Of a stretch of DNA of 35,499 nucleotides, positions 1 to 35,499 are shown piece after piece. Origin of the DNA: a virus (taxonomy: Duplodnaviria; Caudoviricetes); IMG/VR virus record IMGVR_UViG_3300011335_000224, positions 1 to 35,499 of that record; one strand, given 5' to 3'. Below the pieces are notes generated by a model. The model saw nothing but the letters and a program-made list of their open reading frames with translations, was not told the origin of the DNA and made no database searches. The position numbers and the translations under genes were made by a program. Numbering within the stretch: the stretch's first letter is position 1; each line of letters opens with the position of its first letter.

Positions 1-127
1 TCAGTAGATACGATTAAAGATAGAACTGGACTTCATGTTAACGTTGACCCTAAATTGGTATTTCCTGACATATTATATGCTCAGGATGCCTACATTTTAC
101 CTGCACTTGGTACTGCACTTTATGAAA
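1..127. repeat. Terminal direct repeat, copy 1 (circular assembly overlap)
   Basis: 1-127 is identical to 35373-35499; joining the ends restores one continuous ORF. Confidence 0.95.
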
Positions 128-570
128 GGTTGCAAGATGGTATTGAATGCGGTGACTTGAATTGTGATGAAGAAACTTTGCTAAACACCTACATAACACC
201 TTGCCTTGTTTACTATGTTATGTCTGAGCTGCCTATGGCATTGTCTTACCAATTCTACAATAAAGGAGTAGTAAGGAAGTCGGGAGATAACCAAACAGAA
301 CCGAGTGCATCAGATTTGGCAGATGTAGCAAATAGGTATTCTGCAAGAGCAGAGTTTTATAAACAAAGGTTAATTAAGTTCTTGAAGCAAGAAAGTCAAG
401 CAAGTGCAAAATATCCTGAGTACATAAATCCAGGTACTGGAGTAGATACAATTGTTCCCGACAATGATGCCTACACAACCACCATTTGGTTAGGTGATTA
501 TGATTGTGAGAGATACAGAACTTTTGAAGAAAAATATCAAGGAAATACAAATCGTTGCTGTGGCGAATAA
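1..570 (+). CDS. Putative head-tail adaptor/head completion protein, 3' part (full gene ~197 aa, starts at ATG 35349 across the origin)
   Basis: Frame is open from position 1 and continuous with MSRNILFI at 35349; lies directly after the portal; function inferred from position. Confidence 0.65.
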   Translation, partial: SVDTIKDRTGLHVNVDPKLVFPDILYAQDAYILPALGTALYERLQDGIECGDLNCDEETLLNTYITPCLVYYVMSELPMALSYQFYNKGVVRKSGDNQTEPSASDLADVANRYSARAEFYKQRLIKFLKQESQASAKYPEYINPGTGVDTIVPDNDAYTTTIWLGDYDCERYRTFEEKYQGNTNRCCGE

Positions 571-718
571 AACATATTCAAAAAAGAACCAAGAGAAGCT
601 GAAAGTCTATCTTGAAAAAATAAAAAAGGATGACCCTAAACCAAACAATAAAGACAATAGAGGACTTGGGAAATGCACACCAACAAATCAAGACAACCTT
701 TTACGGCAACGCTTTTGA
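560..718 (+). CDS. Possible small basic overlapping ORF (52 aa, GTG start)
   Basis: GTG at 560 lies just before the upstream stop; fills the 571-629 gap with KTYSKKNQEKLKVYLEKIKK; overlaps the next gene by 89 nt. Confidence 0.3.
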   Translation: MANKTYSKKNQEKLKVYLEKIKKDDPKPNNKDNRGLGKCTPTNQDNLLRQRF

Positions 719-1076
719 TTTTTTGAGTAGGGGTGCAGATAATACCTACCCTGCTTTATTTTTTGACCTAACTGGTGCATCTATAAATGGCAAGACATCA
801 ACCTTAAACTTTACCTTGTTTTTTTGCGATAGGGTACTTCCTGAACAATCAAATGAACAAGAGGTATTATCTGACCAATTATTAACGGCACAAGATATCA
901 TTGCACAATTAAACTACAATAATTTTGATTTTGTTTTGCAAGATTCGGTAACACTTGACTTTTTTACGGAGGATGAACCCGAATATCTTGCAGGAGTTAG
1001 TGCAACGATTTCTCTTGATTTACCATATTTACAGAATAGGTGTGAAGTTCCAACCGACTACACATATCCTCAATAA
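630..1076 (+). CDS. Putative tail completion/terminator protein
   Basis: 148 aa, acidic, YPALFFD-type beta-strand pattern; follows the adaptor. Confidence 0.5.
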   Translation: MTLNQTIKTIEDLGNAHQQIKTTFYGNAFDFLSRGADNTYPALFFDLTGASINGKTSTLNFTLFFCDRVLPEQSNEQEVLSDQLLTAQDIIAQLNYNNFDFVLQDSVTLDFFTEDEPEYLAGVSATISLDLPYLQNRCEVPTDYTYPQ

Positions 1077-1078
1077 AT

Positions 1079-1085
1079 CTATTTA
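1079..1085 (+). promoter_or_regulatory. Candidate late promoter motif CTATTTA
   Basis: Same heptamer occurs in four intergenic gaps before structural genes (1079, 23294, 30738, 32975). Confidence 0.5.
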
Positions 1086-1096
1086 AAAGAAAAGAA

Positions 1097-1444
1097 ATGG
1101 CATCAGATTTTAGACCAGGGAAATTAGATATACAAATGTGGAGGAATGATACTTGGAAGCAAGTGTTTACTCTTTTGGCAGATACTACACCAATCAGCCT
1201 ACTTGGTGCAACTGTTTATATTCAAGTCCGCAAAGGTTGTGGAGGTGTACTTGCTTTGACATTAACAAATGGAAGCGGTGTAACAATTGGAGGAGTGAGT
1301 AATAATCAAGTAACAGTTAGCAAGTTGGTTGATATTGCCAAAGGTAATTATGTGTGGGATATGCAAGTGACTTTCTCCGATACAACAGTTAAGACTTATT
1401 TGGAAGGTGATTTTATTGTTTATGATGATGTTACAAAACCATAA
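1097..1444 (+). CDS. Baseplate/tail-fibre adaptor-like protein (BppU N-terminal-like)
   Basis: 115 aa, beta-rich, with G.YVWDMQVT...KTYLEG.F pattern; immediately before the fibre gene. Confidence 0.5.
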   Translation: MASDFRPGKLDIQMWRNDTWKQVFTLLADTTPISLLGATVYIQVRKGCGGVLALTLTNGSGVTIGGVSNNQVTVSKLVDIAKGNYVWDMQVTFSDTTVKTYLEGDFIVYDDVTKP

Positions 1445-1449
1445 TTAAG

Positions 1450-4434
1450 ATGAGTATTGATGTAAATGTTCAGAATGATTTAGTCATTGTAACGGAATCA
1501 AGTGAGGATATAGTTGTAAATGTGAGTAATGCAGCAGGTCCTCAAGGTCCTGCGGGTGCTGCTGGTGTTGGTGTTCCCGTTGGTGGAACTACTGGGCAAG
1601 TATTAAAAAAGTTTACCAATACTAATTACGATACATATTGGGCAGCAGATGCATCGGGTTTGACTTCAGTTGGTTTATCAATGCCAAGCGGATTTAGTGT
1701 ATCAAATAGTCCTTTAACTTCAAATGGTACTATATCCGTTACAGGTGCAGGAACTACATCACAATATTTAAGAGGTGATGGTTCACTTGCTACTTTTCCA
1801 AGCATCCCAGGTGGTACAGTTACATCAGTTAATTTAACGGCAGGAACGGGGGTATCAGTTAGTGGTGGACCAATTACAACAAGTGGAAGCATATTGGTAA
1901 CCAATACTGCACCTGACCAAGTTGTATCATTGACTGGTGGTGGAACTACAACAATAACTGGTACTTATCCAAATTTCACAATATCAAGTGCTGATTCAAA
2001 ATTAGGTACAGTTACATCTGTTGATATGACTGTTCCAACGGGATTAACCATTTCTGGTAATCCAATTACAAGTGCAGGAACATTGGCAGTTGGATTAGCA
2101 AGTGGATATTCAATACCTACAACTGCATCACAAGCGAATTGGAATACTGCTTATAATGATAGCATAGTTAGTGCAGCAGTAACGGGAACAACTACAAAGA
2201 CTCTTACACTTAATCAACAAGATGGTGGAACTGTTACGGCAAGTTGGAGTGATTTAAATACAGATGCAGTTACAAGTGTTTTTGGAAGAACGGGTGCTGT
2301 TGTTGCAACGGAAGGAGATTACACTTTAACACAACTTGGAGATGTTACTTTGACAAGTCCTACCAATGGACAAGTATTGAAGTACAATGGCACTACATGG
2401 GTAAATAACACTGATACGGACACTGGACTTACTTCAGTCGGTATTTCTATGCCTTCGGCATTTTCGGTAAGCAATTCGCCTTTAACAAGCAATGGAACGA
2501 TTGCAGTAACGGGTGCAGGTAGTGCATCTCAATATGTTAGAGGTGATGGAACTTTGGCAGCTTTTCCAAGTGTTGGTGGAGGTGGCGGTGGAACTGTTTA
2601 TTATCTTAATGGAAATATTTCACAGGGAAGCATTGGCGGTACAACAATGTACCAATTATCAGTAAATGCTCAAAGTGGTATATCTGCTAATTTTACAAGG
2701 TCTACAACTGGAGTAATTGCATCATTTATAACAGATGTAAATCAACCGAATCAATTAACTGTTCCATCAGGTATTTGGGTTTTTGAAACATATTTATCTG
2801 AGGCAGGTGGTGGTGCTGCTCATGCAACAGTTCAAGCAATTGTTGAAAAATGGAATGGCACATCAATAACTGTTATTGCTACTGGTACGGCAGAGGAAAT
2901 AACAAATGGTAATGTAAAAGATCTTTATCAATTGGGAGTATCAATTCCAACTGGTGTAACATTATTGGCAACCGATAGAATAGTAATACAAATACAAATA
3001 GCTAATACTGCCGGTAAAACAGTTACTTTATACACTGAAAATGGAAACATTTCAAGCGTTAGCACAACTTTTGCAAGTGGTTTGGCATCACTAAATGGAT
3101 TAACAACTACTTCTCAATATTTTGCAACGGGAACAAGTGGAACTGATTTTGGTATAAGTTCTTCAAGTAATACTCACACATTCAATTTACCAACTGCATC
3201 TGCATCAAATCGTGGTTTATTGAGTTCTGCGGATTGGACTACATTCAACAATAAGCAGAACGCTTTAACCAACCCAGTAACAGGAACGGGTACAACAAAT
3301 TACCTACCGAAATGGACAAGTGGTAGTGCGTTGGGGAATAGTATAATAACTGATAGCGGAAGTATTGTAACTGTTGGTGGTGTATTAACAGTAAGTACTG
3401 CAAATATAAACTTATCAAATAATTATAATTTAACTGGTAGAAATGCTGCAAATACTTTAAGCTTACCATTAATTGGAAGAAATGGAAGCGATAGAATAGA
3501 TATAGATGTTGATGGTTATGGCACAACTATTGGTGGTGGTGGTACGATAGTATTAAATCCAACTGGAGGTAATGTTGGTATTGGAACTGCAAGTCCTGCG
3601 TATAAATTAGATGTAAATAGGTCATCTTTAGGAGCAATTGCACAATTTATAACTATTGATGGAACGTATAATCCAAGATTGTTAATAAACGGAACGGCAG
3701 AAGGAATACAGTTGTTTGCTACATATTCAAGCGGTGGTGCAGAAGCATTAATGTTTGGAACTGCGAACTCTGAAAAAATGCGACTTACTTCAAATTTAAT
3801 TATAGGAAGTACAGTTGATTCGGGGGAGAAGTTGCAGGTTTCGGGAAATGTAAAGGTGAGTAATTCAGGAACTTCTACTATTAGAGTTAAAGGCAATAGT
3901 ATAACGGGGACTGATTTTCAAAATGATTCTGCTGGAGGTTATATTTGGAATAGAGATGCAACACCTTTATATTTTGCAACTAATGGAATACAAAGACTAT
4001 CATTAGATGGAAGCACTGGTGCTGCCACCTTTTCAAGTAGTGTGACGGCTTCATCATTCATCAAGTCAGGTGGTACATCATCTCAATATTTAATGGCAGA
4101 TGGTTCGGTGACAACGGGTAGTGCATTAATAATTACAAATAGGCGGACCGCATCATACACACTTGCCTTGACTGATGCTGATAAATTGGTTGAAATGAAT
4201 GTTGCAACTGCAAATAATTTGACTGTTCCGCTTAACTCATCAGTTGCATTCCCAATAGGTACAAAGATTGATTTGGCACAATATGGTGCAGGGCAGACCA
4301 CAGTTGTTGCAACAAGTGGAGTGACTGTAAGAAGTGCAGGAGGTGCGTTAAAATTAACCTCACAATATAGTGGTGCAACTTTAGTGAAGATAGCGACTGA
4401 TGAGTGGTATTTGTTTGGTAATATAACAGTGTAA
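1450..4434 (+). CDS. Long tail fibre protein
   Basis: 994 aa, G/T/S-rich; short collagen-like GPQGPAGAAG, GTVTSV repeats, GNVGIGT..P motif, internal 49-aa duplication. Confidence 0.85.
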   Translation: MSIDVNVQNDLVIVTESSEDIVVNVSNAAGPQGPAGAAGVGVPVGGTTGQVLKKFTNTNYDTYWAADASGLTSVGLSMPSGFSVSNSPLTSNGTISVTGAGTTSQYLRGDGSLATFPSIPGGTVTSVNLTAGTGVSVSGGPITTSGSILVTNTAPDQVVSLTGGGTTTITGTYPNFTISSADSKLGTVTSVDMTVPTGLTISGNPITSAGTLAVGLASGYSIPTTASQANWNTAYNDSIVSAAVTGTTTKTLTLNQQDGGTVTASWSDLNTDAVTSVFGRTGAVVATEGDYTLTQLGDVTLTSPTNGQVLKYNGTTWVNNTDTDTGLTSVGISMPSAFSVSNSPLTSNGTIAVTGAGSASQYVRGDGTLAAFPSVGGGGGGTVYYLNGNISQGSIGGTTMYQLSVNAQSGISANFTRSTTGVIASFITDVNQPNQLTVPSGIWVFETYLSEAGGGAAHATVQAIVEKWNGTSITVIATGTAEEITNGNVKDLYQLGVSIPTGVTLLATDRIVIQIQIANTAGKTVTLYTENGNISSVSTTFASGLASLNGLTTTSQYFATGTSGTDFGISSSSNTHTFNLPTASASNRGLLSSADWTTFNNKQNALTNPVTGTGTTNYLPKWTSGSALGNSIITDSGSIVTVGGVLTVSTANINLSNNYNLTGRNAANTLSLPLIGRNGSDRIDIDVDGYGTTIGGGGTIVLNPTGGNVGIGTASPAYKLDVNRSSLGAIAQFITIDGTYNPRLLINGTAEGIQLFATYSSGGAEALMFGTANSEKMRLTSNLIIGSTVDSGEKLQVSGNVKVSNSGTSTIRVKGNSITGTDFQNDSAGGYIWNRDATPLYFATNGIQRLSLDGSTGAATFSSSVTASSFIKSGGTSSQYLMADGSVTTGSALIITNRRTASYTLALTDADKLVEMNVATANNLTVPLNSSVAFPIGTKIDLAQYGAGQTTVVATSGVTVRSAGGALKLTSQYSGATLVKIATDEWYLFGNITV

Positions 4435-4437
4435 TCA

Positions 4438-5241
4438 ATGAGTTTAAACTTAGGAATATTAGCATCTTCAAAATCTGCTGCACCTTCATCAGCACTACTA
4501 CTTGATACATATACTGGTGCATTTGCTGCATATTCACTTCGCAAGTTGCGTACTGCTTATACTGGTTCTGCAATTAGAGTAAGAAGGTCAAGTGATAATA
4601 CAGAAACTGATATTGGATTTAATGGTAGTGGTGGATTAGATACAACTGCATTAACAACATTTGTTGGTGTAGGAAATGGTTTTGTGAGAACATGGTATGA
4701 CCAAAGTGGAAATGGAAGAAACCAAATACAAACAGTAAATGCAAATCAACCATCTATTGTAACAAGTGGTGCAGTTCTTTTAGTTAACGGGAAACCTTCA
4801 ATTTCGCAAGATGGAGTATCTGGTCGGTGTTTAACTTTAAATGTTGCTATAAATGTTTCAACATTATCAATTTTCCAAGTATTTAAAATAAACGATACAA
4901 CATTTCAAACAAATTTTGGTGGTGGAAGTAGTTATGTTTTATTCGGATATACTGCAAGTTTTCCAGCAGATAGCTTAACAGTAAGTAGTAGATTTAAAAA
5001 TGGAGTTTCTTTAGTAACAAATGATGCACCACAAGTAACAACTAATTACGGGAACAATACACAAATTTTGTCATCAGGATTTTATACTGGTACTGGTTCA
5101 TGGGTTAGTTTTGGTTGGGGAAATAGCACCTCTTGGCCGACAACTGGAAGCATACAAGAACATATATGGTACACATCAACTCAGTCATCAAATAGAACAG
5201 GGATAGAATCAAATATCAATTCATATTATATAATATATTAA
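4438..5241 (+). CDS. ConA-like/arabinofuranosidase-B-like lectin-domain virion protein
   Basis: AYSLRKL...AIRVRRSSDN..DIGF and TWYDQSGNG motifs typical of this beta-sandwich family. Confidence 0.65.
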   Translation: MSLNLGILASSKSAAPSSALLLDTYTGAFAAYSLRKLRTAYTGSAIRVRRSSDNTETDIGFNGSGGLDTTALTTFVGVGNGFVRTWYDQSGNGRNQIQTVNANQPSIVTSGAVLLVNGKPSISQDGVSGRCLTLNVAINVSTLSIFQVFKINDTTFQTNFGGGSSYVLFGYTASFPADSLTVSSRFKNGVSLVTNDAPQVTTNYGNNTQILSSGFYTGTGSWVSFGWGNSTSWPTTGSIQEHIWYTSTQSSNRTGIESNINSYYIIY

Positions 5242-5243
5242 TT

Positions 5244-5525
5244 ATGGCAAATATTACACCAGTACCAGTTTGGTATCAAGGAGAGCAACACAATGCGAAT
5301 GTATTTACTCTTTATTCTAAGGGAGATAATTTAATTGATTCAGCAATATTTCAATATCAATTAATAGAGGAAATCATTGTTGATGAACAAACAAATTCAC
5401 AAACTTTATTGATTGGTGAACTATCTATCAATGGGGGGGATTATGCTTTGTGGGATGCGGAGGTAGATGCAAACGCATGGATTTACAATTGGGCAGCAAG
5501 TAAACTTAACCTAACAATTATATAA
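5244..5525 (+). CDS. Small tail-associated protein, paralog A
   Basis: 93 aa; aligns end to end with the next ORF (INGxDY..W, NAWIYNW...KLNL). Confidence 0.7.
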   Translation: MANITPVPVWYQGEQHNANVFTLYSKGDNLIDSAIFQYQLIEEIIVDEQTNSQTLLIGELSINGGDYALWDAEVDANAWIYNWAASKLNLTII

Positions 5526-5527
5526 AA

Positions 5528-5827
5528 ATGGCAAAACAAATCTCACCCGTTACATTATGGGTAAATGGCGAAAGCAAGGAAGCAAAGTATCTTCAAGTAA
5601 CTTGCATCAATGACAACTATGAAAATTCAGCAACTAACTATTGGCAGATGTTCAATATGAATGTTGATGCTGAAGGAGTTGAATCTATGGGCGAACAGGT
5701 AGCTTGTGGGAATACAACAATAAATGGTGCTGATTATATAGCATGGGGAGATCAGCCTGCAATGGCAATAAATGCTTGGATTTACAACTGGGTTGCGGAT
5801 AAATTAAATTTAGTAATTTTACCTTAA
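5528..5827 (+). CDS. Small tail-associated protein, paralog B
   Basis: 99 aa; paralog of 5244-5525. Confidence 0.7.
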   Translation: MAKQISPVTLWVNGESKEAKYLQVTCINDNYENSATNYWQMFNMNVDAEGVESMGEQVACGNTTINGADYIAWGDQPAMAINAWIYNWVADKLNLVILP

Positions 5828-5837
5828 ATTTTATACT

Positions 5838-5969
5838 ATGGACTTAATTTCTTTGAAGGCACAAGCCTATGACATTTTGAGTAATTTGGAATATTTTCAA
5901 AAGCAACTCCAAGAGGTAAACCAAAAGATAGCAGAAGAACTTCAAAAAGAGAAAGAAGAAAATGGATAG
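5838..5969 (+). CDS. Small coiled-coil protein (43 aa, not in ORF track)
   Basis: Hand translation MDLISLKAQAYDILSNLEYFQKQLQEVNQKIAEELQKEKEENG; fills the gap and overlaps the next start. Confidence 0.65.
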   Translation: MDLISLKAQAYDILSNLEYFQKQLQEVNQKIAEELQKEKEENG

Positions 5970-6120
5970 CAAAAGTATTGGAATGTGCATAGCAACTATA
6001 CTGATTAAGGTTTGGGCAGATATTGCTCTTTCCGAGGTCGGTGTAGTTGTTGCTATTTTAGCAGGAATCTCTACGATAATATATAACGTTTACCGATTGG
6101 TAAAGGAGATCAAATCATGA
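5962..6120 (+). CDS. Holin-like membrane protein (52 aa, not in ORF track)
   Basis: MDSKSIGMCIATILIKVWADIALSEVGVVVAILAGISTIIYNVYRLVKEIKS: hydrophobic segments and basic C-terminus; ATGA overlap with next gene; lysis-cassette position. Confidence 0.6.
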   Translation: MDSKSIGMCIATILIKVWADIALSEVGVVVAILAGISTIIYNVYRLVKEIKS

Positions 6121-6302
6121 GGCAATTCTTCACCGAAGAAAGCAATAGATTAAGTATGAAGCGACTTTGTGCCTTTGTTGGCACTTTGTCATTATGTGCC
6201 ACAATGATTGCAAAGCCTAATGATGCATCAATCTTTGCAGTTACGTTCATAGTTGGTTCTGCTCTTGGTTTTAGTTCTGCTGAAAAAATATTTAGGAAAT
6301 GA
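6117..6302 (+). CDS. Holin/antiholin-like membrane protein
   Basis: 61 aa, two hydrophobic segments, basic C-terminus; upstream of spanin and endolysin. Confidence 0.55.
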   Translation: MRQFFTEESNRLSMKRLCAFVGTLSLCATMIAKPNDASIFAVTFIVGSALGFSSAEKIFRK

Positions 6303-6751
6303 GGTACATATTCATAATACTATTATTTGTTAGTTGCAATCCAGTTAAGCAAGTCCTCCGCAATCAAGAGATGTTGGAAGAAGTTGCAAAGGTTGTAGTC
6401 AAGGGAGGATGGTGTGCGAATGATACTACCTTTATTGTTAAATCAGATACCATCATTGATGTAGACACATTGGTACGAATAGATACGCAAACAGATACGC
6501 AAATAATAAACGATTCTGTTTATATCACTAAATGGAAAACAAGGGATATAGTAAAGTCTTTAACCATTCACGATACGTTGAGGTCATACATTGTTGACAA
6601 TGCTCGTGTGAGGTTATTACAAGCCGATTCAACGCATTTAACTAATGAGATGAATAAGTGGAAGGGTAAAGCAAAGAAAAGGCAAATGTGGGTGTTTATA
6701 TTGATAGGATTGATTGCTTTACTAATATATTTAAAAGATAGAGTATGGTAG
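6299..6751 (+). CDS. Putative unimolecular spanin (lipoprotein with C-terminal TM helix)
   Basis: N-terminal signal MRYIFIILLFVS-C; C-terminal hydrophobic WVFILIGLIALLIYL; adjacent to endolysin. Confidence 0.6.
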   Translation: MRYIFIILLFVSCNPVKQVLRNQEMLEEVAKVVVKGGWCANDTTFIVKSDTIIDVDTLVRIDTQTDTQIINDSVYITKWKTRDIVKSLTIHDTLRSYIVDNARVRLLQADSTHLTNEMNKWKGKAKKRQMWVFILIGLIALLIYLKDRVW

Positions 6752-7230
6752 ACCAAAAGACTTTAGATAGAATTAAGTTGATGCATCCTAAGTTGAGAGA
6801 GGAGGTGCGTGATATATATGGGGAGATATGCATGGCATTAAATGGGAAAGCATTTTGTAGGTTCACCTCTACACTTAGAACATTTGCAGAACAAGATGAA
6901 CTTTATGCAAAAGGCAGAACTGCCCCAGGTTCAAAAGTAACTAATAGTCCATCAGGTTTATCCATGCATAACTATGGTCTTGCATTAGACATTGTTTTGG
7001 TTAAAGATGGTTCTGCTTTATGGGATGTAAAGAAAGACTTTGATGGTGATGGAAAGGCAGACTGGATGGAGGTTGTTACTATATTCAAGCAATATGGTTG
7101 GGAATGGGGAGGTGACTGGAAGTTCTATGATGCACCACATTTTCAAAAGTCATTTGGTAAATCAGTACGGGAATTGTTAGCATTGAAGAATGCAGGGAAG
7201 GTTGATGCTCAAGGATATGTTATTTTATGA
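6745..7230 (+). CDS. Endolysin, peptidase M15 family (L-Ala-D-Glu peptidase-like)
   Basis: LRTFAEQDELYAKGRT, SMHNYGLALD (SxHxxGxAxD), WGGDW and DAPHFQ motifs. Confidence 0.9.
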   Translation: MVDQKTLDRIKLMHPKLREEVRDIYGEICMALNGKAFCRFTSTLRTFAEQDELYAKGRTAPGSKVTNSPSGLSMHNYGLALDIVLVKDGSALWDVKKDFDGDGKADWMEVVTIFKQYGWEWGGDWKFYDAPHFQKSFGKSVRELLALKNAGKVDAQGYVIL

Positions 7231-8198
7231 CTAAGGCAGATGTTGCTCGGGAATATAGAAAGAAATATGGGTGGGAGATGCCTACACTTAAACTTGCAAG
7301 GATTATCTACAATGAAAACAAGTTACTATTCAAAGATGTAGAACACGCAAGGGTATCAGTTAGGGCAATTGAGAATAAACTTGGAAAGAAAAACGCATAC
7401 ATAATAACAAAAGAAATGCCAACAAGACCAAAGAATCCATATAACTTGCCTGAATCAGATGAGGCAATTTACCAACCTTATGACCTAAAAGCGAAGCGGT
7501 TGTTAGTTCTTTCCGACATTCACATACCATACCATAACATTGAGGCTTTAACTTGTGCTTTTGATTTTGCGAAAGGAGAAAAACCTGACGCCATTCTTTT
7601 GAATGGTGATACACTTGATTTCTTTGGATTAAGCAGATTCTCCAAAGACCCTAAAGCAAGGTCATTTGCACATGAACTAAAGACATTTAAGGAGTTTATG
7701 GATATCCTTAAAAAGACTTTCAATGCCAAGATTTACTTTAAAATCGGTAACCATGAGGAAAGATATTTTCATTTCCTATGGATGAAAGCACACGAGATTG
7801 TCGGAGTTGAGGAGTTTGAGTTGGAAAATATTATAAAGTCAAGAGCAGAAGGGATTGAGATAATTAAAGACAAAAGGATTATCAAGGCAGGTGACTTAAA
7901 CATTATTCATGGACATGAATTTGGTGGTTCAGTATTTAGTCCAGTAAACATTGCCAGGGGGTTATTCTTAAAGGGAAAAGTAAGTGCAATGCAGGGACAT
8001 AATCATCAAACTTCAGAACACACTGAAAGCAATATGAATGGGGAAATTACTACAACTTGGTCACTTGGTTGCTTATCAGAATTACACCCTGCATACCTTC
8101 CCATCAATAAATGGAATCATGGTTTTGCATTAGTAGACATAGATGGACAAGATTTTGAGGTAAGAAATAAAAGAATATTTAAAGGAAAAATCCTATAA
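7227..8198 (+). CDS. Calcineurin-like metallophosphoesterase
   Basis: All five motifs present: DIH, GDTLD, GNHE, HGH, GHNH. Confidence 0.85.
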   Translation: MTKADVAREYRKKYGWEMPTLKLARIIYNENKLLFKDVEHARVSVRAIENKLGKKNAYIITKEMPTRPKNPYNLPESDEAIYQPYDLKAKRLLVLSDIHIPYHNIEALTCAFDFAKGEKPDAILLNGDTLDFFGLSRFSKDPKARSFAHELKTFKEFMDILKKTFNAKIYFKIGNHEERYFHFLWMKAHEIVGVEEFELENIIKSRAEGIEIIKDKRIIKAGDLNIIHGHEFGGSVFSPVNIARGLFLKGKVSAMQGHNHQTSEHTESNMNGEITTTWSLGCLSELHPAYLPINKWNHGFALVDIDGQDFEVRNKRIFKGKIL

Positions 8199-8200
8199 CT

Positions 8201-8443
8201 ATGGAGGAGGACCTCATATTAGGCGAAGGAGAGGAGGTTGAATATATTGAGGAAGAAGTTGGGTATAGGTTTACTGAGTACATATCTGCCTCCGTTGAAG
8301 TCCTAACAATGCTTGAAACTGCTAACCCAATGACCAAAGAGGAGGTTGAAAAGGTGCAAGAACTAAAAAAACTTTGTTTTGAAATGCTTGAATTTTCGGT
8401 AAAATCCATGCACCAAACGCTATTTAATAGTGACATAGACTGA
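8201..8443 (+). CDS. Hypothetical acidic protein
   Basis: 80 aa ORF tightly packed after the phosphoesterase. Confidence 0.6.
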   Translation: MEEDLILGEGEEVEYIEEEVGYRFTEYISASVEVLTMLETANPMTKEEVEKVQELKKLCFEMLEFSVKSMHQTLFNSDID

Positions 8444-8469
8444 TGATTTAATAGTTTTAATTGTGATTT

Positions 8470-8504
8470 GACCCCTGGTATATCTATATCGGGGGTTCTT
8501 TTTT
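8470..8504 (+). terminator. Intrinsic terminator ending the late/lysis transcript
   Basis: 12-bp stem GACCCCTGGTAT/ATATCGGGGGTT (with G-U pairs), loop ATCT, followed by CTTTTTT. Confidence 0.8.
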
Positions 8505-8547
8505 GGGGTAACTGCAAAAAAATATTTTAAAAAAGATTAAAAAAGTA

Positions 8548-8577
8548 TTGTTTATATGAAAATAATGTTTATTTTTA
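8548..8577 (+). promoter_or_regulatory. Bacteroidota-type housekeeping promoter (early)
   Basis: TTG-N19-TATTTTTA, a variant of the -33 TTG/-7 TANNTTTG consensus, with an A-rich upstream tract. Confidence 0.55.
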
Positions 8578-8606
8578 CTAAACAATCACAATCTAAAACA
8601 CAAAAA

Positions 8607-8684
8607 ATGAAAAAATCAACACTTCAAACCATCGCAATCATTATCCTTTGTCTTATCCTTTGCACTGCTGATAACTGGTTTTAA
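8607..8684 (+). CDS. Small hydrophobic peptide (25 aa, not in ORF track)
   Basis: MKKSTLQTIAIIILCLILCTADNWF; A-rich initiation region; first ORF after the early promoter. Confidence 0.5.
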   Translation: MKKSTLQTIAIIILCLILCTADNWF

Positions 8685-8705
8685 TCACAATTAAAAATAA
8701 ACACA

Positions 8706-8891
8706 ATGAACCAACTACCAAAATGGGGTGACTTAAACACCTACGAAAGACACAAACTTTTAGGAGAACTTATTGACAGTATGATTTATTCAGGTGAGGC
8801 ATTGCATCACCTAAAAGTAACAGTTGAAAAGTTCCGTGCAATGGGATGGGTAAGGTCGGTAATTATGCCTGACATAGAAACAGAATCGTAA
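8706..8891 (+). CDS. Hypothetical protein
   Basis: 61 aa ORF with A-rich initiation region. Confidence 0.6.
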   Translation: MNQLPKWGDLNTYERHKLLGELIDSMIYSGEALHHLKVTVEKFRAMGWVRSVIMPDIETES

Positions 8892-8908
8892 ACAATAAAA
8901 ATCAAATA

Positions 8909-9079
8909 ATGACAAAAGAAGAACTCAGAAAGATTAGACGGTCTAAAGATGTAACCCAAGAAAAGTTAGCATCTATCTCAGGTATCTCACTTGCAACAAT
9001 TAACAGAGCAGAAAAAACGGGTAAGGTTAGACTTCAAACGATGCAAAAATTATTTGAAATATTACATAAAGTTTCTTAA
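8909..9079 (+). CDS. XRE-family (Cro-like) HTH regulator (56 aa, not in ORF track)
   Basis: MTKEELRKIRRSKDVTQEKLASISGISLATINRAEKTGKVRLQTMQKLFEILHKVS has the classic LR..R....TQ..LA...GIS..TI.R.E pattern. Confidence 0.85.
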   Translation: MTKEELRKIRRSKDVTQEKLASISGISLATINRAEKTGKVRLQTMQKLFEILHKVS

Positions 9080-9084
9080 TTTTA
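9053..9084 (+). promoter_or_regulatory. Candidate Bacteroidota-type promoter
   Basis: TTTG-N20-TAATTTTA upstream of ATG 9102. Confidence 0.4.
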
Positions 9085-9101
9085 AATCAAATCAAATCAC
9101 A

Positions 9102-9383
9102 ATGAAAAAACAAGTCACAACAAATGTCCGCATACCTGCGGAATGGTTAAAGTCAAGCATCGCAGATATTATGATAATGGTTACGGCAACCATTAATCAC
9201 ACAGAGGATATGGTTGATGTTTGTGTACGGGAAATTTTATTTCCAGGGTATCACGGAATCAACATTGAATCTCAATACCATTCTAATTTTTATGAATTGG
9301 TAGAACAGAAGTGTATGGATGCATATACCTTCAAGATGGATTCCCATTATGATAATGAATATTATGCCGATTATGTATTATGA
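9102..9383 (+). CDS. Hypothetical protein (start revised from 8991)
   Basis: ATG 9102 follows AAATCACA and avoids overlap with the HTH gene. Confidence 0.6.
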   Translation: MKKQVTTNVRIPAEWLKSSIADIMIMVTATINHTEDMVDVCVREILFPGYHGINIESQYHSNFYELVEQKCMDAYTFKMDSHYDNEYYADYVL

Positions 9384-9702
9384 TAGAATAGAGATGACCT
9401 TAGAGGTACGGGGTGAAGTTAGAGCAACTGCCTTCCCTTTGAGGAATCACGAAAGCATAGAACGGCAAAGGCATCAATGGTATTACTTTTACGGGTTAAA
9501 AACCATTAAAGGATGGGAAATATACATTACCCAAAAATCAATGATGCAGAACTCAATGCCATTCCGAATAGAAAAATCATTTCCTTATTTAATCAAATCA
9601 CAAGAACATGAATCAACAGAATCAGAATCAACAGACATCAATTGCGAACCAACTGATACTTCAGGGGGACTTGAGCAAGTTGTCGGCAAACGACAAGGTT
9701 AG
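9364..9702 (+). CDS. Hypothetical protein (start uncertain)
   Basis: Open frame fills 9383-9608; several in-frame ATGs; overlaps the next gene by 95 nt. Confidence 0.45.
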   Translation: MPIMYYDRIEMTLEVRGEVRATAFPLRNHESIERQRHQWYYFYGLKTIKGWEIYITQKSMMQNSMPFRIEKSFPYLIKSQEHESTESESTDINCEPTDTSGGLEQVVGKRQG

Positions 9703-10333
9703 GTATTATAACGGATATTGCGAAAGGATGGGACTTGACCCATTTACAAAACCTTTTGATATCCTCCGATTGAACGGCAAAGAGGTTCTCTATTGTACAA
9801 GAAGTGGTACGCAACAACTTAACAAGTTGCACAAGGTATCACACTTGATTACCAGTAGAGATACAAACCAAGAAGCAGGTGTTTACATCGTAACCTCTAA
9901 GGCATCCCTTCCCGATGGTAGGTGTACGGAATCTATTGGGGCAGTAAACATTGCAGGTCTAAAAGGTGAGATGTATGCAAACGCAATCATGAAGGCGGAA
10001 ACCAAGGCAAAACGGAGGGCAACCCTTGACCTCTTAGGATTAGGTGTACTTGATGAATCAGAGGCAGAATCAATCCCTAATGCAACCACAGTGGCATTGC
10101 AGACAATGGTTGAAGCATTGCCACAAATGGAGGTTGAATCGGTTGAGGTTATTGAGGAAACCGAGGAAGAAAAAGATTTGAGCATTGGTAGACTGGCAAT
10201 TGCAATAAAAAAGGCAAATAACATTATTGAACTCAAAGCAGTTTATGATACCAATAAGCACAAAATTGAAACCAACAAATTTATCAAGGACCAACTAAAA
10301 GCAAGAAAAAATGAATTACTTAACAGTAAATGA
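9608..10333 (+). CDS. Single-strand annealing protein (RecT/Red-beta-like)
   Basis: CERMGLDPFTK and MKAETKAKRRA motifs, acidic linker, SSB nearby. Confidence 0.7.
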   Translation: MNQQNQNQQTSIANQLILQGDLSKLSANDKVRYYNGYCERMGLDPFTKPFDILRLNGKEVLYCTRSGTQQLNKLHKVSHLITSRDTNQEAGVYIVTSKASLPDGRCTESIGAVNIAGLKGEMYANAIMKAETKAKRRATLDLLGLGVLDESEAESIPNATTVALQTMVEALPQMEVESVEVIEETEEEKDLSIGRLAIAIKKANNIIELKAVYDTNKHKIETNKFIKDQLKARKNELLNSK

Positions 10334-10742
10334 GATAAAAGTGGGGGATATTGCCCCCACTAAGTTTGGCATTGAACTTCTTGCCGATAGCATCCAAGAG
10401 CAGATAAACGATGGATTGCTTGACCCTTTGGATGTTGCCATTAAGTTTAATTGTATAGAACAACTTGCATCTTCGGTTAAAATCCGAATCAAGGATAATG
10501 TTTTAGCAGAACTTACTAAGCATCCGAAAGGCAAGGCAGAGATTCTTGGTGCATCGGTTTCCGAAATGACAACAGTTAAGTATGATTATTCAGACCTCCC
10601 AGGTTGGTCAGAACTTGAAGAACAAATCAAGGTCTTAAAGGAACAACAGAAGGAGATTGAGGACAAAGAAAGAACCTACCACAAAGGGGATTTGCCAATA
10701 AAGTCAGCATCTTCAACCTTCAAAATTCAACTCAGTAAATAA
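10311..10742 (+). CDS. Hypothetical protein in recombination module
   Basis: 143 aa with coiled-coil segment; lies between the annealing protein and SSB. Confidence 0.65.
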   Translation: MNYLTVNEIKVGDIAPTKFGIELLADSIQEQINDGLLDPLDVAIKFNCIEQLASSVKIRIKDNVLAELTKHPKGKAEILGASVSEMTTVKYDYSDLPGWSELEEQIKVLKEQQKEIEDKERTYHKGDLPIKSASSTFKIQLSK

Positions 10743-10749
10743 AACAAAT

Positions 10750-11016
10750 ATGCAAAAGTTAATCAGCATTTCAATTGATGTAGACAAAATCAACGCAAAA
10801 AGGTTGTACAAGGGTAAAAAAGGAAACTACCTATCGGCTACCCTATTCTTAAAAGAAGAAACCGACCAGTATGGTAACAATGGGTTTATTGTAGAATCCA
10901 TAACCAAAGAGGAAAGAGAAGCAGGGCAGAAGGGTACTATCTTAGGGAATGCCAAGTTTATGGCAGGAGGTTCTGCACCTAAACAGAATGATGATTACGG
11001 AGATGTCCCATTCTAA
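10750..11016 (+). CDS. Single-stranded DNA-binding protein-like
   Basis: 88 aa, beta-rich, ends in acidic-aromatic tail DDYGDVPF. Confidence 0.7.
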   Translation: MQKLISISIDVDKINAKRLYKGKKGNYLSATLFLKEETDQYGNNGFIVESITKEEREAGQKGTILGNAKFMAGGSAPKQNDDYGDVPF

Positions 11017-11025
11017 ATCTTAACC

Positions 11026-11055
11026 GGGTGGGGTGTAACAACCTCACCCATTTTT
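11026..11055 (+). terminator. Intrinsic terminator after SSB
   Basis: GGGTGGGGT/ACCTCACCC 9-bp stem, loop GTAACA, then ATTTTT. Confidence 0.7.
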
Positions 11056-11068
11056 AAAACAAATCACA

Positions 11069-11533
11069 ATGAAAATTACATTAGATTATCAAGAGCAAGA
11101 AATTGTCAGAAACATTGCACTTGCAAGGCATTTAAACAACATTGATAGGGGTAGTAGGTCTTATAAGATGGGAGGTGGAGATGACCTATTAATTAACCTT
11201 GAAGGCACTGGGGGAGAGTTCGCATTTTGTAAACTGAAAAATATCTATCCCGATATGAGCATTGACCATCCACTACCATTTGATTGTTATATAAATGGAC
11301 ATGGATTTATTGATATTAAAACCACAAAAAAACCCCACGGAATGCTTTTGGTTGGGGTTTGGAAATCAAGGTCAATACCAAGTTATTATGCATTGATGGT
11401 TGGGGAGATGCCAACTTATGAGTTCAAAGGATTCTTCCCAGGTGCAGAAGTATTTAAACCCGAGAATATTGTTAATCTTGGGCATGGTGAAACTTATGGA
11501 ATAACTCAGGACCGATTAATTATGGAACTATGA
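11069..11533 (+). CDS. Putative PD-(D/E)XK-like nuclease
   Basis: GEFAF...PFD...IDIKTT resembles the E..D..(D/E)xK catalytic layout. Confidence 0.45.
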   Translation: MKITLDYQEQEIVRNIALARHLNNIDRGSRSYKMGGGDDLLINLEGTGGEFAFCKLKNIYPDMSIDHPLPFDCYINGHGFIDIKTTKKPHGMLLVGVWKSRSIPSYYALMVGEMPTYEFKGFFPGAEVFKPENIVNLGHGETYGITQDRLIMEL

Positions 11534-11640
11534 AAAGATTAATTGAATGGGTATACTTCATCCTTATTGCCATTCCAGTTGCCATTGTTATTTATTCATT
11601 AGCATCTATTTCGTTGATGCTTAAAATTAAGCTAAAATGA
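11530..11640 (+). CDS. Small single-TM protein (36 aa, not in ORF track)
   Basis: MKRLIEWVYFILIAIPVAIVIYSLASISLMLKIKLK; ATGA overlaps on both sides. Confidence 0.6.
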   Translation: MKRLIEWVYFILIAIPVAIVIYSLASISLMLKIKLK

Positions 11641-11885
11641 TAGACACAAATTTCAACATTGAGAACGCAGTTGCTTACCTTGTCTATGATTTATCAATTG
11701 AGGATATTGAGGAAAGAAGGCAAAAAGCGGTTACATTCAGGTCGGGTAAATGCGTTTGTAACTTTATGGGATATCCTCCAAATAAGATTGTAGACTTAAG
11801 GCAGGTTGGAAGGAAGGTAGTAAGCAGAAATGATGGAAAAACCTATGCAGTAAGAGTGAAGAAAAAAGAGGTAAATGTGCAATAA
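11637..11885 (+). CDS. Hypothetical protein
   Basis: 82 aa, translationally coupled to the upstream ORF. Confidence 0.6.
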   Translation: MIDTNFNIENAVAYLVYDLSIEDIEERRQKAVTFRSGKCVCNFMGYPPNKIVDLRQVGRKVVSRNDGKTYAVRVKKKEVNVQ

Positions 11886-11891
11886 ATTATT

Positions 11892-11899
11892 TATATTTG
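11892..11899 (+). promoter_or_regulatory. Bacteroidota -7 promoter element TATATTTG
   Basis: Exact TANNTTTG match in an intergenic region; no clear -33 element. Confidence 0.6.
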
Positions 11900-11901
11900 G
11901 G

Positions 11902-12016
11902 GTACATAGTCGGGAAACCTATGTGCAAGATAAACTTTTTAATGCCTTAGAAAGGTTCGGAAGTTCTGCGAAAGCAAACTTGTTTCCCCCGAATCTTTTT
12001 AAGGTATATTTTTTTT
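11902..12016 (+). ncRNA. Structured leader/attenuator A (hairpin loop complementary to terminator bulge)
   Basis: Hairpin 11902-11926 with GGGAAAC in the loop; 18-bp stem 11943-11960/11989-12006 with GAAA-capped inner hairpin and GTTTCCC bulge; T8 tract directly before ATG 12017. Confidence 0.7.
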
Positions 12017-12586
12017 ATGGCAATAATTATTGAAAGGAAAAATTATTATCCTATTTGTTTCATTATAGGAGAAGATGGTACTTTATTAAAATCAAATGCA
12101 TTAGATGGTGCATTGTTTAATTATTCTGAATTACAACAATTACATGATGCAATTATTACCACATTAGATTACTATGAAAAAAGAAAATTCGTTGACGATG
12201 CTGAAATAGATGACTATAATGAAATACAACATTATTTAAGGACAAAAAATTTACAAAGCATACCAAGGCTTGAAGCATTTGCAGAATTGAATAGGCAATT
12301 TAATACTAATGTTTATTTAATGGTTGACCATAATACTGGATATTATAAAATAGGTAGGTCAAACAATGCTGCCAAAAGAGAAAAAACATTGCAATCAGAA
12401 AAGCCTACTATTGAAATGTTATATACATTCAAGGCAAGGTCTAAAGATGAAACATATTTTCATGAACTATTTAAGAAACAAAGAATAAGAGGAGAATGGT
12501 TTAATCTAAGTAAAGATGATATAGATACAATAGTATCATATTTTAAAAAATTAGATATAAATAGGCAAAGGAGGGAGCAATCATGA
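12017..12586 (+). CDS. T5orf172/MUG113 (GIY-YIG-like) domain protein
   Basis: VYLM...YYKIGRS...R.K.LQ...E..FH..F...RIRGEWF. Confidence 0.75.
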   Translation: MAIIIERKNYYPICFIIGEDGTLLKSNALDGALFNYSELQQLHDAIITTLDYYEKRKFVDDAEIDDYNEIQHYLRTKNLQSIPRLEAFAELNRQFNTNVYLMVDHNTGYYKIGRSNNAAKREKTLQSEKPTIEMLYTFKARSKDETYFHELFKKQRIRGEWFNLSKDDIDTIVSYFKKLDINRQRREQS

Positions 12587-13281
12587 AATACTTCCTACAT
12601 GACACAAACTCTTTCAATGATGATAAAATAACTGAATTATACATTAATTTTGGTTATGAGGGTTTAGGTTTATTTTATACTTTACTTGAAAAGTTTGCCT
12701 CACAAGAGAAACCAATTAAAACAATAGTCTTAAAAAAGCAGTTAAATATTGGAAAGAAGTTGGAAAAATGCTGGAAGTTTCTTGAAGATATTGAACTAAT
12801 TCAGTCAGACAATGGTGAAAGTTTCAATGAGAGAATACTAAACTTTGCAGGAAAGTATAAGATAAAAAGTGAAAAAAATGCAGAACGTGTTGCACAATGG
12901 CGTGATAAACAAGTAGTTACAAATAATGTAACGCATTACGAACAAGAATGTAACACAGATAAAGTAAAGGAAACTAAAGTAAAAGAAAGTAAATTAGGTT
13001 TTGTACGTCCTGAATTATTTCAAGTTCAGAACTATTTTGAAGAAGTTGGTGCATTGACTGAAGCAGAAGGATTCTTTAACTACTATGAGAGCAATGGTTG
13101 GAAGGTAGGAAAGAACCCGATGAAGGACTGGCAAGCAGCATCAAGAAACTGGATTAAAAACTCTAAAAACTATAAATCAAATGTTACCACTAAATCAAAC
13201 GCTGACATCTATTCAGAACGCAGGGCAGAACTCCATAAGTACACAGAGCAGATTGACCAACTCAGAGGAATTAGACCTTGA
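12583..13281 (+). CDS. Replication initiator (DUF4373-like N-terminus)
   Basis: YFLHD....D.KI..L...FG.EG.G N-terminal pattern; C-terminal FFNYYESNGWKVGKNPMKDWQAA domain. Confidence 0.7.
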   Translation: MKYFLHDTNSFNDDKITELYINFGYEGLGLFYTLLEKFASQEKPIKTIVLKKQLNIGKKLEKCWKFLEDIELIQSDNGESFNERILNFAGKYKIKSEKNAERVAQWRDKQVVTNNVTHYEQECNTDKVKETKVKESKLGFVRPELFQVQNYFEEVGALTEAEGFFNYYESNGWKVGKNPMKDWQAASRNWIKNSKNYKSNVTTKSNADIYSERRAELHKYTEQIDQLRGIRP

Positions 13282-13939
13282 GAAGTTTAAACTATCACGG
13301 ACCAGTGAACCAATTAAAAATCTAAGTAGTGGGTTGGTGATTGATGAACTTTTGAACGGAATGCAGAAACTTGGTGTTAAGGGTGATAAGATGCCAAATA
13401 ATGCGGACCTTCTTATCATGTACAAGTCCATTATGGAGGAATATCCTAACATCAAAATCGGTGAGATATCTCTTGGATTTGACCTTGCTTCAAAAGGCAA
13501 ACTTGATATTGATGCAGAAACTTATCAGAACTTCTCTATGCTTTACCTACATAGAATACTCAGGGCATTTGCTCGGTATGGTATGCAGAAACTTAATGAA
13601 ATTAAACCAGTGACAGAAAACAATTGGCAACCAAGATTTATAACGGATGATGAAAAGATTGAAACTGCCTTTGATTGCTTCAAGAAGTTTAGGCAATGGG
13701 ATAATATTGTTTTCGGGGTGGATGTGTTCAATATCCTGCACAAGAGAGGTAACATCATTGTAACTGCATCTGAAACCTATGAGAAGGTACTGACCGCTAT
13801 GAATGAGAAAATGTTTGAAGGTAGCCGTCAAGATAAGATTGATGTTAAGAATAAGATGAAAGATGATGATTATATGGAACATCAATGCTATCGGATGGCG
13901 GTATCTGAATACTTTACTAAACTCATAAACAGAGGGTAA
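13181..13939 (+). CDS. Hypothetical replication-associated protein
   Basis: 252 aa, no Walker motifs; occupies the helicase-loader position after the initiator. Confidence 0.5.
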   Translation: MLPLNQTLTSIQNAGQNSISTQSRLTNSEELDLEKFKLSRTSEPIKNLSSGLVIDELLNGMQKLGVKGDKMPNNADLLIMYKSIMEEYPNIKIGEISLGFDLASKGKLDIDAETYQNFSMLYLHRILRAFARYGMQKLNEIKPVTENNWQPRFITDDEKIETAFDCFKKFRQWDNIVFGVDVFNILHKRGNIIVTASETYEKVLTAMNEKMFEGSRQDKIDVKNKMKDDDYMEHQCYRMAVSEYFTKLINRG

Positions 13940-14244
13940 TGGATTTAACCGCAGGAATGATAACAAAATTTGCTTTAATCAAGTTGGAAGTACTTGGGTG
14001 CTATGTTTGGCGAAACAACAACCTAAGTATTCCAGGCAGGAAGTTCATTGGTGAGAGAGGGGTGGCAGATATCATAGGTTTTCATAAAGCAACTGGCAAG
14101 GCGGTATATTGTGAGGTAAAGACTATTGCGGATAAATTAAGCGATTATCAGATAGTTTTTCTCAATAGAGCAAAAAATGCAGGTTGTTTGTGCTACCTTG
14201 CAACTGATAAAAATGGAATCCCTGAACTTAACGAATGGATTTAA
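13939..14244 (+). CDS. VRR-NUC family nuclease
   Basis: GVADI...CEVKT...LSDYQ..FL motif. Confidence 0.8.
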   Translation: MDLTAGMITKFALIKLEVLGCYVWRNNNLSIPGRKFIGERGVADIIGFHKATGKAVYCEVKTIADKLSDYQIVFLNRAKNAGCLCYLATDKNGIPELNEWI

Positions 14245-14750
14245 CAAAGAACGATATCATCCAAAGTCTATACACCGATAAGGATATAGACAATGCCATC
14301 AAGAAGATGCAACCATTAGAATTGCAAGATGACTTGAGGCAGGAGATGTTTATGGTACTTTGTGAGATGGATGAGGTAAAGTTTATGAATATGTACCAAA
14401 ACGGATTCATAAAGTTTTACTTAGTACGGACTATGCTATCAATGATAAAGTCTGATAGGTCAACCTTCTTTAATAAGTTCCGCAGAACATTTACCGAATG
14501 GACTGAGCAACATGATGCACCTGATTCAACTGATACCATTCAGGCAGATGAGATTGCAGTAAAACTAAATAATTCACTAAAAATACTCCATTGGTACGAA
14601 CTTGAAATCTTCCGTTTGTACTCCGAGAATGGGCAGAACATAATGTCCCTTTCAAGGGATACTGGAATCCCTTATCGTTCCCTTATGAAAACAATTAAGA
14701 AAACACGAACACTTCTTAAATATAAAATCAAAAACCATGTTACTTATTAA
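14235..14750 (+). CDS. ECF-like RNA polymerase sigma factor
   Basis: Region 2-like DDLRQEMFMVL; region 4-like HTH EIFRLY...SLSRDTGIPYRSL. Confidence 0.7.
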   Translation: MDLTKNDIIQSLYTDKDIDNAIKKMQPLELQDDLRQEMFMVLCEMDEVKFMNMYQNGFIKFYLVRTMLSMIKSDRSTFFNKFRRTFTEWTEQHDAPDSTDTIQADEIAVKLNNSLKILHWYELEIFRLYSENGQNIMSLSRDTGIPYRSLMKTIKKTRTLLKYKIKNHVTY

Positions 14751-14988
14751 AATCGTTATTGCATCACTTTTCTCGGTCTTTTACATTATTGATATGGTAA
14801 GACTGCCTGAGCGGTTTAAAATCAATTATAAACCATTTAATTGTAATATGTGCCTTTCCGTATATATTGCCATTGCTTTGTATTTATTGCCAACAATCGT
14901 CTTAAATTGCGTTTTGGTTGCATTTGTAAGTGGAGTATCTGCACCACTGTTTCGTAATCTATTAAATAACATATTCTTTAAAAAGTAA
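14737..14988 (+). CDS. Membrane protein with CxxC (DUF1360-like)
   Basis: Hydrophobic segments around KPFNCNMCLSVY. Confidence 0.55.
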   Translation: MLLIKIVIASLFSVFYIIDMVRLPERFKINYKPFNCNMCLSVYIAIALYLLPTIVLNCVLVAFVSGVSAPLFRNLLNNIFFKK

Positions 14989-14991
14989 ACA

Positions 14992-15162
14992 ATGGATTCA
15001 AAAGTTTGTCCTAAATGTCAAAGGTTAAAGGAAAGAAAGGAATTTAGCAAATCAACTGCAAGAACTGACCGAATGGCGGTTTATTGCAAGGAATGCGAAA
15101 ACCTACAAAGAAGAAAAAAGAATGAGGAAAGAAAGAAAGATGCAATGTATGGCATAATTTAG
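14992..15162 (+). CDS. Small zinc-finger protein (56 aa, not in ORF track)
   Basis: MDSKVCPKC...F...YCKEC followed by a basic helix. Confidence 0.7.
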   Translation: MDSKVCPKCQRLKERKEFSKSTARTDRMAVYCKECENLQRRKKNEERKKDAMYGII

Positions 15163-15219
15163 TTTAACAAAACCATAAATAATGTAGTAAATCACCTTTA
15201 AAATCAAAACAAATAAACT

Positions 15220-15435
15220 ATGGCACAACAAACAGCAGTTGAATGGTTAGTTGAACAACTACCACAAATAGATTGGGATGACCCATATTATGCAGGTCTT
15301 TTACAAGAAGCTGAAAGAATGGAGAAGGAGCAGATAAAAGATGCTTTTGATGATGGATATAAATTAGGAGATTATGAATTAACTAATGATGATATAGAAA
15401 ATTACTACAACGAAACCTATAACAAACAACTATGA
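15220..15435 (+). CDS. Hypothetical phage protein
   Basis: 71 aa, QTAVEWL...MEKEQI.DA...YYNETY. Confidence 0.65.
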   Translation: MAQQTAVEWLVEQLPQIDWDDPYYAGLLQEAERMEKEQIKDAFDDGYKLGDYELTNDDIENYYNETYNKQL

Positions 15436-15722
15436 CCCAAGAAGATGAAAAGTTCATTCAGGATAATATATACAACTTTGAATGCGTTAAGGTTGGTTTT
15501 ATGAAGAACCTTCCTTTGCATATCTTGGTCGGTTATGAACAGATTTACAGAAGGTATTTAGACAGTGGGTTTATCCTTACCTCTTGGTGTTCCAATTGTG
15601 TTGCCGACATGATGAAACGATTGAGTAATTACTGGGATTCATACCAAGCAAATAAATCAGTTGAGCAACCTATCCAACAAGCACCAAAGAAAAAAGGTAG
15701 ACCATTTAAAAACAAGCAATGA
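15432..15722 (+). CDS. Hypothetical protein with CxxC and basic tail
   Basis: WCSNC; C-terminal KKKGRP (AT-hook-like); ATGA-coupled. Confidence 0.6.
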   Translation: MTQEDEKFIQDNIYNFECVKVGFMKNLPLHILVGYEQIYRRYLDSGFILTSWCSNCVADMMKRLSNYWDSYQANKSVEQPIQQAPKKKGRPFKNKQ

Positions 15723-16243
15723 TATCACACGAGGAATTTTTACAGACAGAACTTGAAATGGGTATCAATGGAGATAACCTTAACTTCATTAATCTTGCCA
15801 ATGCAACAGTAAACCAACTATCAATATCTTATCATTCAGTACTTGACTATGGTGCAGGAATAGGTGTTTACTCAGATGCCTTTCATAGATCAGGCAAAGA
15901 AACTTACACCTTTGAACTTTGGAAACCACATCGGGAATATATAAAGATTAAGTTCCCACATTTAACCATTGTTAAACAACCAATTACAACAGACCTGCTT
16001 TGTTGGATTGAGGTTGCTGAACATATGAAGGATGAGGAAATAGATATCTTATTTGAAAAGATTAAACCAAAATACATCCTATTTTCATCTACACCACACA
16101 AGACTGAGAATGATGAAGCCTGGGGTCATATAAATATCAAGGACCATCAAGGATGGATTGATACTATGCAAAAGCATAAGTTCACATTCATTCAGAATCT
16201 ATCATACCCAACTCCGTGGGCAAAACTATTCCAATGCGTATAA
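15719..16243 (+). CDS. Class I SAM-dependent methyltransferase
   Basis: VLDYGAGIG motif I; DLLCWIEVAEH; GHIN. Confidence 0.8.
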   Translation: MISHEEFLQTELEMGINGDNLNFINLANATVNQLSISYHSVLDYGAGIGVYSDAFHRSGKETYTFELWKPHREYIKIKFPHLTIVKQPITTDLLCWIEVAEHMKDEEIDILFEKIKPKYILFSSTPHKTENDEAWGHINIKDHQGWIDTMQKHKFTFIQNLSYPTPWAKLFQCV

Positions 16244-17238
16244 TAGCAATCGGACAAAGAAATTCAGGGGTATCTTTCCATAGGTTATTTAACCCAATTA
16301 TCTATCTTGAGAAGGACTTTGCAATGATGACGGATACCATCACTGAGGAAGAACTGGAGAAAGGATATGACATTATGTTTATCAATAGGTATGTAGCAGG
16401 AGTTGAAGTTGATGAGATTATAAGACTGCGTGAGAAGTACGGATTTAAGTTGGTAGTGGATATTGATGATTACTGGAATCTTGACCCTTGGCATATCTTG
16501 TACGGCAAATATCCGTACAAAAAAGTGATAGACCACATCAAGATAGCAGACTTGGTAATCTGCTCAAACAACGATTTGGCAACTTATGTGGATGACCTTA
16601 ATCCAAATTGGATAGTAATACCTAATGCCTTACCTTACGGAGAGGACCAATTTACAGATATCAAAACGGAATCAGAAAAGGTCCGCTTTGTTTATGCAGG
16701 TTCAATAACTCACGGCAAGGATATTGCACTACTAAAGAATCCAATGAAACGGGTGTCATCAGATGTTATTACAAAGAATAACTCAAGGTTCATCCTTTGC
16801 GGTTATTCTCAAGATAAGCAAGTAGCAAACGAATGGGGCAGAATGATTAATGATTACCTTTGCGGTTTCAAGGTTGATGGTTACATCCGTGAGGCATTAC
16901 CCGTTGATGAGTATATGAACTTTTACAATGAAGCTGATGTTTGCCTTGTGCCTTTGGTAGATTCCAAGTTCAACTCAATGAAATCTAATCTTAAAGTATT
17001 GGAGGCAGCAACTAAGAATGCACCAGTAATTGCATCAAATGTAAAACCTTATTCTGATTGCCCATATATAATACCAATAACACATCAGGGCGGTTGGTTT
17101 GAAAACATTAAAAAAGTTGTCAAAGATGCTATTTATAGAGAGGAGATGGGCATTGCGAATGGTGAATGGTGTAGGGAGAACTTTGACCTTAAAAAAGTAA
17201 ACAAATTAAGAAGTCAAGTTTTTGAATCATATATTTAA
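16216..17238 (+). CDS. GT-B fold glycosyltransferase (GT4-like)
   Basis: VVDIDD, VIPNA, ADVCLVPL..SKFN..KSNLKVLEA....PVIAS; the real start may be ATG 16234. Confidence 0.85.
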   Translation: MGKTIPMRIIAIGQRNSGVSFHRLFNPIIYLEKDFAMMTDTITEEELEKGYDIMFINRYVAGVEVDEIIRLREKYGFKLVVDIDDYWNLDPWHILYGKYPYKKVIDHIKIADLVICSNNDLATYVDDLNPNWIVIPNALPYGEDQFTDIKTESEKVRFVYAGSITHGKDIALLKNPMKRVSSDVITKNNSRFILCGYSQDKQVANEWGRMINDYLCGFKVDGYIREALPVDEYMNFYNEADVCLVPLVDSKFNSMKSNLKVLEAATKNAPVIASNVKPYSDCPYIIPITHQGGWFENIKKVVKDAIYREEMGIANGEWCRENFDLKKVNKLRSQVFESYI

Positions 17239-17250
17239 AACATAAGTCAA

Positions 17251-17493
17251 ATGAGAGCAGAGTTACATTTTAACCTTGATGATTACGATGATAAAATTGA
17301 GCATCTTAAATGTGTTCAAGCATCAGACTTATGTAGTGCAGTTTGGGAGTTTTTAAATAACACAAGAGAAACTTTAACAGAGAATGCAGTAAAACAGAAC
17401 ATTGATGTAGATGATGCAATCGTCTTGGTTTACAGAACGTTTTGGGAGATACTGGAAGAAAGGAATATTAATATAGATAAACTCGTTCAATGA
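17251..17493 (+). CDS. Hypothetical protein
   Basis: 80 aa ORF. Confidence 0.6.
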   Translation: MRAELHFNLDDYDDKIEHLKCVQASDLCSAVWEFLNNTRETLTENAVKQNIDVDDAIVLVYRTFWEILEERNINIDKLVQ

Positions 17494-17609
17494 AGTACAA
17501 ACCTAAATGGGTAACGTGTAAGAACTGTCATAAGAAGTATACTATTACAATCATCAAGTCAAAGGCGAAAGAAAGCAAGTGCGGTCATTGTGGAACAATA
17601 AATAAATAA
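17490..17609 (+). CDS. Com-like zinc-ribbon protein (39 aa, not in ORF track)
   Basis: MKYKPKWVTCKNCHKKYTITIIKSKAKESKCGHCGTINK; ATGA-coupled upstream; ends 1 nt before the GT-A gene. Confidence 0.65.
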   Translation: MKYKPKWVTCKNCHKKYTITIIKSKAKESKCGHCGTINK

Positions 17610-17610
17610 A

Positions 17611-18393
17611 ATGGACAAAGTATTAATCGCAATGGCGGTGCATGATACCGATGAAAACCAAAGGACAGAATTAACCGAAAGGGTACTTAATAGTCTATAC
17701 AATCAAGATATCTTTACGGACCATGATTTTTGGGTAGTAGATAATAACTCTTGTCAAGCAACAAAGGACATCCTTAAATTATGGGCAGAGGATGGGTACA
17801 TTAACCTTATCACAAATGAGCAGAATATAGGTACTGCGGAGGCGGTAAACCTTGCTTGGAAGCATAGAACAATTGGTCAACATTGTATCAAGATGGATAA
17901 CGATGTTACAATCAATTACCTTGACTGGGTAAAGGAAATGGCAGAAGCAATCCAAAGAGAAGCAAGAATAGGAATAGTAGGTTTAAAGCGGAAAGATTGT
18001 TGGGAAGAACCGAATCACGCTTTACCAGATTGGAGAAGTGAATTAATTATGCTTCCTCACATGGCAGGTCAAAGGTGGATGATAGTTGAAAAGTGCCATC
18101 ACATTATCGGCACTTGCCAAATGTACTCATCAGCATTGTTGGATAAAATTGGGTATCTTTACCAGCCTTCTCTCTATGGTTATGATGATGTTTTGGCATC
18201 TCATCGGTCAACAGTTGCAGGGATGTGGAATGTGTTTTTACCTCATATTGAGATTGACCACATTGACCCAGGAGAAACAACCTATCAATCTTGGAAGGAG
18301 AAACATAGTAGCGAAGTAACCCAACAAGTCATAAAGATTACTCATCAATATTATCAAGGAACAAGACCAATATATTATAATCCGTACCAATGA
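17611..18393 (+). CDS. GT-A fold glycosyltransferase (GT2-like)
   Basis: VVDNNS, NIGTAEAVN, DND (DxD motif), YGYDD. Confidence 0.85.
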   Translation: MDKVLIAMAVHDTDENQRTELTERVLNSLYNQDIFTDHDFWVVDNNSCQATKDILKLWAEDGYINLITNEQNIGTAEAVNLAWKHRTIGQHCIKMDNDVTINYLDWVKEMAEAIQREARIGIVGLKRKDCWEEPNHALPDWRSELIMLPHMAGQRWMIVEKCHHIIGTCQMYSSALLDKIGYLYQPSLYGYDDVLASHRSTVAGMWNVFLPHIEIDHIDPGETTYQSWKEKHSSEVTQQVIKITHQYYQGTRPIYYNPYQ

Positions 18394-19013
18394 AAATAAT
18401 TGTTTCACTTGATAATCCGAATCACCCAGGGTGGTTAAAATTAGAGGAATCACTCAAACGGCACGGATGGGAATATGTAACCATTGTCAAAGAGTGGAAA
18501 GGATTTGGAACTAAGATAATCGGATTGTATGAGCATCTTGTTAATGCTTATGATGATGATTTCATCTATCTTGATGCGTATGATAATTACTGCATTGCAC
18601 CTCCAGATGAGTTTAATTACAAACATAGAGGCGGTAGTGGTTTAATCATAAGTTCAGAAAAAGGATGTTACCCCGATTCAAATAATAGGGGAAAGTTCCC
18701 AACAGTACCTCACGAATGGAAGTACCTAAACTCAGGGCAGATATACGGCAGAAGGGAGGACTTTATGAAGTTGTTTGAACAGAACCCAGTGAAGTTTGAA
18801 GATGATGACCAAAGGTGGTACACCGACCGCTACCTTGAAAGGCGGTCAAGCATCAGTCTTGATTACTGCAATATCTTCCAATCCGTTGCATTTGAGGTTG
18901 AAGGTGACTTTACTTTGACCTACAACAGATTATATAATAATAAAACCCATACCTTCCCGATGTTTATACACGGCAACGGCAAAACGGATATGACTAAATT
19001 TTATCAACTATGA
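18390..19013 (+). CDS. PLOD/LH3-type glycosyltransferase domain protein
   Basis: DAYD, SEKGCYP, YLNSG, DDQ, IFQ and PMFIHGNG, in the order found in the procollagen lysyl-hydroxylase GT domain. Confidence 0.75.
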   Translation: MKIIVSLDNPNHPGWLKLEESLKRHGWEYVTIVKEWKGFGTKIIGLYEHLVNAYDDDFIYLDAYDNYCIAPPDEFNYKHRGGSGLIISSEKGCYPDSNNRGKFPTVPHEWKYLNSGQIYGRREDFMKLFEQNPVKFEDDDQRWYTDRYLERRSSISLDYCNIFQSVAFEVEGDFTLTYNRLYNNKTHTFPMFIHGNGKTDMTKFYQL

Positions 19014-19681
19014 TGGAAGCATTAGTGAAAGAATATACTGACAAGGTAAATGCTGACAAAGAACTCAAAGCATATCGGGATTGGATAGAAGCAAACGCTT
19101 TCGGGTTCGGAGAAAGATGCTTCCTTTGGATGTGGAATGAGATAGTAGGAAAGATGCCTGATGAGTTTACCTTTATGGAAATAGGAGTTTTCAGAGGGCA
19201 GATACTTGGACTTGTTAGTCTACTCGCAGAACGGCATGGTAAAAAGGTTAGGCGAATAGGAATAACGCCTCTTGACACTTCCGATGGGCATTGGGAATCT
19301 GACTATGAAGCAGACATAATAAGACTGCATGATGTGTTTAATATCAAAAATGATTACGAATTAATCCGTTTGGATTCAACCAACCCAAACGCAGTTAAGT
19401 TGGCAGGACAAAATCCTCCTGATGTACTTTACATTGATGGAGGACATACCTACGAAGTGGTTAAGTCAGACCTTACCAATTACCTTCCTATTCTCAAAGT
19501 AGGTGGCACACTGGTAATAGATGACTGCAACAATGCTATCCCGATGCCTTGGGGTTACTTTCAAGGTATTCAATCGGTATCACTTGCGGTTGATGAAGTC
19601 CTACCAAGAGAAGGAAGCACAGAATATTGGAAGCATGAGTTGAACTTGGTACATAACAGAGTATTAACTAAACTAAAATAA
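19010..19681 (+). CDS. SAM-dependent methyltransferase (Methyltransf_24-like)
   Basis: EIGVFRGQ; DVLYIDGGHTYEVVKSD...LKVGGTLVIDD. Confidence 0.85.
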   Translation: MMEALVKEYTDKVNADKELKAYRDWIEANAFGFGERCFLWMWNEIVGKMPDEFTFMEIGVFRGQILGLVSLLAERHGKKVRRIGITPLDTSDGHWESDYEADIIRLHDVFNIKNDYELIRLDSTNPNAVKLAGQNPPDVLYIDGGHTYEVVKSDLTNYLPILKVGGTLVIDDCNNAIPMPWGYFQGIQSVSLAVDEVLPREGSTEYWKHELNLVHNRVLTKLK

Positions 19682-20199
19682 TGAATCCTATTAAAGTTAA
19701 AATCAGCGAAGTAAAGTCTAACCCGAACAATCCAAGAATCATCAAGGATGATAAGTTCCAAAAGTTAGTCAAGTCTATTAAAGAGTTCCCTGAGATGCTA
19801 AACATCAGACCTATTGTGGTCAATGCTGATATGGTTGTACTCGGTGGCAATATGCGACTTAAGGCTTGTAAGGAAGCAGGCATTAAAGAGGTAGCAATCA
19901 TTAAAGCAGATGAACTGACTGATGAACAACAGAAGCAGTTTATCATTAAAGATAATGTTGGGTTCGGTGAATGGGATTGGGAGGACCTTGCAAACAACTG
20001 GGATGCTGAACAGTTAACAGATTGGGGGTTGGATATACCCGATTTTAAACATATTGAATCAGAGGACAGAGAAGATTTATCTGATAAGATTAAATCTGAA
20101 TTCAGAATAGAAGTTATCTGCAAAGATGAAACTGAGCAAGAACAGACATATAACAAACTCATTGAACAAAATTACGAATGCCGACTTTTAACATTATAA
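19681..20199 (+). CDS. ParB/sulfiredoxin-like N-terminal domain protein
   Basis: NPNNPR...LVKSIKEF...RPIVV...VLGGNMRLKAC...DN. Confidence 0.85.
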   Translation: MNPIKVKISEVKSNPNNPRIIKDDKFQKLVKSIKEFPEMLNIRPIVVNADMVVLGGNMRLKACKEAGIKEVAIIKADELTDEQQKQFIIKDNVGFGEWDWEDLANNWDAEQLTDWGLDIPDFKHIESEDREDLSDKIKSEFRIEVICKDETEQEQTYNKLIEQNYECRLLTL

Positions 20200-21254
20200 G
20201 AGAATCAAAACCAGCAAAAACCTTCAGGGTTGCATCAGTTATAGGTAAATTTGATTTATCTTCTGAGCATATAGTTGAGCAATTTACTGGGGATATTAAT
20301 ATACCAAATGAATGGCAAATAGGTCTGATAGTAGGCAAGTCAGGAACTGGTAAGACAACAATATCAAAAGAGTTATTCCCTGAATCTTATATTACAAATT
20401 TTGAATATAAGGAATCTTCTATACTTGATGATATGCCTAAGAATAAAAGTGTTGAAGAAATTACTTCAGCATTTAACTCAGTCGGTTTTTCAAGTCCTCC
20501 ATCTTGGTTAAAACCATATTCAGCATTAAGCAATGGCCAGAAAATGCGTGTTGATTTAGCAAACGCAATGCTATCAGATAATGAAATGTTTGTTTTTGAT
20601 GAGTTCACAAGTGTAGTTGATAGAAATGTGGCACAGATAGGTTCTTTTGCTATGCAGAAGGCAATAAGGAAAACAGATAAGAAGTTTATTGCAGTAACTT
20701 GTCATTTTGATGTAGAAGATTGGCTATTACCTGACTGGGTTTTTGATACAGATACTATGACCTTTCGCACTTGCGAGGGTCAAAAAAAAAATAGACCAGA
20801 AATTAAATTTGAGATATTCAGTACAAACGATAAGACAATATGGAAAATGTTTGCTAAACACCACTATTTAAGTCATACGCATCATGATGCTGCTTCTGTT
20901 TATGTAGCAGCAATTAATAATCAAATTGCAGGATTTTTAAGTGTTTTACATTTTCCTAATGCAGTACATAAAAATTTTAAAAAAGTGCATCGTTTAGTAA
21001 TATTACCCGATTATCAAGGAGCAGGATTTGGAGTAAAATTTTTAACAGAAATAGCAAAAAAATATAGAGAAGATAAGTACATATTTGGTATAACAACATC
21101 TTCGCCAAGTTTAATTTATAGTTTGAAAAAAAAGTTAGAATGGGTATGTATTCACTTCGGAAAGGTAACACCGCATAAAGGTTTATCGCAACTTAAAAAA
21201 ACTGCATCAACTAATAGATTAGTAGCATCATTTATGATAAAAACATCGGAATAA
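20178..21254 (+). CDS. ABC-family ATPase fused to GNAT acetyltransferase
   Basis: Walker A GKSGTGKT, signature LSNGQ, Walker B FVFDEF, H-loop TCH; C-terminal HHYL and RLVILPDYQGAGFG acetyl-CoA motif. Confidence 0.85.
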   Translation: MPTFNIIRESKPAKTFRVASVIGKFDLSSEHIVEQFTGDINIPNEWQIGLIVGKSGTGKTTISKELFPESYITNFEYKESSILDDMPKNKSVEEITSAFNSVGFSSPPSWLKPYSALSNGQKMRVDLANAMLSDNEMFVFDEFTSVVDRNVAQIGSFAMQKAIRKTDKKFIAVTCHFDVEDWLLPDWVFDTDTMTFRTCEGQKKNRPEIKFEIFSTNDKTIWKMFAKHHYLSHTHHDAASVYVAAINNQIAGFLSVLHFPNAVHKNFKKVHRLVILPDYQGAGFGVKFLTEIAKKYREDKYIFGITTSSPSLIYSLKKKLEWVCIHFGKVTPHKGLSQLKKTASTNRLVASFMIKTSE

Positions 21255-21263
21255 CATCGGAAT
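21242..21263 (+). repeat. Tandem 11-bp repeat AACATCGGAAT x2 at the terS start
   Basis: Two exact copies; the second overlaps ATG 21262. Confidence 0.8.
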
Positions 21264-21642
21264 GGCAAAGCAGATAAAGCAAGAACATGGCGGTAGTTTA
21301 ACCCGACCTGACAAGGGTGAAACAATGAACCCAAACGGCAGACCGAGGAAGTATGTTTCCTTACTCAAAGAGCAGGGATACAAACTGGCAGAGGTTAATG
21401 ACTGCATTCAAGCAATTATGTCAATGGATATGCAGGAACTCAAAGCGGTATGGGATAACCCGAAGGCAACAGTCTTGGAGAAAACAATTGCAGGTGCATT
21501 GAGGAAGTCATTGGAGAAGGGCAGCCTTTATTCAATTGATACCTTACTTACCAGAGTATATGGCAAACCGAAGGAAACTGCACATATTACAAATGATGGA
21601 AAGATTGAGGTGGTATTTACGAAGGGTAAAACGATTCTATGA
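21262..21642 (+). CDS. terS: Terminase small subunit
   Basis: KGETMNPNGRPR motif, RVYGKP; ATGA-coupled to terL. Confidence 0.75.
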   Translation: MAKQIKQEHGGSLTRPDKGETMNPNGRPRKYVSLLKEQGYKLAEVNDCIQAIMSMDMQELKAVWDNPKATVLEKTIAGALRKSLEKGSLYSIDTLLTRVYGKPKETAHITNDGKIEVVFTKGKTIL

Positions 21643-22796
21643 TTATTGAACTACCTGAACCACATACAAATCAAATCGGTATCATTGAATCAGATGCAAG
21701 GTTCAGAGTGGTCATGTGCGGAAGGAGGTTTGGCAAGTCAGAACTAAGTCAGGTAGAAATAATTAAGAATGCTATTGTAGGGCAATCCGTTGCCTATATT
21801 ACCCCTACTTATAACCTTGCAAAGACTTTCTTTGATAAACTTGCTAAAGCGGTTCCTTTTGCCTCTAATCGGTCAGATTTGACTATTGAGTTCCCGAATG
21901 GAGGTTCGGTTCAGTTTTTTACTGGGGAGAGGTTAGATAACCTGCGAGGAAGGAAGTTCCACCTGGTTGTGGTAGATGAAGCAAGTTTCATCCCTGACCT
22001 TGAAGGCGGTTGGTTAAATTCAATCAGACCTACCCTAACGGATTACAAGGGGAAGGCATTGTTCTTGTCTACCCCAAAGGGTAAAAACTACTTTTATTCT
22101 CTTTTTATGAAAGGAAACGGGGGTGAGGAAGATTGGGCATCCTTTAAGTTCAGCACCTATGATAACCCGTACATAGACAAATCTGAGGTAGATTCTGCAA
22201 GGATGCAACTACCTGAGGTGGTCTTTGAGCAGGAATATATGGCAAACCCTGCTGAGAATGCTGCCAACCCATTCGGTTCTGCATTTATAAGGCAGTGCAT
22301 TTACCCGATGTCTATTAACAAAATCGCTTGTTATGGTATTGACCTTGCAAAGTCGGTGGACTTTACAGTTATCACTGGATTAGATAAGAATGGTTCTGTA
22401 TGCCATTTTGAACGCTTCCAAAGGGATTGGAGGCAAACTAAGGAATATATCATCAATTTGCCTAAAGCACCAATCCTTATGGATTCTACTGGGGTAGGTG
22501 ACCCTATCTTTGAGGATATGCAAAGGGAGGGGTTAGATGTTCAAGGGTATAAGTTCAGTTCTACCTCAAAGCAGATGCTAATGGAGGGTCTTGCCTCTGC
22601 CATACACCAAAGGAAGATAACCTTCCCTCCAGGTCCTATTGTGGATGAACTTGAAATATTTGAGTATCAGTACACAAGTTACGGGGTAAAGTATTCAGCA
22701 CCCCAAGGATTCCATGATGACTGCGTGGTAAGTCTGTCCCTTGCTTGGCAACATCTTCAAAAGAATATGGGGAGTGGAAGGTATTCCTTTGCGTAA
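21639..22796 (+). CDS. terL: Terminase large subunit
   Basis: Walker A GRRFGKS, Walker B VVVDEA, STPKG, FEQEY, nuclease GIDLA and HDDCV. Confidence 0.95.
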   Translation: MIIELPEPHTNQIGIIESDARFRVVMCGRRFGKSELSQVEIIKNAIVGQSVAYITPTYNLAKTFFDKLAKAVPFASNRSDLTIEFPNGGSVQFFTGERLDNLRGRKFHLVVVDEASFIPDLEGGWLNSIRPTLTDYKGKALFLSTPKGKNYFYSLFMKGNGGEEDWASFKFSTYDNPYIDKSEVDSARMQLPEVVFEQEYMANPAENAANPFGSAFIRQCIYPMSINKIACYGIDLAKSVDFTVITGLDKNGSVCHFERFQRDWRQTKEYIINLPKAPILMDSTGVGDPIFEDMQREGLDVQGYKFSSTSKQMLMEGLASAIHQRKITFPPGPIVDELEIFEYQYTSYGVKYSAPQGFHDDCVVSLSLAWQHLQKNMGSGRYSFA

Positions 22797-22803
22797 AGCG
22801 GAT

Positions 22804-22854
22804 GTAAGCCTATAACTTGACAAAAGAATCGGTTTGGTAAGGGTATATACTTAC
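22804..22854. promoter_or_regulatory. Two imperfect 18-bp palindromes (candidate operators)
   Basis: GTAAGCCTATAACTTGAC (22804) and GTAAGGGTATATACTTAC (22837), starts 33 bp apart. Confidence 0.35.
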
Positions 22855-22860
22855 GAGGAA

Positions 22861-22881
22861 TCGGGGGGAAGTCGGGGGGAA
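22861..22881 (+). repeat. Tandem repeat TCGGGGGGAA x2 (11-bp period)
   Basis: Exact copies at 22861-22870 and 22872-22881. Confidence 0.75.
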
Positions 22882-22934
22882 ACTACTTTTTTTAAAATAC
22901 TTTGCTAAAATAGTTAGCATTTATGAAAAATAGT

Positions 22935-22942
22935 TATATTTG
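22935..22942 (+). promoter_or_regulatory. Bacteroidota -7 promoter element TATATTTG
   Basis: Exact TANNTTTG match in an AT-rich intergenic context, directly before a hairpin. Confidence 0.65.
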
Positions 22943-22947
22943 CATTG

Positions 22948-23044
22948 TCAATCCGAATAATAGATGCAATATGATTCGGGTTTGATTTTAGCAAACCTGC
23001 TACGATTAGACCCATACTGTTGCATCCAGTGTGGGTTCTTTTTT
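22948..23044 (+). ncRNA. Structured leader/attenuator B (hairpin loop complementary to terminator loop)
   Basis: Hairpin 22948-22985 with loop GATGCAA; small hairpin 22989-23002; terminator stem 23009-23019/23027-23037 with loop TTGCATC, then CTTTTTT. Confidence 0.7.
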
Positions 23045-23050
23045 GCCCAT

Positions 23051-23262
23051 ACTTGATAAATGCAAGTAGTCGCCTACCTCTCAAAGTTCTGAATTCAAGG
23101 AGTTTAAATCTGTTAAATGAAAAGAAGGATGTAACTTTTTCCCTTTTCAGCCGACTAACCCGATTACCTATGTGACGGAGTAGATGGTCAGTAGTTGTTT
23201 CCTATTGGGGGTAGGGGGCAACTTCTGTCCTGACCAACTTCCCTCATAACCTTGTTCGGGAG
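23051..23262 (+). ncRNA. Candidate multi-hairpin non-coding RNA
   Basis: No ORF of 60 aa or more; several helices, including a 14-bp G-U-rich stem 23193-23206/23210-23223 closed by GGTCAG/CTGACC. Confidence 0.45.
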
Positions 23263-23293
23263 TAGATAGATTATACACTTAACCACATTTAAA

Positions 23294-23300
23294 CTATTTA
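23294..23300 (+). promoter_or_regulatory. Candidate late promoter motif CTATTTA
   Basis: TACACT-N14-CTATTTA, 5 nt before ATG 23306. Confidence 0.5.
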
Positions 23301-23305
23301 GTAAT

Positions 23306-23983
23306 ATGACTTGGAATAATGTAACAGTATTTCAGTATCAGCAGATTAATGACATTTATGCTAATGCTAAGGACATGACCGACCTTGATTTATCGGTTAA
23401 GGTTGCATCTATTCTCAAGAACCTTACTGAGCATCAGATTGATTCTTTACCAGTTAAAGAACTTGGTCCATTGTTGGAAACTATATCTTTTGTTCATCAA
23501 GAAATCCAACCACAAGCAGTAGACTTCATTAAGGTAAATGGTAGGGTATACAAGTGTATTTACGATGTACGGAATATCCCTGCTGCGAGGTATATTGAAT
23601 CTAAGCACTTCAGTTCAGATGTAATGGGTAACCTTCACAAGATATTCGCTTGTATGGTTATACCTCAAAAAAAGACTTGGTTAGGTTGGAAGGATGATAA
23701 ATACGATGCGAGTAAGCATAGCGAATATGCTCAGGATATTCTTGAAGCACCAATAGTAAACGTACTTGGTTCGGTGGTTTTTTTTTATCAAGTTTACAGA
23801 CTTTGGATAAAGAATTCAAAGGATTATTTGGTGCAACAGATGATGGAGGGGGGAGTGACGGAGAAGAAAGCGGTAGAGGGATGGGAGGCTTTATGCAACA
23901 TTATGGATGGATTTATCAAACCAAGTTGGTTGCCGACTTTGAAGGCATCACACTTAACCAAGCATTTGACTTACCTACAATAA
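23306..23983 (+). CDS. Putative tail assembly chaperone (0-frame product)
   Basis: 225 aa; T9 slippery run followed by a long overlapping -1 frame. Confidence 0.6.
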   Translation: MTWNNVTVFQYQQINDIYANAKDMTDLDLSVKVASILKNLTEHQIDSLPVKELGPLLETISFVHQEIQPQAVDFIKVNGRVYKCIYDVRNIPAARYIESKHFSSDVMGNLHKIFACMVIPQKKTWLGWKDDKYDASKHSEYAQDILEAPIVNVLGSVVFFYQVYRLWIKNSKDYLVQQMMEGGVTEKKAVEGWEALCNIMDGFIKPSWLPTLKASHLTKHLTYLQ

Positions 23984-24066
23984 ACTTCCTCAATGACCTT
24001 GCCTACTTGAAAGCGAAGATGGAACATGATAACGAACTGATAAAGAAACAATATGGCAAGGCTTGA
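23785..24066 (+). CDS. -1 frameshift extension of the putative tail assembly chaperone (gpT-like)
   Basis: -1 frame is open from the T9 run (23778-23786) to TGA 24064-24066 and overlaps the next gene's start. Confidence 0.6.
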   Translation, partial: LSSLQTLDKEFKGLFGATDDGGGSDGEESGRGMGGFMQHYGWIYQTKLVADFEGITLNQAFDLPTINFLNDLAYLKAKMEHDNELIKKQYGKA

Positions 24067-24745
24067 CACGGATATAGTTATTAATGATGCTATTATCGCA
24101 TCCCAAGCAGCGAACAAGGAGGACTACCAAAAGTTAGGGCAGTTGCCATTCGTTGAAAGAACTATTATAAGGTTTGCCTCAATATTCATTAAAAGGGTTC
24201 AAGACAATCTTAAGAAGGCGAACAAGGTAGATACTGGAACCCTAAGCACGGACATTACCCAGGGGGATTTAATTAAGGAAGGTTCATCTTATTCGCTTGA
24301 CATTGGTTATCCTCAAAGTTCTGATGGTGCAAAGTATTATGACTTTGTAAATAAGGGGGTTAAGGGGTTCAAGTCAGGTCAACCCAATTCACCATACTCA
24401 TTTAAGTCTGCCTATCCATCTATGAATGGACCGATGGTTAATGCCATTCAAAAATGGGTGAAGCGGAATGCATTATCTCAAAGAAGGGAGGACCAAAAGT
24501 ATAATCTTAGTGGACTGCAAAAGAAACGAAAATCTGTTGCTCAGTTAAATACGGGAAGGACTACTGCATATCTGATTGCAAGGAAGATAAAGCAAAGAGG
24601 ATTACCCAAGACTGGGTTCTTTGACAATGCAGTAGACCAAGTCTTTAATCAGCAATTTTATGACAAGATGGGTAAGGCAGTAGGTGCTGATTTAGTAGTG
24701 TACATAAAACAAGCGAATTCGCTAATTAATCAAGAGAACAAGTAA
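24053..24745 (+). CDS. Putative neck/tail completion protein (HK97 gp10-like)
   Basis: VDTGTL..DI and YYDFVNKG patterns; basic. Confidence 0.5.
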   Translation: MARLDTDIVINDAIIASQAANKEDYQKLGQLPFVERTIIRFASIFIKRVQDNLKKANKVDTGTLSTDITQGDLIKEGSSYSLDIGYPQSSDGAKYYDFVNKGVKGFKSGQPNSPYSFKSAYPSMNGPMVNAIQKWVKRNALSQRREDQKYNLSGLQKKRKSVAQLNTGRTTAYLIARKIKQRGLPKTGFFDNAVDQVFNQQFYDKMGKAVGADLVVYIKQANSLINQENK

Positions 24746-24747
24746 TT

Positions 24748-25935
24748 ATGGCAATAACAGTTAACTCAATACCCGAACAATACGCATCACTTCACGATGA
24801 ACTTTGGTTCGTGGTGGATTCTACCAATAAATCATCATCAAACTTCAAATATGTCTTTGATGTGTACGTTGATTCAACATTAGTGGCAAGGATTAAGCAG
24901 TTTCCTGATGTGGCAAGTACAAAAGGAATCTTTAACGCAGGGAACATTATGCGGAATTATGCTCAATCTTATTTTATACCTAACCCTACTGCAACCCTTT
25001 TTAGTGGTTCAAATGATAGCATTTATAAGGAATATACGATTAAATACGGAGAGGAATACGGAGGGGTAACGTATACTAACTTGGTAACTCAAAGTTATGT
25101 AGCCTTCAACTTTTATTATCCTGATTTTTATAATCCTACACAATCTCCAACATATTATAAGTCTTATCTAAACAAATGGTTAACCAATAGGGATTTAAGC
25201 AATGTTGAATGTGCATTTACTGATAAGTTGCATATCGGATATATGAATGCAAGTGGGGTAACTACAAATGTCTATCCATCACTTCAACTATACAATGAGA
25301 ACGGAAGTACAAGCGGAAGTGCAATAACTACGGGAACAGACCCACAAAATACATTTAGTCTATTGGATATCTCACCAGGGGGTATAAATGATTGGTATGG
25401 TTCAACTGTCATCCCATCAACTGCTTATGCATACGGAATCAAGTTGCATAACGGTACTTCATTCGGTCCTGAGACAAAGGTTAAACTTGTTTGCAATCCG
25501 AACTACACACCGATTGCATTGCACTTCCTAAATCAATTAGGAGGATATGATACGATGCATTTCCGATTGGTGAATAAACAATCAAGGCAAACCGAATCTA
25601 AACAATACGAGGGCAATAAGTTTAGGTACAATAGTTCTGCGACTGCGATGCGGTCCTATGATGATTACAACCGAATCAACCCAGGTGCTACCAAGTACGT
25701 TGTTGAGCATACAACATTATACAAACTGCGAAGTAATTACTTAAATGTAACTGACTATAACTGGTTAGCGGAGTTAATACAATCACCCGAAGTATACTTT
25801 GAACAAGGTGGATTCTATTATCCGATTGTGACAATGACAAGCAATTGGGAGGAAAAGAAAAGGATTTCTGATAAGATGTTTAACCTTGAACTTGATGTAC
25901 AGATAGCGAACAAAAAATATAGTCAATTCCGATGA
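24748..25935 (+). CDS. Virion tail structural protein
   Basis: 395 aa, beta-rich, FLNQLGGYD...LIQSPEVY; located in the tail module. Confidence 0.6.
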   Translation: MAITVNSIPEQYASLHDELWFVVDSTNKSSSNFKYVFDVYVDSTLVARIKQFPDVASTKGIFNAGNIMRNYAQSYFIPNPTATLFSGSNDSIYKEYTIKYGEEYGGVTYTNLVTQSYVAFNFYYPDFYNPTQSPTYYKSYLNKWLTNRDLSNVECAFTDKLHIGYMNASGVTTNVYPSLQLYNENGSTSGSAITTGTDPQNTFSLLDISPGGINDWYGSTVIPSTAYAYGIKLHNGTSFGPETKVKLVCNPNYTPIALHFLNQLGGYDTMHFRLVNKQSRQTESKQYEGNKFRYNSSATAMRSYDDYNRINPGATKYVVEHTTLYKLRSNYLNVTDYNWLAELIQSPEVYFEQGGFYYPIVTMTSNWEEKKRISDKMFNLELDVQIANKKYSQFR

Positions 25936-27965
25936 GGACAGAGATTTACATTGATGGTTACAAACTTGATTTAACGAAGGACATATCTGCGGAGTTTACC
26001 TATGCCATTGATGAGATACAAGACTTTGCAACCCGTAACACTTCATTCAGTAAAACAATAGTACTACCTGGAAATGATAATAACAATAAACTATTCGGTA
26101 ATGTATTTGAATTCGGGATATCCAATTCATATAACTCAGCAGAACCCAATGTGGGTTACAACTTTAACGCAACCAAGTCTGTACCATGTATCATCTTGGT
26201 AGATAAGATACAAATCTTTAAAGGTGTATTGCGTTTGCTTGAAATCATTATTGATGGCAAGACCATTGAATATGAGGTGGCGGTTTTTGGTGAACTTGGT
26301 GGGTTTATAACTGCTTTAGGAAATAGCAAGTTAGAGGATATTGATTTCGGTATAGCAGATACGGCATGGACTGCCTCAAACATTTCAAGCAGTTGGGATA
26401 ACATTAGCGGAACTGGGGTTTACTTCCCTTTGATTGATTATGGTGGAGAATCTACCAATAAGGTTGATTTCTCTTATGATGCTTTCAGACCTGCATTATA
26501 TGTGAAGCAATACCTTGAAAAGATAATAACCAATTCGGGTTACACTTGGGATTTCCCTTTGTTAAGTACTGCATTGATGAATCGGTTAATTATTCCTAAC
26601 AATCAAAAGCAGTTATTTAAAAATAGTCAAACGGCATTTAAAGCATCAGTAACGGATGTAACATATACATCAGCATCAGCAGTTCAATTCACTGGTATAA
26701 CACTTGGTTCATTTACGCTGAACGCAGGAAATGACTTAATAACTTTTGGCGGTGCAAGTGCAATAAGTACAAACATATCGTTAATGATATCGGGGCAGAT
26801 TAATACAATTGACCCGAATAATACATTCGTAAACTTTGAGTTTATGAAGAACTCAACCTTATTAGCAGTTGAGATTATTAATGCATCTTTTACTCCATAC
26901 TATTTTACAGTAAATTTATCAGTATTAAACTTAACAATTAACCCAGGGGATAACCTTGCAGTTAATGTGGTTACTTCAGGATTGCCTCCAAACTATCGTC
27001 TTTATGGAGATGATTTTAAGATAGAAACTACAAACCCTACACAAGTACAAATAAATTACGGGGATAGCATTGTCATAAACGATACAATACCCAAAGGAGT
27101 TTTTCAGAAGGATTTCTTTGCTTCCATTGTTAAAATGTTCAATCTATATGTTTATGAGGATAAGTTAATTGAGAAAAAACTTATCATTAAACCATTTATT
27201 GACTTCTATGATGGTACTAAGATAGATTGGACCGATAAGGTGGACAGAGGCAGTGTTATTAGATTAAAACCTATGAGTGAGTTCACTGCAAGGTATTATG
27301 ATTATAGATACAAGCAAGACAATGACTTTTATGCTGAGAACTATCGCAAGAAGTTCAATGAAGGGTATGGTGATTTTATTTACGATAGTGAGAATGAGTT
27401 TGTTAAGGAAGTTGATGCAACAGAGTTAATTTTTGCAGGTACTACATTATTTCAAGCAACTTCAACTGATAAGATTTATTCTGCGATATATAAGAAGTCC
27501 AATGCCAATGCTGCTGAAGATAAGATGGATTCTGTTATAAGGATTCTCCAAGCAAAGAAGATAACTGGTAGAACAAGTTGGGCAATGAAGAACGGGGCAA
27601 CTACTTTGGCATCTTATACTACATACGGATATGCAGGGCATCTTGATGACCCATTCAATCCGCAGGATGATATTAACTGGGGAGTACCTAAAGAAGTATA
27701 TTATACACCATCTGCTTATACTACTGCAAATCTATTCAATGGGTATTGGTCTGAGTACATTGCAGAGATAACCGATAAGGATAGTAAGTTACTTACTTGC
27801 TCGGTAAAATTAAATGAGGTTGATATCTATAATCTTGATTTTAGTAAACTGATTTATATTGATGGTTCACTTTGGAGGTTGAATAAAGTCTTGGATTATA
27901 ACCCGATGGACTTTAACACCACAAAGGTTGAACTTCTTAAAGTAATTGAATTAAATTATATTTAG
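25932..27965 (+). CDS. Tail tip/hub structural protein
   Basis: 677 aa, SFSKTIVLPG and FFASIVKMFNL patterns; adjacent to the tape measure gene. Confidence 0.6.
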   Translation: MRTEIYIDGYKLDLTKDISAEFTYAIDEIQDFATRNTSFSKTIVLPGNDNNNKLFGNVFEFGISNSYNSAEPNVGYNFNATKSVPCIILVDKIQIFKGVLRLLEIIIDGKTIEYEVAVFGELGGFITALGNSKLEDIDFGIADTAWTASNISSSWDNISGTGVYFPLIDYGGESTNKVDFSYDAFRPALYVKQYLEKIITNSGYTWDFPLLSTALMNRLIIPNNQKQLFKNSQTAFKASVTDVTYTSASAVQFTGITLGSFTLNAGNDLITFGGASAISTNISLMISGQINTIDPNNTFVNFEFMKNSTLLAVEIINASFTPYYFTVNLSVLNLTINPGDNLAVNVVTSGLPPNYRLYGDDFKIETTNPTQVQINYGDSIVINDTIPKGVFQKDFFASIVKMFNLYVYEDKLIEKKLIIKPFIDFYDGTKIDWTDKVDRGSVIRLKPMSEFTARYYDYRYKQDNDFYAENYRKKFNEGYGDFIYDSENEFVKEVDATELIFAGTTLFQATSTDKIYSAIYKKSNANAAEDKMDSVIRILQAKKITGRTSWAMKNGATTLASYTTYGYAGHLDDPFNPQDDINWGVPKEVYYTPSAYTTANLFNGYWSEYIAEITDKDSKLLTCSVKLNEVDIYNLDFSKLIYIDGSLWRLNKVLDYNPMDFNTTKVELLKVIELNYI

Positions 27966-29669
27966 ATGGCAGAAGAAATAATTGGTGTCAAGGTACAAGT
28001 TGATGCGAGTGATGTAGGCAAGTCGGTTGGTTCACTAAAACAACAACTAAGGGAAGCACAAGCGGAAGTTACTGCTTTGTCTGATAAATTTGGTGCAACA
28101 TCAAAGGAAGCAGTTAACGCAGCAAAGAAGGCAGCAGAATTAAAGGATAGAATCGGAGATGCAAAAGCGTTAACAGATGCGTTTAATCCTGATGCAAAGT
28201 TCAAAGCATTAACGGCATCACTTTCAGGTGTTGCAGGTGGGTTCGCTGCTGTCCAGGGTGCTATTGGTTTATTTGGTGCAGAGAGTAAAGAGGTAGAGCA
28301 AACACTTTTGAAGGTGCAGTCAGTAATGGCATTCTCACAAGGTATTCAAGCAATAGGCGAAAGTGTTGATTCGTTCAAGCAATTAGGTGCAGTTATACAA
28401 AGTACAACGGCATTCCAAAAGATAAACAATGCAGTTACTGCTTTGACGGGGACTGTAATGAAAACTTTGGGTTTTGCAGTAGAAACTACCTCAACATCCT
28501 TCAAGGTTCTTAAAGGTGCTATTGCTGCAACTGGTATAGGTTTACTTGTAGTTGCAGTAGGTGAATTGGTTAATGCTTTTCAGAACTATCAATCAGCAGC
28601 GGAGAAGGCAAAAAAGGCACAAGATGACCTAAACGCATCAACAAAGAAAGGGGCAGAGGTAGCACTTGAAGCAGAACTTGCAACAATAGACTTACAAAAC
28701 CAATTACTTGTTGCACAAGCAAAAGCAAAAGGGGCAAGTGAGGCAGAAATTAGAAAAATAGAAGAACAATCAGGTAGATTAAGAATAGCAGCAAGAAAGA
28801 GATTTCAAAATGAAATAGCAAATATAGACCAAGAGGCTGCTACTAAGAATCAACTTGAAATAAAAAAGCAACAAATAGCATCACAAGTTGCAAACTTAAA
28901 TGCTGAAGGTGCAGAGGTTGCAAGAAAGAAAGCAATAAGAGAAGCAGAAGCACAAAAAGAAAAAGAAAGAATTGCACAAGAAAGAAAGGATTTTGCAGAA
29001 GCACAAGAATTAATTCGTAGAGAAAGGGAACTTGCCACTAATCTTGCAAAAACACAAATCATTGGAGTTAGTTCAGCAGGTAAAGAAGCATTGATTGCAA
29101 CACAAGTAACTGCACAAGGTGTAACTAATGCAATTGTAGTATCTGCAACAGAACAAGCAGATGCAAAGAAGAAGTTAACCGATTATGAAAAGCAACTTGA
29201 ACAACAGAAATTTGATGCTCAAGTAGGTCTTGCTCAACAATCTTTGTCAATTATTGGCGGTCTTGTTGACCAAAATAGTGCAGCAGGTAAGGCAATCGCA
29301 GTAACCCAAGCAATCATCAATACTTATCAAGGTGCATCCAAAGCAATTGCCCAGGGTGGAATATTTGGACCAGTAGCAGCAGCAGCGACTATCGCAGCAG
29401 GTTTAATTAATGTTAAAAAGATTATCAGTACAAAGATACCATCTGCAAAAGGTGGTGGTGGTGTAGCGGATTCAGGTGGACAATCAATGTCTATGGCATC
29501 TGCACCAATAGGAGTACAGATACCAACAATGAACACAGTCACACAATTAAACCAATCATCTATAAACCAAATGGGTTCGGCAACTGGAAGGGCATACGTT
29601 GTAGAATCAGATATTACAAACCAACAAGAAAAAATAATAAGAATCAACCGAGCAGCAAGGCTTGGTTAA
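27966..29669 (+). CDS. Tail tape measure protein
   Basis: 567 aa, Ala/Gln/Lys-rich helical protein with hydrophobic AIAATGIGLLVVAVG stretch and C-terminal RAYVVESDIT. Confidence 0.8.
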   Translation: MAEEIIGVKVQVDASDVGKSVGSLKQQLREAQAEVTALSDKFGATSKEAVNAAKKAAELKDRIGDAKALTDAFNPDAKFKALTASLSGVAGGFAAVQGAIGLFGAESKEVEQTLLKVQSVMAFSQGIQAIGESVDSFKQLGAVIQSTTAFQKINNAVTALTGTVMKTLGFAVETTSTSFKVLKGAIAATGIGLLVVAVGELVNAFQNYQSAAEKAKKAQDDLNASTKKGAEVALEAELATIDLQNQLLVAQAKAKGASEAEIRKIEEQSGRLRIAARKRFQNEIANIDQEAATKNQLEIKKQQIASQVANLNAEGAEVARKKAIREAEAQKEKERIAQERKDFAEAQELIRRERELATNLAKTQIIGVSSAGKEALIATQVTAQGVTNAIVVSATEQADAKKKLTDYEKQLEQQKFDAQVGLAQQSLSIIGGLVDQNSAAGKAIAVTQAIINTYQGASKAIAQGGIFGPVAAAATIAAGLINVKKIISTKIPSAKGGGGVADSGGQSMSMASAPIGVQIPTMNTVTQLNQSSINQMGSATGRAYVVESDITNQQEKIIRINRAARLG

Positions 29670-29679
29670 AATTTAAGCA

Positions 29680-30705
29680 ATGGAAAAGAACATACCAATT
29701 TACAATTTAGAGATAACAAGCGACCTTGAAGATGATGTGGAGGTAGACGTAGTAAGTTTGGTTGACAGACCTGCCATAGAGCGTCAGTTCCTTTTATTTA
29801 AGGATGAGAAGTTTATCAATCCAAGTAAAGGAGAACATAAAGAAGAATTCTTACCAAGATGCATTTCTTATGTAATTAATGAAGGTAAAGAATCAGAACA
29901 AGCGGTTGCAATCTGCAATTCTATATGGGATGAACATTTTGCAAATGAGAAGATATCTTTTGATTTTGATGATACATTAAGCACTCAAAGAGGTCAGGAA
30001 TTGGCATTGAGCAAAATAAAAGCAGGTGCAGTAGTTTATATCATCTCTGCAAGGAATAGCACAGATGGGATGTTTACTATTGCTGATGAATTAGGAATTC
30101 CTCATAGTAGGGTCTATGCAACGGGTTCAAATAAGGCAAAGGTTGAGAAGATTAAAGAACTGGGAATCAGTAAACATTATGATAACAACTCTGATGTTAT
30201 TGCTGAACTTGGTGGAATCGGTGAGAAGTTCCAATTCAGTAAACAAAACTTTGCCATACAGAATGAGGAAGAAAGAATCATTAGCGGTCCTTTGATGTTA
30301 GCAGATACCCCAATTTACAGAAACGATGACAATGGGGAGTATTATGTGGTTTTCACCAAAGAAACGATAAAAAAGATTGCACAAAGGTTTTTTAAGAAAG
30401 GTTACCAGTCAAATGTGAATCTGATGCACGAGCAAGGAAACTTGACTGAGGGAATGACCATGTTTGAATCTTGGATCAAGGATGAGAAAAGGGGAATTAA
30501 AGCAATGAAGGGTTTTGAGGATGTACCTGATGGGTCTTGGTTTGGTTCTTTCAAAGTTGATAATGATGAGGTGTGGCAGATGGTAAAAGATGGAAAGGTT
30601 AGGGGATTTAGTGTTGAGGGGCAATTTAACTACCGAAAAACGGGGGATAAGAAGATAGAACAATTATGGGCAAACGTATTGGATGTACTTGCTCAAATCG
30701 GCTAA
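29680..30705 (+). CDS. Prohead protease (XkdF-like) with inserted HAD-like domain
   Basis: VSLVDRPAIE, IISGPLMLAD..IYR, NLMH, GSW, VKDGKVRGFSVEG; insert begins ISFDFDDTL. Confidence 0.8.
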   Translation: MEKNIPIYNLEITSDLEDDVEVDVVSLVDRPAIERQFLLFKDEKFINPSKGEHKEEFLPRCISYVINEGKESEQAVAICNSIWDEHFANEKISFDFDDTLSTQRGQELALSKIKAGAVVYIISARNSTDGMFTIADELGIPHSRVYATGSNKAKVEKIKELGISKHYDNNSDVIAELGGIGEKFQFSKQNFAIQNEEERIISGPLMLADTPIYRNDDNGEYYVVFTKETIKKIAQRFFKKGYQSNVNLMHEQGNLTEGMTMFESWIKDEKRGIKAMKGFEDVPDGSWFGSFKVDNDEVWQMVKDGKVRGFSVEGQFNYRKTGDKKIEQLWANVLDVLAQIG

Positions 30706-30737
30706 AAATGCCTATATGGTACATGGTAAAATAGTAA

Positions 30738-30744
30738 CTATTTA
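30738..30744 (+). promoter_or_regulatory. Candidate late promoter motif CTATTTA
   Basis: GGTACA-N14-CTATTTA before the scaffold/capsid genes. Confidence 0.5.
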
Positions 30745-30759
30745 TAACTAAAGATATTT

Positions 30760-31344
30760 ATGACAACATTGGAAGCAATTAATAAGATTAAGCAAATGTT
30801 CGCTGAAGCAGGGGAACTCCCAGTTGCATCAGTAGAACCGACACAATCCTTTGCGGAATATTCTTTGAAAAGCGGTGCTAAAGTAATGATTGATAAGTTG
30901 GAAGTAGGTGGTAAGGTTTCTCTTGTTGATGAGGCAGGAGTTGAAACCCCTGCACCTGCTGGAGAGCATGAGTTGATTGATGGTTCTGTAATCGTTCTTG
31001 ATGAAAACAGTATCATCTTAGAAGTTAAAGCACCTATGGCAGAAATGCCTGAAGGTCCTGAAGATGAAGCACCTATGCCAGTTGCTGAGGACTTAATGAA
31101 GAATAAGATTGAGGAAATGCAGAAGCAACTTGATGAGATTAAGATGGCATACGATGCCAAACTTGCATCACAAGAATTGAAGTTCAGCAAGGGAATCAGC
31201 GACATCTCCGATGTTTTGGTTCAGTTGATTAATACTCCATCTGCTAACGCAACCGAGCAACCAAAAGACAAGTTTAACGTACACGTTGAAAGCAAAGATG
31301 ACAAAGTAGGTCGTTTCCTTGCATTCGCAAAATCAATTAAGTAA
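30760..31344 (+). CDS. Capsid scaffolding protein
   Basis: Acidic, PAPAGEHEL.DG motif and coiled coil; lies between protease and capsid. Confidence 0.7.
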   Translation: MTTLEAINKIKQMFAEAGELPVASVEPTQSFAEYSLKSGAKVMIDKLEVGGKVSLVDEAGVETPAPAGEHELIDGSVIVLDENSIILEVKAPMAEMPEGPEDEAPMPVAEDLMKNKIEEMQKQLDEIKMAYDAKLASQELKFSKGISDISDVLVQLINTPSANATEQPKDKFNVHVESKDDKVGRFLAFAKSIK

Positions 31345-31374
31345 AAATTTCTCAAACAATAAAAATTAAATAAA

Positions 31375-32325
31375 ATGAGTTTTAGTGTAGGAACATTAGC
31401 TGCATATACAAAAGAGAATGAGCAACTGCTTGTATCTGCTTCTGTACTTGGTAGCAAAACTGCTGGTCTGATTAAAGACCAAGGTAACGTTATGGTAGGT
31501 GTTAAATCTGCCGAAACCATCAACATCATGAACACAGATGCTATCTTCCAAGATGGTTCTTCTTGTGGATTCAATGCTTCAGGTTTGACTTCCTTTACCC
31601 AAAGGACTGTAACTGTTGGTAAAATCAAAGTTAACGAAGCACTTTGTATGAAAGACCTGGAGAGCAAGTATCTCCAAAAGGCACTCCCTGCTGGTAGCCG
31701 TTATGATTCAATGGTTTACTCTGAGGAATTCTCTAACTTGAAAGCATCTAAAATTGCTTCTCAATTGGAAACTGCTCTTTGGCAAGGTAACACTGGAAGT
31801 GTTGATGTAAACTTGAACAAGTTCAATGGAATACTTTCTTTGATTACAACCGCAGGTGCATCTGTTATCAATGCAAATAGTGTTGCTTATCATGGTTCTG
31901 TTGAAACTTCAATCACAGATACTAACGTAGTTGGAATCTTTGATGATATCTACAAAGCAATCCCTGCTTCTATCGTTGATAAGGATGATGTTGCAATCTT
32001 CTGTGGTATGGATGTTTTCCGCACTTACACTGTTAAACTGAAAACTTCTAACCTTTATCACTATCAGTTTGATGGTAAAGCAAACTCTGAGTTCTACCTC
32101 CCAGGTACTAACATCAAGGTAATTGCAGTACAAGGTTTGAACGGAACTGGTGATATCGTTGCAATGAGAATCTCTAACCTTTTCATCGGAACTGATTTGC
32201 TGAATGAAGAAGAAAGGTTTGAAATTTTCTTCGCCAAAGAAGCAGACCAAGTTCGCTTTGTAGCTGAGTTTAAGATGGGCGTTAACTTCGCCTTCCCTGA
32301 TGAGATTGTTAAGTTCTTCACTTAA
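31375..32325 (+). CDS. Major capsid protein
   Basis: 316 aa after the scaffold; LETALWQG...FNGI pattern; followed by a hairpin. Confidence 0.85.
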   Translation: MSFSVGTLAAYTKENEQLLVSASVLGSKTAGLIKDQGNVMVGVKSAETINIMNTDAIFQDGSSCGFNASGLTSFTQRTVTVGKIKVNEALCMKDLESKYLQKALPAGSRYDSMVYSEEFSNLKASKIASQLETALWQGNTGSVDVNLNKFNGILSLITTAGASVINANSVAYHGSVETSITDTNVVGIFDDIYKAIPASIVDKDDVAIFCGMDVFRTYTVKLKTSNLYHYQFDGKANSEFYLPGTNIKVIAVQGLNGTGDIVAMRISNLFIGTDLLNEEERFEIFFAKEADQVRFVAEFKMGVNFAFPDEIVKFFT

Positions 32326-32331
32326 ATAACA

Positions 32332-32369
32332 AATGAAGCAAGGGGTGTTAATCACTCCTTGCTTTCATT
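32332..32369 (+). terminator. Hairpin after the capsid gene (terminator or mRNA stabiliser)
   Basis: AATGAAGCAAGGGGTG/CACTCCTTGCTTTCATT long stem; weak U tract. Confidence 0.55.
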
Positions 32370-32384
32370 ATAAATTTTTATAAT

Positions 32385-32897
32385 ATGCCGTGTGCTTTAA
32401 CTCAAGGATATACACTGGATTGTAAGGAATCCGTAGGTGGCATTAAAGCGGTTTGGTTTATTCCGTTTGATAATGTCACTGCAATAACAGAAGCCTCGGG
32501 TGTTGTTTCGGCAATCACCAAGAGTGCAGGTAAAGTTTTTTACAAGTACCAACTTGTTAAGCAGACATCTTCTTTGACCGAAAACATTACAGCATCAGTT
32601 GAGAATGGTACTGTTTTCTATGCCCAAGAATTGTCAATCATCCTTAACAAACTTCAAGCAAATACAAGGAATGAAATCTTGCTTCTTGCTAAGAATAATC
32701 TTCTTGCAGTTGTTCAGGATGGCAATGATAAGTATTGGTTACTTGGAAAGGTAAATGGTGCTGATTTGACTGGTGGCAATGGTGCAACTGGTACTGCCTT
32801 CGGTGATAGGAATGGTTATACATTGACCTTCACTGGCAATGAACCTGCACTTGCCCCTGAGGTATCAAGTTCAATAATTGCAGGACTTACTGCGTAA
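32385..32897 (+). CDS. Putative major tail (tube) protein
   Basis: 170 aa, beta-rich, C..SVGGIK and GTAFGDRNGYTLTF; followed by a terminator. Confidence 0.65.
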   Translation: MPCALTQGYTLDCKESVGGIKAVWFIPFDNVTAITEASGVVSAITKSAGKVFYKYQLVKQTSSLTENITASVENGTVFYAQELSIILNKLQANTRNEILLLAKNNLLAVVQDGNDKYWLLGKVNGADLTGGNGATGTAFGDRNGYTLTFTGNEPALAPEVSSSIIAGLTA

Positions 32898-32922
32898 ATA
32901 GGAACATAGGTTTAAAATGAGT

Positions 32923-32953
32923 AGGGCAACCCATAGCGGTTGCCTTTCTTTTT
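32923..32953 (+). terminator. Intrinsic terminator
   Basis: AGGGCAACC/GGTTGCCTT stem, loop CATAGC, then TCTTTTT. Confidence 0.75.
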
Positions 32954-32974
32954 GGGTAAAAGTCAAGGGATTAT

Positions 32975-32981
32975 CTATTTA
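32975..32981 (+). promoter_or_regulatory. Candidate late promoter motif CTATTTA
   Basis: GGTAAA-N14-CTATTTA immediately after a terminator and 6 nt before ATG 32988. Confidence 0.55.
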
Positions 32982-32987
32982 GTATTA

Positions 32988-33365
32988 ATGATACAATTGA
33001 CACAAGGGGCAACTGAGTTCATATACTTAACACTAACTGAGAAGCAGACATTGACTTCTCCGAATTATTTATTCCGTTTTGTCAATAGGACCACACGGGA
33101 TGAGGTTGCTTTTGTTTTATTGAATGCTTTGGATGTATCAATTTATAAGGATAGATACAACAAGTTTAGTATTAAAGTACCTAAATACTTTGGATTGGGA
33201 AACATTGGAGAGTGGTTGTATTATGTCTATGAGCAAACAAGTGCATACAATGTAGATTATACTCAAGCGACTGGATTGCTTGAAGAAGGAATAATGAAAC
33301 TGTCACCATCAACTACTTTTGAGTACACTCAACATGAGGTTGACAATACATATATAACAAGATGA
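32988..33365 (+). CDS. Hypothetical structural protein (125 aa, start revised from 32940)
   Basis: TTG 32940 lies inside a terminator; ATG 32988 follows the late motif; ATGA-coupled to the portal. Confidence 0.65.
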   Translation: MIQLTQGATEFIYLTLTEKQTLTSPNYLFRFVNRTTRDEVAFVLLNALDVSIYKDRYNKFSIKVPKYFGLGNIGEWLYYVYEQTSAYNVDYTQATGLLEEGIMKLSPSTTFEYTQHEVDNTYITR

Positions 33366-35347
33366 ATGATTTAGTAATATTAAACTTTCAAGAGGCAAGG
33401 CAACCCGAATATAGAGAAAAGAGGGGTAAGGGATATATTGAGTTCGGTGAAAAGAATGACTATCCAAGTTATTTGCTTTCACTTTACAATAAATCTGCAA
33501 AGCATAATGCAATTGTAAAAGGAAAGGTCAATTACATTATCGGAAATGGTTGGAAAGCAGATGAGGCAGACCCGATTGCAGAGCAGTTCATTGCTCAACC
33601 TAACCAGTTTGAATCATTAGCAGATTTGACAAGGAAGGTTTCAATTGATATTGAAATCTTTGGAGGTGCTTATCTTGAGGTTATTTGGTCTTTAACGGGT
33701 GGCAAGTTAGTTGATGTACTTCATATTGACTATACCAAAATAAGGTCTAACACGGATAATACGCAGTTTTGGTATAAGAAAGATTGGAACGAAAGGAAGG
33801 ATGAGGCAGTACCTATGATGGCATTCAACACCCAAGTCCGTCAAGGTAAGCAGATACTTTATGTAAAAGAATACAGACCAGGTCTTGATACTTATGCATT
33901 GCCTGGATATATGGGTGCATTGAACTATATTGAATCCGATATTGAAGTCAGCAGACACGTTTTGGGGAATGCTCAAACGGGATTCAGTGCATCCAAACTT
34001 ATTACCCTTCCTAATGGAGAACCTTCACCCGATGAGAAAAGGAATATTGAAAGAAGATTTACGGATAGGTTTAGCGGTAGCGATGGTAAGAAGTTTATTC
34101 TTTCATTTACAACCGACCCTGCACGTAAGCCTATCATTGAGGACCTCGGTGCATCCGATATCACCAAAGAGGACTTCACAAGGGTTGATTTAATTATTCA
34201 AAACAATCTTTTCGCAGGGCATCAAATTACTTCTCCAAGTCTTTTTGGTATTGCAGAACCTGGGCAACTTGGTTCAAGAACTCAGATGAGGGACAGTTAC
34301 GAAATTTTTAAGAGCACATATTGTAATGATAAACAACAATTCCTTGAAGGAGTATTTAATCAACTTGCAAGACTTAAAGGTGCTACTTCTGATATCACTA
34401 TTATTCCAGTAGAACCTATTGGGTTTGAGTTAAGCGAGGCAGCACTTTTGCAAATTGCACCAAAAGAATGGTTATTGGAGAAGGCAGGTATTGATATGTC
34501 AAAATATCAGCCTAATGTAACAAATCAACCTGCATCAAATGAAGTACAAGCAGAGGTAAACGATAACTTGAAAAATCTTAGCGGTAGACAATATCAACAA
34601 TTGATGAGGGTTATCAGGCAATACTCTCAGGGTAAGATTACTAAAGAGATTGCAACCACTATGCTAAAAGCAGGTCTTGGTATGAAGGATGATGAGATTA
34701 ATACCATGCTCGGTATTGATGATGACCCTTCAACCGATGACTTCCAATTTTCTGCATTAGATGAGGATACAGTTATCGGAATGTTTAGCGAATGCGGTGA
34801 ACCTAAAAGCAATTACAACATATTGCATTCAAAGGCGGTATTTAGTGCAAGAGAAGCATTTGCAGACGATTCTTTGATAGATAGAGCATTGGATAAGCAA
34901 ATCCTTGCCTTGATAGATAAAGACCCTAAAATAAGCATTGATGACATTGCAGGGGCAGTCAAGAAAAGCAGAGATGTAGTACAAGGAAGGTTAAGTTACT
35001 TGGTTGAATCTGGTGCAATCAATTATGACCCTAAGATTGAGGAAAGAAAACTTACCAAACCATTGAGCAAATTGGTTGATGATATGGAGGTAACAACCTT
35101 TGAGGTAAGATATTCTTATGAGTGGAAACCTATTGTACCATCTTCTCAGCGAGATACTGCTGCACATCCTTCAAGGCAATTTTGCAGGAAGTTAATTGCA
35201 GAAGATAAGTTTTGGACAAGGAAAGGAATTGAGATGCTGAGTGCAAGACTTGGATATTCCGTATTTGATAGAGGCGGTGGTTGGTGGGGAGATTCACCAA
35301 GTTGCAGGCATGAGTGGAGAAGAAACGTAGTTGTAAAAAAGAAATAA
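33362..35347 (+). CDS. Portal protein with C-terminal wHTH and Cys/His (MuF-like) extension
   Basis: FGEKNDYP..L..LY..SAKHNAI, FGGAYLEV, GHQITSPSLFGI portal-type patterns; extension has LDKQIL..I...P.IS...IA and SRQFC...CRHEW. Confidence 0.8.
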   Translation: MNDLVILNFQEARQPEYREKRGKGYIEFGEKNDYPSYLLSLYNKSAKHNAIVKGKVNYIIGNGWKADEADPIAEQFIAQPNQFESLADLTRKVSIDIEIFGGAYLEVIWSLTGGKLVDVLHIDYTKIRSNTDNTQFWYKKDWNERKDEAVPMMAFNTQVRQGKQILYVKEYRPGLDTYALPGYMGALNYIESDIEVSRHVLGNAQTGFSASKLITLPNGEPSPDEKRNIERRFTDRFSGSDGKKFILSFTTDPARKPIIEDLGASDITKEDFTRVDLIIQNNLFAGHQITSPSLFGIAEPGQLGSRTQMRDSYEIFKSTYCNDKQQFLEGVFNQLARLKGATSDITIIPVEPIGFELSEAALLQIAPKEWLLEKAGIDMSKYQPNVTNQPASNEVQAEVNDNLKNLSGRQYQQLMRVIRQYSQGKITKEIATTMLKAGLGMKDDEINTMLGIDDDPSTDDFQFSALDEDTVIGMFSECGEPKSNYNILHSKAVFSAREAFADDSLIDRALDKQILALIDKDPKISIDDIAGAVKKSRDVVQGRLSYLVESGAINYDPKIEERKLTKPLSKLVDDMEVTTFEVRYSYEWKPIVPSSQRDTAAHPSRQFCRKLIAEDKFWTRKGIEMLSARLGYSVFDRGGGWWGDSPSCRHEWRRNVVVKKK

Positions 35348-35348
35348 G

Positions 35349-35499
35349 ATGAGCAGAAATATACTTTTCATTTCAGTAGATACGATTAAAGATAGAACTG
35401 GACTTCATGTTAACGTTGACCCTAAATTGGTATTTCCTGACATATTATATGCTCAGGATGCCTACATTTTACCTGCACTTGGTACTGCACTTTATGAAA
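35349..35499 (+). CDS. 5' part of the head-tail adaptor gene (continues across the origin to 570)
   Basis: ATG 1 nt after the portal stop; frame is continuous with ORF 55-570. Confidence 0.75.
   Translation, partial: MSRNILFISVDTIKDRTGLHVNVDPKLVFPDILYAQDAYILPALGTALYE
35373..35499. repeat. Terminal direct repeat, copy 2
   Basis: Identical to 1-127. Confidence 0.95.

Follow-up and report, generated by a model that had tools for sequence, protein, structure and literature searches.

A matched-loop RNA element of Bacteroidota-type phages, probably an attenuator, precedes long structured non-coding RNAs

We analysed a window of 35,499 bases, which is a whole virus record, and found that a ~97-base RNA element on its + strand (element B, 22947-23044) is one member of an RNA family conserved among uncultured phages of the Bacteroidota type. 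Element B is most probably an attenuator, in which the match between a hairpin loop and the terminator loop would lock an antiterminator rod. The first-pass annotation had described a kissing-loop attenuator at this place, and all the pieces of element B that it named are found where it put them; it overlooked the alternative rod fold and the long RNA downstream of the switch.

Element B consists of a hairpin (P1), a middle hairpin (P2) and a terminator (P3), all on the + strand. It is preceded by the promoter element TATATTTG (22935..22942) of the TAnnTTTG type, the -7 element of Bacteroidota promoters (PMC6847099), with a 4-nt gap to the first base. In F. johnsoniae the final G of the -7 element is position -5 (PMC6847099), so transcription is predicted to start at G22947, the first base of P1. 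P1 (22947..22986) carries loop L1 with the code GATGCAA (22963..22969), and its 3' strand GGGTTTGAT (22978-22986) is the switching strand. P2 (22989..23002) has a TAGCA/TGCTA stem of 5 bp, which covaries; its loop AACC can also pair with GGTT of P1, and in 44 out of 53 homologs the switching strand finds its best pairing partner in the P2 loop (six of these with a double change, GGTC/GACC). The linker and the 5' foot of the terminator, ATTAGACCC, follow at 23005..23013. The intrinsic-terminator-like hairpin P3, found by a consensus scan, extends with its T-run from 23009 to 23044: its stem arms (23009-23019/23027-23037) flank loop L3 (TTGCATC, 23020-23026), the complement of L1, and the T-run (23039-23044) ends it. 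The bases at 23045..23057 would be transcribed upon read-through only; they include GCCCATAC, able to pair with the terminator 3' arm in fold predictions, and TTGAT, a weak pairing partner of the 5' end of the element.

The region of element B folds with a z-score of -4.7, and none of 200 shuffled sequences is equally stable. A descriptor of promoter, hairpin, terminator and loop match, composed after B had been seen, matches B alone in the window and nothing in 150 dinucleotide shuffles; the descriptor misses element A (see below), because there the partner sequence is placed in an inner loop. The first-pass annotation had judged two instances, each behind the same promoter octamer and each with its own code, hard to ascribe to chance. 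The octamer by itself is at chance level (five seen in the window versus 3.7 expected, a number that 31 out of 100 shuffles reach); what holds is the spacing, as the gap between the end of TAnnTT(T/C)G and the first base is exactly 4 nt in all 53 distinct homologs. A conserved short reading frame over the switch, a feature of leader-peptide attenuators, was not found: the 30-aa frame of the window begins inside the variable loop code, and other ATGs are present only in a minority of the rows of alignment A1.

We consider covariation among the sequences to be the decisive evidence that element B is real. Homologs were gathered via searches with terL and neighbor genes, plus DNA patterns, and the loop match was defined by the longest complementary stretch that the two regions share. 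The match between L1 and L3 is perfectly Watson-Crick over 6-8 nt in 56 out of 56 distinct copies, which carry 22 codes; since each of these separate codes is perfectly matched, a single inherited event is hard to credit. Across 39 aligned distinct sequences, pairing in the loop-loop helix amounts to 97.4%, with both-side changes in all seven pairs, bearing out the idea of a matched-loop promoter-hairpin-terminator RNA with many codes. For P1, 96.4% of the cells are paired, with both-side changes at two out of 15 pairs; nine pairs never vary, and the sequence of the lower stem is invariant. For P3, 97.6% of the cells are paired in the homologs. The covariation score of the whole structure is attained by none of 500 shuffles (the shuffle ignores kinship), and slid controls are 30-40% paired. 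The first-pass annotation had extended the loop pairing to 9 bp, which holds in part: the eighth pair is kept in 34 out of the 37 rows with letters, and the ninth in only 18 out of 38.

Our counts give no support to the idea of the first-pass annotation that the codes are selected orthogonal barcodes. Among 47 cores there are 22 loop codes versus 24 variants of the middle hairpin, the codes cluster around one consensus, and in 70 out of 306 ordered code pairs no more than one position fails to pair (in the other 236 two or more fail, which still leaves some room for the idea). Moreover, no separate longer complementary partner RNA was found in six genomes, where the longest antisense match is 10-12 nt and has no shared place. 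An 11-nt complement of L1 near 23403-23413 was rejected as a partner and ascribed to chance: it is coding sequence, and is kept in a relative with another code. A TAnnTT(T/C)G promoter (the only type searched) is absent from the opposite strand within 260 nt in 52 out of 53 homologs.

The window has all its long genes on the + strand, among them genes for an endolysin, a replication-initiator-like protein, the terminase large subunit (terL, 21639..22796; phrog_2, E = 1.4e-41) and a portal protein; no integrase was recognised among the 52 proteins scanned, and no tRNA or tmRNA was found in the window. Element B sits in the 509-nt gap between terL and a gene encoding a protein of 225 a.a. (23306..23983, +; function not assigned), which is the first gene after the cassette and opens a run of structural genes. 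Element B follows terL in 35-kb phages and is found among unrelated small genes in larger phages, where it is single per contig (five out of five tested). Out of 80 terL loci, 23 have B, all within the 31 closest, and none of the 49 more distant loci has it. Of the eight close loci that lack it, two are cut short, and in the other six the next gene starts 29-66 nt after terL. The cassette (element B plus the long RNA) is therefore optional. A replication origin at the cassette was considered and rejected, as the GC skew is positive throughout, with no switch, and the cassette is optional.

Neither 50,697 phage records nor 72,556 plasmids contained a match to element B. A genome scan (five out of 64 parts; 120 loci, the last 40 of them short) gave no credible copy by the model, and a metagenome scan (eight out of 64 parts) gave real copies at eight out of 119 loci. 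Because no cultured phage, plasmid or scanned genome matched, it is the promoter type that points to Bacteroidota as the host. No Rfam family matches the window at its gathering score, and around B there are only chance-level matches (E up to 10); a match to the trpB motif was rejected (31.8 bits versus a cut-off of 59), and 12 homolog loci gave tRNAs only. No published description of element B was found in the literature covered, which leaves out most subscription papers.

Several other features of these genomes were observed. Genes for a methyltransferase, a glycosyltransferase, a 2OG-Fe(II) oxygenase, and ParB-like and ABC-ATPase/acetyltransferase-like proteins are clustered at 15719-21254 of the window, likely a DNA-modification module. 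Short tandem repeats are found at 22861-22883 and just past terL in the relatives (L001-L037). They differ among relatives (G-rich 11-mers in the window, other 8-9-mers elsewhere) and are possible protein-binding or packaging sites. The site between terL and element B is also a hot spot for small inserted genes (L001, L004, L007, L012, L014-L016, L020 and L024), several of which carry their own Bacteroidota promoter.

The key to a possible switch is that the 3' strand of P1 is complementary not only to its own 5' strand but also to the linker and terminator foot, which gives an alternative, rod-like fold. The rod has P2 as its apex and the loop match as its outer helix, and it excludes both P1 and the terminator. 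The two folds are close in energy: -33.0 kcal/mol for the terminator versus -32.1 kcal/mol for the rod in the window, and a gap of at most 5.5 kcal/mol in 52 out of 52 sequences. The rod-plus-P2 helix has 96.4% of its cells paired, and three positions of the linker, left unpaired by the terminator fold, can pair with the switching strand in 39 out of 39 rows each. Changes in the rod helix are one-sided only, with none both-sided, because the switching strand is nearly invariant. GGGTCTGA variants (four out of 39 rows) have one mismatched rod pair, and their rod is 4-5.5 kcal/mol weaker than the terminator fold. Within the rod the match between L1 and L3 would be an ordinary helix and need not be a true kissing complex. 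With the rod, the proposed attenuator has an explicit antiterminator.

Folding of truncated transcripts (an equilibrium calculation that contains no pseudoknots, polymerase or kinetics) gives the rod in 42 out of 45 sequences once the terminator foot is out, and in all 45 once L3 is out. For the full 97-nt transcript the rod is preferred in 20 and the terminator in 25, and when L1 is unmatched in silico the 97-mer adopts the terminator in 45 out of 45. For a 150-nt transcript the preference is for the rod in 35 sequences and for the terminator in 10. In 42 out of 53 homologs, the 5' end can be paired by the 35 nt past the T-run with an energy of -6 kcal/mol or lower, a value reached in 23% of 308 control windows and in 20% of the shuffled sequences; this capture of the 5' end is weak in the window itself (-3.2 kcal/mol).

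The second instance reported in the first-pass annotation, element A (11892..12016, +), covaries too. It is a promoter-hairpin-terminator leader of unrelated sequence that precedes replication genes. Its loop GGGAAAC (11912-11918) matches GTTTCCC (11982-11988), located in the inner loop of a long terminator-like stem. Among five relatives, one has the same code, another two carry GTGGAAC/GTTCCAC, and in the last two the leader has a different shape, with apical loops that match. As the loop match covaries in a sequence unrelated to B, the matched-loop logic recurs. The leader with the other fold replaces A at the same site in L448 and L449 (about 1800-1900). In the window, element A is separated from the replication-initiator-like gene by a gene with a T5orf172/MUG113 domain (12017-12586). 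A search with the gene following element A found no relative. In five out of five relatives the leader directly adjoins the initiator-sized gene. The possibility that the A code is a DNA-binding site, based on the TCGGGGGGAA repeats at 22861-22883, was rejected, as the code covaries and a relative with another code retains the repeat.

A conserved non-coding stretch follows element B in 56 out of 56 copies. It falls into five types of ~210-400 nt, which we labeled X (31 copies), Y (11), Z (eight), V (five) and W (one); examples are found in L129, L142, L151 and L128, about 100-480 nt after the element. The window has type X (23057..23268, +), which is predicted to be a product of read-through only; it terminates in a hairpin with a G-rich loop and arm, and no terminator-like site at its end was listed on the + strand between 23044 and 23380. 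Both-side changes are seen at 10 out of 48 consensus pairs of type X (15 sequences), at 14 out of 71 pairs of type Z (six sequences; mostly owing to one divergent row) and at 23 out of 88 pairs of type V (three sequences). There is no credible Rfam match for the long RNAs. When type X is searched alone, element B is upstream in 31 out of 32 copies (29 by pattern and two by eye, with one lost at a contig end; the 49 pattern matches included 16 unrelated and one incomplete), and when the Y/V hairpin is searched alone, B is upstream in 17 out of 20. Nine out of 22 loop codes are found with more than one long-RNA type, so code and cargo recombine freely, and the read-through product is predicted to be one of five interchangeable long structured RNAs. 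The long RNA could also have its own start past the T-run: a promoter-like octamer is present directly there in many close relatives, while the window and distant homologs have no good one.

For the function of the long RNA we have two leads: a cis-acting antiterminator RNA, suggested by the setting of the pLS20 attenuator described below, and a trans-acting accessory RNA. A partnership with an HNH nuclease was rejected, as an HNH-like gene (judged by eye) follows in only three out of 58 loci. In assembled contigs from eight RNA-library runs, four contigs from three studies cross the terminator into the long RNA. These contigs may be DNA (one run spans the region in a DNA-like way, and one contig extends 91 nt upstream of the promoter), and they do not count as evidence of transcription.

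The Y/V 5' hairpin is also found apart from element B in three unrelated contigs: L492 (601-622, -), L490 (601-622, +) and L496 (601-624, +). The L492 copy (read as L499) is located between terL and the portal gene, behind a sigma-70-like promoter. A downstream ATGAA in L490 and L492 could pair with TTCA of the hairpin, a possible pseudoknot. In L490, a provirus record, a direct repeat of ~17 bases flanks the Y-like RNA (about 520-990), as for an insertion. tRNA-like genes are sometimes inserted in the unit (L150, 2316-2423, -; L116 and L029, after the element). Their anticodon arm is enlarged by a long insertion (48 nt in L150); the L150 gene is scored as a tRNA by Rfam, and ARAGORN calls none.

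According to the fold predictions, element B would give either a stopped 97-base RNA or a long read-through RNA. During transcription P2 would zip outward, with the 3' strand of P1 taking the terminator foot; L1 would then pair with the terminator loop and lock the rod, so that the terminator could not close and the polymerase would continue, and downstream bases would then trap the freed 5' end. If the lock came late or were blocked, the terminator would prevail. We lean slightly towards a folding race as what settles the outcome, one decided at the pause on the T-run and adjusted either by how fast the polymerase moves or by an elongation factor of host or phage; such a race would set the amount or the timing of the long accessory RNA and of the genes that follow. 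Provided that the two loops still match, their code would be able to drift freely. The attenuator reading builds on the loop covariation, the rod-compatible linker (39 out of 39 rows), the nearly equal folds, the conserved long RNA in every copy, the flip of the fold when L1 is unmatched, the rarity of antisense promoters, and the precedents of the pLS20 and guanidine-IV systems. It is weakened by the lack of both-side changes in the rod, by the four rows with a mismatched and weaker rod, by the 10 out of 45 sequences that still prefer the terminator at 150 nt, by the weak capture of the 5' end in the window, and by the promoter-like octamers past the T-run in many homologs.

The same attenuator could instead be triggered in trans by its own 97-nt product, the exposed L3 of which would bind L1 of a new transcript and force termination, yielding negative feedback and code-specific interference between co-infecting phages. 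Both codes are placed exactly in apical loops of 6-8 nt, an unmatched L1 leads to the terminator fold in every sequence, and, as the searches gave no separate antisense gene or promoter, only the element itself could serve as an RNA partner; most ordered code pairs, with their two or more non-pairs, would also be kept apart. We nevertheless consider this trigger rather unlikely. The codes vary no more than P2 does and gather around one consensus, the 70 code pairs with at most one non-pair could cross-react, and the free 97-nt RNA is predicted to conceal both loops about half of the time. The YUNR motif, a feature of antisense-RNA recognition loops, is found in just two (L1) and three (L3) of the 22 codes. 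Taken further, this reading becomes an RNA-only circuit, which we put forward tentatively and with more doubt than belief: the terminator loop of the 97-nt RNA would be a key that silences transcripts of the same code, from its own or a co-infecting phage, and the circuit would gate a slot in which phages exchange at least five undescribed structured RNAs of 210-400 nt, a logic that Bacteroidota phages would have evolved repeatedly from unrelated sequences (A and B).

Three other explanations fit worse than the attenuator. Element B might be a stand-alone small RNA with an intramolecular kissing loop that would shield it or form a protein-binding decoy, with a terminator that always fires and a separate long RNA. 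The covariation is equally compatible with a kissing complex, the invariant lower P1 stem would suit this explanation, and so would the promoter-like octamers past the T-run in close relatives; it leaves unexplained the rod-compatible linker, the downstream complement of the 5' end and the coupling to long RNAs, and we consider it improbable, also because in guanidine-IV the growing terminator stem is described as sterically hindering the kiss (PMC11611296). A small-molecule riboswitch, in which a ligand stabilises the loop-loop pairing, would have the hairpin loop versus terminator loop topology of guanidine-IV, yet is very improbable: all seven loop pairs vary, where guanidine is described as needing highly conserved loop nucleotides (PMC7736828), no Rfam family matches, and downstream of B there are a non-coding RNA and unrelated genes, not a transporter. 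Hardly credible, finally, is a packaging RNA that multimerises through matched loops, although B follows terL in the 35-kb group and an unrelated phage has a Y/V-like RNA between its terL and portal genes. A packaging RNA of the phi29 pRNA type, which multimerises in this way, would be expected as a motor part in every member of the phage group. Element B is missing from six close relatives and from all of the more distant terL loci, and in larger phages it is not tied to terL but lies among unrelated small genes.

As the element is short and comes with 22 natural matched codes, the mechanism is directly testable with reporters and in vitro. If the attenuator reading is true, Bacteroidota phages use an uncatalogued class of attenuators for replication genes and accessory RNAs. 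Element B also flags long structured phage RNAs, five families of them and none with an Rfam match, and these may turn out to be the more important finding. Should the code act in trans, the element would amount to a small system for feedback or interference made of RNA only, and could supply parts for switches in Bacteroidota.

Short loop sequences could define specificity groups in B as in ColE1 RNA I/RNA II, the pT181 attenuator and the CI RNA of phage P4, where RNA-RNA pairing controls termination. Unlike in these systems, both matched loops of B are on one strand, in one short transcript, and no counter-transcript was found. A collection of candidate structured RNAs from IMG/VR, the same source data as for B, contains 8,495 candidates (29-151 nt), and for 1,241 of these a terminator is predicted (PMC10690425). 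The word 'kissing' is absent from the main text of that report, and B may be an unnamed candidate among its set.

Two known systems come closer. In the guanidine-IV riboswitch, a 5' hairpin loop pairs with the terminator loop region, which is proposed to hinder its closure during transcription (PMC11611296), and the motif (GGAM-1) precedes protein-coding genes such as mepA (PMC11611296, PMC7736828). The 5' hairpin loop of B is likewise complementary to the terminator loop; unlike in guanidine-IV, the loops of B vary, nothing implies a ligand, the alternative fold is a strand-exchange rod, and there is no Rfam match. The zipper attenuator cATT of pLS20 has an upstream hairpin, a middle hairpin and a terminator, a layout proven by experiment, and precedes an antitermination system made of protein plus RNA (PMC13401043). 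In B, as in cATT, the 3' strand of the upstream hairpin is complementary to the terminator's 5' stem and its loop, extending P2, and the terminator and antiterminator folds are similar in energy. The differences are in setting and proportions: cATT is located in a 456-nt leader of Gram-positive conjugation operons, before conAn1 (PMC13401043), and has a long, imperfect middle stem and a weak upstream hairpin, whereas B is 97 nt long, starts at +1, is found in a phage genome with no match in the plasmid collection, and has a P2 of 5 bp and a P1 of 15 paired columns. Its terminator loop, unlike that of cATT, is an exact pairing match to the upstream loop, by way of a code that changes freely, and its first product is a long non-coding RNA. 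B thus belongs to neither the pLS20 zipper attenuators nor the guanidine-IV riboswitches, but by analogy it likely works like the pLS20 zipper attenuator, with the loop match as its predicted lock.
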